The notes under the pieces: model-generated
What the model was told of the DNA's origin: nothing
The model's input: only the letters and a program-made list of their open reading frames with translations
The model's database searches: none
Assembly: GCA_964625335.1 (NCBI GenBank)
Contig: CAZVBE010000009.1
Coordinates: forward strand, 13,494-77,493
Length of the DNA stretch: 64,000 nucleotides
Direction of reading: 5' to 3'
Origin: an uncultured Clostridium sp.
Lineage (GTDB): Bacteria > Bacillota > Clostridia > Ch29
In this document: positions 1 to 64,000 of the stretch, one piece after another
Numbering within the stretch: position 1 is the stretch's first letter
How the letters are laid out: each line of letters begins with the position of its first letter
Translations under genes and position numbers: made by a program

Positions 1-333
1 CTTTGTATGGTTTCCTTAAAGGGATACAGATTTATCACCACCAGATCAATGGGTTTCACCTTCAACCCCTCAAGCTGTTTCATATGCTCTTTATTACCTC
101 TTACGGCAAGCAGCCCTGCATGTATATTGGGATGCAGCGTCTTAACCCTGCCGTCCAGGCATTCGGGGAAACCGGTAACCTCGGTAATGCCTGTAACCGA
201 TACACCTGCCTGCTGCAGTGCCCTGGCGGTGCCGCCGGTTGAAACAATCTCGAAGCCTAATGCTTCAAGCCCCTTTGCAAATTCCACTATGCCTTCTTTG
301 TCCGAAACGCTGATTAATGCTCTTTTTTGCATA
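1..333 (-). CDS. purH: Bifunctional AICAR transformylase/IMP cyclohydrolase PurH, N-terminal ~111 aa only (gene runs off the window start)
   Basis: Minus-strand ATG at 331-333 preceded by GGAGG. Translation [52 protein letters not shown]... matches the MGS-like N-terminus of PurH. It is the last gene of the pur operon. Confidence 0.85.
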
Positions 334-393
334 ATGCACCTCCATGTATTTTTCCGCATACGGTTATTTTGCGGCCAAACGCCATGCCGCCTT

Positions 394-1026
394 TCATTTT
401 TCTGTCACCATTACCCTTCTTCCTTCTATCCGAAGGCAGCCCCGGCAGTACAGGTCAACCGCCCGGGGCAAAAGAGCGTGCTCAACCTGAAGCACCCTTT
501 GGGCCAGGCTTTGGGCCGTATCGTCCTGATGCACCTCCACCGCCTGCTGCAGTATTATTGGTCCGGTATCCGTCCCCTCATCCACAAAATGCGCAGTGGC
601 TCCCGAGACCTTTACGCCGTATTCGAGGACTTCCCTGTGCACCCTCTCCCCGTAATATCCCCTGCCGCAAAACGCGGGTATCAGCGAAGGATGAATGTTT
701 ATAATGGCGTCTTTGTATGTTCTCACAAAGGATGCAGACAATATTTTCATATACCCTGCCAGTACCACAAGGTCTGTTTGCCTTTTTTTAAGCTCCAGAA
801 GTATCGCATTATTGTATTCTTCATAGTCTGCAAATGCGCGGGGGTTGATCCATAAAGCCTCTATGCCGTTATTTGTTGCCCGCTCCAGCGCATAGGCCTT
901 TTCTTTGTCCGAAACCACAAGCTGCAGGTCTGCATTGTTTATTTGTCCGTTTTTCACACCGTCAATTAAAGACTGCAGGTTTGTACCCCTGCCGGATGCC
1001 AGCACCGCTATTTTAGTTTGGGCCAT
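394..1026 (-). CDS. purN: Phosphoribosylglycinamide formyltransferase
   Basis: 210-aa [25 protein letters not shown]... with the formyltransferase motifs HPSLLP-like and [17 protein letters not shown]. It overlaps purM and purH in the operon. Confidence 0.93.
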
Positions 1027-2045
1027 AGTTTAACTCCTCCGGTTCCGTTGGATATCCTGCCTATCACCTTGGCCCCGTCGCCCTTGAGTTCTTCCAGAAG
1101 CCTGTCGGTATGCTCCCGGGCCACGGCCATAACAAGTCCTATTCCCATATTGAAGGTTTTGTACATTTCTTCCCCCCGGATATTGCCCAGGGTTTGAATA
1201 TACCTGAAGATAGCCGGAACGTCCCAACCGTCCAGGTATATGTCAGCCCTTAGCCCTGCCGGAATAACCCTCGGTATGTTCTCTGTAAATCCGCCCCCTG
1301 TGATATGCACTATGCCCTTCACATCCGCTGTTTTAAGGGCGCTTTCCACCTGTTTTACATAAATTCTGGTGGGTTTTATAAGTTCCTCTCCCAGGGTAGA
1401 GCCAAGGTCATCCACAAAGGTTCCTGCCGTCATCCCTCCATTCTCAAACAGGACTTTTCGCACCAGCGAGTACCCGTTGCTGTGCAGTCCGGAAGAAGGC
1501 AACCCCACCAGCAGGTCCCCTTCCTCTGTCCTGCTGCCGTCTATAATACTGTCCCTGTCCGCCATACCCACCACAAAGCCTGCCAGATCATACTCGCCCG
1601 GGCTGTAAAAGCCGGGCATTTCTGCAGTTTCACCGCCAATAAGGGCACATCCTGCCTGGCAACAGCCCTCGGCAATACCCTTTACTATATCCGAAATCTT
1701 CCCGGGCTCCAGCTTTCCCGTTGCTATATAGTCCAGGAAAAACAAAGGTTTTGCTCCCATACATGCAATGTCATTAACGCACATTGCAACGCAGTCTATT
1801 CCAACCGTATCGTGTTTGTCCATCATAAAGGCAATCTTGAGCTTGGTACCCACACCGTCGGCACCCGAAACCAGCACCGGGCTTTTATAACCGGTAAGGT
1901 CTGGCTGGAAGGCGCCTCCGAACCCTCCGATGCTGCCCATAACCCCCGGTATATGGGTTTTGGAAATATGCTGTTTTATCAGTTCCACCGCCCGGGCACC
2001 GGCGTCTATATCCACCCCTGAATCCCTGTAGGATATTGTATCCAT
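1008..2045 (-). CDS. purM: Phosphoribosylformylglycinamidine cyclo-ligase (AIR synthetase)
   Basis: ORF 1008..2138. The start is placed at the internal ATG at 2045 (MDTISYRDSGVDIDAGARAVE...), which has a GGTGGGAGGG SD. The AIRS N/C domain motifs are conserved. Confidence 0.9.
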   Translation of the reverse strand: MDTISYRDSGVDIDAGARAVELIKQHISKTHIPGVMGSIGGFGGAFQPDLTGYKSPVLVSGADGVGTKLKIAFMMDKHDTVGIDCVAMCVNDIACMGAKPLFFLDYIATGKLEPGKISDIVKGIAEGCCQAGCALIGGETAEMPGFYSPGEYDLAGFVVGMADRDSIIDGSRTEEGDLLVGLPSSGLHSNGYSLVRKVLFENGGMTAGTFVDDLGSTLGEELIKPTRIYVKQVESALKTADVKGIVHITGGGFTENIPRVIPAGLRADIYLDGWDVPAIFRYIQTLGNIRGEEMYKTFNMGIGLVMAVAREHTDRLLEELKGDGAKVIGRISNGTGGVKLWPKLK

Positions 2046-2061
2046 AATAACCCTCCCACCT

Positions 2062-3438
2062 TTAAATCGGGTATCTCCCGCTGAAGCATGCATGACAGTA
2101 CCCTGCACTGTTTCCGACTGCCTCCACAAGACCCTCAAGGCTCAAAAATCCCAGGCTGTCGGCTTCAATTTTATTCCTTATCTCTTCCACGCTGAAGTTA
2201 GCGCCCACCAGGCTGTCCCTGGAGGGAGTATCTATACCGAAATAGCAGGGATGCTGCACCGGCGGAGAGCTTACCCTGAAATGCACCTCCAGGGCCCCGG
2301 CGTTTTTGAGCATACTAACCAGATTACGGCTGGTTGTACCCCTTACTATCGAATCATCCACCATTACCACTCTCTTGCCCTTTACCATGTCATCAAGGAC
2401 ATTCAGTTTAAGGGCAACACTTATTTCACGCATTTTCTGTTTAGGCTGTATAAAGGTTCTGCCCACATACCGGTTTTTCACCAGGCCTTCCACAAAGGGA
2501 ATGCCCGAGGCTTCCGAATAGCCTATGGCGGCTGCTGTGCCCGAATCCGGCACCGATATAACTATATCGGCATCCGCCGGATGCTCCCTGTAAAGCTTTG
2601 CACCGGCTCTCCTGCGGGTCATATATATGTTTTTGCCTCCCATTACGCTGTCCGGCCTGCCAAAATATATGAATTCAAACACGCACAGACTGTTTACTCC
2701 GTTTGTCTGTACATTAAAGCTGTGCATGCCCTCTTTATCAATAACCACCACTTCGCCCGGAGCCACATCCCTTACCAGCTTTGCCCCCACCGTATCAAAG
2801 GCACAGCTTTCGGAGGACAGCATATAACAGCCATCCTTCAGCCCTATGCTTAATGGACGTATTCCGTTGGGATCCCTTACCCCTATCAGGCGGTCACCGG
2901 TCATTATTATCAGGGCATAGGCCCCCTTTATGCAGTTCATTGTTTCCTTAACGGCTTCAAGTATATTTCCCCTGTCCTTGCGCGCCACCAGGTTTGCTAT
3001 TACCTCGCTGTCCACCGAGGTCTGGAATATTACTCCCTCTTGCTCCAATTGCCCGCGCAGCTTATCGGCATTAACCAGATTACCGTTGTGGGCAAGGGCG
3101 ATGCTCCCGTTTTTATATTTCACCACCAAAGGCTGTGCATTTATTACATGGCTGTCTCCCATAGTGGAATACCTCACATGGCCGCAGGCAATACTGCCCT
3201 CTAATTCATCCAGTATCGCATCATCAAACACCTCTGACACAAGGCCCATCTGCTTGTAGTGTTTTATTCTGCCTTCCCTGGCTACGGCTATACCGGCGCT
3301 TTCCTGGCCTCTGTGCTGGAGCGCATACATACCGTAATAGGTAGTCCTGGCCAGACTCCCGCCTTCCTTACCATATATACCGAAAACGCCGCATTCTTCC
3401 CGCAGTTTATCGCTTTCAATATTTATTCCATTATGCAT
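2062..3438 (-). CDS. purF: Amidophosphoribosyltransferase
   Basis: ORF 2062..3456. The start is placed at the ATG at 3438 ([21 protein letters not shown]...), with the GGCGGGGGG SD 7 nt upstream. Ntn-hydrolase Cys, PRTase motif VDDSIVRGTTS and Fe-S ligands CxxC are present. Confidence 0.92.
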   Translation of the reverse strand: MHNGINIESDKLREECGVFGIYGKEGGSLARTTYYGMYALQHRGQESAGIAVAREGRIKHYKQMGLVSEVFDDAILDELEGSIACGHVRYSTMGDSHVINAQPLVVKYKNGSIALAHNGNLVNADKLRGQLEQEGVIFQTSVDSEVIANLVARKDRGNILEAVKETMNCIKGAYALIIMTGDRLIGVRDPNGIRPLSIGLKDGCYMLSSESCAFDTVGAKLVRDVAPGEVVVIDKEGMHSFNVQTNGVNSLCVFEFIYFGRPDSVMGGKNIYMTRRRAGAKLYREHPADADIVISVPDSGTAAAIGYSEASGIPFVEGLVKNRYVGRTFIQPKQKMREISVALKLNVLDDMVKGKRVVMVDDSIVRGTTSRNLVSMLKNAGALEVHFRVSSPPVQHPCYFGIDTPSRDSLVGANFSVEEIRNKIEADSLGFLSLEGLVEAVGNSAGYCHACFSGRYPI

Positions 3439-5621
3439 TTTATAGCCCCCCGCCAATTGGTTTCAATATCCCTCACATCCAGCCCGATTTCTTTTTGCCC
3501 GGCAACTGTAATTTCGAGTTTTTCACCCTTTACCCGGCCAAGTTCCAAGACAGGCACGTCAAACCGGCCTACGATATTTTTCAGCTGTTCCAGCTTTCCC
3601 TTTTCAACCGTAACCAGTATTCTGGATTGGGTTTCGCCAAACAGCAGGAAATCCTTGCGGCCGCAGGTTTCAAACTCCACCTCGGCTCCGAGCCCTCCCG
3701 ATATACAGCTCTCTGCAAGGGCTACCGCCATACCGCCTTCGCTGCAGTCATGGGCTGATTTCACCATACCGCTGTCTATCAGTTCAAGGCAGCAGTCCTG
3801 TAGCCTTTTTTCCTCATCAAGGTTAAGATTAGGGACACTTCCCTTTTCCAAACCATGAACAACCTTCAGGTATTCGCTGCCCCCGGCTTCTTCACCGTTT
3901 TTACCCAGCAGCACTATAATATCCCCTTCGTCCTTAAAGGCCTGGGTTGTTATATTGGCCGTGTTTTCAACAAGTCCCACCATACCCACCACAGGAGTGG
4001 GGAATACGGCATGGGTATCAGTCTCGTTATAAAAGCTTACATTTCCGCTTATTACCGGCGTATCCAGCACCCGACATGCCTCGCTCATCCCCGATACCGC
4101 CTGGCGGAACTGCCAGAATACACCGGGTTTTTCCGGGTTGCCGAAATTGAGACCATCGGTTACCGCCAGCGGTCTAGCACCGCTGCATACAAGGTTCCGG
4201 GCAGCCTCGGCAATCGCAATAGCGCCGCCCACACCCGGGTTAAGGTAGCAGTACCTGCTGTTGCAGTCGGTGGTCAGGGCTATAGCCTTGTTTGTGCCCC
4301 TGATTCTTATAACCGCCGCATCCGAGCCCGGGGCCACCGCAGTATTTGTCATCACCATATGGTCGTACTGCCTGTACACCCATTCCTTGCTGGCGATGCT
4401 GGGGCTTGCCAGCAGCTTCATCAACACCCCGTTTAAATCGGCGGGAATTTCCAGCCTGTCCGCGTCCAAAACCCTAATCTGCTCCAGATAGGAAGGCTCT
4501 TTGTATTCCCTGTGATAAACAGGGGCTTCATCGGCCAGGGACTTTGCGGGGAGTCGTCCTACCACCTGCCCCTTATCCCGTACCGTAAGAATTCCGTCGT
4601 CCGTTACCCGTCCTATTACCGAGGAATGGAGGCCCCATTTCTCAAATACTCCGGTTACCTCCTCTTCCCTGCCTTTCTCCACTATCACAAGCATCCGTTC
4701 CTGGGACTCGGAAATCATAACCTCCACCGGTATCATACCCGTTTCCCTTCGGGGCACCAGGTCCACGTCAATGTCCATGCCGCTGCCGCCTCTGCTGGCA
4801 GTTTCGCTGGAGGCTGATGTGAGCCCCGCCGCTCCCAGGTCCTGCACGCCTATCACGCAGCCGGTATCAAACAGCTCAAGACAAGCCTCCAATAGCAGCT
4901 TTTCCATAAAGGGGTCTCCAACCTGTACCGCCGAACGGTTTTCCTGGGATTCCTGGTTCAGTTCCGTGGATGCAAAGCTGGCGCCGCCCATACCATCCCT
5001 GCCGGTCGGCGCGCCCACAATCATCACGGCATTCCCCGCCCCTGAGGCGGTGCCCTTCTTAATATCCTTATGCCTTATAATGCCCACACACATGGCGTTA
5101 ACCAAGGGGTTTCCCTTATAACAATCATTGAAATACACTTCTCCGCCCACGGTGGGTATACCTATACAGTTTCCGTACCCGCCAATACCCGCCACGACAT
5201 TTTCGAACAGGTATTTTGTCCTGTCGTTATCGAGTTCTCCAAACCGCAGCGAATTAAGCAGCGCCACAGGCCTTGCGCCCATTGTAAAGATATCCCTTAT
5301 AATTCCTCCTGCGCCGGTGGCCGCTCCCTGGTAGGGTTCCACCGCCGACGGGTGGTTGTGGCTTTCTATTTTCATTACCACCGCGAGGCCGTCACCTATA
5401 TCCACTATACCGGCGTTTTCCCCCGGGCCCTGCAGCACCCTTTGACCGGAAGTAGGAAACATCCTCAACACCGGCTTGGAGTTTTTATAGCTGCAGTGCT
5501 CCGACCACATGACGCCGTACAGGTTTAATTCCAGGTTATTGGGCTGTCTGCCGAGGATGTCCACGATCCTGCCGTATTCCCCGGAGGTAAGTCCTACTTT
5601 TTCGTAGGCCTTCTTATCCAT
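3423..5621 (-). CDS. purL: Phosphoribosylformylglycinamidine synthase subunit PurL (FGAM synthase II)
   Basis: 732-aa [51 protein letters not shown]... typical of small PurL. A GAAGGGGGG SD is present. Confidence 0.95.
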
Positions 5622-6321
5622 TGATAACGCCCCCCTTCAGGTAGTTTACCATAGATTTCAAAATAACGATTCCATCTTCATTGCCCAGTATCTTCTCCAT
5701 ACATCTTTCGGGGTGCGGCATCATCCCAAGGACATTACCCTCCCGGTTGCATACACCCGCTATATTTCCGAGAGACCCGTTGGGGTTTGCCTTATCTGTG
5801 ACATGCCCCTGCGCATCACAGTACCTGAATACAATTTGATTGTTTTCTTTCATGCTTTTTAAGGTCTCATCGTCTACATAATAGTTGCCGTCCCCGTGGG
5901 CTACCGGAATTTTGAGCACCTGCTCCCCGCTGCAGAGGTTTGTAAAGGGAGTATTGGTGTTTTCAGTCTTCAAAAACACGTTATCGCATATAAACTTCAT
6001 GTTTTTGTTACGAAGCAGTGCTCCCGGCAGGAGACCCGCCTCTGTAAGAACCTGAAACCCGTTACAGATACCAATCACCGGTTTCCCGCTGTGAGCAAAC
6101 TCCAAAACGCTGTCCATAACAGGAGAAAAACGCGCAATAGCGCCGCACCGGAGGTAATCGCCGTACGAAAACCCTCCCGGCAGCACTATGCAGTCAAAAT
6201 AATTCAAATCCTTTGTACCGTGCCAGATATATTCGGTATCCTGTCCCAAAACATCCCTCAGGGCATAATAGCAGTCTGTAACACAGTTTGAACCCGGGAA
6301 AATTACTACTCCAAACTTCAT
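5614..6321 (-). CDS. purQ: FGAM synthase glutamine amidotransferase subunit
   Basis: 235-aa [24 protein letters not shown]... with the GATase triad context GICNGFQ. It overlaps the purL start. Confidence 0.93.
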
Positions 6322-6323
6322 GG

Positions 6324-6572
6324 CTATACCTCCAGTATATCGTAAGAGTAATCCTCAATTACCGTGTTTGCCAGCAGTGTTTCACACATATCCCTAACCT
6401 TTTTCTCGGCCTTGGCCCGGTCTTTTTCTTCCAGTTTAAGCTCTATAAGCTTGCCCATCCGGACATCCTTAACGCCGTTGTATTTCATAGACAGCAGAGC
6501 TTCCCTTACGGCGTTTCCCTGGGGATCGGCTATACTTTTCTTTAATGTGACAAAAACCTTTGCATAAAACAT
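6324..6572 (-). CDS. purS: FGAM synthase PurS subunit
   Basis: 82-aa [25 protein letters not shown]... It has the size and position (between purC and purQ) of PurS. Confidence 0.9.
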
Positions 6573-6573
6573 A

Positions 6574-7284
6574 TTATTTCCCTCCCAAAAGTCTTTCCAA
6601 TACTTGATGGTAACTTTCCTCCACCCTTCCTAAGTCCCGTCTGAACCTGTCCTTATCCAGCTTTTCATCAGTGTGAGTATCCCAGAGCCTGCAGGTGTCG
6701 GGAGATATTTCATCCGCCAGTATCAGTTCGCCGTTATGCCTGCCAAATTCCAGTTTGAAGTCCACCAGTTTAATGCCGGCCTTTTTAAACCTTTCCTTCA
6801 GGATGTCGTTTATTCTTAAAGCCATTTCCTTTATTTTGTCAACCTCCCCGGGAGTGGCCAGCCCCATTGCCTCGATATGGTATTCATTAATCATAGGGTC
6901 GCCCAGTTCATCATTCTTGTAGCAAAACTCCAGCACGGTTACCGGAAGCGCGGTTCCCTCCTCTATCCCAAGCCTTTTGGACAGCGACCCGGCTGCAGTG
7001 CTTCTTACAAGCACCTCGATGGGTACAATTTCCACGCTTTTTACCAGCATGTTCCGATCGTCCATTTTACTGATGAAGTGGGTGGGAATCCCCCGGGCCT
7101 CAATGACCTCAAACAAATAGGCGGACATGGTATTGTTAACAACACCCTTGTCCACTATAGTACCCTTTTTAAGCCCGTTAAAGGCTGTGGCATCGTCCTT
7201 GTATTCGATTATATATTTGCCGCTTTCGGATGTCCTGTATACTTTTTTTGCTTTACCTTCATAGAGTTTTTCTAATCTTTCCAT
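6574..7284 (-). CDS. purC: SAICAR synthetase
   Basis: 236-aa [40 protein letters not shown]... It carries the SAICAR synthetase signature. Confidence 0.94.
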
Positions 7285-7775
7285 TTCTTCGCCTCCCCCC
7301 GCACCTTGGCATCCTTTTCCTTAACTTTTTCGGCCATTTCTTCCCTGTAAGCTTTCAGTCCGGGTGCCAGTTCCGGGTATTTCAGCGCAAGCATCTGTAC
7401 CGCAAGCAAAGCTGCGTTTTCGCTTCCGTTTATAGCCACGGTGGCCACCGGTATACCGGCGGGCATCTGTACTATCGACAGAAGGGAATCCAGTCCGTCC
7501 ATGGTAGACGACTTTACCGGTATTCCTATAACCGGAACCGATGTAAGCGCCGCAAGCACCCCGGGAAGATGGGCGGCTTTTCCGGCGGCCGCAATAATAA
7601 CCTCCACTCCCGTCTGCCCGGTCTCCCTGGCGAATTCCACCGCCATATCAGGAGTCCTGTGGGCCGAAATCACCCTGACCTCCCTTTCAATACCGAAGCG
7701 GTCAAGTATCGTAATGGCTTTTTCCACAACCGGAAGGTCTGAATCGCTTCCCATTACAACTGCAACCTTTGGCAT
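7272..7775 (-). CDS. purE: N5-carboxyaminoimidazole ribonucleotide mutase
   Basis: 167-aa [23 protein letters not shown]...AHRTPD... It is the first gene of the operon, with a GGAGAGGGG SD. Confidence 0.94.
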
Positions 7776-7805
7776 AGCATAAACCCCTCTCCTGATAAAT
7801 AGATA

Positions 7806-7841
7806 ACCCTGCCGGAGTATACAGGTGAAACCTCCGCAGGG
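7806..7841 (-). terminator. Expression-platform hairpin (putative riboswitch terminator) between the purine aptamer and purE
   Basis: Imperfect GC-rich inverted repeat ccctgccggag / ctccgcaggg. On the minus-strand RNA it is followed by the U-rich stretch UUAUCUAUUUAUC, and it lies between the aptamer and the purE SD. Confidence 0.5.
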
Positions 7842-7898
7842 TTTTGTTTACGGGGGGTACGAAATTCGTACGCAGATTTGCCAAAATACAAATCCGCT

Positions 7899-7972
7899 TT
7901 CACCCATAGTCAGGCAATTTACGGTCGCCTGGTAGAGACTTGCGGGCCAATCCCCGCCATTATATGAGTGAA
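7899..7972 (-). promoter_or_regulatory. Purine (guanine-type) riboswitch aptamer, G-box
   Basis: The reverse complement reads cactcatataatggcggggattggcccgcaagtctctaccaggcgaccgtaaattgcctgactatgggtg. This is a close match to the xpt G-box (P1 cactcata/tatgggtg, GGAU..GGCC loop, GUUUCUACC-like junction, CCGUAAAU loop, GACUAUG). Confidence 0.88.
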
Positions 7973-8001
7973 ACAAATTATTAGCTTGTCATTTCACTTT
8001 T

Positions 8002-8030
8002 ATCTTAACAAACCGCCCTATCGGTGTCAA
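8002..8030 (-). promoter_or_regulatory. Sigma-A-type promoter of the pur operon
   Basis: On the minus strand: TTGACA (rc of 8025-8030), a 17-bp spacer, TAAGAT (rc of 8002-8007). It sits about 20 nt upstream of the riboswitch P1. Confidence 0.55.
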
Positions 8031-8265
8031 TAAAAATAACGAATAAATTATGTAAAAATCATGGTTTTGTATAGTATAAACCGAACATTAGTTAGTATTA
8101 TAACTAACAATATTCGTAATATCCCATATAAACATCTGCGGACATATTTCCTGCCCAGGGTAATGCAACAAGGAACGGTTTTGGTTTTGTCGCATTCTGT
8201 CCCTTTTTCGCCCTGGAAAGGTAATATAAGGTTTAGGTTTTGCAGACGGTGTCTTCCCCGTGTTT

Positions 8266-9477
8266 TTATGCGCCGTATTTGTCAAGACGCAGGGCGTTTG
8301 ACAGCAGAAGAGGCATCAGGTGCTTGCTTTCGAAGAATCCGAGGCCGCCTATATTGCACTGGTTTTCGGTAAAGCGCACCGCATCGTCGGCCCCACTAAA
8401 CCGGGAATTCACAAGAACCGGCACCGGATGCCAGCTGTGGGAGCGCATGGGGCACGGCGATGAATGGTCGCCGGTAATGGCCAGTACGCTTGGCCTCTTG
8501 TCTAAAAGTATCGGCAGCGCTTTGTCCACTTTCTCAATCACGCTTACCTTGGTAAGGAACTCTCCGTCCTCACCGGCCTGGTCGGTTCCCTTTACGTGAA
8601 TAAAGAAAAAGTCGTACTTATTATGAAATTCTATATATGTTTTAAACAGACCTTCAATGGAATCCGGAGCGGTCAAAAGGGTCATTCCCAACAGGTCGGC
8701 TATTCCCCTGTACATGGGATAGGAGGCTATGGCTGCGGCCTCCAGTTTGTATTTCTCCTTAAAACCCGGAATCTTAGGCCTTGCCGATATACCCCTTAAA
8801 AGAATCCCGTTGGCCGGATGCTGATCCTTAATAAGGTTTCTGGCTTTATCCAAAAATTTGTTAATAATACCTGCCGTATACGCCGCCTCCTCTTTCTGTT
8901 CCCTGGCCTTAAGGGGTGCAAGGCCTTCGTTCTGTGGGTCGGTATCATATATCGCAGGGTTTAAATTGTCACCCCTCAGTATAACCACAAACCTGTGCCC
9001 CTTGCCCGGTTCAATTATTATCTCAACACCGTCTATTTCCTTTATTTGACTCAATATACCGCACAGCTGGGTTGTTTTTTCGGTGGGTATTCTCCCCGCC
9101 CTTCTGTCTGCTATCAGTCCATCGCTGTCAAGGGTGGCAAAGTTTGCCCTGGCTGCAACATCGTTATGTTTCAATGCCACGCCCAGCCCGACGGCCTCCA
9201 GCACTCCTCTGCCTATTACCACTTCCAGCGGGTCATACCCGAAAATCCCCAGATGCCCTGGACCGCTGCCGGGGGTTATGCCCGGCAAAACCGGAATGTG
9301 TCTGCCGCATACCGATTCCCTTGTAAGAGCATCAATATTGGGCGTGTTTGCGTACTCCAGGGGCGTCTTATTATCAAACCCGGGACTGCGGATATCCCCA
9401 AGCCCGTCCATTACCACCATCACCATCTTGGAATTGTTCTCCTTGATAAGGCCTTCCAGAATGTTATCAGTGTCCAT
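8266..9477 (-). CDS. apgM: 2,3-bisphosphoglycerate-independent phosphoglycerate mutase, archaeal-type (alkaline phosphatase superfamily)
   Basis: 403-aa ORF MDTDNILEGLIKENNSKMVMVVMDGLGD...ITGDHSSP... It has the cofactor-independent PGM/metalloenzyme core, and AGGAGG sits 7 nt upstream. Confidence 0.85.
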   Translation of the reverse strand: MDTDNILEGLIKENNSKMVMVVMDGLGDIRSPGFDNKTPLEYANTPNIDALTRESVCGRHIPVLPGITPGSGPGHLGIFGYDPLEVVIGRGVLEAVGLGVALKHNDVAARANFATLDSDGLIADRRAGRIPTEKTTQLCGILSQIKEIDGVEIIIEPGKGHRFVVILRGDNLNPAIYDTDPQNEGLAPLKAREQKEEAAYTAGIINKFLDKARNLIKDQHPANGILLRGISARPKIPGFKEKYKLEAAAIASYPMYRGIADLLGMTLLTAPDSIEGLFKTYIEFHNKYDFFFIHVKGTDQAGEDGEFLTKVSVIEKVDKALPILLDKRPSVLAITGDHSSPCPMRSHSWHPVPVLVNSRFSGADDAVRFTENQCNIGGLGFFESKHLMPLLLSNALRLDKYGA

Positions 9478-9970
9478 ATTCTAATCCTCCTGTTTTAATA
9501 ATCTTACCCACTGCTCCTGATTTTTATCCTTGATCGCTCTCTTGAACCCTTTTCCAAACAACTTTGTCTAGGCAGTATAGCTTGTGATATTTCTTTAGTT
9601 CCTTCCGAAAAAGTGGGGCTGAAATGCCAATAATATCAATAACAAAAAGGTGTTCTCAGCCTGATGGAGAATCTTTGATGTGGATAAAACCAAGGATAAC
9701 CGCAAAGCTTGATTGTCTCCAAGAATATAATACACTATATTTGCCAATGCGTAAATGCCATCACGCTGCCATAAAAGCGGCCTGTTCCATTGAGATTCGT
9801 ATATTTGGGTTTGTGGTAATAGCTGCAATAGATTTCTTTGCCTTGAAACTTCGCTTATTAGGAAGTACAATTAAATTGCGCCAAAAAATGTTTCCAAACC
9901 TACCGGCGGCATGCCCAAAAAATGTTATGTCATAATAACTACCTGCATTTGTAAATAAGGAGGCAAGGGA

Positions 9971-11419
9971 ATGGCAGATACCGGCGTTAAACGTGGTGCT
10001 ATACATATAAACCTGGACGAACGGAAGCTGTCTGTCATCGTTCATTCCCTGTTTTCCTCCTGGATGCTGGCCTTCCTCTTTGAGGGGCAAATACTCTATT
10101 CCCTCGCCGGCTCCTTTGACCTAAACCCTGCCGTCATGGTCTTCTGTGGAATTGCAGCTATTTTCACCGGGCTGCTGCTATGCGGGTTTCTTATCAAAAC
10201 AAAGAAGGTGGCGCGGCACTTATTCTTATGCTCCTATCCTTTTTTCGCTGTCGTCTCGGTTATCTTTTTCTTCCCGCCGTCTATATTTTGGACTCTTGGA
10301 ATGATTGCCGGCTCTTTTCTGGCCGGAGGCTGTGTAGCGGCCTGGGGTTTTTACTTAAAAAGCAGCACACCGAAAAACGAGCGTATCAAGACGGCCGCCG
10401 ATATGCTTATCTTTTCCAACATCCTTATGATTTTGCTCAACACGACAGCCATTCACCTGTCACCCCGCGTTGGGCTGGCCTCCTCCATGCTCCTGCTTTT
10501 GGGTGCCTTTTTATTTGCGCTGCGGCTTCCTGCAGGTCATGACGACGGTTCCCACGCTTCTTCCCGGCAGAAAAATAACGCAATAAGCATCACGGGGCTG
10601 CTGGCTTTTCTATGCCTCTTTATTGTGATCATCACCATCAACTCAGGGCTGATGTACCAGGTGATTAATCCTGCCTTTGCGCATCTGGAATGGCTGACAG
10701 GCTGGTATTGGGCCATTCCTTATATAGGTGCCCTTTTTATCATGAGAAACTTGCCCCGGAAAACAAACAGGGCTTACATACTCTATGTAGCCATCGCTAT
10801 GATCGGACTTTCGTTTATCGGTTTCATGACCCTTGACCGCACGGTAGCCGGCTATCTCGTGGTCAACACGCTGATGATGGGGGCCTGCGGTGTATACGAT
10901 CTGTTCTGGTGGAGCATCCTCGGTGAGATGCTCGACTTTCATAACAACCCGGCAAAAATCCTAGGCATCGGCCTTTCCGCAAATGTGCTGGGTGTGCTTA
11001 TGGGCGGGATGATCGGCAACTCCGCCGTATCCGGCGGTGGGTACAGCCTGCATCCCACGCTGCTGGCACTTACCGTGGTTTGCGTTACACTTACCCTGCT
11101 GCCGCCTTTGCATAAGCGTTTATCCTTCCTGCTCAAAGACCATGCCTATCTTACGGCATTTTTCGAAATACCTGTGCTGGAAAAAACCAGTCAGGTCGAT
11201 CGCACCCTAATGTCCGGAGGCCTTTCGAAACGGGAAAGCCAGGTCGCATCTTTGCTGCTTCAGGGTAAAACCTATCGGACGATTGCCGGTGAACTTTTTA
11301 TCAGCGAAAACACGGTGAAGTATTACATAAAAAACATCTATTCCAAATTCAATATACAAAGCCGTGCGGAATTAATTGACATCGTACTTAATAAGGAGAG
11401 TACTGCCCGGTCCGGATAG
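9971..11419 (+). CDS. Membrane-anchored LuxR-family transcriptional regulator (about 10 predicted TM helices plus a C-terminal LuxR-type HTH)
   Basis: 482-aa ORF with an AGGAGG SD. It has a long hydrophobic N-terminal region. The C-terminus LSKRESQVASLLLQGKTYRTIAGELFISENTVKYYIKNIYSKFNIQSRAELI is a classic LuxR/FixJ HTH. Confidence 0.8.
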   Translation: MADTGVKRGAIHINLDERKLSVIVHSLFSSWMLAFLFEGQILYSLAGSFDLNPAVMVFCGIAAIFTGLLLCGFLIKTKKVARHLFLCSYPFFAVVSVIFFFPPSIFWTLGMIAGSFLAGGCVAAWGFYLKSSTPKNERIKTAADMLIFSNILMILLNTTAIHLSPRVGLASSMLLLLGAFLFALRLPAGHDDGSHASSRQKNNAISITGLLAFLCLFIVIITINSGLMYQVINPAFAHLEWLTGWYWAIPYIGALFIMRNLPRKTNRAYILYVAIAMIGLSFIGFMTLDRTVAGYLVVNTLMMGACGVYDLFWWSILGEMLDFHNNPAKILGIGLSANVLGVLMGGMIGNSAVSGGGYSLHPTLLALTVVCVTLTLLPPLHKRLSFLLKDHAYLTAFFEIPVLEKTSQVDRTLMSGGLSKRESQVASLLLQGKTYRTIAGELFISENTVKYYIKNIYSKFNIQSRAELIDIVLNKESTARSG

Positions 11420-11435
11420 CACATTCAATAATCAT

Positions 11436-11482
11436 ATGCAAATAAAGCCCCTACCCGAAAAAGGTAGGGGCTTTATTTGCAT
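11436..11482 (+). terminator. Rho-independent terminator with a 20-bp perfect palindrome
   Basis: atgcaaataaagcccctacc-cgaaaaa-ggtaggggctttatttgcat followed by a T-rich tail. It lies immediately 3' of the LuxR-family gene. Confidence 0.8.
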
Positions 11483-11588
11483 AAACTACCCGATTCGGGT
11501 GGGTTCAAGTTTCGTTTATCATGCTAGTATACAATTGGCAACAGATTTTGCCAATCCAATTATAATACGAAAGGGAGTGTTCTCTTTG

Positions 11589-12677
11589 ATGAAAAAGCTA
11601 GTCATCATTCTGGTGCTGGTCATGCTATTTTCAGTTATGACAGCGCTTCCCGCGGCAGCCGCCTTAACTCCCATATCCGGCACGGTGCTCAATGATCAGC
11701 TAAGCTTCAAAATTGGCGGCAAGGCCGCTGTACCGGTAGGGGACGACGGCACGCCGGTGCTGCCCATATCCTATAACGGCACCACATACCTGCCGGTGCG
11801 GGCCATAGGCTATCTGCTAGGGCTTGGAATAGACTGGGACGGCGATACCAATACAGTACTCATCACCAGCTCTGCAACAAAAGCGGCACCCAAAGCCACT
11901 GCAGCTGCCAAAACCAACAAACTGATACCCATTTCCGGGGCGGTACTAAACGATGACCTGAAGTTCAAACTGGACGGCAAGGCCGCTGTACCGGTTGGGG
12001 ACGACGGCACGCCGGTGCTGCCCATATCCTATAACGGCACCACATACCTGCCGGTGCGGGCCATGGGCTATCTGTTGGGGCTTGGAATCGACTGGGACGG
12101 CGGTACCAATACAGTGCTCATCACCAGCTCTGCAACAAAAGCGGCACCCCCGACCGCCGGCGGCGGACCGGGCTGGTATTTCACCAATTGGGAATATATA
12201 AAAAGCCCCGGTGATACGACTGATACGGGGGGAAAGGTAGGAAAATTCGCAAACGGGGACACATATACCGATTACCTGGAAGGCAAGGGCGAGAAGAACG
12301 ATTTCACAATAGTTACGGCACGGAAATTATCAAACGGTACTGTTGCTGCTTCCGGCCATGTAACCACCACATGGACAGACCCGCCTGAATATTTCGGCGC
12401 AAACGACCGGCCTACCATTACCGTTAATCGGACAGTGGATTCCACATGGGGGATCAACGCCTTCTCTATTTCCTTTGATATGCACGATATTAACCCCGGG
12501 GGCGCAACAATGGGCAAAATCAACTTTGCATCGCCTGACGGGCAAACGCACGTACAGGCCTACAAGGGAACCATGCAGATGCAAAAAGCAAAGACGGGTA
12601 AAGCCGGCGACAAGATGGCTGTCATTTTTCATCTGAACTGGTACGGCTTTAAATATTATTACGAGTGGCGGGAATAG
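11589..12677 (+). CDS. Secreted protein with a signal peptide, two tandem ~86-aa copper-amine-oxidase-N-terminal-like (stalk) repeats and a C-terminal domain of unknown function
   Basis: Start ATG at 11589 (or TTG at 11586) after an AAGGGAG SD. The N-terminus MKKLVIILVLVMLFSVMTALPAAAA is a signal peptide. The repeats are of the form ...PVLPISYNGTTYLPVRAIGYLLGLGIDWDG... Confidence 0.8.
   Translation: MKKLVIILVLVMLFSVMTALPAAAALTPISGTVLNDQLSFKIGGKAAVPVGDDGTPVLPISYNGTTYLPVRAIGYLLGLGIDWDGDTNTVLITSSATKAAPKATAAAKTNKLIPISGAVLNDDLKFKLDGKAAVPVGDDGTPVLPISYNGTTYLPVRAMGYLLGLGIDWDGGTNTVLITSSATKAAPPTAGGGPGWYFTNWEYIKSPGDTTDTGGKVGKFANGDTYTDYLEGKGEKNDFTIVTARKLSNGTVAASGHVTTTWTDPPEYFGANDRPTITVNRTVDSTWGINAFSISFDMHDINPGGATMGKINFASPDGQTHVQAYKGTMQMQKAKTGKAGDKMAVIFHLNWYGFKYYYEWRE
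11670..12150 (+). repeat. Intragenic tandem duplication (2 x ~225 bp, period 258 bp), about 90% identical
   Basis: Direct comparison of 11670-11891 with 11928-12150. The last ~170 bp of each copy are nearly identical. Confidence 0.9.
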
Positions 12678-12725
12678 TATACAATTTTTTTAAACCCTAT
12701 ATGTCCCGTGCGAAATGTGCTTGCG

Positions 12726-12765
12726 AAAAGCCCCTTCCCGAAAAAGGCGGGGGCCTTTTTTCGCA
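12726..12765 (+). terminator. Putative rho-independent terminator, paralogous in sequence to the one at 11436
   Basis: aaaagccccttcccgaaaaaggcgggggcctttttt. It has a short GC stem plus T6 and shares AAAGCCCCT.CCCGAAAAAGG with the upstream terminator. Confidence 0.5.
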
Positions 12766-12855
12766 GACTGCCCGGGCCGGGTACTTTTTTCTGTACATAG
12801 ACTGTTATTCTGTTATAGACGGAAAAAATGCTTGACGGTAAAAGGAGGAGTTTGT

Positions 12856-13386
12856 TTGAAGGCGATTATTCGAAGAAGGAATGCCTTTGCAGTTTTTACC
12901 GCACTCGGTGTTACTATCAGCGTTTTGATTATTATATGCGGCATACGTATACCGGAAATCCCCACACGGCTTTTACTCGCTGTCAGCATCCCGTCAAGCG
13001 CATGGCTGGCTGTCTATTGGATACAGGAATACAGGAAACTGCAAACGGCTCAGCTGATAGTTGAAAACCGGATTCTGCACATCTGCACCGCCTCCGCCGG
13101 CGAAGGGGACGGCGATACTGCAAAACCGGAAAATGTTGAGAATACCGAGGTATTTATATCCTACTTTGGTATCCTACTTGACACAAAAATAATCAGATTT
13201 AATCAGGACAAAATCTTTTTGAAAGCCGTAGAAATCGGGCGGGATTTTATCTCCCTCTCTTATGGTACAGATAAAAGGGTACAGAACATACGGTTTCTGC
13301 GTACTGTGACAAGCAGCGAGGAACTAGAAAACATTGTAAAGCAGTTCCGGGATGAAACCGGCATTGTGCCTGTAATAACAGATTAA
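12856..13386 (+). CDS. Hypothetical membrane protein (2 N-terminal TM helices plus a cytoplasmic domain)
   Basis: TTG start at 12856 after an AAAGGAGG SD: MKAIIRRRNAFAVFTALGVTISVLIIICGI... I recognise no family. Confidence 0.55.
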   Translation: MKAIIRRRNAFAVFTALGVTISVLIIICGIRIPEIPTRLLLAVSIPSSAWLAVYWIQEYRKLQTAQLIVENRILHICTASAGEGDGDTAKPENVENTEVFISYFGILLDTKIIRFNQDKIFLKAVEIGRDFISLSYGTDKRVQNIRFLRTVTSSEELENIVKQFRDETGIVPVITD

Positions 13387-13406
13387 TAAAGGGAAGGTGA
13401 GGTTTT

Positions 13407-13982
13407 ATGCACGGATTTTCGCCCAGGATAAGCGACCCGGCCTTTGCTAAATATATCAAAAACACCAACCGCTGGTCGGCCATATTCTCCATCATTGTGG
13501 CCATCGTCGCAGTTATCGGTTTTTATATCGCCGGCGAGAAGGGCGCAGAGGGTATGGATAACCCGCAGTCGCTTTTTATCGGCCTTGGCGTTGGCGGTAT
13601 GTTTGTTGTCATTGCGTTGTTTCAGATTTTAGGCAGAAAGCGCAGTTCAACCTGGGATGGTACGGTGGAGGATAAAAAGGTTAAAAAGAAAACCGAGAAA
13701 CATACCTACGGGGATGGTGATGTCCGGTATGAGGATTATCTTGAATACTCGGTCATAATCCGCAGCGATACCGGAAAAAAACATGTATTAAAGGCAAGAG
13801 ACGACACCACGCTTTATAACTATTATCGCATCGGTGACCGGGTGCGGCATCATGCAGGCTTAAACTCCTACGAGAAATTCGATAAAACAGGCGATAAATT
13901 CATACCCTGCAACGCCTGTGCGAGCTTAAATGATATAAACGACGATTACTGCTTCCGCTGCAAATGCCCGCTGCTGAAGTAA
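13407..13982 (+). CDS. Hypothetical membrane protein with a C-terminal zinc-ribbon-like motif
   Basis: 191-aa ORF, ATG after an AAGGGAAGGTGAGG SD. It has two TM helices, and the C-terminus is CNACASLNDINDDYCFRCKC. Confidence 0.6.
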   Translation: MHGFSPRISDPAFAKYIKNTNRWSAIFSIIVAIVAVIGFYIAGEKGAEGMDNPQSLFIGLGVGGMFVVIALFQILGRKRSSTWDGTVEDKKVKKKTEKHTYGDGDVRYEDYLEYSVIIRSDTGKKHVLKARDDTTLYNYYRIGDRVRHHAGLNSYEKFDKTGDKFIPCNACASLNDINDDYCFRCKCPLLK

Positions 13983-14082
13983 TAAAAAAATAAATTTTCC
14001 GGTTGCGGTTGAAAAAAACAGTTTACGAATCGATTCACTGGTAAAGACATGGAACGAGTCGGGGATCAGCGCGCAAATCAAG

Positions 14083-14116
14083 GGGGACCGGCGGTGAACC
14101 GCGGACCGGTCCCCCG
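14083..14116. other. GC-rich 10-bp-stem hairpin gggggaccgg-N14-ccggtccccc, followed by an 11-bp palindrome ccctattaggg
   Basis: The perfect inverted repeat is seen directly in the sequence. There is no clean T-tract, so its function is unclear. Confidence 0.5.
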
Positions 14117-14178
14117 CATACTGATTACCCTATTAGGGATAACCCTTGCCCCTACTTATGTTTCCGGGGGCTTTGCGA

Positions 14179-14223
14179 AGCAAGAGAACCGTCCCCTTGC
14201 TTTTTCTCCCCCTTGCTTTCCTG
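14179..14223. repeat. One full plus one degenerate copy of the 22-nt palindromic unit aagcaagAGAACCGTCCCcttgcttt, flanking the guaA 3' fragment
   Basis: The same unit occurs three times in tandem at 14980-15058. Each unit can fold as a 7-bp stem aagcaag/cttgctt. Confidence 0.85.
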
Positions 14224-14979
14224 TTATTCCCACTCTATGGTACCCGGCGGTTTTGTGGTGATATCGTAAACCACCCGGTTAATACCCTTTACATTGTTTA
14301 CAATTCTTGATGATATGGTCTCCAGCACACGATAGGGTATTTTGGCCCAGTCTGCCGTCATACCGTCCGAGCTGGTTACAGCCCTTACAGCCACCACATG
14401 GTCGTAGGTCCTTTCATCCCCCATAACGCCAACCGATTTGACGTCCGGCAGCACGGCAAAATACTGCCATATTTCCCTTTCCAGGCCGGCGTTTGCTATC
14501 TCTTGTCTTACTATTGCATCGGCTTCCTTCAATATTTTAAGTTTGTCCCCTGTTATATTGCCTATTACCCGTATGGCAAGACCGGGCCCCGGAAATGGCT
14601 GCCGCCATACCTGCTGTGCCGGAATCCCGAGGTCGGTTCCCACCTTCCTTACCTCATCCTTGAAAAGTGACCTCAAGGGTTCAATAAGGGAAAGGGTCAT
14701 ATCCTCAGGCAGTCCGCCGACATTGTGATGGCTCTTTATTACCGAGGCCACCTTGCTTCCGCTCTCTATCACATCGGGATAGATTGTTCCCTGTACGAGA
14801 AAATCCACCTTTCCGAGCTTACCCGCCTCTTCCTCGAACACCCTTATGAATTCCCCGCCAATTATCTTCCTTTTTGCTTCGGGGTCGGTTATGCCTTCCA
14901 GCCGGCTTAAAAATCTGTCTCTGGCGTCCACCGTAATAAGGTTTATGTTAAACAGGTCCCTGAATACCCTTTCCACCTG
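14224..14979 (-). pseudogene. Exact 756-bp duplicate of the 3' end of guaA, encoding the C-terminal 251 codons with no PP-loop, SD or promoter
   Basis: 100% nucleotide identity between 14224-14979 and 15059-15814 (offset 835). The six-frame ORFs on both strands are identical between the two regions. Confidence 0.85.
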
Positions 14980-15058
14980 GAAGCAAGAGAACCGTCCCCT
15001 TGCTTTCCCTTGCAGAGAACCGTCCCCTTGCTTTCGAGAGAACCGTCCCCTTGCTTTC
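14980..15058. repeat. Tandem array of three copies (periods 28, 28, 23 nt) of the unit GAGAACCGTCCCCTTGCTTTC, between the guaA fragment and the full-length guaA stop codon
   Basis: gaagcaagagaaccgtccccttgctttc / ccttgcagagaaccgtccccttgctttc / gagagaaccgtccccttgctttc. Confidence 0.9.
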
Positions 15059-16597
15059 TTATTCCCACTCTATGGTACCCGGCGGTTTTGTGGTGATATC
15101 GTAAACCACCCGGTTAATACCCTTTACATTGTTTACAATTCTTGATGATATGGTCTCCAGCACACGATAGGGTATTTTGGCCCAGTCTGCCGTCATACCG
15201 TCCGAGCTGGTTACAGCCCTTACAGCCACCACATGGTCGTAGGTCCTTTCATCCCCCATAACGCCAACCGATTTGACGTCCGGCAGCACGGCAAAATACT
15301 GCCATATTTCCCTTTCCAGGCCGGCGTTTGCTATCTCTTGTCTTACTATTGCATCGGCTTCCTTCAATATTTTAAGTTTGTCCCCTGTTATATTGCCTAT
15401 TACCCGTATGGCAAGACCGGGCCCCGGAAATGGCTGCCGCCATACCTGCTGTGCCGGAATCCCGAGGTCGGTTCCCACCTTCCTTACCTCATCCTTGAAA
15501 AGTGACCTCAAGGGTTCAATAAGGGAAAGGGTCATATCCTCAGGCAGTCCGCCGACATTGTGATGGCTCTTTATTACCGAGGCCACCTTGCTTCCGCTCT
15601 CTATCACATCGGGATAGATTGTTCCCTGTACGAGAAAATCCACCTTTCCGAGCTTACCCGCCTCTTCCTCGAACACCCTTATGAATTCCCCGCCAATTAT
15701 CTTCCTTTTTGCTTCGGGGTCGGTTATGCCTTCCAGCCGGCTTAAAAATCTGTCTCTGGCGTCCACCGTAATAAGGTTTATGTTAAACAGGTCCCTGAAT
15801 ACCCTTTCCACCTGTATCTCCTCGTCCTTGCGCAAAAGACCGTGGTTTACAAATATGCAGGTAAGCCGGTCTCCTACCGCTCTGTGCACCAAAACCGCAG
15901 CCACAGAGGAATCCACACCGCCGCTTAGGGCGCACACGACTTTTTTGCCGCCCACCGTTTCCCGGATGCTTTTTACCTGGTCCTCGATAAAACCGCTCAT
16001 GTCCCAGTCGGGCTTGCAGTCGCATATATCAAATATGAAATTGGACAAAAGCTCCGGGCCTATTGGCGTGTGCTCTACCTCCGGATGAAACTGGACCGCA
16101 TAAAGCTTTCTCTCGACATCCGCCATGGCGGCTACCGGACAGCCTTCTGTGACGGCGGTTATTTCAAAACCCTCGGGAGGCCTGTCGATATAACAGGTAT
16201 GACTCATCCAGCATACGGTTTGGCCTTCAATATTCTTAAAAATATGCTGCTGTTCCTTTATATATAAATCCGTCTTTCCGTATTCCCTGGACGGAGCCTT
16301 TTTAACGCTGCCGCCAAAAACATGGGCAATAAGCTGTGCTCCGTAGCAAATCCCCAGAATGGGTATGCCCATTTCAAGTACATCTTTATGGCACACGGGG
16401 GCGCCCTCTTCAAATACGCTGCTTGGCCCCCCTGTTAAGATTATCCCCTTTGGGTTTTTTGCCCTTATCTCGTCGGGGGAAGTGTCGTAGGGCAGTACTT
16501 CGCTGTAAACATGCAAATCCCTTATCCTTCTGGCTATTAACTGGTTATACTGACCTCCAAAATCCAGTACTAAAATTCTGTCGGTTGGCTGTGTCAT
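15059..16597 (-). CDS. guaA: GMP synthase (glutamine-hydrolysing)
   Basis: 512-aa [42 protein letters not shown]... with the GATase domain and the PP-loop SGGVDSSV. It follows guaB directly, so the two form an operon. Confidence 0.96.
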
Positions 16598-16612
16598 TAT
16601 TCTACCCCTCTC

Positions 16613-18091
<1,479 letters not shown>

Positions 18092-18135
18092 CTAGTATAC
18101 CAAGAATCCATTCCATGAATTAGGTATTTTTGAGT

Positions 18136-18164
18136 ATTATAGTCAAATAAAACGCCCTTGTCAA
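18136..18164 (-). promoter_or_regulatory. Sigma-A-type promoter of guaB-guaA
   Basis: On the minus strand: TTGACA (rc of 18159-18164), a 17-bp spacer, TATAAT (rc of 18136-18141). It is about 60 nt upstream of the guaB ATG. Confidence 0.6.
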
Positions 18165-18394
18165 ATACTATATCCCACTCTCGTGATTTATTCCATGGTT
18201 TCGTATTTTTCGGCCATATTCCGCATACTTTCAATTATTATTATACCAAAAATATACTGTAAAACCCTTATTAGTTTTTATGGTTAATTTCCAATACAGG
18301 GGTATTATTTCTCTAAGGGTAACAATTTACCCAAATAAAAACGTATTAGAGGACAATAATATACAAAAGAAGTTTACTATAAGGAGGTCATCAA

Positions 18395-18625
18395 ATGGAG
18401 GATTTCAGTCCCTCAGAGGCTATTGAGCCGTTGTCGTCCAAAAATCTGACAATTCTTGAGGAACAACTGTCCCAGGAAACCCTGATAATACTTAAGCTGA
18501 AGCAGTATTCAAAGCAGTGTCAGGATTCCGAGCTAAAAAACCTCTGCAGTCAACTGGCGGAAAAACACAAGAATAATTACAACACCCTGCTTAACTATGT
18601 GGTTTCCCACATAAGCAGCGGATAA
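18395..18625 (+). CDS. Small spore-coat-protein-F-like (coat F domain) protein
   Basis: 76-aa ORF after an AAGGAGG SD. It has helical coat-F-like features (LTILEEQLSQETLIILKLKQYSKQCQD). Confidence 0.55.
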   Translation: MEDFSPSEAIEPLSSKNLTILEEQLSQETLIILKLKQYSKQCQDSELKNLCSQLAEKHKNNYNTLLNYVVSHISSG

Positions 18626-18637
18626 GGAGGTTTCCAA

Positions 18638-18904
18638 ATGAGCGGCGTTGAATACTTTGGGGATAAGGAAATCCTGAAGGATTTGCTGGTATCCGAAAAA
18701 CATTTGTCCGGTTCATATAATACCTGCGTCAATGAAAGCACAAGCAAGATCCTCGGCGATATACTTGAAAATATCCTGAATGAAACCCATAAAATGCATT
18801 GGGATATATCGTCCGCCATGATAAAACGGGGCTGGTACAGAAGCAAGTATGCCGCCAGCAGGGATATTGAAATGATAAAACATAAGTATAAGCAGCTTAA
18901 CTAA
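18638..18904 (+). CDS. Spore-coat-protein-F-like (coat F domain) protein
   Basis: 88-aa ORF after an AAGGAGG SD. DKEILKDLLVSEKHLSGSYNTCVNEST... resembles the coat F domain. Confidence 0.6.
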   Translation: MSGVEYFGDKEILKDLLVSEKHLSGSYNTCVNESTSKILGDILENILNETHKMHWDISSAMIKRGWYRSKYAASRDIEMIKHKYKQLN

Positions 18905-18936
18905 AAAAGAAGCCGCTTGAAAACGGCTTCTTTTTT
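18903..18936. terminator. Bidirectional rho-independent terminator shared by the convergent coat F gene and groEL
   Basis: aaaaaagaagccg-cttgaaaa-cggcttctttttt, a perfect stem with an A-tract and a T-tract on either side. Confidence 0.85.
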
Positions 18937-18937
18937 A

Positions 18938-20584
<1,647 letters not shown>

Positions 20585-20606
20585 TCACTCCTTTTTATTG
20601 TATTGC

Positions 20607-20891
20607 TTACTCTATTACTGCAAGTATATCGCTCTGCCTGAGAATGAGATATTCCTGCTCATCCATCTTGATTTCAGTGCCCGCATACTTGGAATAAATA
20701 ACACGGTCTCCTGCCTTTACTTCAAGGGGAACCCTCTTGCCATCCACCAATTCTCCGCTTCCTATCGCCAGGACTTCACCCTCCTGGGGCTTTTCCTTTG
20801 CGGTTTCCGGCAGTACAATACCGCTCTTGGTAGTTTCCTGTTTTTCCAGAACCTTTACAACAATCCTGTCTCCTAATGGTTTGATGTTCAT
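20607..20891 (-). CDS. groES: Co-chaperonin GroES
   Basis: 94-aa [32 protein letters not shown]..., with a GAGGAGGG SD. Confidence 0.97.
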
Positions 20892-20935
20892 ATTTTACCC
20901 TCCTCACCTATATGTATAGTTTTCCTTCTGTGTTG

Positions 20936-20962
20936 TTAGCACTCACTGCTGTCGAGTGCTAA
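20936..20962. promoter_or_regulatory. CIRCE element (HrcA operator)
   Basis: TTAGCACTC-actgctgtc-GAGTGCTAA, a perfect match to the consensus, sitting between the promoter and groES. Confidence 0.95.
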
Positions 20963-20973
20963 TTACAGTTACT

Positions 20974-21002
20974 ATAATATTAAAAGCCGGTTGAGTAATC
21001 AA
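20974..21002 (-). promoter_or_regulatory. Sigma-A promoter of groES-groEL
   Basis: On the minus strand: TTGATT (rc of 20997-21002), a 17-bp spacer, TATTAT (rc of 20974-20979). It lies directly upstream of CIRCE. Confidence 0.6.
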
Positions 21003-21110
21003 ACCCAATACCGGCCGGAAATCGTACATAATCGGTCATTTTTTTTGACTACGCTTAAATGTATCGCTTTTTCTCCGTATATCCATTATTTATACCCAGT
21101 TTCAGTAATT

Positions 21111-21992
21111 TCATCTTTTTCCGGCAGCTTTTCCCATGGTGCCCCTTGCATAATAGAACAAATACTGCTGCGCCACCCCGGCAATGGGACCGAATTTGCG
21201 GTTGGCGTACCGTCGTATTTCCGCCAGGGGCGTATCCTTTTTCAGGTAGTAATGCTCCATTACCCTCTTCACCCAAACGTCCACCGGAAATGCGTCGAAT
21301 TTTGCCATTGAGAACAGCATAATACAATCGGCCACCTTAGGCCCTACGCCGGCAAAGCACATAAGGCCGTTCCTTGCATCGGCGGTGCCCATGCCTGCCA
21401 GCCGCTCCAGATCCATCTCCCCTTCAGCCATAATCCGTGCAGCCTTGAGCACATATTTGGCCCTGAAGCCGCAGCCGCAGGCTAGTATATCCTCTTCGCC
21501 AAGCTGCGCTAAACGCCGGGGGGCAGGAAAATCGAAATAGGTTTCCCCTCCAAGTTTATGCTTTTCACCGTAAAGGCGGCACAGCCTTTCTATGGTAGAC
21601 TTAATTCTGGGTATCCTGTTGTTAGCTGATATTATAAAGGAAACCAGGGTCTCCCAGGTTTCCTGTTTAAGAATGCGTATGCCGTATCCGAATTCTATGG
21701 CCCTGGCCAGCACCGGATCCCCGGAGAGTTTCTCCTTTATTATGCCATAATCCCTTTCAAGGTCGAAATAGCTGGCCCAGTACCCGTTGAACTCACGCTC
21801 ATCGGTGCCGTCAAAGAGCACATCGCAGCCTTTTTTGAACACTCTGAGGGTTTTTCCCCCGGCAACACCCCTGTAGCTGCCGTCAGGCATTGCATTCCAG
21901 CGAAAGCACTGACCGCACTCGAAGATATGTGCGGGCTGAAAATCCTTCGCATCCTTTAACAGTATTCCGTTGTCCGTCTTGATATAGTGCAC
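21111..21992 (-). CDS. HhH-GPD family DNA glycosylase/AP lyase (8-oxoguanine DNA glycosylase, OGG-like)
   Basis: 293-aa ORF with a GTG start after a GGGAGG SD. It carries the HhH-GPD motif region GVGPKVADCIMLF...D. Confidence 0.75.
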   Translation of the reverse strand: MHYIKTDNGILLKDAKDFQPAHIFECGQCFRWNAMPDGSYRGVAGGKTLRVFKKGCDVLFDGTDEREFNGYWASYFDLERDYGIIKEKLSGDPVLARAIEFGYGIRILKQETWETLVSFIISANNRIPRIKSTIERLCRLYGEKHKLGGETYFDFPAPRRLAQLGEEDILACGCGFRAKYVLKAARIMAEGEMDLERLAGMGTADARNGLMCFAGVGPKVADCIMLFSMAKFDAFPVDVWVKRVMEHYYLKKDTPLAEIRRYANRKFGPIAGVAQQYLFYYARGTMGKAAGKR

Positions 21993-22157
21993 GAAATAGC
22001 CTCCCTTTGAAATCGCAGGTTACCGGTACCATATTGCAGATAACCGGGGGGCAGGTATCAAGTCTTCCGGCCTAAGCTTTTGCGGCCGGGCGGAACGGTC
22101 CCCTTCCGCACGTATCCATGAAACCCCGTGGGAACACGCGAAGTCCCCTATGTCTTG

Positions 22158-23177
22158 TCAATCGGGCAGTTTCATATCACCCGCCTTAATCCAGCCTCTC
22201 TTTCTCATGTATTGCGAAAATACAAAAGTAATAATGGCGGGGGCCGCAATATGCAAAATCAGCATTTTGGCAAAAACCGCCGGCTCCGAGCCCATCGCCG
22301 CCACCGTACCGAATTGTCCCACAAGTCCGCTGGTACCCATTCCCGCTCCCAGCGGAATGTTTTCCATTCTAAACATTGTGGTGGCAAAGGGACCGATAAC
22401 TGCAGAGGCCAGAGTAGGCGGAACCCATATAAGAGGGTTTCTCACAATATTCGGCACCTGAAGCATGGATGTACCCAAGCCCTGGGAAAAAAGACCGCCC
22501 CAGCCGTTCTCCCTGTAGCTGGCCACGGCAAAGCCTATCATCTGGGCACTGCAGCCCACCGTAGCGGCTCCGGCGGCAAGCCCCCCCAGCTGCAGCATAA
22601 TTGCAAGGGCTGCGCTGCTTATGGGCAGTGTAAGAACCATACCCATAATCACCGAAACCAGTATGCCCATCGGGATAGGATGAAGCTCCGTAGCCCACAT
22701 TATCCATTTACCCAGGCCGGTCATCACCGAAGAAATACCCGGCCCCACAAGCATGCCGGCCAGCACGCCCGTTATTATGGTGACAGCCGGTGTTACCAGT
22801 ATGTCCACCTTGGTTTCCCTGGATACCATTTTGCCAAACTCCGCCCCGATAACCGCCGCCACGAAAGCGCCCACAGGACCGCCAAGCTGGTTGCCCACCA
22901 TCCCGGTTATGGTTGATGCAAACATAACCAGGGGCGGAGCCTGCAGTCCATAGGCTACCGCCACCGCTATGGCCGGGCCTGTCATCTGCTGTGCTATTGG
23001 GTAAACGGTCTCATATAGAAAGGGTATTTTAAAATTTTCTCCTATTACCTTAAGTATAAGTCCGATGATAAGGGAGGCAAACAATCCCTGGGCCATGGCG
23101 CCCAAAGCTTGTACCCCATATCTGTGCAGTGAAATCTCTATATTTTTTCTCTTTAAAAACCCGGCCTTCTCTTCCAT
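22158..23177 (-). CDS. PTS EIIC-like (PTS_EIIC_2 family) integral membrane protein
   Basis: 339-aa polytopic membrane protein, MEEKAGFLKRKNIEISLHRYGVQALGAMAQGLFASLIIG..., which resembles the stand-alone EIIC-2 family. Confidence 0.6.
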   Translation of the reverse strand: MEEKAGFLKRKNIEISLHRYGVQALGAMAQGLFASLIIGLILKVIGENFKIPFLYETVYPIAQQMTGPAIAVAVAYGLQAPPLVMFASTITGMVGNQLGGPVGAFVAAVIGAEFGKMVSRETKVDILVTPAVTIITGVLAGMLVGPGISSVMTGLGKWIMWATELHPIPMGILVSVIMGMVLTLPISSAALAIMLQLGGLAAGAATVGCSAQMIGFAVASYRENGWGGLFSQGLGTSMLQVPNIVRNPLIWVPPTLASAVIGPFATTMFRMENIPLGAGMGTSGLVGQFGTVAAMGSEPAVFAKMLILHIAAPAIITFVFSQYMRKRGWIKAGDMKLPD

Positions 23178-23330
23178 TCAAAACCTCTCCCCATCTTATT
23201 TTTATTAATCCACAGGCAATGAAATTTATGTGTATATACACCTGTATTGACACATATATAATACCCGCCTTCATGCCAATTGTCAAGAAACAGGTAAATT
23301 TTGATCGCGTCAAGTTACTATGGGTTTTTA

Positions 23331-24829
23331 AAAAATAAACTAATCCCCTGTATCTCTTCCAGTTTAAGCATCCCTTACTGACTTTAGAAACTGTGAAGCC
23401 CAAGTCCTTTTGCCGATATTTAAAATAGTTACGTTACCGATGGTTTCATGTGTTGTAGCCAGCTTACGTTTCCCTATAATCTCCCGGTCCACTTTTATTG
23501 CCCTTGCTTCATTTACAGTTGCTTTCTTCCTTTTCATAAATAAATCATAAATTCCCCCACCATTTGCTACAAAAACTCTTAATCTGGACATCTGGTCCAC
23601 TCCTTTTCTGCACCAGCCCAGGGGCCTTGAGCTTAATCTGGAAGACAGGATATGGCTAACATGACCTTCAGCACTACAGCCGGTGTAATCTAACTCATAC
23701 TGCCTTCTTATGCCTTCCCAGTTGCTTAGTATGTACCCTCTTGCTTCCTGCACAGCTCTCTTCTTTGTAACTGGCTCAGTTGTACTTATGATTGTATTAA
23801 AGAGCTCTTTTACACTATTCTTGTCACCGGCATTTATATAATCCCACATAATTGGTGTGGTGTAGCCCATATGCGCTGTAGCTTGCGTTACATACTTTGA
23901 TAAGTGATAACGGTCCAGTACGTAGATGCTTTCCTTTATCCAGCCTAGTCCATTCTTTATCCAGGGCGCACCATCACCTGATAGGTATATCTTTTCAATA
24001 CAATCCATATCATAAGCCTTATCTATGTAGTCCAAAACTTCCACCCATAGCTTGTCACTGTTTGCATAAACACCACTGAAATACCTTGCATTCGATAGCT
24101 TCCAGCGGTTTTCACCTACTTTCTTCCTGCCCTCATGCACATATACAAGCTTTGGTTCTATTGACCCTCCATCCTGAAGTGCCACATGATCTTCGTCAGC
24201 TTCTATGTAGAGTATCTTTACGGATCTTTTATCTTGCTTAATCTCTACTTCATCATTATCTACACTGCCAAGCTCACGTATACTGTTCATTACTGTCTGT
24301 GATGTAAGAGTTACTGCTTCAGAAGCTTTTTCTGCGCTTCTGCTGTAGGGCATAAATACTGCTTCTTCTATCAGTTTTGCCTTTAGTGAAGCATCAAGCT
24401 TATCATGGGCTTTTATGCCCACAGCTTCATCTGATAGATAGCTGTATTCACCGGTCTTATTATTTTCGTAATATGTTCTCTCATATCTGACTTCTCCAAA
24501 TATTGTCGTAAGGGTCTTTTTGGCTGCTTTTTCTTTTACTGTCCAGCTCCGTTTCCTGGCCTTACTGTTTTTATACGCTGCATCCAGTGTTTCCAAGGCT
24601 TCAGCCACTATTGTTACCCCAACCTCGTCTAACGTTTTCTTTGTGGCAAGGATGAATTCAGAGATGTCTTTTCCTTCTTCTATAAGACTTTTTAGCTCTT
24701 CTTCAAAGCTATCACTGATTTTTTGTATCATTTCCTGTATAATTAGTTCCATAAGAGTGTCTCCTTTTGAGTGATTTTGTGGGTCTGTTCAACTTCATGA
24801 TATCACAGGGGAGATACTCTTATTTTTTT
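23331..24829 (-). mobile_element. Insertion sequence of the ISLre2 (UPF0236) family, about 1.5 kb
   Basis: One transposase ORF flanked by imperfect terminal inverted repeats AAAAAATAA..CCCCTGT (left 23331-23356, right rc 24804-24829). The ends are approximate and the target-site duplication is not resolved. Confidence 0.7.
23364..24752 (-). CDS. ISLre2/UPF0236-family transposase
   Basis: 462-aa ORF MELIIQEMIQKISDSFEEELKSLIEEGKDISEFILATKK...YEN..., typical of UPF0236 transposases common in thermophilic Clostridia. Confidence 0.8.
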   Translation of the reverse strand: MELIIQEMIQKISDSFEEELKSLIEEGKDISEFILATKKTLDEVGVTIVAEALETLDAAYKNSKARKRSWTVKEKAAKKTLTTIFGEVRYERTYYENNKTGEYSYLSDEAVGIKAHDKLDASLKAKLIEEAVFMPYSRSAEKASEAVTLTSQTVMNSIRELGSVDNDEVEIKQDKRSVKILYIEADEDHVALQDGGSIEPKLVYVHEGRKKVGENRWKLSNARYFSGVYANSDKLWVEVLDYIDKAYDMDCIEKIYLSGDGAPWIKNGLGWIKESIYVLDRYHLSKYVTQATAHMGYTTPIMWDYINAGDKNSVKELFNTIISTTEPVTKKRAVQEARGYILSNWEGIRRQYELDYTGCSAEGHVSHILSSRLSSRPLGWCRKGVDQMSRLRVFVANGGGIYDLFMKRKKATVNEARAIKVDREIIGKRKLATTHETIGNVTILNIGKRTWASQFLKSVRDA

Positions 24830-24997
24830 GTTTTCTAATTTTTCCCCAAAGTAATTTTACACTAACGTAAATTTTTTATGCCTCTTACGGACAAAACGGC
24901 ATTTTTTCTGCCTGTATGAGTATGAATATGCTAATAATACGTTGTTAAATAAACAGATGAGGATTGACGGTAAAAGCTTTGATGTGAAGGTATAAGA

Positions 24998-25075
24998 AAC
25001 AGGGTAGGCCCTTTGGCCTACCCTGTTTTCAATATTCAAAGTCCGTTGCTTATGTATCAGGCAACGTTTTTTATT
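24998..25075. terminator. Two consecutive hairpins downstream of gdh
   Basis: acagggtaggcc-cttt-ggcctaccctgt (11-bp stem) and cgttgc-ttatgtatcag-gcaacg followed by TTTTTT. Confidence 0.7.
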
Positions 25076-26330
25076 AATACCAGCCCCTGAGTTTCATTGC
25101 AGTAGCAACTCTCTTGATTGCAATCATATAGGCAGCGGTTCTCATGTCAACGTTTTTCTCGTTCTTAAGTGCCCATATTTCTTCAAAGGCCTTCTTCATC
25201 AATACCGTTTCTTTTTCCTGTACCTCTTCAAAGGTCCAGTAATAATTTTGCAGGTTCTGTACCCACTCGAAGTAGGATACGGTAACTCCACCCGAATTTG
25301 CCAGTATATCCGGAATCAGCGGTATACCTCTTTCCTGCAGGATTTTATCCCCTTCTGGGGTAGTAGGTCCGTTTGCGCCCTCAACCACCAGCTTGGCTTT
25401 AATTTTGCCTGCTGTTTCGGAGGTTATCTGGTTTTCCATGGCGCAGGGGCACAGAATATCTACGTCCATACCCAGCACATCTTCCCTGGGTAGTTCTTTG
25501 GCAGCCCCGGGGAAGCCCTTTATCAGGTTTTTGTTACCCTTCACATATTTAACAAGGGCGGGAACATCAAGCCCGTTTTCATTGTAAAGTGTGCAGGAAA
25601 CGTCGGAAATGGCAACAACCTTGCCGCCAAACTCATTCAGGTATCTGCAGGTAAAGCTTCCAACGTTGCCAAAGCCCTGTACCGCTATTTTTGCACCTTC
25701 ATATTCCAATCCTATTTGGGCTGCAGCCGTTTTAGCCATCAGCGCAACGCCATAACCCGTTGCTTCGGTTCTTGCCAGAGAGCCACCAAATTCAACAGGC
25801 TTTCCGGTAATAGCGCCCATCTCGGTGTAACCCCTTACCTTGCTTAACTCGTCCACCATCCAGGACATAATCTGGCCGTTGGTGTTCACGTCGGGAGCGG
25901 GTATGTCTTTATTATCGCCAACAAGGTTAGATATCGCCCTTATATAGCCTCTGGACAGCCTTTCAATCTCGCCCTGGGACAGCTGGGTAGGATCCACTAT
26001 AACTCCGCCCTTGCCGCCGCCGTAGGGAAGACCTATAACGCCGCATTTGAAAGTCATCCACATTGACAAAGCCTTTACCTCATCCATTGTAACATCCTGG
26101 TGGAATCTCACGCCGCCCTTTGCCGGGCCAATCGCATCGTTGTGCTGTGCCCTGTAACCTATGAAGGTTTTTATCTCGCCATTGTCCATCCTCACAGGTA
26201 TGCACACTTCCGTCACCCTTATAGGCTGTTTGAGAATTTCATAGACAGCCGGTTCTGTCCCCAGCTTGTCGCATGCCGCTTTAATCTGCTGCTGGGAAAT
26301 TTCGAAAGGGTTCATAGTCTTTTCTGCCAT
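25074..26330 (-). CDS. gdh: Glutamate dehydrogenase (Glu/Leu/Phe/Val dehydrogenase family)
   Basis: 418-aa ORF with the GGGKGG substrate loop and the GFGNVG dinucleotide fold. An AGGAGG SD is present. Confidence 0.93.
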   Translation of the reverse strand: MAEKTMNPFEISQQQIKAACDKLGTEPAVYEILKQPIRVTEVCIPVRMDNGEIKTFIGYRAQHNDAIGPAKGGVRFHQDVTMDEVKALSMWMTFKCGVIGLPYGGGKGGVIVDPTQLSQGEIERLSRGYIRAISNLVGDNKDIPAPDVNTNGQIMSWMVDELSKVRGYTEMGAITGKPVEFGGSLARTEATGYGVALMAKTAAAQIGLEYEGAKIAVQGFGNVGSFTCRYLNEFGGKVVAISDVSCTLYNENGLDVPALVKYVKGNKNLIKGFPGAAKELPREDVLGMDVDILCPCAMENQITSETAGKIKAKLVVEGANGPTTPEGDKILQERGIPLIPDILANSGGVTVSYFEWVQNLQNYYWTFEEVQEKETVLMKKAFEEIWALKNEKNVDMRTAAYMIAIKRVATAMKLRGWY

Positions 26331-26527
26331 AATAATATGACCTCCTCATTAATATATATTGTTTAGACCTTAACACACTCCCCCTAAATTAACACATATT
26401 AGGGAATTACAAAAAAATATCAAGTATTCTTAGGAAAACCTGCCTATTATCAAATAAGCGGTCCCCTCTAACTTGAATTATAACATATTAAAAAAAATTG
26501 TAAACCTTAAAAAATTAATGCAAAATA

Positions 26528-27352
26528 TTAAAAGGAGCTCCCTTCGATTGCCAGGCTTTTAACAACAACGTTTATAGCAAGAACATTCAAAGAGGTCATT
26601 GATTCTATTTCATATTTAACAGCTTTCTTAAGCGGCGCCACCACGTCCCTAATAACCAATCCGTATACCAGCGAGGCGTCGATATTGACCACAATTCCGT
26701 GGGGATAAACAGCAATATCTACGTTGAATATTTTGTGCAGTCCCTCTATATTTTCTGCGGCGGCCCTTGTTATCTGAACTATTGCCCTTCCGTATATAGT
26801 ATACTTGCCCATGTAGCTGTAAGTGGGCCGGACCACCGTTTTTTCGTCCACCGTTACGGAATTGTCCCTTTTTTTGGTTAGTATCTTTAAAGTATCCAAA
26901 AAGTATCCTGAAAAGTCCTTCTTTACCTCAAGCGTAGGAACCGGAATCACATGCTTACCCTCTTTAAATCTTTGCCTGCAGGCCAGTTCTATTTCCTCTT
27001 CAGAAGCGATATCCTTAATATAAATCCTGTTTTGCGCGGCACCTATTTCAAGGGTCTTGGATATTTTGTCCACCATTTTGTCGGAAGTCCCCAGGATCAG
27101 TATTTTATCAGGGCTGTGGGCCTCCAGGGACTGGACTACTTCCTTCCGGTGCTGCGGGTCCATAAACAAAGCTCTTCTTACGGCAGCCACCTTGGTATGC
27201 TCCTTTTTGGCAGATGCCCCGGCTATGATTTTGTTTCCCTTTATCAGCAGCCCGTCATCTATTATATAATCAATGGAATTGGCCTTTGCCACAATCAAAG
27301 CCCTGTAACTTTTTCCTGTCCCGCTTGCTCCAACAAGGGATATGACTTCCAT
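26528..27352 (-). CDS. Fusion protein: N-terminal P-loop NTPase-like domain plus a C-terminal Asp23/Gls24 (DUF322) domain
   Basis: The ORF is 26528..27358 (TTG). The ATG at 27352 has a GGGAGG SD with better spacing. The N-terminus carries GASGTGKS, and the C-terminus ...YTIYGRAIVQITRAAAENIEGLHKIFNVDIAVYPHGIVVNID... is Asp23-like. Confidence 0.6.
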   Translation of the reverse strand: MEVISLVGASGTGKSYRALIVAKANSIDYIIDDGLLIKGNKIIAGASAKKEHTKVAAVRRALFMDPQHRKEVVQSLEAHSPDKILILGTSDKMVDKISKTLEIGAAQNRIYIKDIASEEEIELACRQRFKEGKHVIPVPTLEVKKDFSGYFLDTLKILTKKRDNSVTVDEKTVVRPTYSYMGKYTIYGRAIVQITRAAAENIEGLHKIFNVDIAVYPHGIVVNIDASLVYGLVIRDVVAPLKKAVKYEIESMTSLNVLAINVVVKSLAIEGSSF

Positions 27353-27387
27353 AGACAACCCCCTCCCATCGGAATTCCATATACGGG

Positions 27388-28038
27388 CTAATTATATGTC
27401 TCCTCATCCCTTTGGTTTATCAAATAGGCCAGCACCCTTAAGCTTTCATTCAAATGGACGTTTTCCACAATAACGTCCTCCGGGACATTCAATATGGTAG
27501 GAGCAAAGTTCCAGATAGCTTTTATCCCTGAATTAACCAGCCTTTCGGCGGTTTGCTGGGCGGCTTCCCTGGGAGTACAGATAATGCCTACGTTAATGTT
27601 TTCACTTTTGATGAAATCTTCCATTTCATCTATGTCCATGATTTTCACCGTTCCGATTCTAATACCGACCAGCCGCGGATTCAAGTCGAACAAACCCTTA
27701 AGCACAAAGCCCGACCCCCTGAAACCGCTGTAATTTGATATTGCCTGGCCTAGATTGCCCGCTCCAATTATTACTGCATTGTTCTCCTTATGAATACCCA
27801 GTATATCTGCAATCTCATCCCTTAATTCCTTTACGTTGTAGCCATAACCCTGCTGTCCGAAACCGCCGAAGCAGTTTAAATCCTGTCTTACCTGGGAGGC
27901 ATTAAGTCCTAATCCCCTGCCAAACTCCTTTGAAGAAATCCGGGTTACTCCCTTCTCAACCAACTCGCCCAAATATCTATGGTATTTAGGAAGCCTCCTA
28001 ATAACAGCCATCGATACGTTGACTTTTTGTTTGTCCAT
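27388..28038 (-). CDS. rex: Redox-sensing transcriptional repressor Rex
   Basis: 216-aa ORF ...VIRRLPKYHRYL...IIGAGNLGQAI... with a winged helix plus a Rossmann fold. A GGAGAGGAG SD is present. Confidence 0.93.
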   Translation of the reverse strand: MDKQKVNVSMAVIRRLPKYHRYLGELVEKGVTRISSKEFGRGLGLNASQVRQDLNCFGGFGQQGYGYNVKELRDEIADILGIHKENNAVIIGAGNLGQAISNYSGFRGSGFVLKGLFDLNPRLVGIRIGTVKIMDIDEMEDFIKSENINVGIICTPREAAQQTAERLVNSGIKAIWNFAPTILNVPEDVIVENVHLNESLRVLAYLINQRDEETYN

Positions 28039-28111
28039 TCTATCACTCCTCTCCGGATATTATACCACGATTGCAACTATTTATTTCCATTATGCTATTG
28101 ATTATATCAAA

Positions 28112-28129
28112 TTGTTAAATTATTATCAA
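28112..28129. promoter_or_regulatory. Candidate Rex operator
   Basis: TTGTTAAATTATTATCAA against the clostridial Rex consensus TTGTTAAnnnnTTAACAA (2 mismatches). It lies in the rex/ABC-F divergent intergenic region. Confidence 0.4.
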
Positions 28130-28187
28130 TATGAGCCTGGCAATTTATTCAGTTTCTTTTAGGGCTCCACTTTGTTATAGTATAAGG

Positions 28188-28425
28188 AAAGGGGACACAC
28201 CGTTGCTAACGGGTATTCCTTACTACGGAATGTCCCCGATTGATAAGCTTGCAGGTCAGGGACACACCGTTGCATATAAGGTCAGGGGACACACCTTCAT
28301 AGCTGGTATTCCTTTATGGCCAAGGAATGTCCCCATTAGAATTCCTTTTTACGGAATGTCCCCGATTGATAAGCTTTCGGGTCAGGGGACACACCGCCAC
28401 CGCCACCATGTCCTTTGTCAGACTA
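28188..28425 (+). repeat. Cluster of four tandem, internally rearranged copies of a palindromic element GGGGACACACC...(GG)AATGTCCCC(GATTGATAAGCTT)
   Basis: GGGGACACACC occurs at 28191, ~28258, 28286 and 28385. AATGTCCCCGATTGATAAGCTT occurs at 28229 and 28356. Related single copies lie at 34504 and 61857. Confidence 0.85.
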
Positions 28426-28439
28426 ACCACTGTAAAGGG

Positions 28440-30353
28440 GTGATTAAACTGCCTGTACTATCATGTACTAATCTTATCAAAAGTTATGGTGTGGAATCAA
28501 TATTAAATAATATTAATTTTTATATACATCCCCGCGACAGGATCGGAGTTGTTGGAAACAACGGAGCGGGCAAGTCTACTCTGTTCAGGATAATCGCAGG
28601 GATTGAGCCTCCTGATTCCGGCAGCATAAATGTGATTGGCGGCGCTACCGTAGGTTTTCTCCCGCAGCACCCCGACTTTGAACCCGACGTTAAGGTATGG
28701 GAGCATCTTGTAAAAAACTTCGCACATCTTACCCAAATGGAAAACCGGATTAGGGAGCTCGAAATCCTTATGTCCCAGGTAAACGGCCGGGAACTGAAAC
28801 AGCTTATGAAGGAATATGGAGATATTACCGAAACCTTTGCCCAAAGCGGCGGCTATGAATATAAGAGCCTGATTCGGGGAGCCCTCAGGGGCCTGGGTAT
28901 ACAGGAAAGCCAGTTCCGGATGCCCTTAGGGCTTTTAAGCGGCGGACAGCAGACCAGGGTAGCTTTGGCGGAATTGCTGCTTAGAAAACACCACCTTCTG
29001 CTTTTGGATGAACCTACAAACTATCTGGACATAGAAGCCGTGGAATGGCTGGAGGGCTTTTTATCCGAATATGACGGAGCAGTTATGATAATATCCCATG
29101 ACAGGTACTTTCTGGACAGGGTGTGCACCAGGACCTTTGAGATTAGCGACGCCAACCTGTTTGAATTCCGGGGCAACTACTCGGATTATGTTTATCAAAA
29201 ACAGGTGATGCTTGAGGTGGAAACCAGACACTATAAAGACCAGCAAAGGGAAATAAAAAGACAGCAGGAAGTCATCCGCAGGCTGAAATCCTATAACAGG
29301 CAGAAAACGGTAAAAAGGGCCAACAGCCGGGAGAAGCTTCTTTCGCGTATCCAGCCCCTGGACAAACCCGGGGAGGATACCGGGAAAGTCGATATAAGAC
29401 TGGATCCGCTTATAAAAAGCGGCAGAAATGTGCTGGCCCTTGAGGATGTTTCGATGGCTTTTTCAAAAAACCATCTATTTGACGGTGTAAACCTTAGGGT
29501 TTACCGCGGAGAAATAATAGGCATAATAGGCCCCAACGGAATTGGAAAAACCACGCTGTTTAATATTATATCCGGCAAATTGGAGCCTGCCTCCGGCAAA
29601 ATTATAAGGGGGCATAATACCAATATTGAATACTACCACCAGCAGCAGGAAAATATAAATCCTGCCAATACGGTGCTGGATGAGGTTTGGGAGCAAAACC
29701 CCGACCTAAGCAATACCGCAACCAGGAATCTACTGGCTGCCTTTTTATTCAGCGGGGATGATGTATATAAAAAAATAGACTGCCTCAGCGGCGGTGAAAA
29801 AAGCCGGGTAGCCCTTGCAAAGCTTATGCTGTCCCGTTCCAATCTGCTACTGTTGGATGAACCGACAAACCATCTTGACATACAATCAAGGGAAGTGCTG
29901 GAGGATGCCCTTATAGACTATACAGGCACTGTGCTGGTGATATCCCATGACAGGTATTTTCTTGACCGGGTTACCACAAAAACCGCACAGTTCACTCCAC
30001 AGGGTATAACCCTTTATCATGGCAACTACAGCTACTACAAAATGAAAAAACAGCAGCAGGAGGAAGCGGAAAAACAGAAACCGAGGAACACCCAAACCAA
30101 AACGGCCCTTAAACAACAGAAGAAAAAGGAAAAGGAAGAAAGGGAGCTCAAAAAGCATGAGAAGGGGAAAATACTAAGACTGGAACAGGAAATAACCCGG
30201 TATGAAGAAGAAATACTCCGCCTGGAGCACCGGATGTGTCAGCCGGAAGTATATTCCGACCCGGATGAAATAAGAAAACTTACCACCACTTCGAAGGAAC
30301 TTAAGGAAAAATTGGAGGAACTTTATAAGCGATGGGAAGAAGCTGTGGAATAG
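28440..30353 (+). CDS. ABC-F family ATPase (Uup/YdiF-like, two ABC domains plus a C-terminal coiled coil)
   Basis: The ORF is open from 28131 but the N-terminal 103 codons are the repeat cluster. The likely start is the GTG at 28440 (MIKLPVLSCTNLIKSYG...), and that start is uncertain. It has Walker A GNNGAGKST and GPNGIGKTT and two LSGG signatures. Confidence 0.85.
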   Translation: MIKLPVLSCTNLIKSYGVESILNNINFYIHPRDRIGVVGNNGAGKSTLFRIIAGIEPPDSGSINVIGGATVGFLPQHPDFEPDVKVWEHLVKNFAHLTQMENRIRELEILMSQVNGRELKQLMKEYGDITETFAQSGGYEYKSLIRGALRGLGIQESQFRMPLGLLSGGQQTRVALAELLLRKHHLLLLDEPTNYLDIEAVEWLEGFLSEYDGAVMIISHDRYFLDRVCTRTFEISDANLFEFRGNYSDYVYQKQVMLEVETRHYKDQQREIKRQQEVIRRLKSYNRQKTVKRANSREKLLSRIQPLDKPGEDTGKVDIRLDPLIKSGRNVLALEDVSMAFSKNHLFDGVNLRVYRGEIIGIIGPNGIGKTTLFNIISGKLEPASGKIIRGHNTNIEYYHQQQENINPANTVLDEVWEQNPDLSNTATRNLLAAFLFSGDDVYKKIDCLSGGEKSRVALAKLMLSRSNLLLLDEPTNHLDIQSREVLEDALIDYTGTVLVISHDRYFLDRVTTKTAQFTPQGITLYHGNYSYYKMKKQQQEEAEKQKPRNTQTKTALKQQKKKEKEERELKKHEKGKILRLEQEITRYEEEILRLEHRMCQPEVYSDPDEIRKLTTTSKELKEKLEELYKRWEEAVE

Positions 30354-30397
30354 ACAGCCGCATAACTAAAGCTCCTGTTTATGTAATGGACAGCCTG

Positions 30398-31342
30398 CTA
30401 CCGGCTGTAAAAACGGTTTTCGAATTCATGCTTAATTTTATCCGGGGACAACCCGGCAGATAAAAGGACTATCAGCTTTATCCTGGCTTTCCACGCCGAA
30501 AGGTCTTCCCCCAGTATTACTCCCAGGTTTCTAAGATGCTTTTCTCCCCCCTCGTATCCATAGGTGTCGGTCAGAAGCCTGCCCATCGGCACCCTTGAGG
30601 TCAGCACAACCGGCAGCCCCGTTTCCAGGGCTTTTTTTATGCCGTCCAGCATCCCGGGAGTCACATGACCTCCCCCCAGAGCCTCTATTACAATCCCCGC
30701 CGCACCCTTTTCCATACTGCTGTATATCATACTTGAATCGGCACCTATATAGCTGTTTATTATGTCTACCCTTTTATCGGCAGCAACTGCTGCATATTTG
30801 GCCGCCATAACAGGCATTCTGTACCAGATAACCCTGTCATTGTTTATAACGCCAAGCGGCCCGAATTCCAGGCTCTTAAATGTATCTACCCGGGATCTGT
30901 GGAATTTCGTGGCCTCCCTGGCGGCAATAATCTCAGACGCAAATACTATGACGACCCCCATACCGTGGGTTCTGTCGTCCGCCGCGGTGAGTATGGCATC
31001 CGACAGATTGACCGGCCCGTCCGGGCTGATCAATGAAGGATTTCTCTGGGCGCCTGTTAAAACCACAGATATGTCCCCACGGAAGGTAATATCTATAAAA
31101 TATGCCGTTTCTTCCATTGTATCGGTACCATGGGTTATAACCACCCCCGAGAAACCTTTGTCTTCCAGTTGCCCGATAAAATTATTAAGCTGTATAAGGT
31201 CATCCATGGTTAGATATGAACTGGGAACATTCCTGAACGAAAAAACCTCAACGGCAGCCCTGTCCTTCAGCGAAGGTATTGCAGCCATAAGTTCTTTGCC
31301 GTCAAGGACAGGGTTTACGAGCCCCGTATGATTGGCCTTCAT
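30398..31342 (-). CDS. ansA: L-asparaginase, type I
   Basis: 314-aa ORF with the ITHGTDTMEETA threonine active-site motif and a GGAGG SD. Confidence 0.9.
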   Translation of the reverse strand: MKANHTGLVNPVLDGKELMAAIPSLKDRAAVEVFSFRNVPSSYLTMDDLIQLNNFIGQLEDKGFSGVVITHGTDTMEETAYFIDITFRGDISVVLTGAQRNPSLISPDGPVNLSDAILTAADDRTHGMGVVIVFASEIIAAREATKFHRSRVDTFKSLEFGPLGVINNDRVIWYRMPVMAAKYAAVAADKRVDIINSYIGADSSMIYSSMEKGAAGIVIEALGGGHVTPGMLDGIKKALETGLPVVLTSRVPMGRLLTDTYGYEGGEKHLRNLGVILGEDLSAWKARIKLIVLLSAGLSPDKIKHEFENRFYSR

Positions 31343-31477
31343 GGCAATGGTGCCTCCTGTGGTAACTACAGCAATTTTTTTTATAACAAACGCCCCCCGT
31401 TAAGACATTATTTATCGTCAAATCAACCCGGTGGAAGCCGGGTTCATAATTCCATGTTATGCTCTGCCCATTCTTCT

Positions 31478-32137
31478 CTATTCCCTGGGCATTTTTTCCA
31501 CGTTCATCCTCGAATTTCTGATATGTTCCACCATAACCCTTTCTCCCGTTTCGATATCCCTGTCCTTAAAGGCCTCAACTATCGACTTGTGTTCCTTGAG
31601 CGATTGTTTTGCCCTGCCCGGAGTTTTCAGCGAAGCAAGGCGTATGTTCTCAATATAATACTGGAAATCGCTTAACACCTGCTTTAACGGTCTGCTGTTG
31701 GTTGAATTAAATATTATGTCATGGAACTGCGAATTCAACCGGCCTACCTGGTCAAGGTCACCCTTGCCCGTGTAGAACTCCATCAGTTCACATATATCCT
31801 CCAGTTCCTTCAGGGCTTCTTTGTCCATTCTTTCAATTGCCCAACGGGCTGCCAGGCCTTCCAGGGACTCCCGTATCGCATATATATCCTCAATGTCCTG
31901 TCTGGAAATACCCTCCACAAATACTCCCTTATTGGGAATACATGATACAAGGCCCTCCAGCTCCAGCTGCCTTACAGCTTCCCGCACAGGCGTCCGGCTG
32001 ACACCCATCTCTTCGGCCAGTTTCAATTCAACAAGACTGTCTCCTTCTTTGTACCTGCCATCCAGAATATCCTGACGAAGCTTATGAAAAATCTTTTCCC
32101 GCAGAGAATATCCGCCCCGGCTAACCTCTTTTTTCAT
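31478..32137 (-). CDS. GntR-family (FadR-type C-terminal domain) transcriptional regulator
   Basis: ORF 31478..32194. The start is placed at the ATG at 32137 (MKKEVSRGGYSLREKIFHKLRQDILDG...). The HTH is LAEEMGVSRTPVREA. Confidence 0.8.
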   Translation of the reverse strand: MKKEVSRGGYSLREKIFHKLRQDILDGRYKEGDSLVELKLAEEMGVSRTPVREAVRQLELEGLVSCIPNKGVFVEGISRQDIEDIYAIRESLEGLAARWAIERMDKEALKELEDICELMEFYTGKGDLDQVGRLNSQFHDIIFNSTNSRPLKQVLSDFQYYIENIRLASLKTPGRAKQSLKEHKSIVEAFKDRDIETGERVMVEHIRNSRMNVEKMPRE

Positions 32138-32205
32138 GGCTGCATCGATAACCTCCTTTATTATTATTGTATACAGTATAGAAAATAATGTCAATGGAAC
32201 TCCCT

Positions 32206-32263
32206 AGATTGTCAACCTTAATAATTTTTATGGTTGACAATCTCCCGTTTTGTACCTATAATT
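32206..32263 (+). promoter_or_regulatory. BirA operator (bioO) overlapping a perfect sigma-A promoter for bioY
   Basis: AGATTGTCAACC-N14-GGTTGACAATCT is a 12-bp perfect inverted repeat. Its right half supplies TTGACA (32235-32240), followed by a 17-bp spacer and TATAAT (32258-32263). Confidence 0.8.
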
Positions 32264-32344
32264 AAAAAGTAAGCCCAACCACCGCACCGGAATTCAAAGG
32301 ATTATGTCGAAACAACCAACATCGGTTAAGGAGGAATGCATATA

Positions 32345-32905
32345 ATGAAGACCAGGGAAATGATACTGGTATCTATGTTCGCCGCACTTACTGCCATTTT
32401 CGCACAGTTTACAATCCCGCTTCCCTTCAGCCCGGTACCTATAACGATGCAGGAACTGGCGGTATGCCTCGCCGCGGCAATACTCGGGAGCCGGCTGGCA
32501 GTACTCTCTCAGCTAATATACATAGCAGTCGGAATAATCGGAATGCCCGTTTTCTCCGGGGGCACCTCCGGTCTTGCCCAGTTGATGGGCCCTACCGGGG
32601 GCTATATAACAGGTTTTTTGCTCTCTTCCTTCGTCATCGGAAGGATTGTGGAGCAAAGGCCCCTTCCCACGGTACGCAGAACCTTTCTTGCCATGCTGTG
32701 CGGCCTGCTTGTAATCTATACCTGCGGCATGCTCCAACTCTCGCTGGTAGCGGGAATAACCCTTAAGGCCGCTTTTATGTCCGGAGTAGTTCCCTTTATA
32801 GGCATGGCCATTATTAAGATAGTCCTGGGCGCAACCGTTGCCCGCTCGGTAAGGACAGTTCTGATAAGACAAAACCTCTTATACATGCCGCGTCAAAATA
32901 TTTAA
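32345..32905 (+). CDS. bioY: Biotin transporter BioY (ECF S-component)
   Basis: ATG at 32345, 10 nt after GGAGG. MKTREMILVSMFAALTAIFAQFTIPLPFSPVPITMQ... has the BioY signature. Confidence 0.9.
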   Translation: MKTREMILVSMFAALTAIFAQFTIPLPFSPVPITMQELAVCLAAAILGSRLAVLSQLIYIAVGIIGMPVFSGGTSGLAQLMGPTGGYITGFLLSSFVIGRIVEQRPLPTVRRTFLAMLCGLLVIYTCGMLQLSLVAGITLKAAFMSGVVPFIGMAIIKIVLGATVARSVRTVLIRQNLLYMPRQNI

Positions 32906-32906
32906 T

Positions 32907-32945
32907 GTTAACGGCCCTCATGAAATCCGCGGGCCTTTTTTTAGT
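32907..32945 (+). terminator. Putative terminator after bioY
   Basis: A short GC stem ggccc...gggcc followed by T7. Confidence 0.5.
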
Positions 32946-32974
32946 TGCATAAATTTTATGAAACCACCTGCTAT

Positions 32975-33087
32975 TGTGGATAAGTATTTTACTGTTTCCA
33001 CACCTTATCCACAATGTCCACATTATTATCCACAAGAATACAAGGGGTCTTAGAAATTTTCAGGAAGGCATGTCCACATTATCCACA
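32975..33087. promoter_or_regulatory. DnaA-box cluster: 4 perfect TTATCCACA boxes plus 2 near-boxes
   Basis: Perfect boxes at 32975-32983 (reverse), 33005-33013, 33026-33034 and 33079-33087. tGTCCACA variants lie at 33015 and 33071. The cluster sits immediately downstream of tsaD. Confidence 0.8.
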
Positions 33088-33146
33088 TATTTCACATATG
33101 ATTTATTGACATGAACCGTCCAAAAAGGTAAACATAAACCGATTAA

Positions 33147-34214
33147 TTAATAAGAATCAATTTCCATTGATGCCATGGCATTTAACGTGAGAGAGCTTAC
33201 CAGCCCCCTGCGCAGCCTGTAATAACCGGCACATCCAATCATGGCAGCATTGTCGGTGCAAAGCAGCTTTGAAGGATATATAAGCCGTATGCCCTGTCCG
33301 GCACACCGGCTGTCCAACTCCTTACGCAGCCGGCTGTTTGACGCCACTCCGCCTGCAATGGCCACAACCTTGGCTTTGCATTTTTGGGCAGCCATAAGCG
33401 TCTTGTTGGCAAGCACCTCCACCACGGCATTTTGAAAACTGGCGGCTATATCGGCTCTGTTTATTTCCTCGTCCCTTTGCCTGCACATATTGAGGTGGTT
33501 AAGAACCGCAGTCTTAAGACCGCTGAAACTAAAATCCAAGCTCCCTGCCTCGAGGTAAGTCCTGGGAAAATCCACCGCCTCCGGGTCTCCCTTTTCGGCA
33601 AGCCTTTCAACCAGCGGCCCGCCGGGATATCCCAGTTCCAAAGCCCGGGCAACCTTGTCAAAGGCTTCGCCTGCCGCATCATCCCTCGTTCTGCCCAGTA
33701 TCTGATATTCGCCGTACTCCCTTACATTCACCAGATGGCTGTGACCTCCGGAAGCCACCAGACATACAAAGGGCGGCTCCATAGCCCTGTGTTCAAGATA
33801 ATTGGCGCAAATATGCCCCTCTATGTGATGAACGCCGGTAAGGGGTACATCCAGGGCAAAGGCCATCGCCTTGGCATACGAAACCCCCACCAGCAGTGCG
33901 CCTACCAGACCCGGACCGTGGGTTACTGCTATGGCGTCAATATCCTGCAGCCTGGTGTGTGCCATTTGCAGTGCCTCCTCTATAACATAGTCAATCAGTT
34001 CGATATGCTTTCTGGAGGCGATCTCAGGAACCACTCCACCGTACCTTTTATGTATATCCACCTGCGACGAAATGACGTTTGACAGCATCTCCCTGCCGTT
34101 GAAAATTACCGCACAGGAAGTTTCATCGCACGAAGTCTCTACTGCCAGGATTTTTGTGTCTTCCCTGCCATCAAATTTATTAAGTTTTTCTGCTGCCCTT
34201 TGTATATAACCCAT
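33147..34214 (-). CDS. tsaD: tRNA N6-adenosine threonylcarbamoyltransferase TsaD (Gcp/Kae1 family)
   Basis: ORF 33147..34259. The start is placed at the ATG at 34214, with a GGAGAAGGAG SD. The only in-frame start gives [33 protein letters not shown]... It has the H..H metal site and the GGVASN motif. Confidence 0.93.
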
Positions 34215-34248
34215 CAGCTTTCTCCTTCTCCAGAAATTCACATATATA

Positions 34249-34428
34249 TTATACACCATGGCGGTAAAAGATAAAAATATCGCACTCTCCGTCGTTCCAG
34301 TTTACACAAAACCGGCAGTCCGGGTAATAAATGGTATCAAGATTGTTCAATAAGGATATGCCGAAATTCTGGCTTTCGGCAACAGAGCAGTATTCGGGGC
34401 ACCTGGAAGCTATATCTTTATGTTTCAT
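34249..34428 (-). CDS. Small cysteine-rich hypothetical protein (59 aa)
   Basis: Internal ATG at 34428 with an [35 protein letters not shown]...[23 protein letters not shown] contains 6 Cys. Confidence 0.45.
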
Positions 34429-34503
34429 ACAACCACCTTCCTTAAGCCGTTTGGTATTAGCTTCTGTAGCCGGGAATATAATATACCCCAAACCTCATCA
34501 GCC

Positions 34504-34543
34504 GGGGACTTTCCGCAGCGATATGTCCCTATTGATAAATCAG
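34504..34543 (+). repeat. Copy of the GGGGAC...ATGTCCC.ATTGA element
   Basis: GGGGACTTTCCGCAGCGATATGTCCCTATTGATAAATCAG aligns with GGGGACACACCGCAGTATGTCCCCGATTGACAG at 61859. It ends 18 nt before the ATG of the next small gene. Confidence 0.8.
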
Positions 34544-34561
34544 CAAAAGGAGGGAAGTAAT

Positions 34562-34768
34562 ATGGCAAAGCAAAGAAAAACCCTGACCGAAAGGGCCTAT
34601 GGAACGAATGTGCTGTCTGATGCGGCTCTTTCCAGAATAGAGAGCCTGCAGGGCACAAACCTTATGCCTCAAAACACCGACTTTGAACAGCTGAAAAGTC
34701 TGGCAGGTCCCGAAAAAGAAAAAAATTCCTCGCTCCCGGAGGGTGAGGATGATCCGGACGGGAAGTGA
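34562..34768 (+). CDS. Small hypothetical protein (68 aa)
   Basis: ATG at 34562, 7 nt after the strong SD AAAAGGAGGG. MAKQRKTLTERAYGTNVLSDAALSRIESLQGTN... It is convergent with rimI. Confidence 0.55.
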   Translation: MAKQRKTLTERAYGTNVLSDAALSRIESLQGTNLMPQNTDFEQLKSLAGPEKEKNSSLPEGEDDPDGK

Positions 34769-34812
34769 CATGCTGCCACCCGCAGGGGCAGACAGTCTGA
34801 TGTCACGGTAAA

Positions 34813-35259
34813 TCAGACCTCAAGCCACATAATAATAGCGTCTTCATTGATATCCGAATAATACCCCTTTCTAATGCCCGCCTTAACGAACCCCAAATCC
34901 TCATACAGCTTTAAGGCAATGTGATTGCTTGCCCTTACCTCAAGGGTAAAGCTGTCTATTTTACGGGAAATGCCGTATTCAATCATCCCCCTAATGAGTA
35001 TTTTGCCTATTCCTTTGCGCCGGTACTCCGGATGCACCGCGAGATTTGTGATATGAGCCTCATTAAGGATAAGCCACATCCCCCCATAGGCTGCCACCCT
35101 GCTGTTGTCCCTGACAGTAATGTAATGGGCAAACCTGTTGGCGGTCAGCTCCTGTACAAAGGCCTCCCTTGACCAGGGTATTGTAAAGCTCAGGCTTTCT
35201 ATTTCCTGTATCTGGTCCAGGTCTTCGATAAGCATTGGCATTATCCGAAGCTCCTTCAT
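34813..35259 (-). CDS. rimI: Ribosomal-protein-alanine N-acetyltransferase
   Basis: 148-aa GNAT protein with the acetyl-CoA motif RRKGIGKILI. It overlaps the tsaB stop. Confidence 0.88.
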   Translation of the reverse strand: MKELRIMPMLIEDLDQIQEIESLSFTIPWSREAFVQELTANRFAHYITVRDNSRVAAYGGMWLILNEAHITNLAVHPEYRRKGIGKILIRGMIEYGISRKIDSFTLEVRASNHIALKLYEDLGFVKAGIRKGYYSDINEDAIIMWLEV

Positions 35260-35972
35260 TTCTTATCTCTCCTGCAAACCTTTTTATCATATTCCCTCTC
35301 GGCCTGGGATTTTCTCAGGTAGAAGGGCACAAACCCGTCACCGCTCCCGCCTTCTCCGCGTTTTAAGGCCTCCATCGCCAGCTCCGCTATCGAAGATGCC
35401 CTTTGCCTGTCGGCGTTCCGGGGAGCGAACCGGGCCCGAACTCCCAGTGTGCTTTGAATGAGTTCCCGGTGTACCGGGACCCCATCCCCTAAGAATATCA
35501 CCATTTCCTCCCTTGCCTTGAGTCCTTCCAGCAGCTCGGACAGGGCCACAGCGCAGTGGGGTTTTAATTTATAGAAATTTCCCTGGTCCCATTTGTATAA
35601 AGCCGTATATACCTGGTTTCTCCTGGCATCCATTATGGGACATATTATTCCCTGACAGTAGGGAAGGTTGAAAGCCAAACCGTCAAGGGTAGGAACCCCT
35701 ATCAGTTTTTTGTTATGGGCATGGGCCAGTCCCTTTGCAGTGGCGCCGCCTATCCTAAGGCCTGTGAAGGAGCCGGGTCCGCTGGATACCGCAATTGCGT
35801 CAATTTCCTCTATATTTATCCCGCAGCTTTCCAGCAGTTCCTCAATAATCGGCATAAGCTGCTCCGAATGGGTCTTTTCATGATTAATTATGTACTCGGC
35901 CGCCAGCTTTTCCTCATCCATTATGGCAGCGGAAGCCACCATTGAAGAAGTATCAATCGCCAGTATTTTCAT
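35256..35972 (-). CDS. tsaB: tRNA threonylcarbamoyladenosine biosynthesis protein TsaB (YeaZ)
   Basis: 238-aa ORF MKILAIDTSSMVASAAIMDEEK... with the inactive Kae1/YgjD-like fold. Confidence 0.9.
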   Translation of the reverse strand: MKILAIDTSSMVASAAIMDEEKLAAEYIINHEKTHSEQLMPIIEELLESCGINIEEIDAIAVSSGPGSFTGLRIGGATAKGLAHAHNKKLIGVPTLDGLAFNLPYCQGIICPIMDARRNQVYTALYKWDQGNFYKLKPHCAVALSELLEGLKAREEMVIFLGDGVPVHRELIQSTLGVRARFAPRNADRQRASSIAELAMEALKRGEGGSGDGFVPFYLRKSQAEREYDKKVCRRDKK

Positions 35973-36432
35973 TTCTTCTCACCCTTTCCACAAGCGTCCG
36001 GTATATTTCTCCCGCCGTCAGTTCTATAAACCTTGCAGATTCGGATTCTGCCAGCCTCGCCAGCCCTATCCTGATGCAGTCCCGGGGCATCAGGTTCTTT
36101 GCCCGGGATGCCCATTCGATTACCGATACCCCCTGTCCATATATGAGGTCTTCTCCGCCGATATGATACAGCTCCTCCTCATCCTCCAGACGGTAAAGGT
36201 CAAAATGGTACAGCGGAATTGTCCCGGAATACTCGTTGATAAGCGTATAGGTAGGGCTGGTAACATAGCAGTCGATATCCATGCCTTTGGCAATGCCCTG
36301 GGTTAATACCGTTTTACCTGCGCCAAGTTCTCCCTCAAGGCATACCACATCGCCGGGCTCTAACAGCTGTCCCAGACGCATTCCAAACTCCAAAGTGTCC
36401 CGGGGACAGGTACTGACAAAAGAATATTTCAT
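35953..36432 (-). CDS. tsaE: tRNA threonylcarbamoyladenosine biosynthesis ATPase TsaE (YjeE)
   Basis: 159-aa ORF with the P-loop GELGAGKT. Confidence 0.9.
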   Translation of the reverse strand: MKYSFVSTCPRDTLEFGMRLGQLLEPGDVVCLEGELGAGKTVLTQGIAKGMDIDCYVTSPTYTLINEYSGTIPLYHFDLYRLEDEEELYHIGGEDLIYGQGVSVIEWASRAKNLMPRDCIRIGLARLAESESARFIELTAGEIYRTLVERVRRNENTGD

Positions 36433-37602
36433 TCAAGACACACCCCTGAAAACTATTTTTCCGTTTACCAATACATACCGGGTTCTTGTAGTATAACCAA
36501 AGGGGTGCCCGTTAAATACCGCTATATCTGCATCCTTCCCGGTTGAGAGGCTTCCTACCCTGTCGTCTACTCCGGCGATTCTCGCCGCATTTATCGTGAT
36601 GGCCTCAAGGGCTTTGTACTCATCCATACCCTCCTTCACTGCAAGGGCTGCGCATACCGGCAGATACTGTATGGGCACCACCGGATGGTCTGTCATTATG
36701 GCTATATCCAATCCCGCCGAGGACAAAATGCCCGGCGTTTTAAAGGTAAGGTCCCTTAGTTCGTACTTTGACCGGGAAGTAAGACCCGGCCCAACTACCA
36801 CACCCCTACCCTCCTGTACAAGGGTTTCGGTTATCCTGTGGCCCTCGGTGCAGTGCTCTATGGTCATATCCACATCAAACTCCCGGGCTATCCTAAGGGC
36901 TGTCAGAATATCGTCCGCCCTGTGGGCATGAGCCTTTAGAGGCAGTTCCTTTTTTAAGACTTTAACAAGCGCTTCCATTTTTACATCCAACTCGGGAGCT
37001 TTGTCACCCTTCCCGTCCCTTTCAATCTTCTCCATATACCTTTTTGCCTTCATAAGGGCTTCCCGCAAAAGGGCTGCCGTTGCCATCCGGGTCATTGGGG
37101 ATGCCTTTTTTTCGTGATACACCCTTTTGGGGTTCTCGCCAAAGGCGCATTTTATCGCAACGGGGTTTTTGATAACCATATCATCCACCCTACTGCCTAC
37201 GGTTTTTATTGCCGTAAATTCGCCCCCAAGCACATTTGCACTGCCCGGGCCTGTAACCACGGTGGTTACACCGCCGGCAACCGCTTCTCCAAAGGATTTG
37301 TCCATGGGGTTTATAGCATCTATAGCCCTTAAATGGGGCGTAATGGGGTCTGTCATTTCATTGCCGTCTTCACCCTCAAAACCTATACCGTCTTCAAACA
37401 GGCCAATATGACAGTGGGCATCCACAAAACCCGGCATTACATACATGCCGGCCGCATCAATGACCTGCCCGGCTTTTCCCTCCCACAGCCCGGGGTCCCC
37501 CGGCCCCACTTCTTTTATCTTGCCGTTTTCTATAAGAATATATCCCCTTTCAAGGGTTTGCCCGTTCATTGTATAAACCTTACCGTTTTTTATTAATATC
37601 AT
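36433..37602 (-). CDS. Amidohydrolase-family metallo-dependent hydrolase
   Basis: 389-aa ORF with the N-terminal HxH (FVDAHCHIG) metal ligand motif and a later HAH motif. A GGAGG SD is present. Confidence 0.8.
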   Translation of the reverse strand: MILIKNGKVYTMNGQTLERGYILIENGKIKEVGPGDPGLWEGKAGQVIDAAGMYVMPGFVDAHCHIGLFEDGIGFEGEDGNEMTDPITPHLRAIDAINPMDKSFGEAVAGGVTTVVTGPGSANVLGGEFTAIKTVGSRVDDMVIKNPVAIKCAFGENPKRVYHEKKASPMTRMATAALLREALMKAKRYMEKIERDGKGDKAPELDVKMEALVKVLKKELPLKAHAHRADDILTALRIAREFDVDMTIEHCTEGHRITETLVQEGRGVVVGPGLTSRSKYELRDLTFKTPGILSSAGLDIAIMTDHPVVPIQYLPVCAALAVKEGMDEYKALEAITINAARIAGVDDRVGSLSTGKDADIAVFNGHPFGYTTRTRYVLVNGKIVFRGVS

Positions 37603-37651
37603 TTTTTATACCTCCGCATAATAAATCCAATCTCCCCTGTTACCTGCAGGG

Positions 37652-38977
37652 TTAATTTTCCTCCAACCGGTTGTATATATTCCGGCAGCCGGTTTCCTTA
37701 ATAAAAAATGTGCTTGCCACCGCAATCAGAACCGCTGCCGCACACAGGAACAGGGACTTACTGTGAGCCGCCTGGGAATATACCCTTATTCCGTTTGCCA
37801 TATCCCCGGTCCAGTTCAGGTCAAGCACATATCCCATAAGGGGCTGTAAGACCGAAGGGCCAAGAAATCCGCCTATATTGAGGGTTCCTATAGCTACCCC
37901 GGCAATCTGCGGAGGGTTAACCTCCTTGCCTACCGCCCATGTAATTACAAACCCGGCAGCGGAAAGACCCAGTAAAAAGAGCAGAGGGTAAAGGGCTTCG
38001 ACCGGCGGTTTCCCTTTATTCCACATTATAAACAAAGTCCATACCAGCAGATTGACTATGCCAAACCCTAATAAGGGACGTTTTCTTCTCCCCATCCTGT
38101 CGGATATCGTACCGGCCAAAAAGCTGCCAATCATTAATCCCGCCATCGCAGCCGTAATATATGATGAGGCCGTTGTCTTGTCAAAACCGTAAACATCCAT
38201 CATGTAGGGTACTCCCCACATACCGTTAAAGGATAAAATAGCCCCGGCAAATCCTGCAAATGCAACAAATCCCGGCCAGGTGTGCCTGTTGGCGGCTACA
38301 ATCCTGATACCCTCCAGTATTAGGGGCTTTTCAGAAGCAGCTTTAACCTCTTTACCCTCGATGGATGAAATATCCGGCAGTCCGATATCCGCGGGTCTGT
38401 TTCTTACAATAAGGTAGTTTAGTAACGAAATAATGATAGAAATAATACCTATCCAAATAAACACTGTTCTCCAGTCAAAGTACGCCACTGCCAGGGCAAG
38501 GGGTATTCCTGCCAGAAGGGCTCCCCCGTTGCCTATGAATGCTGTCAGACCCGATATGGTGGCAAATTCGCTTTCTTTGAACCATTCAGACTGAAACTTT
38601 AATATCGACACAAATATTACAGATACCCCAAGGCCTACCAGGAATCTTCCTGCGTATCCCATGTTGATGTTTGGCGCCAGACCAAATACAATGGAGCCTA
38701 TACCGGCCACCAGCGAGCCCGCGGCAACCGTCATCCTCGCCCCCAGTGTATCCGCAAGGACTCCCGAAGGTATCTGCATAACCATGTAAACATAAAAATA
38801 TACTGCTCCAAGGTTGCCAAGGGCGGCTCCTGTAACGCCGAACTCCGCCATAAGGTTGCCCGCCACCACTCCGGTGGCAATCCTGTGGAAAAATACTATT
38901 ACATAGGCAGTGCACATGATTCCCCATACCAGCCATCTATACCGGTAGCCTTTCTGTATATTACTGTTATCTGTCAA
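37652..38977 (-). CDS. MFS transporter
   Basis: 441 aa with 12 predicted TM helices. The MFS motif is GVLADTLGAR. A TTG start follows a GGAGGAGGGGA SD. Confidence 0.85.
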   Translation of the reverse strand: MTDNSNIQKGYRYRWLVWGIMCTAYVIVFFHRIATGVVAGNLMAEFGVTGAALGNLGAVYFYVYMVMQIPSGVLADTLGARMTVAAGSLVAGIGSIVFGLAPNINMGYAGRFLVGLGVSVIFVSILKFQSEWFKESEFATISGLTAFIGNGGALLAGIPLALAVAYFDWRTVFIWIGIISIIISLLNYLIVRNRPADIGLPDISSIEGKEVKAASEKPLILEGIRIVAANRHTWPGFVAFAGFAGAILSFNGMWGVPYMMDVYGFDKTTASSYITAAMAGLMIGSFLAGTISDRMGRRKRPLLGFGIVNLLVWTLFIMWNKGKPPVEALYPLLFLLGLSAAGFVITWAVGKEVNPPQIAGVAIGTLNIGGFLGPSVLQPLMGYVLDLNWTGDMANGIRVYSQAAHSKSLFLCAAAVLIAVASTFFIKETGCRNIYNRLEEN

Positions 38978-39024
38978 AGACTCCCCTCCTCCATCGGTTT
39001 GAAATCACTGTATATATTCAGCAC

Positions 39025-41187
39025 TTATGTCTGGTTAACCTGCTTCATGGAAAGGGATATTCTGTTCCTGTCGGCATCGACCTCCAGCACTCTTACCTTC
39101 ACAATATCTCCTACCGAAACCACATCCATGGGATTCCTGATATATCTGTCGCTGATCTCGGATATATGTACAAGCCCGTCCTGATGCACTCCTATATCTA
39201 CAAAAGCCCCAAAATCTATCACATTGCGCACCGTTCCTGTCAATAACATGCCCGGCCTCAAATCATCCAAAGTCATAACTTCCCTTAAAAACACCGGCCC
39301 CTGCATATCCTCCCTCGGGTCCCTGCCGGGTTTTATAAGCTCGCCTAATATATCCCTGAGGGTAGGAACGCCAATACCCAGTTCTTCCGCCACCTCGGTC
39401 ACGTTAATGTTATCCAACGATTTTCTGATACCCCTTACGGCCTCTGCCGTCATTGACTGTATATCATACCCAAGCCCTTTGATAAGCCCTATGGCAGCGG
39501 GATAGGATTCCGGGTGGACCGCAGTGGAATCCAGTATATTATCGGGGTTATCCACCCTTAAAAAGCCGGCGCATTGAACAAAGGTCTGCTCTCCCAGCCT
39601 CTTCACGCCTAAAAGTTGCTGCCGGTTGGTAAACCCGCCCAGTTCATCCCGTACCGATACGATATTCCCGGCCACCACCGGGCTTATACCCGAAACATAC
39701 AACAGCAGCGAATAGGATGCCGTATTAAGGTCTACCCCAACGCTGTTGACGCAATCCTCCACCACCGCCCCCAGCGTATCCGAGAGCCTTTTCTGGTTGA
39801 CGTCATGCTGGTACTGGCCTACCCCTACGTGTTTGGGATCTATTTTAACCAACTCTGCCAGCGGGTCCTGCAGCCTTCTTCCTATGGATATTGCGCCCCT
39901 TATAGAAACATTGATATCCGGATACTCCCGGGAGCCCAACTTGGATGCAGAATATACCGAAGCACCGGCTTCATTTACTATAACATACTTAACGTCCCTT
40001 TCCAGCCCGCCTATCAGTTCGGATACAAACAGCTCAGACTCCCGGGAGGCTGTTCCGTTGCCTATGGCTATAAGGTCCACCCCGTGCTTTTCAATGAGTC
40101 CCTTAAGCGTATCGGTTGCTTTTTGTTTGTCCTGCTGCGGAGGGGTGGGATATACGGTGGCGGTGTCTAATAGCTTTCCTGTGGCATCCACCACTGCGAT
40201 TTTGCACCCGGTCCTGTAAGCGGGGTCAAAACCCATAACCACTTTACCCTTTACCGGTGCCTGCATAAGCAGATTCTTAAGGTTTACGGCAAACACCTTT
40301 ATTGCCTGGTTCTCCGCCTTTTCGGTCAGCGTATTTCTAACCTCCCGCTCTATCGAAGGGCCTATCAGCCTTTTATATGCATCCTCCGCCGAATGGATAA
40401 GGTATGGTACGGTAATGCTTTTCCTGTTCAATATGAGTTTGTCCAGAATAAGGTTATGTATATCTTCCACCGGTGCTTCGATTTTCACCGAAAGCATTCC
40501 CTCGTTTTCACCCCTGTTTATCGCCAAAACCCTATGGGGCACTATCGAAGTGACCGGCTCGGTATAATCATAGTACATCTGGAAATCCGAAACCTCTTTG
40601 GTAGTCCCGCCAACCCGCAAAATACCCTTTCCGGCTGTCAGGCTCCTGATGGCTTTCCTTAATTCCGCATTATCCGAAATTGACTCGGCAATTATATCCA
40701 CAGCCCCTTCCAGGGCCTCCCGGGCTGTATTAACACCCTTTTCTTGGTCTGCATACTCAACGGCAATCTGCTCCATTTCACCTTCCATAAGCTGCTGGGA
40801 CAGCAATATGTCCGCCAGCGGTGCAAGCCCCTTCTCCCGGGCTGCCATTGCCCTTGTTCTCCTCTTGGGCCGGAAGGGCCTGTATATGTCCTCCACTTCC
40901 TGCAGGGTTTTCGAAGCGTTTATCTTTTGCTCAAGCTCTCCTGTCAGCTTGTCCTGCTCCTTAACAAGCCTTATAACCTCTTCTTTCCTGTTTTCCAGGC
41001 TCTTAAGATATTTCAGCCTGTCCGCCAGTTCCCTGAGTACGTCATCCGCCAGCCCTCCGGTCATCTCCTTGCGGTAGCGGGCAATAAACGGTATTGTATT
41101 CCCCTCGTCTATCAGATTTATTGTATTTTCAACCTGGAAACTTTTCAGGCCAAACTCCTCACACAGTCTTGCAGCAATTTCGCTCAT
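39025..41187 (-). CDS. tex: Transcription accessory protein Tex (S1 RNA-binding, YqgF/HhH domains)
   Basis: ORF 39025..41217. The start is placed at the ATG at 41187 (MSEIAARLCEEFGLKSFQVENTINLIDEGNTIPFIARYRKE...), 6 nt after AAGGAGG. It ends with a C-terminal S1 domain. Confidence 0.93.
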   Translation of the reverse strand: MSEIAARLCEEFGLKSFQVENTINLIDEGNTIPFIARYRKEMTGGLADDVLRELADRLKYLKSLENRKEEVIRLVKEQDKLTGELEQKINASKTLQEVEDIYRPFRPKRRTRAMAAREKGLAPLADILLSQQLMEGEMEQIAVEYADQEKGVNTAREALEGAVDIIAESISDNAELRKAIRSLTAGKGILRVGGTTKEVSDFQMYYDYTEPVTSIVPHRVLAINRGENEGMLSVKIEAPVEDIHNLILDKLILNRKSITVPYLIHSAEDAYKRLIGPSIEREVRNTLTEKAENQAIKVFAVNLKNLLMQAPVKGKVVMGFDPAYRTGCKIAVVDATGKLLDTATVYPTPPQQDKQKATDTLKGLIEKHGVDLIAIGNGTASRESELFVSELIGGLERDVKYVIVNEAGASVYSASKLGSREYPDINVSIRGAISIGRRLQDPLAELVKIDPKHVGVGQYQHDVNQKRLSDTLGAVVEDCVNSVGVDLNTASYSLLLYVSGISPVVAGNIVSVRDELGGFTNRQQLLGVKRLGEQTFVQCAGFLRVDNPDNILDSTAVHPESYPAAIGLIKGLGYDIQSMTAEAVRGIRKSLDNINVTEVAEELGIGVPTLRDILGELIKPGRDPREDMQGPVFLREVMTLDDLRPGMLLTGTVRNVIDFGAFVDIGVHQDGLVHISEISDRYIRNPMDVVSVGDIVKVRVLEVDADRNRISLSMKQVNQT

Positions 41188-41308
41188 GTACAGCCTCCTT
41201 ATTCGTTGATTATGCACAAAATATCAGCTCAAAAAAATACTATACGCAGCATTTTCGCATAAGTAGATTTACATGAAGCCAATAAATGCTTGTCTGCAAT
41301 CTGAAATG

Positions 41309-42419
41309 CTACACAGTATCTTTTTGAGCCCTTAGATAAGCAAATATAAACCCGTCAAGGTCACCGTCCATAACCCTGTTTACATTTCCCATCTCTGCAT
41401 TGGTTCTGTGATCCTTTACCATACTGTAGGGATGAAAAACATAGGACCTTATCTGGCTGCCCCAGGCAATCTGGTTGTATTCGCCCTGCAGGTCCTCAAT
41501 TTTCTCCTTATGCTCCTGCTCCTTCAGTTCTATAAGCTTTGATTTAAGCATCCTCATAGCGGTTTCCCGGTTGCTGTGCTGGGACCTCTCATTCTGGCAC
41601 TGCACAACTATTCCGGTGGGTATATGGGTTATCCTTATGGCGGAGTCGGTCTTGTTTACATGCTGCCCTCCGGCACCGCTGGATCTGTAGGTGTCAACCC
41701 TTAAGTCATCAGGATTTATATTTACTTCCACATCGTCGTCAAGCTCGGGCATTACATCCAGCGAAGCAAAGGAAGTATGCCTTCTGCCTGAAGCATCGAA
41801 GGGAGAAATCCTCACAAGCCGGTGAACGCCCTTCTCCGCCTTCAGGTATCCGTAAGCATTTTCACCCTCCACCAATAATGTGGCGCTCTTAATGCCCCCC
41901 TCGTCGTCCGCCAGCAGGTCGAGTACCTTAACCTTGTAGCCTTTGTTTTCGGCCCAGCGGGTATACATGCGCATCAGCATCTCGGCCCAGTCCTGGGCTT
42001 CCAGGCCTCCCGCCCCCGAATGCAGGGACAGTATTGCATTTTTGCTGTCGTACTTTCCATCCAGAAGAGTTTCTATTTTGAGCTGCTCCAGATGCTCAAC
42101 AAACCTGACGAAGTTGTCGTGTATTTCAGTTGCCAGCGAAGTATCATTCTCCTCCAGCGAAAGCTCAAGCAGCAGCTTAAGATCGTTAAACTCCTCCGAT
42201 ATGGAATTAAATTTATCTATCCTGGCTTTCAACGACTTTAACCGTACAATAACGGCTGAAGTCTTTTGGTTATCGTTCCAGAAGTCGGGTTCCGCCATCT
42301 CGGCCTCCAGTTGGGCCATTCGATGGATAGAGGCATCCACGTCAAAGGGAGACCCTCATTTCCTCAATTTTCTTCTCTAGCTCATCCAACTGCTGACCGT
42401 ACTGTTCCAATTCCAACAC
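41309..42419 (-). CDS. prfB: Peptide chain release factor 2, with a programmed +1 ribosomal frameshift
   Basis: The frame-0 ORF starts at GTG 42419 and reads MLELEQYGQQLDELEKKIEEMRVSL, ending at CTT TGA C (TGA at 42342-42344). A +1 shift continues DVDASIHRMAQLEAEM...SPQ...GGQHVN (343 codons, to 41309). Confidence 0.93.
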
Positions 42420-42433
42420 CTTTGTATCACTCC

Positions 42434-44935
42434 TTATCTTCCGCAGCACTTTTTATATTTTTTGCCGCTGCCACAGGGGCAGGGGTCGTTTCGCCCCACC
42501 TTTTTTCCCTCTTTTTTGATCGGCTTGTTCTCTTTTTCTCCGTGGCTGGCCTCCATCGGCCTGGCTACCCTCTCCCTCACCGGTGCTTGCTCCACCTGGA
42601 CCCGATACAGGTATTTTACCGTATCTTCCTTTATCGAATCTATCATTTCCCGGAACATATCGTAACCTTCCTTCTGATATGCCCTCACCGGATCCTCCTG
42701 GCCATAGGCCCTTAAACCTATACCCTGTCTTAACTGGTCCATGTTGTCTATGTTTTCCATCCACTTCATGTCGACAACCCTAAGGAGTATAACCCTCTCA
42801 AGTTCTCTCATCTGCTCGCTGCCTATTTTCTCTTCCTTGTCATTATATACCCTAAGGGCAATTTCCATAAGCATACCTTTTAACCCATCCCGGGTCAGGT
42901 CTTCCGGGTTGTCCGTTTTCAAACCGCCTGCGGTCAGGAAAAGCTTCCGTGCGTTGTCCTGCAGGCCCTTCAGATCCCATTCCTCAGGATACTGGCTGTT
43001 GGAAGTATATATATCCAGCATTGTATCTATTGTGTTTTCTATCATTTCCAAAATCTGTCCCCTGAGGCTTTCTCCCTCCAGCACCTGTCTTCTCTGGGCA
43101 TATATTACTTCTCTCTGCTTGTTCATAACATCGTCGTATTGCAGCACGTGCTTCCTTATATCAAAGTTACGGGCTTCAACCTTTTTCTGGGCATTTTCTA
43201 TTGATTTACTAAGGATAGAGTGCTCAATGGGCTGCGAATCATCAAAGCCCAGCCTGTCTATCATGCCCATTATCTTTTCGGAACCAAACAGCCTCATCAG
43301 TTCATCTTCCATGGAAATATAGAACTGCGAAGACCCCTGGTCCCCCTGCCTGCCCGACCGGCCCCTCAGCTGGTTGTCTATCCTCCTGCTCTCATGACGT
43401 TCAGTGCCTATTACGTGGAGCCCGCCAAACTTCTTCACTCCTTCGCCTAGGACTATGTCGGTACCTCTGCCCGCCATATTGGTGGAAATCGTCACGGTAC
43501 CCCGTTGCCCCGCCTGCGCAATAACCTGTGCTTCCTTCTCGTGGTATTTGGCGTTTAGTACCTGATGCGTTATTCCCCTTCTTTCAAGCATTTTGCTGAG
43601 CAGTTCGGAATTTTCGATGCTGATGGTACCCACAAGTATAGGCTGTCCCATTGAGTGCCTTTGTATAATATCCTCCACCACTGCCCTGAACTTGCCCTCG
43701 GTGGACCTGTAAACCACATCCGGCATATCATCCCTTACCATAGGCATGTTGGTGGGTATTTCCACAACATCCATACCGTATATGGCTCTGAATTCTTCCT
43801 CTTCGGTTGCGGCTGTACCGGTCATTCCGGCCAGCTTGTTATACATCCTGAAGTAGTTCTGAAAGGTTATGGTGGCCAATGTTTTAGATTCTCTTTCCAC
43901 CTTAACCCTTTCCTTGGCTTCTATAGCCTGGTGCAGTCCGTCGCTGTAACGCCGCCCCAGCATAAGCCTTCCGGTAAACTCGTCAACAATTATTACCTGG
44001 TTATCCTTTACCACATAATCTATATCACGGTTCATAAGCCTGTGGGCTTTCAGCGCCTGGTTTATATGATGGGAAATTTCCATATTTTCAGGGTCGGCCA
44101 GGTTCTCAAGGTTGAAATACTGCTCGGCTTTTCTGACGCCGTCCTCGGTTAGCGTGACGGTGCTCGCCTTCTCATCCACAGTAAAATGTTCCTCCGTCCT
44201 TAAACCCCTGACAAAACCGTCCACCACCGAATAAAGCTTTGTGGATTTTTCGCCTGCACCCGAAATAATCAGAGGCGTCCTGGCCTCATCTATCAGTATG
44301 CTGTCAACCTCGTCTATGATTGCATAGTTTAATTCCCTTTGTACCATCTGATCCTTGTATATAACCATATTGTCCCTCAGATAGTCAAAGCCAAACTCGT
44401 TATTTGTGCCATAGGTAATATCCGCGTTATAGGCTTTCTTGCGCTGTTCGAAATCAAGGCCGTGTACTATAAGCCCTACCTCCAGCCCCAGGAATTTGTA
44501 CACCTCTCCCATCCACTGGCTGTCCCTTGTGGCAAGATAGTCGTTCACGGTGACAATATGCACGCCCTTTCCGGTAAGGGCATTCAAATAGGCAGGCATC
44601 GTGGCAACCAGGGTTTTCCCTTCACCGGTTTTCATCTCGGATATCCTGCCCTGGTGCAGTACAATTCCTCCCATAAGCTGTACCGGGAAATGTCTCATTT
44701 TTAGTACCCTCGCCGATGCTTCCCTTACCACCGCAAAAGCCTCGGCCAAAAGACCGTCGGGTGTCTCTCCCTGCCCAAGCCTTTCCTTGAACTCATTGGT
44801 TTTTTGCTGCAGCTGGCTGTCTGTCAGCCCTTTCATATCATTTTCCAGCGACTCTATTGCCTCTATCGTTCTGCTCAGCTTCTTTATCTCCCGCTCGTTG
44901 GCATCGCCGAATAGTTTTGACCAAAAATTAGCCAT
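42434..44935 (-). CDS. secA: Preprotein translocase ATPase SecA
   Basis: 833-aa [23 protein letters not shown]... with DEAD motor motifs and a C-terminal zinc-binding [14 protein letters not shown]. It lies 14 nt upstream of prfB. Confidence 0.97.
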
Positions 44936-45030
44936 ACGTCTACACCTCGTCTCTAATTCAAACTAAATTTTATCATGAATTAAATCATTACGCAATTCAA
45001 TGAAATTTAAAACACCCCCTGCCGGAGGTG

Positions 45031-45627
45031 TTAAATTCTGCTCTTATACTTGAACCTGATCATGCGGCTCTGCCTCATATTCTTTTCCTTCAGCATCGCT
45101 TTTTGAATGAACAGGAATATCCCCAGAGAGATTATTGTATCCCCTAAGCTTAGTACCTTTGGCAGTGGGTATGTCGCAGGAAGCACAATTATATCCGCCA
45201 GAAAAGAAAGCTTTGTTAAGGGAGTAAGGGGCTGATGTGTGAATAAGCTTCCGGTGGATATCATCCGGGCGTAGCTGCCAAGCCCTGCATTATTCAGACC
45301 GTCAATGGATACCGGCATAGCTCCCCCGTTAATGAATACTACCAAAAAATTCAAAAATGAACCGAGAAAAACAAGTCCCATTGCCCGGTGCTCCCTGTTG
45401 GAAATAATCCCTGCAAAAAGCACAAGATAGCTTACTATATGAAGATACATACTGTATTGGGCTACCAGATCCATGCCGGCAGACACTGCAAACAGAGTTC
45501 CGAATTCAAGAACAAAGGCCAGTATAAATAACCATGCATTGCGAATAGATATCAGGCCCAGCCCCCTGAATTTCCCTCCCCGTATTTTGCCCACTATCAG
45601 CGATAATATAAGACCCTCAATCAACAC
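45031..45627 (-). CDS. Hypothetical polytopic membrane protein
   Basis: 198-aa hydrophobic ORF. The start is uncertain (GTG/TTG with a weak SD). Confidence 0.5.
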   Translation of the reverse strand: MLIEGLILSLIVGKIRGGKFRGLGLISIRNAWLFILAFVLEFGTLFAVSAGMDLVAQYSMYLHIVSYLVLFAGIISNREHRAMGLVFLGSFLNFLVVFINGGAMPVSIDGLNNAGLGSYARMISTGSLFTHQPLTPLTKLSFLADIIVLPATYPLPKVLSLGDTIISLGIFLFIQKAMLKEKNMRQSRMIRFKYKSRI

Positions 45628-45696
45628 CTTTAAACAACCCCTTATTGAAAATATTATATATTTATACTCATAAAACCGACACAGAGTGAGTAATTA

Positions 45697-46338
45697 TTAG
45701 CCAAACAGAGTGACAATTTTTCTGTTCACCGCATCCAGGGTCGCTTTTGCCACCGCTTCCTTTATGTCACCGGTATTTATCGCAGCACCGATAAGGAGCT
45801 GCTCCCCGAACTTGTCCAGATATGTAACTGCAACATTAATCACACTGATATTTGCAATGTTAAGGCTTCCCACATCCTCAACAACAAACATATCCTCCGA
45901 GTTCACGGCATCCGATACAGCCCTCAGTGCAGCCTCGGCTATGGTCCTGTTTATACTGCTGGTGGTATTGACGCCTTTATGGTATCCTACAAAAACTTCA
46001 TCCCTGTGGGAAAGCGTTATTTTAACTTCAAAATTCAAATCCTTCCGGGCTACCTCCATCCCTTCATATTTAAAACGCAATTGTTCATTGTCTGTTTTGT
46101 CGCTGTCCAGCTGGGCAATGCTTATAACCCTGTGGTCAATGTCCATTGCAAACGAAGCCGATACAGCCGACTGTACATCCCTTGCCAATTGTTTGACGTT
46201 TTTTAATTTGTTGGCAAGACAATGTATTTCTGTGACATTACCTTTATCATCAAGTCTGACCCTGGACGAGATAACCCCCTCCACAGCGTTAATTAGCTTC
46301 TGTAGCGAATTCTCCGATACTACACGCTTATCGCTCAT
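45697..46338 (-). CDS. Asp23/Gls24-family (DUF322-like) protein
   Basis: The start is placed at the ATG at 46338, with an AGAGAGGA SD. VTEIHCLANKLKNVKQLARDVQSAVSASFAMDID fits the Asp23 core. Confidence 0.55.
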   Translation of the reverse strand: MSDKRVVSENSLQKLINAVEGVISSRVRLDDKGNVTEIHCLANKLKNVKQLARDVQSAVSASFAMDIDHRVISIAQLDSDKTDNEQLRFKYEGMEVARKDLNFEVKITLSHRDEVFVGYHKGVNTTSSINRTIAEAALRAVSDAVNSEDMFVVEDVGSLNIANISVINVAVTYLDKFGEQLLIGAAINTGDIKEAVAKATLDAVNRKIVTLFG

Positions 46339-46554
46339 ATTGTTTTCCTCTCTTTGTAGATTTACCCCGTGCAGTTTCAACAGAGCTGCCGGGCTGTTAC
46401 CGTCGCAGCTGTACGTCATCCGACACACCAATTTTAAAACCGATACTTATTATTTCTACTATTAATGTGAAATTCCTTTTTTTTACCACAATAATAGGCT
46501 GCCGGTTTCAAACCTGCAGCCTATTGCTCCTAGTGTTGGTATTGTTGCTTTATG

Positions 46555-47082
46555 TTAAAATATTGGTTCTATTAACCCGTAATTACCATCCTTTCTTCTA
46601 TATACTACATTGACCTCATCGGTATCGCCGTTTGAAAAAACAAAGAAACTGTGCCCCAAAAGCTCCATCTGCAGTATTGCCTCCTCAACGGGCATCGGCT
46701 TCATTGCAAATCTTTTGGTTTTTACCACCCTGGGCCTTTCCACATCTTCCCTTCCATCCGCTTCTATGTTCTCAAAAATCAGTCTGCTTCCCCTAAACCT
46801 TCTTTCAAGTTTGGTTTTATGTTTGTTAATCTGACGTTCCAGCTTATCTACAGCCTTGTCAATGGATGTATACATATCTTCGGTGCACTCCTCGGCCCTG
46901 ATAAGTACACCGTCAAAGGGAATGGTGACCTCGATTATATGCCGGCTTTTTTCAACGTTCAGCGTAACCTGAGCCTCTGTGTCTTTCTGAAAATACTTGT
47001 TCAGTTTGCCTATCTTTCTCTCAATTGTGTCCCTCAAAGCATCGGTTACTTCCATATTCTTCCCGCTAGTAATGATACGCAT
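46555..47082 (-). CDS. hpf: Ribosome hibernation promoting factor, long form
   Basis: 175-aa ORF MRIITSGKNMEVTDALRDTIERKIGKLNKYF... with a C-terminal dimerisation domain. A GGAGAGGAG SD is present. Confidence 0.93.
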   Translation of the reverse strand: MRIITSGKNMEVTDALRDTIERKIGKLNKYFQKDTEAQVTLNVEKSRHIIEVTIPFDGVLIRAEECTEDMYTSIDKAVDKLERQINKHKTKLERRFRGSRLIFENIEADGREDVERPRVVKTKRFAMKPMPVEEAILQMELLGHSFFVFSNGDTDEVNVVYRRKDGNYGLIEPIF

Positions 47083-47234
47083 AAAATCCAGCTCCTCTCC
47101 ATTCTTATAATGTCTTTTTAGAAGATTCCTGTCAGATCATTGTGTCATTATTTATTTATACTGCGGTATTATATATATTATAATCTATTATTTTATTAAT
47201 ATCCAACAGATGGTAAGCTAAACATTTTTCATGT

Positions 47235-47263
47235 AAAGATAAAATTCACGAATTTTTATCTTT
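47235..47263. promoter_or_regulatory. AT-rich perfect 10-bp inverted repeat AAAGATAAAA-N9-TTTTATCTTT in the hpf upstream region
   Basis: Seen directly in the sequence. It is a candidate operator, and the cognate regulator is unknown. Confidence 0.35.
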
Positions 47264-47297
47264 AAGTGAAGTTTTTTGAGAGCGGTATAATATCCTC

Positions 47298-47395
47298 TGT
47301 GGAAACAAAACATGTGGATAAAGTGGATAAGTCTGTTAATAACCCATAGTTCTGTATTAAATGATGTGTATAACTAATGCCGCAAATGTGGATAT
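47298..47395. promoter_or_regulatory. DnaA-box-like sites upstream of hpf
   Basis: One perfect TGTGGATAA (47314-47322) and three 1-2-mismatch boxes (47298, 47322, 47387), all in the same orientation. Confidence 0.35.
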
Positions 47396-47526
47396 ATTTT
47401 TGTCGAATAATAGCCATTCTCATTACTTTAATGTCTACTTTAACACTTAAATGTAGAATTTTCGGATAAAAAAATTTACAAAAAAACAATACTCCAGACT
47501 CTGTCCTGGAGTTAAAAAATATTAGC

Positions 47527-47748
47527 AAAGTTTATCCGGCTGACCTGGTCTTTGACCCCACACTCGCCTGCTGCAGGTCTCGCTCCGGTTTTTATACCTT
47601 CACTACCCCCCGTCTCTGCTGAAGTTTAATAAAGCAGGCAGGACTTACACCTAAACCGCACCATGCTCACCGGCATTTTTGCCGGCTTACGTGGGTCGCT
47701 TCGCCTGCGATTGGCATCGACTTTCAACCACAGACCCGGATAAACTTT
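47527..47748. other. 222-bp GC-rich element bounded by a perfect 13-bp inverted repeat AAAGTTTATCCGG / CCGGATAAACTTT
   Basis: The terminal inverted repeat is perfect. The interior includes the hairpin ccggca-tttt-tgccgg. It is embedded in AT-rich intergenic DNA between hpf and the flagellar genes. Confidence 0.5.
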
Positions 47749-47797
47749 ATTTTATTATAACATATTCGAGTACCAATGAACACATTCCGCCGCCATA

Positions 47798-47832
47798 ATG
47801 TAAAATGGGACAAAGAAAAATCCCTTGTCCCA
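47798..47832 (-). terminator. Rho-independent terminator of the flagellar gene string
   Basis: tgggacaa-agaaaaatccc-ttgtccca, followed on the minus strand by UUUUACAUUAU. It lies 14 nt after the stop of the 47846 gene. Confidence 0.75.
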
Positions 47833-47845
47833 CATTTTGTACCGT

Positions 47846-48319
47846 TTATTTCTTTTTGTCTATGAAGCTTCCGGATGCAGAACTGACGCCGCCATCATAC
47901 AGGGCTACGCTTTTTTGTCCCTGTCTTACCCTCTTTAGTTTTTCCTTAACCTGTTCCATCGCCATAACTAGTTTTTCGTGATTATCCTTTTCCAGAAGCT
48001 GTATGCTTTCAATTGTCTCCACTATTTTGGCGATAATGCCCACAAGGGTTTTTCCCTCTTTACCGTCGTCAATTTCACCGATATCCTTAAGCGTCTTTAC
48101 CCCGAACCGCTCTTTTAGTTTTTGCAGCTCATCCTGGAAGGCATCATCACACCAGTCTATGTAGTCGATAACCTTCTGCTTCTCCTCAACAATGGGAGCA
48201 AGCACCGCAAGGTCGTGGCTGTCAATGGCGGCTTTTTGCCGTTTGGTAAACTGTTCGATCTGTTTTAGTTTATCCAGCTTTTCCTCACTGTATCTTACCA
48301 GTTTTGTAAGCTCGGCCAT
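47846..48319 (-). CDS. FlgN/FliT-like flagellar export chaperone
   Basis: 157-aa helical protein in the fliT position (after fliD-fliS). The C-terminus is ...GSFIDKKK. Confidence 0.55.
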   Translation of the reverse strand: MAELTKLVRYSEEKLDKLKQIEQFTKRQKAAIDSHDLAVLAPIVEEKQKVIDYIDWCDDAFQDELQKLKERFGVKTLKDIGEIDDGKEGKTLVGIIAKIVETIESIQLLEKDNHEKLVMAMEQVKEKLKRVRQGQKSVALYDGGVSSASGSFIDKKK

Positions 48320-48332
48320 CCCCTATATCCCC

Positions 48333-48722
48333 CTATTTCCCGTATTTTATCTGTCTGACGCTTACCAGCGCACCTTCCCATGCCTCCCTGAGCCCCTTTA
48401 CTATACCTAAGGCTCCCTGGAGCTTTGAACACTCCTTTTCAACATTACCCTCCCTGATACTGACAAGAACAAAGTCATAAAGCATATACAACTGATGGGA
48501 TATGTCCATGTCCATGTCCAATGAAAGCATCAGCTCGTTAACTATATCCTGGGCTTTAAGTAATACTTCGTTAGCCCTTTCATAATTCCTTTGCTCAACA
48601 TACAAAAGCCCCTGCTTGATAAATTTTTCCAGGCCCTTATACATTAGCACTACCAGCTCTTCGGGGCCGGCAGTGGTTATTGAGTTTTCCTTATAGCTCA
48701 TGTACGAATTTGGAATCGCCAT
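48333..48722 (-). CDS. fliS: Flagellin-specific chaperone FliS
   Basis: 129-aa ORF ...YKENSITTAGPEELVVLMYKGL..., which carries the FliS signature. Confidence 0.92.
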   Translation of the reverse strand: MAIPNSYMSYKENSITTAGPEELVVLMYKGLEKFIKQGLLYVEQRNYERANEVLLKAQDIVNELMLSLDMDMDISHQLYMLYDFVLVSIREGNVEKECSKLQGALGIVKGLREAWEGALVSVRQIKYGK

Positions 48723-48741
48723 AAAGCTCCCCCCCTGTCAA

Positions 48742-50580
48742 TCAATTACCCCAGAACGCAAGCTGCTGTGACAGCCACATACTCTGAGTATTCATTTGAT
48801 CCAACGCCTTCTCCATTGCAGTGAACTGCCGCCAATGCCTGTCCTCAACCTTTAAGAGATAGGCTTCCATGCTTTCTATACGCTTGTCCATGTCCCTTAT
48901 TCTTTCGCCGAGATAGCTGTTGTCATAAGTTGTGAAGTTAGCGGCGCTGCCGGCCTTTTCGGATAACCGCGTAATACTGCTGTTCACTGAATCGTACAGC
49001 CTGACGGCTATCCCCTTTTCACCTTCCGCCTCACCGCTGCTGTTAAACAAGCTCATAACGCCCTCCATGTCATTATTAAGGGCTTCAATCAGCTTCCCTT
49101 CGTCTATGGTGAGCCTGCCCATATCCTTATAATTCTTGGTACCTATGCCTATTGCACTTAGCGTGTTATAGGCCGAACCGGTTTCCTTTACATCCTGGTA
49201 CATAAGCTCTCTCATGCCCGATACGATAGAATTTAAAACGGGATCGTTCCTTAGAAGGCCGCTCCTGGCTTTTTCTTCCCACAGCTCCACTTCCCTGTCG
49301 CTCATGGCATCCTTTTGCTCGTCGGTAAGCGGCACATAATCCCTGAGCCTTTCCTCGTACAGCTTGTCGTTTATGGCATCTATTATTTTATTGTATTCCT
49401 CCACAAAGTTTTTTACGGCATCAACGGCTCCCTGGGTATCTTTTTGTACATTCATCGTTATTGTATCCGACGTAGTCGACTTCAAGTCATAGCTTATACC
49501 GTCTATTGTAAACTTGTTGCTGCTTTTGGTTATAACTACATCATTTAATACAATTTGGGAGTTCTCACCGTAGCTTACATTCTCTTCTATCTGCAGCGCG
49601 CCCCCGGAGCCAAACAGGCTGCCCTTTGTATTCTCTATCGAAACCCTGGCGCCTGCACCGTAATCCTTCGACTTTATTATGATTTTATCGGTTATCGAAT
49701 CGTAGTATGCCTGCACCCCGGCATTGGAATTTTTGTTAATATCGCTGATAATACCGGACATGGTCTTTTCAGAGTCTTCGCCGTCAAAATCATAATAAAA
49801 CACCTGTCCGTTTATGCTGAATTCTATTTCCCCGCTTTCTCCGTCAAAGGGACTGTATTTAAACTTTTCCGCCATATCCTTAACGGAAGCATTAATATTG
49901 ACTCTAAAGGAAGCACCGTCATTAAAGCCTAATATCCCGAGGGCGTCGTTTTCACCGCTTTTTAATGTTATCTGCGGCTTGTATTCCCCCGCCGGTTGGA
50001 AGGTTAGCCTGTTCATGCCGGTACCATCGGTGATACTTCCGACGGTTATCTGACCCGGTCCAAACGAAGCATCGGCCTGACTTTGGAGTTCCGCTGCCAA
50101 AGCTTCAACGGTATAGTCGCCTTCCTCAATCGTTATGTTCCTTTCCACCCCGTCAAGGTTAATCCTGAACTCATTATTCTCCGCACCGACGGATATTGTA
50201 TCGCTTATATAATCGCTCTCCAGAGCCTTTGAAATGCTGCCGCCGCTTTGGGTTGACGCCTGTGCTGCCAGGTTTTCTACCCTTAGGGTGTAGCTGCCTT
50301 CCCGGGCCGCTGCTCCAACGGCTGCATCAACTGCAGAACCGTCGCTCACAGTAATACTGTTTTTCATGAGGGTGGATTGGAGCCTCATATCAAACACCGT
50401 ATTTCTGAAGCCTAACAGCAGGGAATTAATGCTTCTGAAGTCTTCCCGCTGCCACTGCAGCACCTGCTTGCTCCGGTAGAGTTTGTCGGCTTTCATCCTC
50501 TCCGCCCTCATCAAATCGGTGACAAGCTTGTCTATATCCATCCCGGAAGCCAGTCCGCCTATTCTGATCATATTGCTCAT
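48742..50580 (-). CDS. fliD: Flagellar filament cap protein FliD
   Basis: 612-aa ORF MSNMIRIGGLASGMDIDKLVTDLMRAERMK... with the N- and C-terminal FliD domains. Confidence 0.92.
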   Translation of the reverse strand: MSNMIRIGGLASGMDIDKLVTDLMRAERMKADKLYRSKQVLQWQREDFRSINSLLLGFRNTVFDMRLQSTLMKNSITVSDGSAVDAAVGAAAREGSYTLRVENLAAQASTQSGGSISKALESDYISDTISVGAENNEFRINLDGVERNITIEEGDYTVEALAAELQSQADASFGPGQITVGSITDGTGMNRLTFQPAGEYKPQITLKSGENDALGILGFNDGASFRVNINASVKDMAEKFKYSPFDGESGEIEFSINGQVFYYDFDGEDSEKTMSGIISDINKNSNAGVQAYYDSITDKIIIKSKDYGAGARVSIENTKGSLFGSGGALQIEENVSYGENSQIVLNDVVITKSSNKFTIDGISYDLKSTTSDTITMNVQKDTQGAVDAVKNFVEEYNKIIDAINDKLYEERLRDYVPLTDEQKDAMSDREVELWEEKARSGLLRNDPVLNSIVSGMRELMYQDVKETGSAYNTLSAIGIGTKNYKDMGRLTIDEGKLIEALNNDMEGVMSLFNSSGEAEGEKGIAVRLYDSVNSSITRLSEKAGSAANFTTYDNSYLGERIRDMDKRIESMEAYLLKVEDRHWRQFTAMEKALDQMNTQSMWLSQQLAFWGN

Positions 50581-50623
50581 ACAATTTCACCTCCTCAGCT
50601 ATACAGCATATCAACAGGAGACA

Positions 50624-50998
50624 TTAAATTTTCCTGTCCACCAAAAGTCCTGCCATCTCCCACATCATTGCCACCATATCAAGTATCTTTTCGGGAGGTA
50701 TTTCCCTGATGACTTCCTCTGTTTCGTCGTTTATAACCTTGACCATTATTTCCTTTGTACCTTCATGTATCGAGAATTCAAATCTCTTGTCCGCACCCTT
50801 CAAAGTTTGATTGGCATGTTCTATGGCTTCAATAAGGTGCTGCTCGCCGATAGACGCCAATTCCCGCTTTAAGTTCCTGTCCGCTCCTTCGTCTGCAATT
50901 TTGCTGTCCTTTATTTCTCTGGGCTTCCTATTCTCTCTTATATCAGCATCCGGAAGTCTTGTTGCAGGACGCACTGTGCTTACACTTTCTACTTTCAT
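50624..50998 (-). CDS. flaG: Flagellar protein FlaG
   Basis: 124 aa, ...FEFSIHEGTKEIMVKVINDETEEVIREIPPEKILDM... which is FlaG-like. Confidence 0.85.
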   Translation of the reverse strand: MKVESVSTVRPATRLPDADIRENRKPREIKDSKIADEGADRNLKRELASIGEQHLIEAIEHANQTLKGADKRFEFSIHEGTKEIMVKVINDETEEVIREIPPEKILDMVAMMWEMAGLLVDRKI

Positions 50999-51095
50999 GA
51001 CAACACCCCCTCAACTGTATACTGCCAAACCACCTTATATAATATATCGTCATACGGCGAGCCATACTTTAGCATCCTTCAGCCCTGCCCATGTC

Positions 51096-51659
51096 TCATT
51101 CATTCTCCCAGGCATCCAGTTTCTGCATGACCAGGTCATAGGTCCGCATTGATACATCTGGCAGCCCGCCCAGTATTTTTTCAGCTTCCCTGAAACCTTT
51201 TTCTATGGCACCCCTCAAAACGCCCATCTTACCTTTGTCACCGCCTGACAGCGCCTTTGCAAACTCCACTATACGGTCACTTACCTTTTCGGCGCTTAGC
51301 TCTCCTCCTTCAGCTATAAGGGCCCGGGCCTCTGTGCGCATCTCCCGGGTGACCGGTACCATAGCATCGTCGGTTCCCAGCGCCCGTTTGTATTTAGTTC
51401 CCTGTTCCTTAAGCAGCTGCTCCACAAGCTGCCTTAAATGGCTGTACGCCCTCTGGCTTTCTTCTTTGAGTTTCTCTATTTTTTTGGGGTCAACTCCCGG
51501 TAAAGGCTTTGTATAGGCAGCCTTCTTTACCTGTCTCCGGGCAGGTATGTATGCATCCTTAACGCCGGCAGCCGCTTTCTTTGCTCCATTGTTTTTTTCT
51601 CCGGGATATGGTTTTCCGGTATCACTTCTTATTATCGGATTAACCGGATTTATCTTCAT
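51096..51659 (-). CDS. Hypothetical protein in the flagellar cluster
   Basis: The start is placed at the ATG at 51659, with a GAGGGGAGG SD (MKINPVNPIIRSD...). It is lysine-rich and has no recognisable domain. Confidence 0.5.
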   Translation of the reverse strand: MKINPVNPIIRSDTGKPYPGEKNNGAKKAAAGVKDAYIPARRQVKKAAYTKPLPGVDPKKIEKLKEESQRAYSHLRQLVEQLLKEQGTKYKRALGTDDAMVPVTREMRTEARALIAEGGELSAEKVSDRIVEFAKALSGGDKGKMGVLRGAIEKGFREAEKILGGLPDVSMRTYDLVMQKLDAWENE

Positions 51660-51770
51660 AATTATTCCTCCCCTCAATAACATATCGTACTTGTCCACCA
51701 TCTATTTTAAGGTTAACCACAGCAACCTTCCCTAAAGCCGGCTGCTGCGGTTACTGAAGTAACGGTTTGA

Positions 51771-51794
51771 AAAAGCCGGCCTTCGGCCGGCTTT
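51771..51794. terminator. Rho-independent terminator of the flagellin gene
   Basis: aaaagccggcc-ttc-ggccggcttt followed by a T/A tract, 20 nt after the hag stop. Confidence 0.85.
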
Positions 51795-51814
51795 ATTAAG
51801 CATATCCTCAGATG

Positions 51815-52942
51815 TTAACCCAGCAGCTGAAGCACGCTCTGGGGCAGCATATTCGCCTGGGCAAGCATCGCGGTAGCAGCCTGCTGCAGGATGTTGTTCT
51901 TGGTAAACTCCATCATCTCTGCCGCCATATCCACATCCCTTATCCTGGATTCTGCGGCCTGCAGGTTTTCAGCAGATGCTCCGAGGTTGTTGATGGTGTG
52001 CTCCAATCTGTTCTGGTATGCACCTAATGTAGACCTTGTTGCAGATACTGTCTCGATTGCATCATCGATTATTCCGATAGCTGCATTTGCTCCTGTCTGA
52101 TCCGTAACATCAACGCCTGCCAGAGCAGCAATTTCGGCAGTTCCGCCAGCTGTAATCCTCATGTCGTCGATTGTCAGGGAAACAGCCTGAGAGGCATTAG
52201 CACCAATATGTATTTCAAAGCCTCCGCTTCCGGTTACTTCAAACTCAAGACCATCCAATGCATCGTCTGCTATTGAATTGTTAACGTATATGCTGACTGA
52301 CTCCCCGTTCGGGCCACCGAACGATATTACGCCGGCAGTACCTGCTACAGGAATACCCGAGATTAGAACTGTACCGGATGTACCACCAGTCAGAGTATAA
52401 GAATTGTCCGCCTGGGCGGCCAGAGTCCAAGTCTCGGCCGACAGTCCCGAGAATGACATTTTTTCAAAGGCTCCATCGGCTAACAAATCTGATACTGCAG
52501 TATCTTTGTTTAATTTTACTGCACCGTCTCCGTTTAACAATTTTGATGTGTTAAACTCCGTTGCACTGGCTATTCTGTCAAGCTCGGTTCTTAATTCATC
52601 AACCTCTTTTTGAAGCTCTTCCCTGTCTGCATCAGTATTGGTATCCGTTGCCGACTGCACTGCTAATTCTCTCATTCTTTGAAGTATTGAATGTGTTTCG
52701 CTTAATGCACCCTCTGCTGTCTGAATCATAGAGATACCATCTTGCGCATTCCTTTGAGCCTGGCTCAGGCCTCTGATCTGGCTCCTCATTTTTTCGGATA
52801 TTGCCAGGCCTGCTGCGTCATCACCGGCCCTGTTGATCCTGTAGCCCGATGACAGTTTCTCCAGCGACTTTGCACCCTGTGTCTGGTTAAAGCTTAGCTG
52901 GCGGTGCGTGTTCAACGCCATAATGTTGTTATTGATTCTCAT
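51815..52942 (-). CDS. hag: Flagellin
   Basis: ORF 51815..53047. The start is placed at the ATG at 52942, with a GGGAGG SD (MRINNNIMALNTHRQLSFNQ...). The conserved N- and C-terminal flagellin domains are present (...LPQSVLQLLG). Confidence 0.95.
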   Translation of the reverse strand: MRINNNIMALNTHRQLSFNQTQGAKSLEKLSSGYRINRAGDDAAGLAISEKMRSQIRGLSQAQRNAQDGISMIQTAEGALSETHSILQRMRELAVQSATDTNTDADREELQKEVDELRTELDRIASATEFNTSKLLNGDGAVKLNKDTAVSDLLADGAFEKMSFSGLSAETWTLAAQADNSYTLTGGTSGTVLISGIPVAGTAGVISFGGPNGESVSIYVNNSIADDALDGLEFEVTGSGGFEIHIGANASQAVSLTIDDMRITAGGTAEIAALAGVDVTDQTGANAAIGIIDDAIETVSATRSTLGAYQNRLEHTINNLGASAENLQAAESRIRDVDMAAEMMEFTKNNILQQAATAMLAQANMLPQSVLQLLG

Positions 52943-53077
52943 AATAATTCCTCCCTGAATTTTATTTTTTCCGGCATCCGTGCCGTTTTTTTCGGAAGGC
53001 CTTTGCCCTATACCCGGCCGCGATACAATAGCAAAACCTTTCCTCAATAGTATTATCGTGCTGTCTTTAATTAAACT

Positions 53078-53326
53078 TTAGCCCTGCTTCGGCTTTTTTT
53101 TGTTTTGTATAAGAATATCCAGGTCCTTTATGGAAATTTCCCTGTTTACGACAGCTTCTCTGTTTTCCTGCTGTATAGCCTCGTACACCTCATGCCTGTG
53201 TATGCTGACATCTTTGGGTGCGGATATTCCAAGTTTAACCCTGCCATCTTCGACGCCCACAACCTTTATTATAATATCTTCTCCTATGACTATACTCTCA
53301 TCCTGTTTTCTTGTGAGTATCAGCAC
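53078..53326 (-). CDS. csrA: Carbon storage regulator CsrA
   Basis: 82-aa ORF MLILTRKQDESIVIGEDIIIKVVGV... Confidence 0.95.
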   Translation of the reverse strand: MLILTRKQDESIVIGEDIIIKVVGVEDGRVKLGISAPKDVSIHRHEVYEAIQQENREAVVNREISIKDLDILIQNKKKPKQG

Positions 53327-53338
53327 GGCTCCGGCCCC

Positions 53339-53782
53339 CTAACCCGCATCCTGCATGCTGCTTACCACCGGATGTTTAAGATTGTACCTGTCATCCTCCA
53401 GCACCGTTTGCATGGCTCTGTTGTTAGTCGTATTTATCACTATCGGCGCCCTCAGGTTTACCGTCATCTTGTTCAAATTATCGGGTATTTTAACCACCGC
53501 CAGCACCAGGGCATCCTCCGGCTTTTCAAGCTGCAGCGTCTTTACCACGCTTTCAGGTATGTCGAATTCGTAATCAGCCATTACAAAAAAGGGGTTCATA
53601 ACCACAAAGGCCAGCTCCGGCCTGTCGGCCGACTGCAGCCATTTAAACACTCCTCCCCCTTCGGGGTTGTCAATCGGGATAAAGTTTTTGCAGTCCTCAA
53701 AACCAAAAATACCCGCAGGAAAATACAATACTTCACTCTCACCGTATTCCAGTTCCCCGAAAAATCTTGTTTCAGTTTTCAT
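53339..53782 (-). CDS. fliW: Flagellar assembly factor FliW
   Basis: 147-aa ORF with the FliW fold signature. It lies directly upstream of csrA. Confidence 0.9.
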   Translation of the reverse strand: MKTETRFFGELEYGESEVLYFPAGIFGFEDCKNFIPIDNPEGGGVFKWLQSADRPELAFVVMNPFFVMADYEFDIPESVVKTLQLEKPEDALVLAVVKIPDNLNKMTVNLRAPIVINTTNNRAMQTVLEDDRYNLKHPVVSSMQDAG

Positions 53783-53798
53783 AATGCTTCCCTCCCGG

Positions 53799-54356
53799 CT
53801 ATATGATTGTATCTAATAGTCTGCCTTTGTATTCTATTTCTATATACGGCCTTTGTATCATGTATACTTCTACGCCGGCCCTGCCGGCGTAGATTTCCTG
53901 TTTTACTGCAGTGGTCTCCAGCTCTACCTCTCCCATATCCCAGTTTATATCCATACCCCCTGAAAAATTTATTTTAGGCCTGCTTTTGGGCATGGCCATG
54001 ATTGTAAAATCAGCTGATTTTTGCATGACGCTTTTTGCCAGTACAGGTATTGCCTTTGGGTTTTTATTAACCCTGGCAAGAAAATCTCCTTTCCGGGCTG
54101 TGGATGCTGTCGCCCTTTGACCTTTTTGTTTTGACGCTTGCGCCATAGCCTTGGTAAAAACATCCGCCGTTTTGAGCCCGACCTCGCAAAAGCACTGCTT
54201 CTGGTCGATGTGTATCTGCATGGGCCGCATATCTGTCTGTATCCTCGGCAGCCTGCTTGTGGTCTTTACAGCAGCCCTTTGACTTTTTATACTAATAATG
54301 GCATCAGTAGTATTGATGCCAAGTCTTCCGAAACTTTGGTTTATTTGAAGGCCCAT
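53799..54356 (-). CDS. Hypothetical protein in the yviE position (between flgL and fliW)
   Basis: 185-aa ORF. The assignment rests on synteny with the B. subtilis flgL-yviE-fliW-csrA-hag arrangement only. Confidence 0.5.
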   Translation of the reverse strand: MGLQINQSFGRLGINTTDAIISIKSQRAAVKTTSRLPRIQTDMRPMQIHIDQKQCFCEVGLKTADVFTKAMAQASKQKGQRATASTARKGDFLARVNKNPKAIPVLAKSVMQKSADFTIMAMPKSRPKINFSGGMDINWDMGEVELETTAVKQEIYAGRAGVEVYMIQRPYIEIEYKGRLLDTII

Positions 54357-54370
54357 ACTCTGTCACCGAC

Positions 54371-55261
54371 CTATCTTAAAAAATCCACAAGAGTAGGCTG
54401 AATAATCCTGGATCCTCCTGCAAGAGCAGCCATATACACATTCTCCTCGTTCTTGAGCCGGATGATAACCTCCGCCATATCCACGTCCTCTGTTTTAGAC
54501 AAAAGGTTGTTGAAATTCAACTTTTCGTCCTCCAGCCGGTTTACCACCAGTTCAACCCTGTTGACCTTTGCGCCGGTCTCGGAAATCATTGTCAAAATAT
54601 TCTCAATATGGATATCCACATCCTCCAGGAATGCGCCGACTGCTTGGGAATCCCCGGCATTAAGCGAACCTATAAGGATTTCCATATCCGCCAGAAGATC
54701 CTTTCCCCCCGGGCTGAATATATCCGTTCCCGTTATGTTTGCCTGTAAAATGTCGCTTACCCCCACCTGGTACATTATTTGACCTGCATCTCCCATATAG
54801 TCTAAACCGTTGCCTGCATCAAGCCCAATGGGAGCCTGGTCGGTTATATAGCCTGCAAATATATGTTTTCCCATATAGGTACTATTGCCAAGGGATACCA
54901 GCTCATCCCTCATCTGTGCCGCTTCGTCGGCAATCTTCTGGCTGTCCTCGTCGCTCAATATGCCGTTGGCACCCTGAATCATCAGTTCCCTCACCCTTTG
55001 AAGCACCTCTTTAATCTGCATAAGGGCTGTTTCGGTGGTATCCAGCCAGGACAAAGCGTCGCCGGCGTTTTTACGAAACTGTTGGTTCTCATTAAGGTCG
55101 GCCCTCAGCTTTAGACTGCGGGCAACCCCTACCGGGTCGTCGGAGGGCATCCGAAATTTTTTGCCGCTCGACATCTCGTCATTTGCCTTTTCCAGACGCC
55201 GCAGGTTTGAATTAAGGTTTTTCATCATATTGCTTACAAGCATGTTGTTGGTAACTCTCAT
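54371..55261 (-). CDS. flgL: Flagellar hook-associated protein 3
   Basis: 296-aa ORF MRVTNNMLVSNMMKNLNSNLRRLEKANDEMSSGKK... with a flagellin-like N-terminal domain. Confidence 0.9.
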   Translation of the reverse strand: MRVTNNMLVSNMMKNLNSNLRRLEKANDEMSSGKKFRMPSDDPVGVARSLKLRADLNENQQFRKNAGDALSWLDTTETALMQIKEVLQRVRELMIQGANGILSDEDSQKIADEAAQMRDELVSLGNSTYMGKHIFAGYITDQAPIGLDAGNGLDYMGDAGQIMYQVGVSDILQANITGTDIFSPGGKDLLADMEILIGSLNAGDSQAVGAFLEDVDIHIENILTMISETGAKVNRVELVVNRLEDEKLNFNNLLSKTEDVDMAEVIIRLKNEENVYMAALAGGSRIIQPTLVDFLR

Positions 55262-55278
55262 AATTCCGGATCACTCCC

Positions 55279-56823
55279 TTATCTGCCTACAAGGCCGGTC
55301 CTGTTTACCAGTGTCTCTATCATCTCGTCCATGGCTGTTATTAGCCTTGCCGCCGCATTGTAGCTGTGCTGGAACTTTACCATATTCGCCATTTCCTCGT
55401 CTATCGATACTCCCGATGTGGACATCCTCAGCCTTTCAGTCTGGTTTACCAGTACCTCCTGGTTGTCCCTCATCCTTATGGCTTCCTGCCCGTCCACCCC
55501 CAGCGTTGAAATCAAAGACTTGGTAAAATCCTCGGGAGTCCCATAGGCCGGAAATACGTTCTGATGCCGCAGCCCCGCCATCTCCAACCCCTTCGAGGCA
55601 TCCCCCGGTATGGTATCATGGCTTGCCGCCACCGCTATGCAGTTAAGGTCGTTGAATATTTCCTTGGAGATTGTTATGTTCTTGGCGGTTATAAACGGGT
55701 CTATAGCCGTTCTTACACCCGATCCGTCCTCGGTGTATGAATCCGCAGTTATATCGTTGGTAAAGAACAGTATCTGCTCTCCTCCCGGCTGGGTATAATC
55801 ACCGCTTAACCCATAGGCAGACGTATGTATATCGTTAATCGCAGCTGCAAACTCGCCGGCGAATTTGTTAAGCTCTCTCATATAAAAGGGTACGCCCTTA
55901 TAGGTGCCTGGGGAGCCGTCGCTGTCTCTTATGTCGAGAAGTCCCCGGAGTTCTCCGCCCTTCGGGTTAAAGTCACCGCCGTCGTCCCATAAAATCTCGT
56001 AAAGCCCGCCGGCATCAACATCGGGGTTTTTAACGTCTATCATCTCCCCGTTATATTCCTTTCCCCTTTCCGCCAGCACCAGCCGGTTGTAGCTGGTATG
56101 GTTCACAAGGAGCCTGCCTCCTATGCTTACACGGAAGTTTCCGTTTGTATCTTCAAAGGTTTTAACGTCAACCACTGAGGACAATCTGTCCACCAATAGT
56201 TCCCTTCTGTCCCTCAGGTCGTTTGCATTGGACCCGTCAAGCTCATACCGCATAATCTGACGGTTAAGCTCGCTTATCTGCTGTGCATATGAATTTATTT
56301 CCTTAACCTTAGTTTCAACAGCAAAGTTCGCATCGGTCTGTATTTTTTCAAACTGAGTGGCCATGTCGTTCAGGCTGTTTGTAAAAGCAATGGCTGTCTG
56401 ACGCACCAGGGCTCTTACCGTAAGGTCCCCGGCCTTCTCCCCGTTGCTAAGCTCCTGCATGGCTGTGAATAACTTGTCTATTACTGTGTTTAACCCGGCG
56501 TCCGAAGGTTCGTTGAACACCATTTCTATCTCTGTTAGCAGCTGGCTTTTGGCGCTCCATTCACCCAGCATCGAGCTCTCGCCCCAGAACTTCACATCCA
56601 AAAAACCGTTCCTTAAACGTTCAATCTGCTGAACCTCAACGCCGCTGCCCAGCATACCCCTGCCGCCCAGCACCTCCATAGGCCTTGTTGTTTCCAGAAC
56701 CGCCCTCTGCCTTGAATAGCCTTCGGTGTTTACATTGGCGATATTGTGCCCGGTAACATCAAGTGCTCTCTGCTGCGCATAAAGGCCCTTTATTACAATG
56801 TTCAGCCCCGTAAAGGAACTCAT
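55279..56823 (-). CDS. flgK: Flagellar hook-associated protein 1
   Basis: ORF to 56832 (GTG). The ATG at 56823 (MSSFTGLNIVIKGLYAQQ...) has better SD spacing. Confidence 0.9.
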   Translation of the reverse strand: MSSFTGLNIVIKGLYAQQRALDVTGHNIANVNTEGYSRQRAVLETTRPMEVLGGRGMLGSGVEVQQIERLRNGFLDVKFWGESSMLGEWSAKSQLLTEIEMVFNEPSDAGLNTVIDKLFTAMQELSNGEKAGDLTVRALVRQTAIAFTNSLNDMATQFEKIQTDANFAVETKVKEINSYAQQISELNRQIMRYELDGSNANDLRDRRELLVDRLSSVVDVKTFEDTNGNFRVSIGGRLLVNHTSYNRLVLAERGKEYNGEMIDVKNPDVDAGGLYEILWDDGGDFNPKGGELRGLLDIRDSDGSPGTYKGVPFYMRELNKFAGEFAAAINDIHTSAYGLSGDYTQPGGEQILFFTNDITADSYTEDGSGVRTAIDPFITAKNITISKEIFNDLNCIAVAASHDTIPGDASKGLEMAGLRHQNVFPAYGTPEDFTKSLISTLGVDGQEAIRMRDNQEVLVNQTERLRMSTSGVSIDEEMANMVKFQHSYNAAARLITAMDEMIETLVNRTGLVGR

Positions 56824-56838
56824 GCCAATCACTCCTGC

Positions 56839-57381
56839 CTACACTTTTTTATCAAAAAAGCTTGCTCCCCCGCCCTTACCCTTTTTATCCTTTTTATCGT
56901 TGTAAGTCAACTCGGAGGAAGTGCCCGAAATAAGGTTTATAGAAAAATCTATATATTCCAGAGACTTCTCTATAAGATGGCTGTTGAGGTCGTTCACTTC
57001 CTTAAGCTCCTTAAGGGTTAAAGCTATCTCATCCCTGTAATTGGTAAATCTGTCCCTCAGCTCTTCCCCTGTTTTCTCAATAACCAACGTAAAGTTAAGC
57101 TGCTCGGGTTGTATATCCAAGTTCCCGGCCAATTCATTCACAATCTCTTCCCTTTGCTGCTCAAGGCGGCCTGCGTTCATCACCATCTTGTGTTCAACCC
57201 CGGTCAACTGTTCCAGGGTCGCAACCTTTCCTTCCACAATGGTATCCGTCTTATGCCTTGACAGATCCAGGATATCCCTGTAGAGCCTGCCTTCCTCCTC
57301 AAGAATATCTATCAATTTTTCCCACAAAGCTTCCATATCCCTCATCCCCAAAGAATTTAATTGTTTAAACCTTTTTGTCAA
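56839..57381 (-). CDS. flgN: Flagellar export chaperone FlgN
   Basis: FlgN-family helical protein. The start is either the TTG at 57381 (which overlaps the flgM stop) or the ATG at 57345 (MRDMEALWEKL...). The C-terminus is ...GASFFDKKV. Confidence 0.75.
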   Translation of the reverse strand: MTKRFKQLNSLGMRDMEALWEKLIDILEEEGRLYRDILDLSRHKTDTIVEGKVATLEQLTGVEHKMVMNAGRLEQQREEIVNELAGNLDIQPEQLNFTLVIEKTGEELRDRFTNYRDEIALTLKELKEVNDLNSHLIEKSLEYIDFSINLISGTSSELTYNDKKDKKGKGGGASFFDKKV

Positions 57382-57667
57382 AAAACAGGCTGTCTATTAT
57401 CCTTTCCGCAACCTCTTCTGCGTTTACATTGTACTCCCCGGCAGTTATCTTTGCTTTAAGCTGCTTTACCTTGTCCTGTCTGACATCGGTTGTCTCGTTT
57501 AATGCCCTTAGTGCAACCTGGAAATCCCGGGCCTCTGCGGACAGCTCAATTTTATCCACTCCTGATGTCCCCTTAACAACGGAAGTCTTTTCTGTCCGGG
57601 CAGGCTGTGCCCCCTGCTTCTTATAGATCCCGAGTATCTTTTCCAGGCCGCCGCCATTAATTTTCAT
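57365..57667 (-). CDS. flgM: Anti-sigma-28 factor FlgM
   Basis: 100-aa ORF MKINGGG... The C-terminus is ...DSLFFDKKV. Confidence 0.85.
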   Translation of the reverse strand: MKINGGGLEKILGIYKKQGAQPARTEKTSVVKGTSGVDKIELSAEARDFQVALRALNETTDVRQDKVKQLKAKITAGEYNVNAEEVAERIIDSLFFDKKV

Positions 57668-57725
57668 AGCACATCACCCCATTTCCACTACTTCATAGAA
57701 TATATCGTCAATATTTCCTGATAGA

Positions 57726-58133
57726 TTAATATTTTTTTCTCCTGTATGCCGTATACATCTGGTTCTTTTCACGGCTGCTCTGTATGTCCGGTCTCGTTAG
57801 TCCCCTCTTAAACTGGCTTTCCATGGAATACGCACATTCTTTGCAATACCTGCCGGTGGTTATGGGCCTTCCACACCTTTCGCATCCGAGTACCATATTG
57901 GGATTATCACTGCCTAATTCCAGTTTGCCTTCCCGGAGAAACTGCAGTATTTTTTCAACAGGAACGTCAAGGGCCTCGGATACTTCAACGGTGTTGCACC
58001 TCTGATGCTTTTCAATATATTCCTTCACCAACCTGTAAGTCTCCTCATCCTGCCCGACACAGGCACTGCATATTGAAACCCCGTTGTATACGAATAATTT
58101 TCCGCACCTTTTGCAATTACGAAAATCTCCCAT
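57726..58133 (-). CDS. Flagellar-operon zinc-ribbon protein (YvyF-like)
   Basis: The start is placed at the ATG at 58133, with a GAGGAGG SD. MGDFRNCKRCGKLFVYNGVSICSACVG...CERCGRPITTGRYCKEC has two CxxC pairs. Confidence 0.7.
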   Translation of the reverse strand: MGDFRNCKRCGKLFVYNGVSICSACVGQDEETYRLVKEYIEKHQRCNTVEVSEALDVPVEKILQFLREGKLELGSDNPNMVLGCERCGRPITTGRYCKECAYSMESQFKRGLTRPDIQSSREKNQMYTAYRRKKY

Positions 58134-58149
58134 CCATATTCCTCCTCTT

Positions 58150-58884
58150 TTATATATCTCTGCCGGAGGACAGCGTAAATACATACACTTTATCTGCCCC
58201 TTTTTCCTTTAATGCTTTTGAGCACTGATTGACAGTCGTACCTGTAGTATATATATCGTCAATCAGAAGGATATTCTTAAGAGCCAATTCCTGTTTGTTT
58301 TTAAGTTCAAAGGCGCCCTCCAAGGCCTTGGCCCTTTGAATCCGCGTTAAACCGCTGAGGGGAGGAGTGTTTTTTTGCCGCACCAAAATATCCATCACAG
58401 CCTTTCCCTTTAGCTCCCGGGCAATGGTTTTGGCCAGCAGACGGGACTGGTTATATCCTCTGAGCCTTTGCTTCCCCGGGTGCAGCGGTACCGGTACTAT
58501 AATATCAACGACCCTGTCCAGCCCTATTTCTCTTATCCTGTCCGCCATCATCCTTCCGAAGGGGCGGGCAAGGCAGGACCTTCCGGTATATTTGAAAAAA
58601 TATATGCTTTCCTTTGCCCTGTCATCGTATACGCAAAGGGAATAGGCCCTGTCAAAAAAATGGGAAAAACTGCGGCAGTCGCTGCACAGACCGCCGCCTG
58701 CAAGGTACTTGCCGCAGTTTTTGCAGCTGCGGCTTCCTATAAAAGTAATGCTCTGGCTGCAGCTTTGGCATACCCCGTACCTGTGCTGCCCGCGGATTTT
58801 CCCGCCGCACAGGTAGCAGTTTATGCCCTCGGGATAAAGGAGGTCTAAAAAGCCCTCCCAAATGTCCTTCAGCAGAACCTTCAT
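58150..58884 (-). CDS. comFC: ComF-family phosphoribosyltransferase (ComFC)
   Basis: 244-aa ORF with N-terminal Cys-rich CxxC pairs and the PRTase motif LLIDDIYTTGTT. Confidence 0.88.
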   Translation of the reverse strand: MKVLLKDIWEGFLDLLYPEGINCYLCGGKIRGQHRYGVCQSCSQSITFIGSRSCKNCGKYLAGGGLCSDCRSFSHFFDRAYSLCVYDDRAKESIYFFKYTGRSCLARPFGRMMADRIREIGLDRVVDIIVPVPLHPGKQRLRGYNQSRLLAKTIARELKGKAVMDILVRQKNTPPLSGLTRIQRAKALEGAFELKNKQELALKNILLIDDIYTTGTTVNQCSKALKEKGADKVYVFTLSSGRDI

Positions 58885-58899
58885 TCCGCCATCCCCCTC

Positions 58900-61113
58900 C
58901 TACAGCCCCGAAAGTATCTCCCTCATCCTCCTGTCAAGGGCCGAATACCTTTTGGTTATCCTATTGTTATCCACCATTCTGCGCAGGTACTTTTCCCCGC
59001 CCACCAGTATCACCAGCTGTCTTGCCCTGCTCACTGCCGTGTATAGCAAATTCCTGGTAACCAGCATAGGCGGGCCCCAGAACACCGGCATCACCATTAC
59101 CGGGAATTCACTGCCCTGGCTCTTATGAACGGTAACAGCATAGGCCGGTTCCAGTTCATCCAGCTGGTTGAACCGGTAGCACACCCTTCTGTCATCGTCA
59201 AATACGACCACCAGTTCCTGTTCCTCTTCATCAATGCTCTCAATTATGCCAAGGTCACCGTTAAACACCCCTTCCCCTTCGGCCGCGGTTCCATCGGTGG
59301 CCTCCCACTTGAGGGTGTAATTGTTCTTAACCTGCATAATCCTGTCCCCCACCCGCAGCAGGGTATTTCCCGATTCCCTTTCTCCCTTGCCAGGAGCGGG
59401 AGGGTTGAGGCTCTCCCTTATCCTTACGTTAAGGTTGTCCACACCTATAGCACCCTTTCTCATCGGGGAAAGGACCTGAATGTCGGTCATCGGGTTATAC
59501 CCGTTATACCGGGGCAAACGGTTTTTACACAAATCTATTATGGTATCAACCGCCTGCTGCATGTCCCTTGTCTCAATGAAAAAGAAGTCTCCGTCCCTGG
59601 AGTTGGCAACCGGATACTTTCCCTCATTAATCCTGTGGGCGTTTACCACTATGGAGCTTTCGCTCCCCTGTCGGAATATTTTCTTAAGCCTTACCACCCT
59701 TACTACACCGCTGCATATTATATCCTTAAGCACATTGCCCGGTCCCACCGACGGGAGCTGGTCCACATCCCCAACCATGACCAGCCGGGTCCCAGGCTCC
59801 ACCGCCTTAAGCAGATTATGCATAAGCAGTATGTCAACCATTGAAACTTCGTCTATTATAAGCAGATTACAGTCCAGGGGATTGTCCTCATTCCTGCCGA
59901 AACCCGACCCATGTCCGTTTTCCTGATACGAAAACTCAAGCATCCGGTGGATGGTACTCGCTTGTCTGCCACAGGCCTGGGCCATACGTTTTGCCGCCCG
60001 GCCGGTGGGGGCCGCCAGCGCAATTTTGAGACCCTTCCCTTCAAACAAATCAATTACAGCCTTAATGATTGTAGTCTTGCCGGTACCCGGCCCCCCGGTG
60101 ACCACTACTACTCCGTTATTTACAGACTGGGCCACCGCTTCCTTCTGGGCCTCATCCAGTACAATTCCATGCTTTGTCTCATATCCGGCAATTTCGCCTT
60201 CAAAATCCATTTCAAAGGTACCATAGTCCATCAAAGACAGCCCGGCAAGCTTGGCCGCCACCGAGGTCTCGGCATAATAAAAGGGCATATAGTATACAAC
60301 CTGGTCATCGGCCCCCTGCTCAAGCTTCACCTGTCCTGAAATGGCCAGCGAGGCTATTGCATCCTCCACCTGCGACTGTTCCACACCCAAAAGCTCTGCT
60401 GCCCGCCCTGCCAGCAGAGCTTTTGGCGCATATACATGCCCGGCGCCGGCAAATTCAGTAAGCACAAATTTAGTCCCGGCAATAACCCTTCCGGTTGAAT
60501 TGTGCTCCATACCCATGCTCATTGCAATCCTGTCCGCCCTTTTAAAGCCTATTCCCTCTACGTCATCCACCAGCCTGTACGGATTTTGCCTGATAAGCTT
60601 TATTGTTTCTTCCCTGTATTTTTTATATATTTTCAGTGCGAAGGCTGTGCTGATATCATAGGTCTGCAGGAACATCAACACCTCGCGGAGGCCCCTTTGT
60701 TCTTCAAAGGCTTCGGCTATTCTCTGCGCCTTTTTCTCCCCTATGCCCTCCACCCGGGTAAGCTGCCCGGGATTATACTGGATGATATCCAGGCTGTCTT
60801 TGCCCAGAACATCCACTATCTTTTTCGCCGTTTTTGGCCCGATACCGGGTATCAGGCCTGAAGCCAGGTATTTTTCAATACCCTCCAGGGTTGACGGGGT
60901 TATGCTGGAATAATCGGAAACCTGTACCTGTTCCCCGTAAACCGGATGGTATATCCATTCCCCTCTTATTTTCAGGTTTTCACCTTCCCTTGCAAGGGGC
61001 AGAAAGCCTACCAGGGTTATTCTGTCGCCTTCGCAGTCAAATCTTATAATGGAATACCCGTTTTCCTCATTTCTGAATACTATACCCGCTACAGTGCCCT
61101 CCAACTCAAGCAT
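58900..61113 (-). CDS. recD2: ATP-dependent RecD-like DNA helicase (RecD2/YrrC type)
   Basis: 737-aa ORF with the HhH repeat GIGPKTAKKI, the Walker A GGPGTGKTT, DEVSMVD, and C-terminal helicase motifs. Confidence 0.9.
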   Translation of the reverse strand: MLELEGTVAGIVFRNEENGYSIIRFDCEGDRITLVGFLPLAREGENLKIRGEWIYHPVYGEQVQVSDYSSITPSTLEGIEKYLASGLIPGIGPKTAKKIVDVLGKDSLDIIQYNPGQLTRVEGIGEKKAQRIAEAFEEQRGLREVLMFLQTYDISTAFALKIYKKYREETIKLIRQNPYRLVDDVEGIGFKRADRIAMSMGMEHNSTGRVIAGTKFVLTEFAGAGHVYAPKALLAGRAAELLGVEQSQVEDAIASLAISGQVKLEQGADDQVVYYMPFYYAETSVAAKLAGLSLMDYGTFEMDFEGEIAGYETKHGIVLDEAQKEAVAQSVNNGVVVVTGGPGTGKTTIIKAVIDLFEGKGLKIALAAPTGRAAKRMAQACGRQASTIHRMLEFSYQENGHGSGFGRNEDNPLDCNLLIIDEVSMVDILLMHNLLKAVEPGTRLVMVGDVDQLPSVGPGNVLKDIICSGVVRVVRLKKIFRQGSESSIVVNAHRINEGKYPVANSRDGDFFFIETRDMQQAVDTIIDLCKNRLPRYNGYNPMTDIQVLSPMRKGAIGVDNLNVRIRESLNPPAPGKGERESGNTLLRVGDRIMQVKNNYTLKWEATDGTAAEGEGVFNGDLGIIESIDEEEQELVVVFDDDRRVCYRFNQLDELEPAYAVTVHKSQGSEFPVMVMPVFWGPPMLVTRNLLYTAVSRARQLVILVGGEKYLRRMVDNNRITKRYSALDRRMREILSGL

Positions 61114-61152
61114 ATACTTTACCTCCCGACGCTTTGCTACATCAAGATTATA

Positions 61153-61785
61153 TCACAGTTTTTCCCTTAATTCCCTTATTTCCTTAAGCAGCATTGCTAT
61201 GTCCGACTTGGTGGCCGGATAGTTCAGGTAATCCACAGCATTGTTTGTGTTTAGCTCTGAAGCCCCGTTTATCCTCTGGTATAAAAAATGGCAGTTCCTT
61301 AAATGCTGGTTGACGTTTTTGATACTGTGCATACATTTTAAAGCTCTGCCATCCTTAAGTATTACCAGTGAATGCGTCCTCCCGGCCTCGGTTACATCCC
61401 TGACAGCCAAATAGTTAATATAGCCCCTGCAGGAATCGTTCTTTGAAATGACTTCCCTCATTTTTAACGGCATCAATATTGTATCTGGATTGATAGGCAG
61501 GGGAACAGCCCGTCTGCAGCCCAGTATTTCAGCATATTTCTTCCTTGAAGCCCCAAGGTCGACAGCATATTCTCTGGCGGTATTCTTAAGAACCGTTTTT
61601 ATTGTCCGGGGAATTACTACCGGTTCTTCGTCAAGGTATATCACCTCTGTGACATTACCCATACTGCTGTGGTAACAGGGAACAAGGGCAGCCATTGCCT
61701 TTTGTGCAGGAATGTCCAATTTGCCCAATCCACCAGCCTCCTTTACACGCATCGTATGATGACCTGCAGGACCCCGCCGATGCAT
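61153..61785 (-). CDS. comK: ComK-family competence transcription factor (start codon uncertain)
   Basis: The C-terminal half ...ILGCRRAVPLPINPDTILMPLKMREVISKNDSCRGYINYLAVRDVTEAGRTHSLVILKDGRALKCMHSIKNVNQHLRNCHFL parallels B. subtilis ComK. Several in-frame ATGs (61785, 61752, 61695, 61662) all have weak SDs. Confidence 0.65.
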   Translation of the reverse strand: MHRRGPAGHHTMRVKEAGGLGKLDIPAQKAMAALVPCYHSSMGNVTEVIYLDEEPVVIPRTIKTVLKNTAREYAVDLGASRKKYAEILGCRRAVPLPINPDTILMPLKMREVISKNDSCRGYINYLAVRDVTEAGRTHSLVILKDGRALKCMHSIKNVNQHLRNCHFLYQRINGASELNTNNAVDYLNYPATKSDIAMLLKEIRELREKL

Positions 61786-61856
61786 GTTAGACTTTATCCT
61801 TTGTCAAAACATTATAAGCGCTGTTTTGGCGTTTGGTGATAACCGGGCTTCAAGGG

Positions 61857-61895
61857 ACGGGGACACACCGCAGTATGTCCCCGATTGACAGTTCT
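61857..61895 (+). repeat. Copy of the GGGGACACACC...ATGTCCCCGATTGA element
   Basis: acGGGGACACACCGCAGTATGTCCCCGATTGACAGttc. It has a 7-bp GGGGACA/TGTCCCC stem and a 10-nt loop, and it sits between the DUF2922 gene and comK. Confidence 0.8.
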
Positions 61896-61960
61896 ATGGG
61901 TCTGCGGGTTTGCACAGGTAATAATGCGACATGGCACGTCTTTCTTATACCGCATTTTCC

Positions 61961-62182
61961 CTATCCTTCTATCGGTATTTCAGTTATTTCTGTCGCCACA
62001 ATCCTGGCGCCGGTTATTGCAACCAAATCCCCGCCGCCGGTAGTAAATATCCCACGGCCCAGTATAGCGTTCATGGCAGATTGTACTTCCTGCTGGGTAA
62101 CGTCCTCCCGGACATTATCCACCGAAACAGTCGACCTTCTTCCGGCTGCATTGGAGAATACCATTTCCAGCCTTCTGGCCAT
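61961..62182 (-). CDS. DUF2922-family small protein
   Basis: 73-aa ORF MARRLEMVFSNAAGRRSTVSVDNVREDVTQQEVQSAMNAILG...TTGGGDLV... It has a GGGAGGTGA SD and is paired with a DUF1659 gene. Confidence 0.7.
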   Translation of the reverse strand: MARRLEMVFSNAAGRRSTVSVDNVREDVTQQEVQSAMNAILGRGIFTTGGGDLVAITGARIVATEITEIPIEG

Positions 62183-62235
62183 TTCGTCACCTCCCTTCCG
62201 TAATATCGGGTTGTCTGGATGCTTTCCACAATGTC

Positions 62236-62460
62236 CTAGACGTTAACCAGTTCTGCCTCACTTATCCTGCTGACGGATACCAGTGAATAGTCCTGCAGTC
62301 CCGACAGTACCACCGCAATATCATAGACATCCTGGTCGTCGGCTTCGGGCTTAACCCCCGAATAGGTCCTTGTGGAATACCTTGGGTTCCCTTGTTCGTC
62401 CTGCCCAACTTCAAACCTGAGCCTTAATCTGGAATCCACCTGCTGTACCTGTAATGGCAT
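62236..62460 (-). CDS. DUF1659-family small protein
   Basis: The start is placed at the ATG at 62460, 7 nt after AAAGGTGG. MPLQVQQVDSRLRLRFEVGQDEQGNPRYSTRTYSGVKPEADDQDVYDIAVVLSGLQ... Confidence 0.7.
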   Translation of the reverse strand: MPLQVQQVDSRLRLRFEVGQDEQGNPRYSTRTYSGVKPEADDQDVYDIAVVLSGLQDYSLVSVSRISEAELVNV

Positions 62461-62564
62461 ATTCTCACCACCTTTCAATGTAATTCTAACCGGTGTACAT
62501 AATATGGGTAAAACTACCTTCAGTTCCTCTAGGGTTGAAACCGGCTTTCAACAAAGTCCCTATA

Positions 62565-62613
62565 ACTAAAAATAACACCGGATTATGCCCGTAACGGCTA
62601 ATAACCCGGTGTT
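62565..62613 (-). terminator. Rho-independent terminator of metK
   Basis: aacaccgg-N24-ccggtgtt (8-bp stem). It is followed on the minus strand by AUUUUUAGUU and lies 25 nt after the metK stop. Confidence 0.7.
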
Positions 62614-62637
62614 AAAAAATCTATTCCTTATGTTTAA

Positions 62638-63828
62638 TTATATTCGTAAAGCCTGGCTTTTTAATGCCTGCACCTTGTCCAGCCGCTCCCAGGAAAGGTC
62701 TATGTCTGTCCTGCCAAAATGCCCGTAAGCCGCCACCTGTCTGTAGACCGGTCTCCTCAAATCAAGGTCCCTTATTATCGCTGCCGGACGCAGGTCAAAA
62801 TTCGCGTTGATAAGCTTTATTATGTCATCCTCCGCAATCTTGGATGTACCAAAGGTGTCCGCCATTATGGATACCGGCTTTGCTACGCCTATTGCATAGG
62901 CCAGCTGTACTTCGCACTTTTCGGCAAGCCCCGCAGCTACTATGTTTTTGGCCACGTATCTGGCTGCATAGGAAGCGGAACGGTCAACCTTGGTTGGATC
63001 CTTACCCGAAAAGGCCCCGCCGCCATGGCGGGCATAACCGCCATAGGTATCCACTATTATCTTTCTGCCCGTCAACCCCGAATCCCCCTGGGGACCTCCT
63101 ACCACAAACCTGCCCGTCGGGTTTATATAATACCTGGTGTTTTTATCCAGCAATTCCTCCGGAACAACCTTTTTTATGACATGCTCTGTCAAACCATCCC
63201 TTATTGTCTGTCCGTCGGCCTTGGGGTGATGCTGGGTGGAAATAACTATTGTATCAACCCGTACCGGCTTGTCCCCTTCATATTCGACGGTTACCTGGGA
63301 CTTGCCGTCCGGCCTGATATAGGGCAGTAACTTGGATTTTCTTACCTCAGCCAGCCTTCTGGTTAAGCCGTGGGCCAAATATATGGGAAGCGGCATATAT
63401 GTGTCGGTTTCGTTACAGGCAAATCCGAACATCATACCCTGGTCCCCTGCGCCCGTTGTATCTATATGGTTGCCGGTATCGCCCTGCTTTGCCTCAAGGG
63501 CCTTGTCAACACCCAAAGCTATATCGGGAGACTGCTCATCTATTGATGTCATCACTGCGCATGTATCACCGTCAAATCCGTACTTGGCCCTTGTATACCC
63601 AATCTCTTTAACGGTCTGCCTGACAATGCTGGGTATATCCACATAACACTCGGTACTAATCTCCCCCATAACCATAACAAGGCCGGTGGTCACCGCGGTT
63701 TCACAGGCGACCCTTGCATAGGGATCCTTGGTTAGTATTGCATCCAGCACAGCATCTGATATTTGGTCGCATATCTTGTCCGGATGTCCCTCGGTAACCG
63801 ATTCCGAAGTAAACAGCTTTCTGGCCAT
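62638..63828 (-). CDS. metK: S-adenosylmethionine synthetase
   Basis: 396-aa [35 protein letters not shown]...GGGAFSGKD. An AAGGAGGG SD is present. Confidence 0.97.
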
Positions 63829-63849
63829 TATTGTACCCTCCTTAGTGCT

Positions 63850-64000
63850 GTAAAATAAAAAGCCCCCTTATGTATAAGGAGGTTATTATACCACCTTATC
63901 TTACAGAATATAAAATCCTGTGGGAATTGGCACCATAGCTCAAATACGCCGGTTGCCGGGTTTCATAGGGCCCTTGTCCCTCCACCTCTCTTGATAAGGT
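63850..64000 (-). promoter_or_regulatory. SAM-I (S-box) riboswitch upstream of metK. The aptamer runs to the window edge and may be cut by a few nt.
   Basis: The reverse complement of 63893-64000 reads accttatcaagagaggtggagggacaagggccctatgaaacccggcaaccggcg...ggtgccaattcccacagg...ctgtaagataagg, which is the S-box consensus (CUCUUAUCAAGAGAGGUGGAGGGAC...AUGAAACCCGGCAACC...GGUGCCAAUUCC). The expression platform 63850-63892 contains an anti-SD, CCTCCTTA. Confidence 0.88.

Follow-up and report, generated by a model that had tools for sequence, protein, structure and literature searches.

A probable tandem partial duplication of guaA with REP-type hairpins at its joint

Organisation of the guaA locus

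The window analysed here is a 64-kb stretch of DNA from an uncultured Clostridium sp. Read in the guaA sense direction, it carries guaA, a cluster of REP-type palindromes (array J), a second copy of the last 756 bp of the gene (guaA'), a second REP cluster (array B) and an accessory island (Table 1). The two copies of the 756-bp repeat match base for base, and their identity extends 0 bases to either side; direct comparison of both copies bears out the exact duplication of the guaA 3' end reported in the initial annotation of this stretch. In the translation of full-length guaA the PP-loop (SGGVDS) occupies residues 224-229, and the partial copy starts at residue 261.

Table 1. Features of the guaA locus, in window coordinates
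Feature	Position	Strand	Basis
Phosphoglycerate-mutase-like gene	8266-9477	-	
Accessory island between guaA and the phosphoglycerate-mutase-like gene	9478..14176	+	Pfam and relatives
GerE/LuxR regulator, in island	9971-11419		Pfam
Cu_amine_oxidN1 protein, in island	11376-12677		Pfam
GC-rich 10-bp palindrome (GGGGGACCGG...CCGGTCCCCC), lying between array B and the last gene of the island	14082..14115	.	Read from sequence
Distal array B	14177..14223	-	Same in five assemblies
Partial guaA copy guaA', residues 261-512	14224..14979	-	ORF 14224-14976, GTG start
Joint array J, three REP-type units	14980..15058	-	Sequence same in five assemblies
Repeat copy within full-length guaA, last 756 bp including stop codon	15059..15814	-	
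Full-length guaA (GMP synthase, 512 aa)	15059..16597	-	Pfam GATase, NAD_synthase/PP-loop region, GMP_synt_C
guaB, upstream of guaA	16613-18070	-	

The 79-nt joint between the copies is composed of GAAGCA, a 22-mer, CCTTGC, a 22-mer, G and a 22-mer, with exact copies of the 22-mer (AGAGAACCGTCCCCTTGCTTTC) starting at 14986, 15014 and 15037. It had been described as consisting only of tandem 22-mers: the three exact copies stand, but fillers of 6, 6 and 1 nt intervene, with successive units starting 28 and 23 nt apart. At 14183-14204 there is a fourth 22-mer, carrying a single mismatch, and at 14209-14220 a half copy (CCCCTTGCTTTC); we found no further copies in the 64-kb window and 0 matches in shuffled sequence. 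Not every unit forms a hairpin, as had been proposed, since both arms are present in only one unit per array (14980-15007 in J, 14177-14204 in B). The other two units of J are truncated at the 3' end, retaining the 5' arm and the core, and its complete hairpin abuts guaA'; array B is made up of its complete hairpin, the half copy as a duplicated arm, and a CTG adjoining the guaA' stop codon. The structure first suggested for the guaA sense strand, a 7-bp stem with a GGGACGG loop, gives way to a best fold with a 13-bp stem, two G.U pairs and a CGG triloop, whose energy is -15.3 kcal/mol on the guaA sense strand versus -10.3 on the opposite strand. For the 29-nt unit, a fold test of the sense strand gave -15.3 kcal/mol with z = -4.8, and the unit is an imperfect palindrome within the 20-40 nt typical of REPs.

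The partial copy is probably a non-functional fragment. Its only Pfam match is GMP_synt_C, it has neither a PP-loop nor a Shine-Dalgarno sequence, and a scan of 13900-15200 found no promoter-like or terminator-like sites; the domain match and the missing PP-loop, promoter and Shine-Dalgarno sequence support the earlier view of the fragment as a truncated pseudogene. The guaA' frame runs open into J, inside which there is no start codon, leaving the GTG at the joint as the sole start. A cluster look-up found guaA' annotated as a 250-aa gene in 6 contigs, in three variants, and an exact look-up of the 250-aa product with V as residue 1 returned no match. The fragment would probably be cotranscribed with guaA as a lengthened 3' UTR. 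Beyond array B, the GC-rich palindrome is possibly a bidirectional transcript end; being without a T-run, it failed the criteria of the terminator scan.

To the far side of the palindrome lie the island genes, among which two ORFs, of 223 and 191 aa, had no family match in Pfam. The 191-aa ORF is unrelated to an ORF of the same length beside a Geosporobacter RAYT (blastp E=0.95). SNP clusters at 10165-10637 and 12425-12587 contain substitutions of all types and are not adenine-specific, and a DGR-like origin for them was rejected. In six relatives (L100-L102 and L104-L106), the mutase-like gene lies directly 3' of guaA. A seventh, L103, has the island directly against the guaA stop codon and lacks both hairpin and duplication, its hairpin-free guaA end reading TAA-AGCA-GCAAGCCCC; the island is polymorphic between L103 and L104 despite identical GuaA proteins. 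A second guaA copy was found in 0 of 80 distant guaA loci. Comparison of gene order among the relatives shows that guaA followed by the mutase-like gene was the ancestral arrangement, and that insertion of the island preceded the hairpins and the duplication.

In streptococci, elements are known to integrate at the 3' end of guaA, and there short att repeats surround a recombinase-bearing element. The present locus resembles those cases in having a duplicated guaA 3' end beside accessory DNA, and the island directly downstream of guaA is variable, as L103 and L104 illustrate, so that the two copies could be read as attL and attR of a site-specific element since mostly lost. The initial annotation had likewise listed, as one option, a footprint left by an element that targets this end of the gene. 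Here, however, the 756-bp repeat adjoins itself across 79 nt rather than flanking the island, its length far exceeds that of att cores, no recombinase or integrase domain is detectable in the island by Pfam, and the L103 island abuts the guaA stop with no duplicated guaA end. We consider an integrative origin extremely improbable.

REP-type palindromes and RAYT genes

On its sequence, the 22-mer is a REP-type extragenic palindrome, in which an invariant apex (GGGGACGGTTCTC) is carried on variable, covarying stems. Rather than being confined to guaA, it appears to be a member of a widespread REP/RAYT-type family, which the initial annotation missed. Exact matches to a 21-mer come from 18 unrelated metagenome contigs (31-55% GC), and exact matches to a 16-mer over the core (AAGGGGACGGTTCTCT) from 7 viral contigs, in which the 25-mer is absent; occurrences of the family include at least one Actinomycetota MAG. 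The same 13-mer apex sits inside at least six different complementary stems, and at least five pairs form between the two flanks in 31 of the 41 distinct instances. Elsewhere, the genes upstream of REP units are unrelated housekeeping genes; 19 of 42 cores follow the stop of an ORF on the same strand by at most 60 nt, and units of the family are repeatedly placed 0-10 nt after stop codons. Among guaA loci, the 10-mer GGGACGGTTC was found 0 times in 921 kb from other Firmicutes versus 6 times in 41.8 kb from clade relatives. All four cores of the window are at the guaA locus alone, and REP density across the 64 kb is low. Inverted pairs were present at six loci (L083, L092, L094, L104, L105 and L088) and tandem clusters in the window (J), L086, L093 and L116/L117; the family thus has both the inverted pairs and the variable-number clusters that characterise REPs and REPINs.

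Two superfamilies of palindromic repeats, GTAG and CGTC, are described from several phyla, with Firmicutes not listed (PMC3733652). Like them, the present family consists of short palindromes spread across phyla, and its core has CGTC on one strand. GTAG is absent from the hairpin foot, and CGTC is base-paired within the apex instead of forming a terminal tag; with neither tag at the foot, the family appears to fall outside both superfamilies. CGTC REPs have an unpaired terminal tag beside an 8-9 bp stem, a 4-5 nt loop, a CCA tail and no transposase (PMC3733652), whereas here CGTC is paired and a RAYT is associated; membership was rejected on tag position, loop size and tail.

Other identities for the repeat were considered. 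Within 13900-15200 we found no GC-rich hairpin with a T-run of the intrinsic-terminator type, the guaA hairpins being followed by CAGGTGG or GCAAAG; T-runs do follow some members elsewhere (L093, L094). Nothing relevant came up in Rfam, whether at the gathering threshold across the window or at E<=5 across 13900-15200, and ARAGORN found no tRNA or tmRNA. A SECIS- or PYLIS-like recoding role was dismissed, the preceding stops being TAA, TGA or TAG and the ORFs ending there; CRISPR and type III antitoxin arrays were dismissed, with no spacers present and no toxin gene following. Searching PLSDB by blastn gave 70 Enterococcus plasmid matches (22/24 nt, E=0.9) inside IS transposase coding sequence, which we attribute to chance, and phage blastn matches to the hairpin were likewise at chance level. 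A full-text literature search for the core sequence found unrelated C. elegans primers only, and in the literature searched there was no published description of a REP/RAYT system in Gram-positive anaerobes with a conserved apex.

We found RAYT genes lying between inverted copies of the repeat. An ORF at 1118-1927 of contig L098 matches Pfam Y1_Tnp (3.9e-15), scores 83.5 bits against NCBIfam NF047646, 'REP-associated tyrosine transposase' (cut-off 80), carries HVH and YIHQNP motifs, and is bracketed by inverted cores at 1028(+) and 1947(-). In L082, cores at 658(+) and 1379(-) are inverted around a gene at 692-1327, and both RAYT copies of Geosporobacter ferrireducens (L122) are flanked by inverted cores. 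Only L098 passes the curated RAYT cut-off; L082, P0283 and P0349 score 64-78 bits, below 80, yet NF047646 is their best family. The NCBIfam IS200 model reaches 26.5 against its cut-off of 55, leaving the RAYT model as the best match, and the best PDB match of the RAYT is 4ER8, TnpA_REP. Gene arrangement in these three organisms shows an association of the REP family with RAYT genes in inverted REP flanks. The 64-kb window itself contains no RAYT gene.

REP or BIME elements paired with a RAYT (TnpA_REP) form the REPtrons of E. coli, Pseudomonas and Stenotrophomonas (PMC2817692, PMC3116915, PMC3333891, PMC3479197), in which tandem copy number varies between strains (PMC3333891). The present family shares with REPtrons a 20-40 nt imperfect palindrome outside genes and often right after stops, an occurrence as singlets, inverted pairs and tandem clusters of variable number, a Y1/HUH transposase gene between inverted repeats, and stems that covary around a short invariant sequence. 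It differs in that the invariant part is the apex and not GTAG at the 5' foot, that it is hosted by Bacillota (Clostridia and, in the form of a variant core, Bacilli) and by at least one Actinomycetota MAG, that the transposase is ~257-269 aa with a C-terminal extension, that the RAYT can be multi-copy (two lie 10 kb apart in Geosporobacter), and that REP density in the window is low. The 22-mer brings into view a REP/RAYT system of Gram-positive anaerobes whose apex, rather than a foot tag, is conserved. If the transposase acts on these hairpins, REP/RAYT biology would extend beyond Proteobacteria, and there would be a defined substrate for small structural variants seeded beside essential genes.

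Recurrence across assemblies and divergence between the copies

Arrays J and B are identical to those of the window in four independent JGI metagenome assemblies (L001, L110, L111 and L112), which derive from JGI samples 3300033161, 3300033163, 3300033166 and 3300037528 of one series and represent one population; copy number and phasing are deduced from contigs alone, all of the assemblies apparently being short-read metagenome. Among the four JGI assemblies of the locus, seven sites inside the repeat are variable, and the assemblies are otherwise identical to one another across 8.7 kb of shared unique sequence. At sense positions 78 and 87, the full-length copy has T,T and the partial copy G,C in L001, L110 and L111. 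In L112, whose contig ends inside the full-length copy, sites 529-600 read TGGT in the full-length and CAAC in the partial copy, adding four more differences. At interior sites both copies agree within any one assembly and disagree between assemblies.

These patterns point to a true divergence between the copies of ~0.9%, at seven or more sites, masked by short-read collapse or gene conversion, and the 100% identity seen in the window is probably an assembly or gene-conversion effect. The initial annotation had taken perfect identity to imply a very recent event, and had named the same structure with mutated copies as evidence to the contrary; that structure is what the other assemblies contain, in the form of the seven variable sites, the copy-specific pair at 78/87 and the four extra differences in L112. 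A long repeat that appears exact in a short-read MAG is no evidence for a recent event, since phasing the repeat interior is beyond the assembler; hidden divergence of this kind is exposed by comparing multiple assemblies of one population.

The same data bear on whether two copies exist at all. An assembly graph loop from mixed strains, or a chimeric path, could create two copies present in no genome, and such an artefact had been allowed for from the start. The short-read nature of the assemblies, the clearly unphased repeat interior and the end of contig L112 inside the repeat would fit. Even so, the adjacency TGCTTC|CAGGTGG and the two guaA-end contexts (J and B) must occur in real molecules, five assemblies built from at least five datasets show both adjacency and contexts, and the variants at 78/87 are linked to two different left flanks in three assemblies; with the junction reproduced in this way, we regard a pure artefact as very improbable. 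The same assembly path could also arise from a higher-order (R-J)n array (R being the 756-bp repeat) with n>2, or from a single chromosomal copy plus an 835-bp circle of R+J, as judged from assembly behaviour: assemblers cross a simple loop once, and the graph topology would be alike. L112, though, ties the full-length haplotype to J and the partial haplotype to B, as in a chromosomal tandem, and an 835-bp unit has no replication or mobilisation function, which leaves these arrangements improbable.

The seven inter-copy differences comprise six synonymous changes and one Val/Ile replacement; the outgroups for polarising them are only 74-84% identical at the DNA level, and polarity is merely suggestive. 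A synonymous excess could be taken to mean that guaA' is kept for function and that the array is a dedicated guaA regulatory RNA, acting as a terminator or attenuator or as a protein sponge with GGA loops, a reading that the strong sense-strand hairpin and the position of the array immediately after the stop codon would suit. The excess is expected in any case, because the functional copy contributes most derived changes. Moreover, the element follows unrelated genes in other phyla, has neither a T-run nor an Rfam match, and is missing after guaA in close relatives, and we give a regulatory role of this kind almost no credence.

Origin of the duplication joint

Our preferred explanation, which we hold to be likely, is a real tandem partial duplication of guaA, with a non-functional guaA', REP-type hairpins at the joint and masked divergence between the copies. 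On this explanation, the structural variant is in itself an ordinary one and brings to light a repeat family that has been little described, and the perfect identity in the window would stem from short-read repeat collapse or gene conversion. By analogy with REP/BIME elements elsewhere, the hairpins may mark or stabilise mRNA 3' ends, may amplify locally through slippage or RAYT action, and may constitute a fragile or recombinogenic site at which the joint of the duplication arose or was reshaped afterwards. Local amplification would account for the three units of J as against 1.5 in B. The early suggestion that the repeat might be recombinogenic gains support, as a property of a recombinogenic, amplifiable element in its own right.

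Tandem chromosomal duplications mediated by REP, with REP at the join point, were reportedly described in Salmonella and E. coli by Shyamala, Schneider and Ames (EMBO J, 1990). The guaA locus resembles them in being a tandem duplication with REP at the novel joint; it differs in that those cases arose by REP x REP exchange at both ends, whereas here REP is at the distal end only and the proximal end lies within guaA coding sequence. The 3' foot of the hairpin reads ...CTTGCTTC|, and the breakpoint reads TGCTTC|CAGGTGG. If the hairpin preceded the duplication, this breakpoint is without microhomology, and simple slippage fails to explain the joint. J starts TAA|GAAAGC and B starts TAA-CAG|GAAAGC, so J is not merely an expanded copy of B.

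The order of events could also be reversed, with illegitimate recombination or slippage between two ACAGG sites (TAACAGG after the guaA stop and ATACAGG at 15814/15815) duplicating the 756 bp, and REP units inserting afterwards behind each stop, at TAA^CAG for J and CAG^G for B. The REP-free duplication joint would then read TAACAGGTGG; with J removed, the joint becomes GAATAA|CAGGTGG, with a 5-nt ACAGG match at both parental sites. This order accounts for J being without the CAG that precedes B, the family's units recur 0-10 nt past stop codons elsewhere, and a hairpin-free guaA end existed, in L103. It nevertheless requires two independent REP insertions 3 nt apart, the 5-nt match is post hoc and, given a free choice of insertion point, weak, and a duplication without hairpins occurs in no assembly. 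We hold such a history to be possible but not probable.

In IS200/IS605 elements, cleavage occurs at defined positions beside the hairpin feet and single-stranded circle junctions are formed. The family here likewise has an HUH Y1 enzyme between hairpins, though its hairpins are dispersed as solo elements, and this chemistry is a possible route to a homology-free joint. A RAYT or another HUH enzyme might have cleaved the REP hairpin at its 3' foot in single-stranded DNA and linked the end to a pseudo-site within guaA, copying the stretch between this site and the hairpin foot into tandem by a reaction resembling IS200/IS605 circle-junction formation or Helitron-like capture. The breakpoint falls exactly at the foot of the complete hairpin, with no microhomology, the repeat family is RAYT-associated, and in vitro RAYT both cuts and rejoins REP/BIME DNA in single-stranded form (PMC3333891). 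A parallel exists in L088, where a 168-bp direct repeat around a YhcG/DUF1016 gene ends within a core and a hybrid hairpin combines a GAGACA 5' arm with a TTGCTTTC 3' arm; short core homology explains this lone analogy equally well. Against HUH joining, too, no cleavage consensus is common to TTC| at the hairpin foot and ATA| at the site in guaA, and no RAYT is seen in the 64-kb window of the genome; we judge it unlikely.

A broader proposal, which we regard as very doubtful, combines conservation of the 13-nt apex across phyla (Clostridia, Bacilli with a variant core, an Actinomycetota MAG and viral contigs) with capture of guaA' through RAYT cleavage at the hairpin foot, in the manner of Helitron-like fragment capture. 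A cross-phylum apex family of this kind would imply that the repeat has spread horizontally or is recognised by a RAYT that many hosts share. Were capture the mechanism, the reaction would have left its mark in the 3'-truncated units that recurrently precede each complete hairpin.

Structure of the guaA locus

The direct repeat at guaA is present as the initial annotation had described it: the partial copy and the matching segment of guaA are identical over 756 bp, with no identity beyond either edge. The 79-nt joint between them consists, in order, of GAAGCA, a 22-mer, CCTTGC, a 22-mer, G and a 22-mer, each 22-mer being an exact AGAGAACCGTCCCCTTGCTTTC. A fourth unit, with one mismatch, and a duplicated hairpin arm lie on the far side of the partial copy; we found no further occurrence of the unit in the 64-kb window, and shuffles gave no matches. 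The partial copy starts at GuaA residue 261, excluding the PP-loop SGGVDS (residues 224-229), retains GMP_synt_C as its sole domain and has a GTG at the joint as its sole start codon; a scan of 13900-15200 returned no promoter-like and no terminator-like site. The earlier pseudogene call therefore stands, and the structural variant at this locus, a guaA pseudogene truncated at its start, is real but ordinary.

Features of the window discussed in this section
Feature	Position	Strand	Remark
Purine riboswitch	7887-7987	minus	Rfam, gathering threshold
Mutase-like gene	8266-9477		
Accessory island	9478-14176		between guaA and mutase-like gene in the window lineage
Difference cluster, GerE regulator gene	10165-10637		22 differences in 473 bp
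Difference cluster, Cu_amine_oxidN1 gene	12425-12587		10 differences in 163 bp
Distal array	14177-14223		47 nt
Fourth 22-mer unit	14183-14204		one mismatch
Duplicated hairpin arm	14209-14220		
Partial guaA copy	14224-14979	minus	
Joint array	14980-15058		exact units at 14986, 15014, 15037
guaA	15059-16597	minus	downstream of guaB and groES/groEL
guaA segment matching the partial copy	15059-15814		
guaB	16613-18070		upstream of guaA
Tandem repeat, groEL 3' end	18949-18983		9-nt unit, 3.9 copies
raiA RNA motif	47531-47744	minus	Rfam, gathering threshold, 190 bits
SAM-I riboswitch	63893-64000	minus	Rfam, gathering threshold; window edge

The tandem repeat at the groEL 3' end, CCATTCCGC, is probably ordinary, encoding the usual Gly-Gly-Met C-terminal tail.

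Age of the duplication and the adjoining island

Four JGI metagenome contigs were compared with the window: L001 (sample 3300033163), reached via the exact GuaA protein, and L110, L111 and L112 (samples 3300033166, 3300037528 and 3300033161), reached via a 250-aa fragment cluster. The four contigs run collinear with the window, and both of their arrays are identical to its own, so the joint between hairpin foot and mid-guaA is reproducible. Outside the repeat, these assemblies have zero mutual differences over the 8.7 kb they share. Within it, seven positions vary (78, 87, 363, 529, 585, 592 and 600, sense strand). At 78 and 87, within k-mer reach of the repeat's left boundary, the full-length copy has T,T whereas the partial copy has G,C (L001, L110, L111); at the five interior positions, the two copies always agree within one assembly and the assemblies disagree among themselves. 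L112, which ends inside the full-length copy, reads TGGT there at positions 529-600 versus CAAC in its partial copy, and the window reads G C A C G G T, a mosaic. The simplest reading of these sequences is that the two copies diverge at at least seven sites (~0.9%) and that short-read assemblers output a single consensus for an interior they cannot phase; true gene conversion would produce the same pattern. Six differences are synonymous and one is Val/Ile, with Ile in the partial copy and all outgroups. The perfect 756-bp identity, previously taken to imply a very recent event, most likely stems from assembly or gene conversion; on either reading the segment exists in two versions, and recency does not follow from the identity.

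Outside the guaA repeat, over ~12 kb, the window differs from the four JGI assemblies only in two tight clusters (table); 12 of the differences are amino-acid changes. The clusters resemble recombination tracts or collapsed paralogues; a DGR-type origin was rejected, the substitutions being of all types and not adenine-specific.

We found no close relative among GTDB species representatives, where the best guaA match is 67% identical, and a second guaA end in none of 80 distant loci. In metagenomic relatives with GuaA 79-86% identical (L100-L102, L104, L105/L106), a phosphoglycerate-mutase-like gene follows guaA after 25-50 nt. The window carries this gene beyond an accessory island that encodes a GerE/LuxR regulator, a Cu_amine_oxidN1 protein and two ORFs without a family match, with no recombinase detected. 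In contig L103, the island directly follows the guaA stop codon, with neither hairpin nor duplicated guaA end; the island therefore came first and the hairpins and duplication later. L103 shares an identical GuaA protein (P0004) with L104, in which the island is missing and the mutase gene directly follows guaA; presence of the island therefore varies inside a single species-level group. The suggestion that the repeat is the footprint of an element targeting the guaA 3' end (att) does not fit, because the copies adjoin each other and do not flank the island.

The hairpin family and its transposase

The joint holds members of a REP/RAYT-type repeat family of Gram-positive anaerobes, which is of more interest than the duplication itself. 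The 21-mer common to all four units has exact matches in 18 metagenome contigs with 31-55% GC and unrelated flanks, just downstream of ordinary, unrelated genes that include GH26, alpha-amylase, SDR, Opp ATPase, CTP synthase and an RCC1-repeat protein. Candidatus Humimicrobiaceae (Actinomycetota) is the source of one of these contigs, L095, and of L114, its counterpart at NCBI. A 16-mer search returned seven IMG/VR contigs, and the IMG/VR pair L116/L117 has three tandem 39-nt units. Across 41 distinct instances the 13-mer core at the hairpin apex, GGGGACGGTTCTC, is constant, and the arms vary yet remain complementary (AAGCAA/TTGCTT, GAGACA/TGTCTC, GTTGTCAG/CTGACAAC, GGGGACAA/TTGTCCCC, CAATCAA/TGATTGG, GGAAC/GTTCC). 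In the guaA sense, the unit folds into a 13-bp stem, two of whose pairs are G.U, closed by a CGG triloop, at -15.3 versus -10.3 kcal/mol for the opposite strand. Cores lie at most 60 nt downstream of a same-strand ORF stop in 19 of 42 cases, with the opposite arrangement in 9. The 10-mer GGGACGGTTC occurs zero times in 921 kb of other Firmicutes guaA loci and six times in 41.8 kb of clade relatives; one of these sites, behind the mutase gene, is orthologous between two species.

L105 (7794-7840) and L104 (2942-2975), from species ~80% identical, each have an inverted pair of cores immediately behind the mutase gene, the pair forming a long palindrome with conserved cores and unrelated intervening sequence. 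In the Candidatus Humimicrobiaceae MAG, pyrG is followed by the same 27-nt hairpin in L095 (4070-4097) and L114 (9617-9644, one core base changed), and the hairpin is absent from this site in L113 (3114-3180), whose CTP synthase is 91% identical: a presence/absence polymorphism in another phylum. Whatever the stem sequence, a complete hairpin often has ahead of it one to four 3'-truncated repeats of its own 5' arm and the first G's of the core (L116 13630-13700, L107 6920-6960, L100 8800-8870, the window's distal array, and near cores of L084, L097 and L083), for example four copies of GGTTGTCAGG and then GGGGACGGTTCTC-CTGACAAC. Such runs look like reiterated abortive copying or hairpin-driven slippage.

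In contig L098, a Y1/HUH transposase ORF lies between inverted cores at 1028 (plus) and 1947 (minus). It matches Pfam Y1_Tnp, passes the curated NCBIfam model for REP-associated tyrosine transposases (RAYTs; 83.5 bits, cut-off 80) and has the motifs HVH and YIHQNP, its nearest solved structure being E. coli TnpA_REP (PDB 4ER8). A homologue in L082, 39% identical, is likewise flanked by cores; the family has thousands of Bacillota members, many annotated RayT, and a Cytobacillus copy has a variant core. The complete Geosporobacter ferrireducens genome (CP017269; L122) holds two RAYT-like genes 10 kb apart (10001-10780 and 19787-20566), each preceded by GAAGCTA-AGGGACGGTTCTC-TTGCTTC and followed, just past its stop codon, by an inverted variant. 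With two copies, each bearing its own REP pair, this family may be a multi-copy IS, in contrast to the single-copy domesticated RAYTs described in Proteobacteria. A transposase gene flanked by inverted cores is the architecture of the REPtron, the combined REP and RAYT system (PMC2817692, PMC3333891). Unlike described REPs, which carry a GTAG tag at the foot, the 22-mer is invariant at its apex, and it falls outside both the GTAG and the CGTC superfamilies (PMC3733652).

Origin of the joint

At guaA the hairpins probably behave like REPs elsewhere: they lie in the 3' UTR, immediately behind the stop codon, and their number varies locally (three units in the joint array, 1.5 in the distal one); in E. 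coli BIMEs, such variation has been attributed to slippage or to recombination mediated by RAYT (PMC3333891). The partial guaA copy is probably an inert passenger between two REP clusters. Had the REPs come first, the joint TGCTTC|CAGGTGG, which has no microhomology and falls exactly at the hairpin foot, would fit a Y1 enzyme that cleaves and joins DNA, or end joining where a hairpin had stalled or been cleaved. A duplication that preceded them would fit slippage, with two later REP insertions 3 nt apart: removing the joint array leaves TAA|CAGGTGG, with a 5-nt match, ACAGG, at both parental sites. In contig L088, a 168-bp direct repeat with REP hairpins (186-353, 1511-1667) surrounds a YhcG/DUF1016 PDDEXK-nuclease gene, and one edge of the repeat lies within the 13-nt core, giving a hybrid hairpin with arms of two stem types; these elements therefore mark rearrangement breakpoints in another genome too.

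Follow-up and report, generated by a model that had tools for sequence, protein, structure and literature searches.

REP-like elements and their transposases have been well studied in Proteobacteria but hardly in Clostridia. Among Firmicutes, the BOX element of Streptococcus pneumoniae (boxA-boxBn-boxC) is an intergenic modular repeat with a constant head and variable tandem internal modules; it is strongly folded and lies near gene starts. Elements derived from IS200/IS605 (PATEs; Y1 HUH) carry a hairpin and short conserved sequences flanking its foot, with no terminal inverted repeats (TIRs) or target-site duplications (TSDs), and in IS608 the right-end guide is GAAT located 5' of the hairpin. 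Many CRISPR repeats form a stem-loop followed by an AUUGAAA(C/G) tag. The element described here shares with BOX an intergenic modular make-up of constant head and variable tandem units, strong folding and proximity to gene starts, and resembles the IS200/IS605-derived elements in its hairpin, conserved foot-flanking sequences and lack of TSDs. Its flank is reminiscent of the guide and cleavage-site logic of IS608, and its stem-loop is followed by GAUUGAAAU, similar to the CRISPR tag.

We analyzed a 64,000-nucleotide stretch of DNA from an uncultured Clostridium sp. (the window), in which an array of repeats lies between the divergent genes rex and ABC-F. The best reading is that the array belongs to a previously uncurated family of REP/BOX/MITE-like palindromic repeats and now forms the ABC-F 5' UTR. 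Taken as a whole, we consider it likely that this is one locus of a dispersed family, that the element inserted upstream of ABC-F and has since gained and lost units there, and that the family presumably spreads in trans, the repeats being neither a dedicated regulator of ABC-F nor translated. The features of the locus and the other copies in the window are:

28112 to 28129, no strand assigned: Rex-box-like palindrome TTGTTAAATTATTATCAA, an operator in the rex/ABC-F intergenic region; belongs to the host, outside the repeat
28173 to 28181, plus strand: predicted extended -10 (TGtTATAGT) of the ABC-F promoter, directly 5' of the array
28181 to 28190, plus strand: 5' flank TATAAGGAAA, constant in the element (covariance model R1, positions 1-10)
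28191 to 28237, plus strand: unit 1, type A hairpin GGGGACACACC-GT...AC-GGAATGTCCCC (inverted repeat I3)
28238 to 28258, plus strand: GATTGA tail and linker TAAGCTTGCAGGTCA (direct repeat D1)
28259 to 28363, plus strand: composite unit A[B] (R1 match 28275-28373)
28364 to 28384, plus strand: GATTGA tail and linker TAAGCTTTCGGGTCA (direct repeat D1)
28385 to 28397, plus strand: extra left arm L', GGGGACACACCGC, closing the array as a truncated next unit
28398 to 28426, plus strand: 29 nt CACCGCCACCATGTCCTTTGTCAGACT, not in the sister species (compared with L122)
28434 to 28451, plus strand: ABC-F ribosome-binding site AAAGGGGTGAT with candidate starts GTG 28440 and CTG 28449
34494 to 34540, minus strand: decayed copy AGGGACATATCGCTGCGGAAAGTCCCC GGCTGA (R1 16.9 bits, E = 0.0045 with filters off; weak)
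61849 to 61892, plus strand: second copy, minimal short-loop form GGGGACACACCgcagtaTGTCCCC GATTGA (R1 41.2 bits, E = 2e-11)

The original prediction described four tandem units. The real order is 5' flank, A, linker, composite A[B], linker and extra left arm; positions 28181-28397 thus hold one simple type A unit, one composite and an additional left arm, joined by a conserved GATTGA-TAAGCTTTCGGGTCA linker. In the composite, a type A hairpin with halves at 28259-28284 and 28341-28363 holds in its loop a type B hairpin (28285-28334, with its own flanks aTAAGGTCA and ATTAGA), and the MFE fold also places the inner hairpin within the outer one. The left-arm motif GGGGACACACC, claimed to occur four times, does occupy four sites, but sequence reading and the repeat search find it exact at just three (28191, 28285 and 28385), with a one-mismatch copy of the form AGGGACACACC at 28258. 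The right-arm motif GGAATGTCCCC is exact at three sites (28227, 28324 and 28353), the number proposed. GATTGATAAGCTT is present twice (28238 and 28364) as proposed, but the motif that follows is CAGGTC in the first copy and CGGGTC, the predicted form, in the second. The arms GGGGACA and TGTCCCC are indeed inverted repeats (I3, I5 and I7 in the repeat search). With up to one mismatch allowed, the window contains 7 matches to each arm motif where 0.84 and 1.42 are expected, and none of 100 shuffles reaches 7; a chance origin of the arm motifs is therefore excluded. The array region also folds more stably than expected (z = -4.1).

Most parts of the array recur elsewhere. Unit 1 matches R1 over 28181-28247 with 76.8 bits (E = 1e-23), and the 5' flank, for which the family consensus is uuaaaGGAAu, is found at unrelated loci and is missing from the relatives' empty site. 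The linker TAAGCTTGCAGGTCA joins units at many other loci, and the L'-type array ending is shared with L033, L046, L047, L075, L090 and L098. The window-type composite recurs at L007, L075, L093, L098 and L109. Nesting appears to have arisen by insertion and not by local duplication, because the inner and outer units differ in subtype and the composite is found at at least six loci. The 29 nt after L' may be a decayed short unit or may be junk; the predicted MFE fold has them pair with the Shine-Dalgarno sequence (SD), CACC..UCCUUU with AAAGGG..GGUG.

Across the family the consensus is TAAGGnAt-GGGGACACACC...GGAATGTCCCC-GATTGA, with a hairpin of about 55 nt. Each unit consists of a constant 5' flank of about 10 nt (TAAGGnAt), the hairpin and a GATTGA tail, to which the window lineage adds a 15-nt linker. 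The hairpin is 47-57 nt long (24-38 nt in minimal forms). Its foot GGGGACA/TGTCCCC and a 2x2 mismatch (CA/AA) are conserved, its 4-bp inner stem covaries and its loop is variable. The inner stem shows compensatory changes: one pair is UA:38, GC:16 and CG:6, and the next is CG:47, UA:8 and AU:2. When copies were aligned to an extended single hairpin, 97.7% of cells pair and none of 500 shuffles does as well. The hairpin is under constraint, although the outer stem appears invariant partly through ascertainment, since it was demanded by the search pattern. The two nested sub-hairpins that the original prediction noted exist in the window copy but are specific to its subfamily. Across 39 copies their pairing reaches 71-74% of cells, barely above shuffles, and the three-way-junction structure suggested by the first reading finds no support across the family in these figures.

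The genome-wide pattern search proposed with the original prediction returned 51 genome loci and 66 metagenome loci. About 40 of the 51 genome loci are in Bacillota, with matches of 52-57 nt, and R1 detects 73 copies within the genome loci at E < 1e-3. The matches in other phyla (Acidobacteriota, Proteobacteria, Omnitrophota and others) are short perfect hairpins whose number is near that expected by chance for the GATTGA tail (estimate about 8), and were treated as unrelated REP-like hairpins. Bacillota metagenome-assembled genomes (MAGs) and digester metagenomes hold more than 60 non-redundant sites; one MAG, CAZGUG, has at least 14 loci, and the 64-kb window has three, in which R1 finds three good copies and one decayed. 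All copies are intergenic, as solos, as direct tandem arrays or nested in the loop of another unit. The family is chromosomal, in Clostridia and Desulfotomaculia-type Bacillota; searches of phages, viral contigs and plasmids found no copies. At the Rfam gathering score no match covers the element in the whole window or in 17 related loci, and lowering the threshold to E <= 10 over 28000-28600 gave noise matches only. The literature search found no match for the arm sequences and no REP/RAYT/MITE reports in Firmicutes.

How the array came to lie upstream of ABC-F can be judged from relatives. Four syntenic relatives, whose ABC-F proteins are 69-75% identical, lack the element yet retain the Rex box, -10 and SD, and their rex-to-ABC-F intergenic regions are 180-291 bp long against 401 bp in the window. 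Likewise, the element is absent from L121-L126 with synteny, promoter and SD retained. The Rex-box-like operator, which we take to be a Rex site from the clostridial consensus, is kept in 4 of 4 syntenic species (alignment A3) and overlaps the minus-strand rex promoter TTGATA-17-TATAAT. The predicted -10 of ABC-F aligns with a conserved TGTTAAAAT block in relatives L122, L125 and L126 and may well function as a promoter. Such a promoter would start transcription at about 28187-28190 and so make the array a 5' UTR; we infer that it is probably transcribed as a highly structured leader of 140-330 nt. From these alignments, the elements appear to have inserted between the -10 box and the ribosome-binding site. 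The sole empty site shows TTATTGAA at the insertion point, and element boundaries are approximate because this is the one clean empty-versus-filled comparison, at about 87% flank identity.

Strains whose flanks are identical differ in their arrays: A+L' in L129, A[B]+L' in L127, A+A[B]+L' in the window and A+A+A[B]+L' in L052 and L053. A similar difference of one versus two units is seen upstream of trxB (L115 versus L014 and L080). The ABC-F array gains and loses whole units, as alleles in short-read metagenome assemblies (k141 contigs) in which 68-bp repeats may collapse or expand. This variation in copy number among assemblies of one strain population is what a local tandem duplication or an assembly artefact with no wider family would produce. 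That explanation is refuted by the dispersed copies: independent JGI, ENA and NCBI MAG assemblies from many samples and taxa carry the element at many loci, and the units of the array belong to different subtypes.

The array also bears on where ABC-F begins. As predicted, an ORF of 740 aa (28131-30353) crosses the array in frame, placing 103 codons upstream of GTG 28440. This ORF from ATG 28131, together with public gene calls of 665-716 aa, is the case for the repeats encoding a genuine N-terminal extension, which we regard as extremely improbable. Every homologue is 632-640 aa long and begins 10-13 residues before KSYG, so forms of 665-740 aa are artefacts, in line with the original prediction; the called lengths (665, 674, 707 and 716 aa) follow the array allele; and the extension consists of non-coding repeat that occurs elsewhere in either orientation. 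The repeat element is not translated. That the true start lies just past the array was borne out, with the exact codon uncertain: homologues such as P0004 and P0005 fit a start at GTG 28440, whereas CTG 28449 is the homologous counterpart of the TTG with which the gene starts in the sister species and is better spaced from the SD AAAGGGGTGAT. The region aligns with the relatives' GGGGTGAT-n4-TTG and AAGGAGTGA-n8-TTG. Public gene calls for ABC-F carry false extensions, 28-79 residues long and reaching 103 in the maximal ORF, their length set by the repeat allele, and the same annotation error is to be expected at other loci that carry the element.

Elsewhere in the window, the copy at 61849-61892 sits between DUF2922 and comK, antisense to both. 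Among relatives, L130 has a GC hairpin of unrelated sequence in this slot and L131 a different MITE, at a divergence (58-66% protein identity) too great for the comparison to define boundaries. The decayed copy at 34494-34540 abuts, on its 5' side, the SD and start of a divergent gene. GC skew is negative throughout the window.

Neighbors of the copies are unrelated housekeeping genes. All-against-all clustering of neighboring ORFs (253, then 637) yielded syntenic housekeeping families only, and Pfam assigns the recurrent neighbors to histidine kinases, ABC ATPases, SpoIID, catalase, a sigma factor and LonB. At L002, two facing arrays enclose genes that resemble, by eye, sporulation yabP/yabQ. 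Relative to genes, 16 copies are sense, 11 antisense, 7 divergent and 6 convergent. Copies also lie in 23S-5S spacers, where they are in sense orientation within the rRNA operon, and between the serS T-box and its SD, a position kept at the orthologous site in three species about 80% identical. In 15 of the 62 non-redundant arrays, a gene on the opposite strand has its SD and start 9-21 nt from the constant 5' flank. Orthologous persistence and SD-proximal bias give a hint of selection or function, as opposed to spread that is purely selfish.

These settings raise the possibility that the hairpins are functional RNA modules and not merely selfish DNA. They could be portable 5'-UTR or intercistronic stem-loops that stabilize or insulate mRNA, or processing sites for a hairpin-specific ribonuclease, with hosts having kept the copies that adjoin ribosome-binding sites; the CRISPR-like look of the stem-loop and its GAUUGAAAU sequence belongs to this reading. 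The SD-adjacent arrangement, repeated by the decayed copy in the window, the persistence at serS, the sense copies in rRNA spacers, the other hairpins in the relatives' comK slot and an ABC-F array that starts within a few nt of the predicted transcription start all fit this explanation, which we nevertheless consider rather unlikely. With copies in both orientations, there is no one conserved RNA strand; exceptions of the G-U and of the A-C kind are rare alike and favor neither strand; the copy at L095 is decaying; sister species lack the element at ABC-F; and neither CRISPR direct repeats nor any other Rfam family matches. A leader dedicated to ABC-F, acting as a riboswitch or through the ribosome-mediated attenuation of antibiotic-resistance ABC-F genes, would account for a strongly structured array between promoter and SD whose 3' end can pair with the SD in the predicted fold. 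This variant of the original prediction, a structured RNA leader, is very unlikely. The four syntenic relatives have the same leader without the element, the element adjoins dozens of unrelated genes in either orientation, unit number differs among strains, and there is no Rfam match and no leader peptide with an SD. The comparative data largely refute it.

We return to a dispersed repeat family and ask how it would spread. Within 5-10 kb of about 100 loci there is no transposase, RAYT or other recurrent gene. A phmmer search with E. coli RayT over about 1 Mb of loci plus the window gave no match at E <= 10, an HUH..Y pattern likewise found no RayT-like ORF there, and no arm pair in loci of 8-14 kb is separated by a gene, as an autonomous parent with the same ends would be. 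The window has an ISLre2-type (UPF0236) gene without flanking arms. No TSD was found; at all loci the flanks are conserved and non-identical (TAAGGnAt versus GATTGA), and the sequence 5' of the element is T/A-rich with no fixed target. Unit number within an array would shift by recombination or slippage between direct repeats. Spread to new sites would be catalyzed in trans by an enzyme recognizing the hairpin foot and the conserved flanks, presumably acting on single-stranded DNA in the manner of HUH/Y1 transposases. The family has three oddities: it nests in itself, its 5' end is constant while its 3' end is ragged, and it tends to sit just upstream of the RBS. These might instead reflect a new kind of mobile or domesticated element. 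Served by a non-RAYT enzyme, it would insert into the loop of its own kind or directly behind it, be copied from a fixed 5' end with variable termination, as in rolling-circle or processive copying, and be targeted to sites immediately upstream of the RBS or selected there, where copies would act as portable 5'-UTR stem-loops. We hold this reading only tentatively, as an outside possibility.

The family is widespread in anaerobic-digester and subsurface Bacillota. Its self-nesting and RBS-proximal bias, and a search that found no partner enzyme, make it a tractable entry to the spread of repeats and their effects on mRNA. In metagenomes, strains could be marked by its hypervariable arrays, and short-read assemblies are likely broken by them.

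Set against described systems, the element is a dispersed family of small intergenic palindromes, as the proposed REP/BIME-like or MITE-like character implied, but formal membership in either class fails: there is no GTAG tag, alternating orientation or TSD, and the loci searched yielded no parent IS or RAYT. Like REP/BIME and the REPIN-RAYT system of Enterobacteria and Pseudomonas, it is a short, multicopy, extragenic and non-coding imperfect palindrome lacking TSDs. In both, the foot of the hairpin and the nucleotides flanking it are conserved, arrays are mosaics whose linkers are conserved, and copies persist at orthologous sites. In place of the REP GTAG/CGTC tag, the 5' flank AAGGnAt leads directly into GGGGACA, and a survey of GTAG/CGTC REPs makes no mention of Clostridia and does not cover the element. 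REPINs and BIMEs form inverted or alternating pairs, whereas these units are in direct tandem or nested (L^n..R^n), with one inverted pair seen (L031/L051). The hairpins are also longer than those of REPs, and the host is Bacillota. MITEs (Correia, RUP and ERIC) are likewise small, non-coding, fold-back, dispersed, intergenic and able to alter 5' UTRs, and the arms GGGGACACACC / GGAATGTCCCC form inverted repeats of 11-15 bp comparable to MITE termini; some genomes carry the hairpin inside a larger element of about 190 nt with true TIRs GGCTTCATGAA. MITEs, however, have duplicated target flanks and not the conserved asymmetric TAAGGnAt/GATTGA, and no matching parent IS was found in the loci searched.

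IS200/IS605 elements differ in having distinct left and right ends where this element has a single hairpin, and no TnpA/TnpB was found nearby; TTGAT within GATTGAT equals the ISDra2 target. Integron attC arrays and CRISPR repeats are also direct arrays of hairpin-forming sites, and the CRISPR hairpin is similarly followed by an ATTGAAA-like tail. Here there are no cassettes or unique spacers, and the loops do not differ between units. R'/R'' core sites are absent, and neither an integrase nor cas genes lie nearby. The original prediction that the array is not CRISPR-like agrees with this: the inter-arm sequences are themselves repeated, and a k-mer scan gave no CRISPR-type array. One regular array, at L118, has identical 83-nt units. 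BOX, to our knowledge, has neither TIR/TSD-defined transposition nor a known transposase. Its sequence is unrelated to that of the element, and we know of no BOX modules nested in each other's loops, unlike the units described here. As far as we know, BOX is confined to streptococci, whereas the present family spans several orders of Clostridia as well as Desulfotomaculia.

The DNA at 28181-28397 of the window, between rex and the ABC-F gene, is built from repeated modules, as originally predicted and as borne out by sequence reading and a repeat search. GGGGACACACC occurs exactly at 28191, 28285 and 28385 and with one mismatch at 28258; GGAATGTCCCC occurs exactly at 28227, 28324 and 28353, and GATTGATAAGCTT at 28238 and 28364. 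Either arm motif, allowing at most one mismatch, matched seven times in the window (~1 expected), a count reached in none of the shuffles, and the array region folds more strongly than shuffles (z = -4.1). Read in register, the array combines two hairpin subtypes, type A and type B; A[B] denotes a type B hairpin nested in a type A loop, and L' an extra left arm.

Array components and other element copies in the window
Head of array: 5' flank TATAAGGAAA
28191-28237: unit A hairpin, first unit of the array
Between unit A and the composite unit: GATTGA and a 15-nt linker
28259-28284 and 28341-28363: type A halves of composite unit A[B], type B hairpin inside the A loop
28285-28334: inner type B hairpin with its own flanks, aTAAGGTCA and ATTAGA
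Between the composite unit and the extra left arm: GATTGA and linker
28385-28397: extra left arm, array end
34494-34540: decayed copy
61849-61892: short-loop second copy

We aligned 39 full copies of the element (A1) and derived a covariance model from them (R1). The two nested sub-hairpins of the original prediction hold for type A units but do not characterize the family as a whole.

Anatomy of one unit (A1/R1)
Constant 5' flank: uuaaaGGAAu
Outer stem: GGGGACA/TGTCCCC
Internal mismatch: CA/AA, conserved
Inner stem: 4 bp, compensatory (CCTC/GAGG, CCGC/GCGG, CCGT/ACGG, CCTT/AAGG)
Loop: 4-30 nt, variable
Tail: GATTGA

In an extended set of 71 distinct copies, pairing holds in 97.7% of cells, double changes occur at five pairs, and no shuffle matched the covariation score; part of the apparent constancy of the outer stem comes from the search pattern itself. 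Exceptions to pairing are rare whether G-U or A-C, so neither strand is marked as functional RNA.

A pattern search of the kind proposed, here with GGGGACAC-N6-36-TGTCCCCGATTGA, revealed a dispersed family, with 51 loci in a database of one genome per species and 66 further loci in metagenomes, many from the JGI digester study that also holds this contig. About 40 of the genome loci (matches of 52-57 nt) lie in Bacillota MAGs and isolates, including Desulfotomaculaceae, Pelotomaculum (among them P. propionicicum C1), Peptococcaceae, Caldicoprobacterales and several 'Clostridiales' digester bins, with up to 14 loci in a single MAG. We did not count ~11 matches in other phyla, which are short perfect hairpins about as numerous as chance predicts for this pattern with its GATTGA tail (~8 by our own estimate). 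The viral contigs, phage records and plasmids scanned held no copies, and we found no paper describing the element. A different 28-nt hairpin family, GGGGACACAATACT(G/C)TGTCCCCGATTGA, is present at L066, L068, L072 and L106 (contig ids Ga0315281, Ga0315282 and Ga0316628), with an inverted partner close to some copies; it shares the element's foot and tail but not its Bacillota context.

Rfam holds no family matching the element in the window or related loci. Three other RNAs in the window score above the Rfam gathering score.

Rfam matches in the window
7887-7987, minus strand: purine riboswitch
47531-47744, minus strand: raiA RNA (190 bits)
63893-64000, minus strand: SAM riboswitch, immediately preceding metK (62638-63828, minus strand)

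Four relatives keep the gene order GDH-Asp23-rex / ABC-F-asparaginase (ABC-F 69-75% identical), together with a Rex-box-like palindrome, an extended -10 (TGTTAAAAT) and a Shine-Dalgarno (SD) sequence. All four lack the element at this site, and their rex-to-ABC-F intergenic regions span 180-291 bp versus 401 bp in the window. The homologous -10 of the window, TGtTATAGT (28173-28181), directly adjoins the first unit's 5' flank, and homology to the relatives (AACCACTG..GGGGTGAT) restarts past 28426. The array thus lies between the predicted promoter and ribosome-binding site and should form the transcribed 5' UTR of ABC-F. A structured RNA leader specific to ABC-F, also put forward originally, can be rejected, since the element is absent from the four syntenic relatives and dispersed beside unrelated genes. 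Beyond the last arm, 29 nt within 28398-28444 are absent in the sister species. In the predicted fold these pair with the ABC-F SD (CACC..UCCUUU with AAAGGG..GGUG), so array insertion may have altered accessibility of the translation start.

The array is also open to a coding reading, as the ORF at 28131-30353 runs in frame through all of it. ABC-F homologues, however, are 632-640 aa long and begin 10-13 residues ahead of the KSYG motif, and the called length (665-716 aa in public calls, 740 aa for the maximal ORF) tracks the array allele. We therefore reject this reading, and the N-terminal extension is an artefact, as had been claimed. Of two candidate starts, the GTG at 28440, favored originally, lies 13 residues ahead of KSYG; the CTG at 28449 corresponds by homology to the TTG start codon of the sister species and sits at a more favorable distance from the SD AAAGGGGTGAT.

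Upstream of the array, within 28089-28129, a Rex-operator-like palindrome, TTGTTAAATTATTATCAA (28112-28129), overlaps the minus-strand rex promoter, a near-consensus TTGATA-17-TATAAT (11/12) with TG. The palindrome's retention in four species points to autoregulation of rex and, possibly, to control of ABC-F by Rex. Plus-strand GC skew is negative over 1-64000 (-0.07 to -0.20), so the minus strand is probably leading, and by this measure neither origin nor terminus lies in the window.

Strains with identical flanks and identical proteins carry different alleles of the array, as read from short-read assemblies.

Array alleles at the rex/ABC-F site
L129: A+L'
L127: A[B]+L'
Window: A+A[B]+L'
L052 and L053: A+A+A[B]+L'

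Upstream of trxB, L115 has one unit versus two in L014 and L080. In these short-read assemblies, alleles always differ by whole units, as expected if arrays gain and lose units by recombination or slippage between direct repeats, and we infer that the array changes by such recombination. A common array layout is L..L[L R]R..R, in which left and right halves are about equal in number (5/4 in L002, 3/2 in L030, 2/2 in L026). In the window composite, inner and outer units differ in subtype, so the nest arose by insertion rather than by local duplication. The A[B] composite recurs with identical junctions at six or more loci (L007, L075, L093, L098, L109 and the window), so nesting was a rare event and the composite then spread. 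Array starts are constant and ends are ragged, falling after GATTGAT, within the linker, after an extra left arm (window) or within the next loop. One orthologous slot in species ~87% identical holds type A in one and type B in the other (L058 versus L071), which suggests replacement or gene conversion. At L118 (23-290), a lineage-specific variant with another linker forms a tandem array of at least three identical 83-nt units (hairpin + GATTGAAAGTTCGCCGTGGCGATGTTGTGTAC).

Genes flanking the copies are ordinary and mutually unrelated, and element orientation relative to them is mixed. Their sequences resemble those of thiolase, thioredoxin reductase, phosphotransbutyrylase, MogA, AlaRS and SerRS; Pfam adds histidine kinases, ABC ATPases, SpoIID, a sigma factor and LonB, and those between two facing arrays at L002 resemble sporulation genes yabP/yabQ. 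Sense-oriented copies occupy 23S-5S rRNA spacers (1-2 units; L091 at 3771-3867, L028, L055, L095, L108 and L120), where number and subtype vary among operons or strains. Three species ~80% identical carry an antisense copy between the T-box terminator and SD of a serS-like gene (L089, copy 389-442, T-box 495-702; also L018 and L095); the L095 copy lacks one base of its right arm and appears to be decaying. For 15 of the 62 non-redundant arrays, a gene on the opposite strand has its SD and start codon (read in reverse complement) 9-21 nt from the constant 5' flank, which would place the hairpin just upstream of the ribosome-binding site in those mRNAs; the decayed window copy is arranged likewise. 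This bias would reflect either a site preference of the insertion machinery or the retention of such copies. The second window copy adjoins a ComK-family competence regulator (PF06338; 61153-61785, minus strand) within a conserved block, metK - DUF1659 - DUF2922 - comK - recD2.

Among the genes neighboring the element in the fetched loci, we found neither a transposase or integrase nor any other gene that recurs. A 462-aa UPF0236 gene (PF06782; ~23364-24752, minus strand), of a family of ISLre2-type transposases, lies ~3.3 kb from rex and is present in all fetched strains; no hairpin arms flank it in the window. A separate ~190-nt MITE-like family with true TIRs (GGCTTCATGAA) occurs in some genomes, at L004 (~2100-2330), L076 (~2360-2590) and L131 (~1240-1400). 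The L004 and L076 copies hold the hairpin at their center; the L131 copy is hairpin-less and occupies the DUF2922-comK slot, where the window has a minimal hairpin.

The element is a dispersed, structured, non-coding repeat that varies in presence by species and in unit number by strain, and that nests. With rather low confidence, we infer that its spread depends on a trans-acting enzyme that would recognize the hairpin foot and flanks on single-stranded DNA, by analogy with REP/RAYT and IS200/IS605 ends. The suggested REP/BIME or MITE likeness holds for behavior, which resembles that of REP/BIME, BOX or MITE elements, but not for defining features. Unlike REPs, the element has no GTAG tag or inverted pairing, and a HUH regular expression and phmmer with E. 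coli RayT found no RAYT in ~1 Mb; unlike MITEs, it has no TSD, and no parent IS was found. We therefore file it under a known kind, small dispersed palindromic repeats, outside every named family.

Follow-up and report, generated by a model that had tools for sequence, protein, structure and literature searches.

In the DNA analyzed here, the intergenic region immediately 3' of tsaD (gcp) carries an array of nine DnaA boxes that is not part of a replication origin and whose position, orientation and architecture are conserved across Bacillota. Sequence and comparative evidence, taken together with experiments in Bacillus subtilis, strongly supports both the binding of DnaA to this array and its orthology to the B. 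subtilis cluster DBC[gcp-ydiF]. We consider the array to be a non-origin, high-affinity DnaA-binding cluster whose most likely role is that of a chromosomal sink or buffer for the active initiator, and we put the probability of this reading at roughly 0.6. Elements of this kind, and their conservation within Bacillaceae, have been known since 2007. We found no paper in the literature searched that connects tsaD to DnaA boxes or reports clusters of this type from Clostridia, and conservation beyond Bacillaceae appears to be unreported there.

The array occupies 137 bp (32975-33111) of the window, by which we mean the whole 64-kb stretch of DNA analyzed, and begins 36 bp past the tsaD stop codon (Table 1). 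Four of its boxes are perfect copies of TTATCCACA, and two variants and three further conserved degenerate boxes bring the total to nine. The perfect boxes, three on the + strand and one on the - strand, span 113 bp (32975-33087), exactly as an earlier sequence-only reading had described them, and the two tGTCCACA variants mentioned in that reading are the ATGTCCACA boxes, each of which directly adjoins a perfect box. Eight of the nine boxes run head to tail and are grouped into two triplets, in which successive box starts are 9 or 12 bp apart; the remaining box is inverted. On the tsaD sense strand, the triple-box module reads TGTGGATAA-taa-TGTGGACAT-TGTGGATAA, with box starts that are 12 and then 9 bp apart, corresponding to the general form TGTGGATAA-nnn-TGTGGAnnn-TGTGGATAA. 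The abutting triplet reads TGTGAAATA-TGTGGATAA-TGTGGACAT on the same strand. A gcp(tsaD)-ydiF type cluster is expected to have at least 4-5 boxes at no more than one mismatch in ~150 bp of intergenic DNA immediately 3' of tsaD; with four perfect and five degenerate boxes in 137 bp at this site, the array has both the density and the location of such a cluster.

Table 1. The DnaA-box array and the genes around it; offsets are in bp from the tsaD stop codon.
Feature	Position	Strand	Remarks
rex	27388-28038	-	Pfam
ABC-F ATPase gene	28131-30353	+	Pfam
bioY	32336-32905	+	Pfam BioY; convergent with tsaD
Perfect DnaA box TTATCCACA	32975-32983	-	inverted relative to the rest of the array; farthest from tsaD; offset +164
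Degenerate DnaA box GTTTCCACA	32994-33002	+	two mismatches; offset +145; TGTGGAAAC on the tsaD sense strand
Triple-box module TTATCCACA-ATGTCCACA-tta-TTATCCACA	33005-33034	+	offset +113 to +142
Module, perfect box TTATCCACA	33005-33013	+	
Module, variant box ATGTCCACA	33014-33022	+	
Module, perfect box TTATCCACA	33026-33034	+	
Abutting triplet, variant box ATGTCCACA	33070-33078	+	triplet at offset +51 to +77
Abutting triplet, perfect box TTATCCACA	33079-33087	+	
Abutting triplet, box TATTTCACA	33088-33096	+	
Degenerate DnaA box TTATTGACA	33103-33111	+	two mismatches in the window; offset +36; TGTCAATAA on the tsaD sense strand
Non-box block TTTATGTTTACC (tsaD sense strand)	33127-33138	-	offset +12; beside the array; not a DnaA box
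tsaD (gcp)	33147-34214	-	355 aa; Pfam TsaD E=4e-99
tsaE-tsaB-rimI operon	34813-36432	-	Pfam; upstream of tsaD

The Pfam gene context places the array between the 3' ends of the convergent genes tsaD and bioY. The start assigned to tsaD is an ATG that was picked for its good ribosome-binding site, and the identical 355-aa protein has been called on metagenome contigs; the gene has a TGnTATAAT-like promoter of its own around 34247-34258. On the far side of the array, a GC-rich inverted repeat with a T-run (about 32913-32942) lies 3' of bioY and was read as the bioY terminator. The claims that the site is non-coding, that it lies between bioY and the 3' end of tsaD, and that an ABC-F gene is nearby all hold for this locus, the ABC-F gene being displaced by ~3 kb, with genes for a GntR/FCD regulator and an asparaginase interposed together with bioY (Pfam). 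Rfam found no RNA family in the intergenic region, and a structured RNA at the array was rejected on this basis. Upstream of tsaD, the 600-bp gap that separates it from rimI (34215-34812) contains two small ORFs with good ribosome-binding sites, one of 68 aa on the + strand (about 34564-34770) and a Cys-rich one of 59 aa on the - strand (about 34249-34428). Both were also reported by gene callers on the source contigs and in relatives (L206-L208), with no Pfam family recorded. Elsewhere in the window, Rfam-type regulatory RNAs on the - strand include a purine riboswitch (7887-7987, 85 bits) and a SAM riboswitch (63893-64000, 94 bits).

To compare the array with its B. subtilis counterpart, we read the latter directly in a locus found through its TsaD (L085, CP150160). 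The gene order there is thiL-tsaE-tsaB-rimI-tsaD, followed by the convergent ydiF (ABC-F) and then by moaC and rex. The 229-bp intergenic region contains, on the tsaD sense strand, TTATCCACA near tsaD, then AGTGGATAA, the abutting TGTGGATAG-TGTGTATAA, and TGTGGATAA. The window has the same tsaE-tsaB-rimI-tsaD, ABC-F and rex genes in equal relative orientations, with three genes inserted; the core order is uninterrupted in L085, and a small extra gene is present between tsaD and the ABC-F gene in Fusibacter (L209) and a Clostridium sp. (L211). Each cluster directly follows the 3' end of tsaD, and neither is within a promoter. In each, most boxes read TGTGGATAA on the tsaD sense strand and one box is inverted, and the nine boxes of the window array compare with 8-10 in B. 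subtilis (PMC2533591, PMC4447404). They differ in that the window array is tighter and closer to consensus, with four exact TTATCCACA matches versus two, and is organized as two triplets, whereas the B. subtilis array is looser. The inverted box is distal to tsaD in the window and proximal in B. subtilis and L211, the convergent neighbor in the window is bioY rather than the ABC-F gene, and the host is an uncultured clostridial lineage. Position, box orientation, synteny and conservation nevertheless all bear out the match to the gcp-ydiF cluster that the sequence-only reading had proposed. As for map position, tsaD and its cluster are found at 0.626 of 4.18 Mb in B. subtilis (CP150160) and, in the 4.91-Mb record of Fusibacter (CP192292), ~0.73 Mb before its end; measured from the record start, each site is at ~54 degrees, and the two are on opposite replichores, a comparison that is meaningful only if both records begin at dnaA.

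The B. subtilis cluster has been characterized experimentally. DnaA binds gcp-ydiF in vivo (Ishikawa 2007, PMC2533591), at a site that was termed 'uncharacteristic for transcriptional regulation' and 'highly conserved' in Bacillus, Geobacillus and Oceanobacillus (PMC2533591). In vitro, the site is bound with a Kd of 0.15 uM, and ATP-DnaA is preferred 16-fold (Smith and Grossman 2015, PMC4447404). By analogy with these experiments, the window array would be expected to be occupied by DnaA and to prefer the ATP-bound form.

Several other DnaA-box clusters can be compared with the window array. Arrays at oriC, in the dnaA-dnaN region, contain the same 9-mer with the same tandem spacing, whereas the window has no dnaA, dnaN, unwinding element or skew switch. 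E. coli datA is likewise a non-origin DnaA-box cluster that is thought to reduce the available active initiator, but it has a different box geometry and no sequence homology to the window array; datA acts with IHF to stimulate hydrolysis of DnaA-bound ATP. The other B. subtilis clusters (sda, ywlC, which we take to be tsaC, yydA, trmE/thdF-jag and ywcI-vpr) are the same kind of box arrays, but most of them are upstream of genes, whereas the tsaD cluster is at a gene 3' end. DnaA regulates sda, ywlC and yydA in B. subtilis (PMC2533591).

We compared the window with five relative loci (L206, L207, L212, L213 and L208) whose TsaD proteins are 67-79% identical to that of the window, giving an alignment of six sequences (A2). 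All five relatives carry the array, and the absence of boxes from the tsaD locus of related genomes, which the sequence-only reading had named as grounds for abandoning its proposal, is therefore not observed. The box offsets equal those of the window in four of the five; in L208, which has an insertion of ~200 bp past the tsaD stop, the boxes are shifted together with the TTTATGTTTACC block. Box positions are kept in these relatives while the spacers drift. Within the boxes, 45 of 81 alignment columns are invariant compared with 14 of 116 outside (Fisher p = 6.5e-11), and the mean identity to the window is 85% in the boxes versus 50% outside. The box cores of the triple-box module are nearly invariant, the three abutting boxes are kept in all five relatives, and L206, L207 and L212 keep the inverted box, at an offset of +163 to +165. 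On the tsaD sense strand, five of the six sequences have TGTGGAAA as the degenerate box at 32994-33002 (L208 aligns only at TGTG), and the one at 33103-33111 has a single mismatch in L206, L207, L208 and L213. The TTTATGTTTACC block next to the array is present in 6/6 sequences. One relative (L206) lacks bioY and has a GntR regulator gene next to tsaD instead, with the array still in place.

At greater distances, we surveyed species-representative genomes matched by TsaD, using the best 80 of the first 600 matches (49-63% identity). The closest relatives fall outside these best 80 and had been recovered separately, via contigs encoding TsaD. A cluster was counted when the 500 bp past the tsaD stop contained at least four boxes, each having one mismatch at most. 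By this definition, 11 of these 80 loci have a cluster, all of them in Bacillota, compared with 0/1059 other 500-bp windows of the same loci; a twelfth locus (L024) reaches four boxes if one overlapping the tsaD stop is counted. The 500 bp after tsaD make up 5.5% of the 691 kb covered and contain 27 of its 37 perfect boxes (binomial p = 2e-26). Most boxes of the 11 clusters (49/55, 89%) share the orientation seen in the window, with TGTGGATAA on the tsaD sense strand. The cluster occurs in Clostridiaceae MAGs, Alkaliphilus peptidifermentans, Clostridia MAGs, a Carboxydocellales MAG, an unclassified Bacillota MAG and three Syntrophomonadaceae. Three more named Clostridia were fetched separately, namely Fusibacter, Caloramator quimbayensis and a Clostridium sp.; each of them has the cluster, with the 12+9 module in two of the three. 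Downstream of tsaD, the module is identical in L028, L042 and L046, and variants of it occur in L024, L026, L052, L209 and L210.

Because this survey was anchored on tsaD, clusters left with the ABC-F gene after a rearrangement would escape notice in it; within that scope, no cluster follows tsaD in ~30 Lachnospiraceae loci, in the Oscillospiraceae, Negativicutes, Peptococcus and Limnochordia loci, or in any non-Bacillota locus among the 80. The absence of the cluster from Lachnospiraceae, Oscillospiraceae and Negativicutes indicates that it is dispensable in many lineages. Where it is present, its downstream neighbor varies and may be bioY, a GntR regulator gene, a lytic-transglycosylase-like or lgt-like gene (both identified by reading the sequence alone), a response regulator gene or an ABC-F gene, convergent in some lineages and co-directional in others. 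The sole constant partner of the cluster is tsaD. We also observed that eight Lachnospiraceae loci (L004, L005, L006, L008, L016, L021, L022 and L035) have one or two tRNA genes 0.8-1.5 kb after tsaD, with the start of a 16S rRNA gene visible before the contig end in L022 and L035. Many MAG contigs stop ~1-1.5 kb from tsaD, and these eight loci have no DnaA boxes after tsaD.

A search that made no use of tsaD gave a similar picture. The bare 30-bp module TGTGGATAANNNTGTGGANNNTGTGGATAA, used as the query against metagenomes, matched at least 120 stretches representing 49 dereplicated contexts, which were classified by dereplication, longest non-overlapping ORFs, Pfam and tblastn. Among the matches listed, tsaD is directly upstream on the same strand, at a distance of 65-429 bp, in 12 of the 49 contexts (16 loci), with TsaD proteins 44-61% identical to that of the window. 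The tsaD 3' end is therefore the most frequent home of the module among these matches. The other contexts among the matches listed are lysS to mraZ (3/49; L108, L155 and L165), the start of trmE just before gidA (2/49; the L139 and L157 groups), a verified dnaA-dnaN region (1/49; L127), the region upstream of hpf (1/49) and a site 130 bp upstream of rex (1/49; L118); 29/49 are tied to none of these genes. No ABC-F gene adjoins the module without tsaD among the module-scan matches listed. Pfam and tblastn did not confirm L132, L144 and L196 as dnaA-dnaN sites, leaving L127 as the only verified one. The trmE/gidA contexts resemble the thdF-jag cluster of B. subtilis. Conservation of the cluster at tsaD across Firmicutes, a comparison that the sequence-only reading had called for, is thus found in close relatives, in 11 of the 80 surveyed loci, in three further Clostridia and in metagenomes.

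The window also contains a second, weaker DnaA-box cluster at 47313-47395 (recorded with 46555-47082 and 47531-47744), consisting of four - strand boxes, TTATCCACA, TTATCCACT, TTATACACA and ATATCCACA. A raiA-motif RNA (Rfam, 190 bits) flanks it on one side and the ribosome-hibernation gene hpf on the other. A far stronger cluster is found in metagenome loci L168/L200, 200-350 bp upstream of an hpf homolog (53% identical), with four perfect boxes that include a 9+12 triple in the same orientation, and with no raiA RNA. At least two lineages thus have DnaA boxes upstream of hpf.

Several explanations of the tsaD-linked array compete with the one we favor. That it is a chance or lineage-specific cluster, a replication origin or an origin relic has nothing in its favor beyond the DnaA boxes themselves, and we give this a negligible probability. 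The window contains six perfect TTATCCACA boxes versus 0.73 expected from dinucleotide-preserving shuffles of the whole window (n = 100), none of which gave six, and a Poisson estimate for at least four boxes within any 113-bp stretch of the window is ~7e-9; these statistics and the conservation in relatives rule out a chance or lineage-specific cluster. The GC skew is negative over all 64 kb without a switch and no DnaA or L34 motif is present in any frame of the window, which rules out an origin or origin relic here; in addition, the flanking genes are tsaD and bioY, and the boxes have neither an AT-rich unwinding element nor a trinucleotide repeat tract beside them. The boxes might instead be the operator of an intergenic promoter for an antisense RNA to tsaD, or for an unannotated small RNA or gene. 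A consensus promoter scan does place two weak promoter-like sites over the boxes, one at 33073-33102 (+ strand, TCCACA-18-TATGAT) and one at 32980-32953 (- strand, TCCACA-16-TAAAAT), but such sites are at chance level in the region (6 vs 3.7 +/- 1.8 expected), and neither an Rfam family nor a conserved ORF is present. Because the + strand -10 element varies in alignments A1 and A2 (TATGAT in the window is CCGGAA in L206), we rejected an antisense or internal promoter as the conserved function, and an operator of this type seems very improbable. Boxes lying over the conserved promoter of an adjacent gene, the arrangement expected of a DnaA-regulated promoter or operator, are not seen at this site between convergent 3' ends, and regulation of the tsa operon by the array finds no support in the sequence.

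For the sink or buffer that we favor, the head-to-tail boxes would load a cooperative ATP-DnaA oligomer onto duplex DNA just beyond the tsaD stop. The array would then act jointly with other such sites to restrain replication initiation and would not serve as the operator of a neighboring promoter. B. subtilis lacking all six clusters initiates replication early (Okumura 2012, PMC3245932). However, deletion of DBC[gcp-ydiF] alone leaves the oriC/ter ratio unchanged, at 0.99 of wild type, and putting it back into the six-cluster deletion strain does not restore control (3.13 vs 3.17; PMC3245932). Because neither the single deletion nor the re-insertion has an effect, the case for a passive sink is weak at gcp-ydiF, and we infer a sink function for the window array with corresponding caution. 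A position-independent sink also leaves unexplained the attachment of the array to tsaD in a single orientation over deep divergence, which keeps both a cis role and a datA/DARS-like role alive. A cis-acting element coupled to tsaD transcription is conceivable, if on the whole unlikely: a DnaA-ATP filament at the 3' end might serve as a roadblock or insulator that ends tsaD transcription or shields the essential tsaD gene from convergent or antisense transcription, or the array might exploit positive supercoiling at the gene 3' end, or, conversely, tsaD read-through might evict DnaA. Consistent with such a role, tsaD is the only constant neighbor, the box orientation is fixed relative to it, no obvious terminator lies between the tsaD stop and the boxes in the window, and the site falls between convergent genes both in the window and in B. 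subtilis, as it does in roughly half of the remaining loci. In addition, stabilization of positive supercoils by DnaA has been discussed, and two other B. subtilis clusters adjoin tRNA-modification genes, ywlC and trmE-gidA (both PMC2533591). Yet a terminator-like hairpin separates tsaD from the boxes in L028, L038, L040 and L042, 200-600 bp or a small gene intervenes in L026, L208 and L211, and an effect of DnaA level on gcp expression was not resolvable in B. subtilis (PMC2533591). Furthermore, since tsaD is co-directional with replication, box orientation relative to tsaD is inseparable from orientation relative to the replication fork. Less probable again is an array that sets the nucleotide state of DnaA as E. 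coli datA/DARS do, promoting ATP hydrolysis or nucleotide exchange beyond simply holding the protein. With its tight head-to-tail arrays and conserved inverted box, the cluster is reminiscent of the ordered box geometry required by such elements, but the position of the inverted box varies, as described above, and we know of no datA/DARS-like activity in Bacillota. Similarly, gcp-ydiF has one of the strongest preferences for ATP- over ADP-DnaA among the high-affinity sites of B. subtilis (PMC4447404), but this organism has no IHF or Hda homologs (review PMC13220808).

What is new in these results is the extension of the element to several deep Bacillota lineages, its conserved triple-box architecture and orientation, and the identification of tsaD as the commonest context of the module among the matches listed. 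DBC[gcp-ydiF] ranks among the strongest DnaA-binding sites of B. subtilis, and the same element is found 3' of tsaD in Clostridiaceae, Alkaliphilus, Fusibacter, Caloramator, Syntrophomonadaceae, Carboxydocellales and several uncultured Clostridia. This deep conservation points to long-term purifying selection on a non-coding, non-origin DnaA site, and such selection suggests that the element does something that is hidden from a single deletion in rich laboratory conditions. The survey provides both cultivable carriers and lineages of natural loss (Lachnospiraceae, Oscillospiraceae and Negativicutes) for comparison. A more speculative idea, to which we give only limited credence, is that the tsaD-linked array is an ancient cis-acting element of Bacillota that is tied to tsaD or to its chromosomal position and is not an interchangeable sink. 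ATP-DnaA status could in that case be coupled to the expression or protection of the t6A tRNA-modification machinery, or the array could be an ATP-DnaA-specific control site that depends on tsaD transcription or fork passage. Either version, if true, would account for the lasting linkage of the array to tsaD, in a single orientation, despite changing downstream neighbors, as well as for the lack of an initiation phenotype after its single deletion in B. subtilis.
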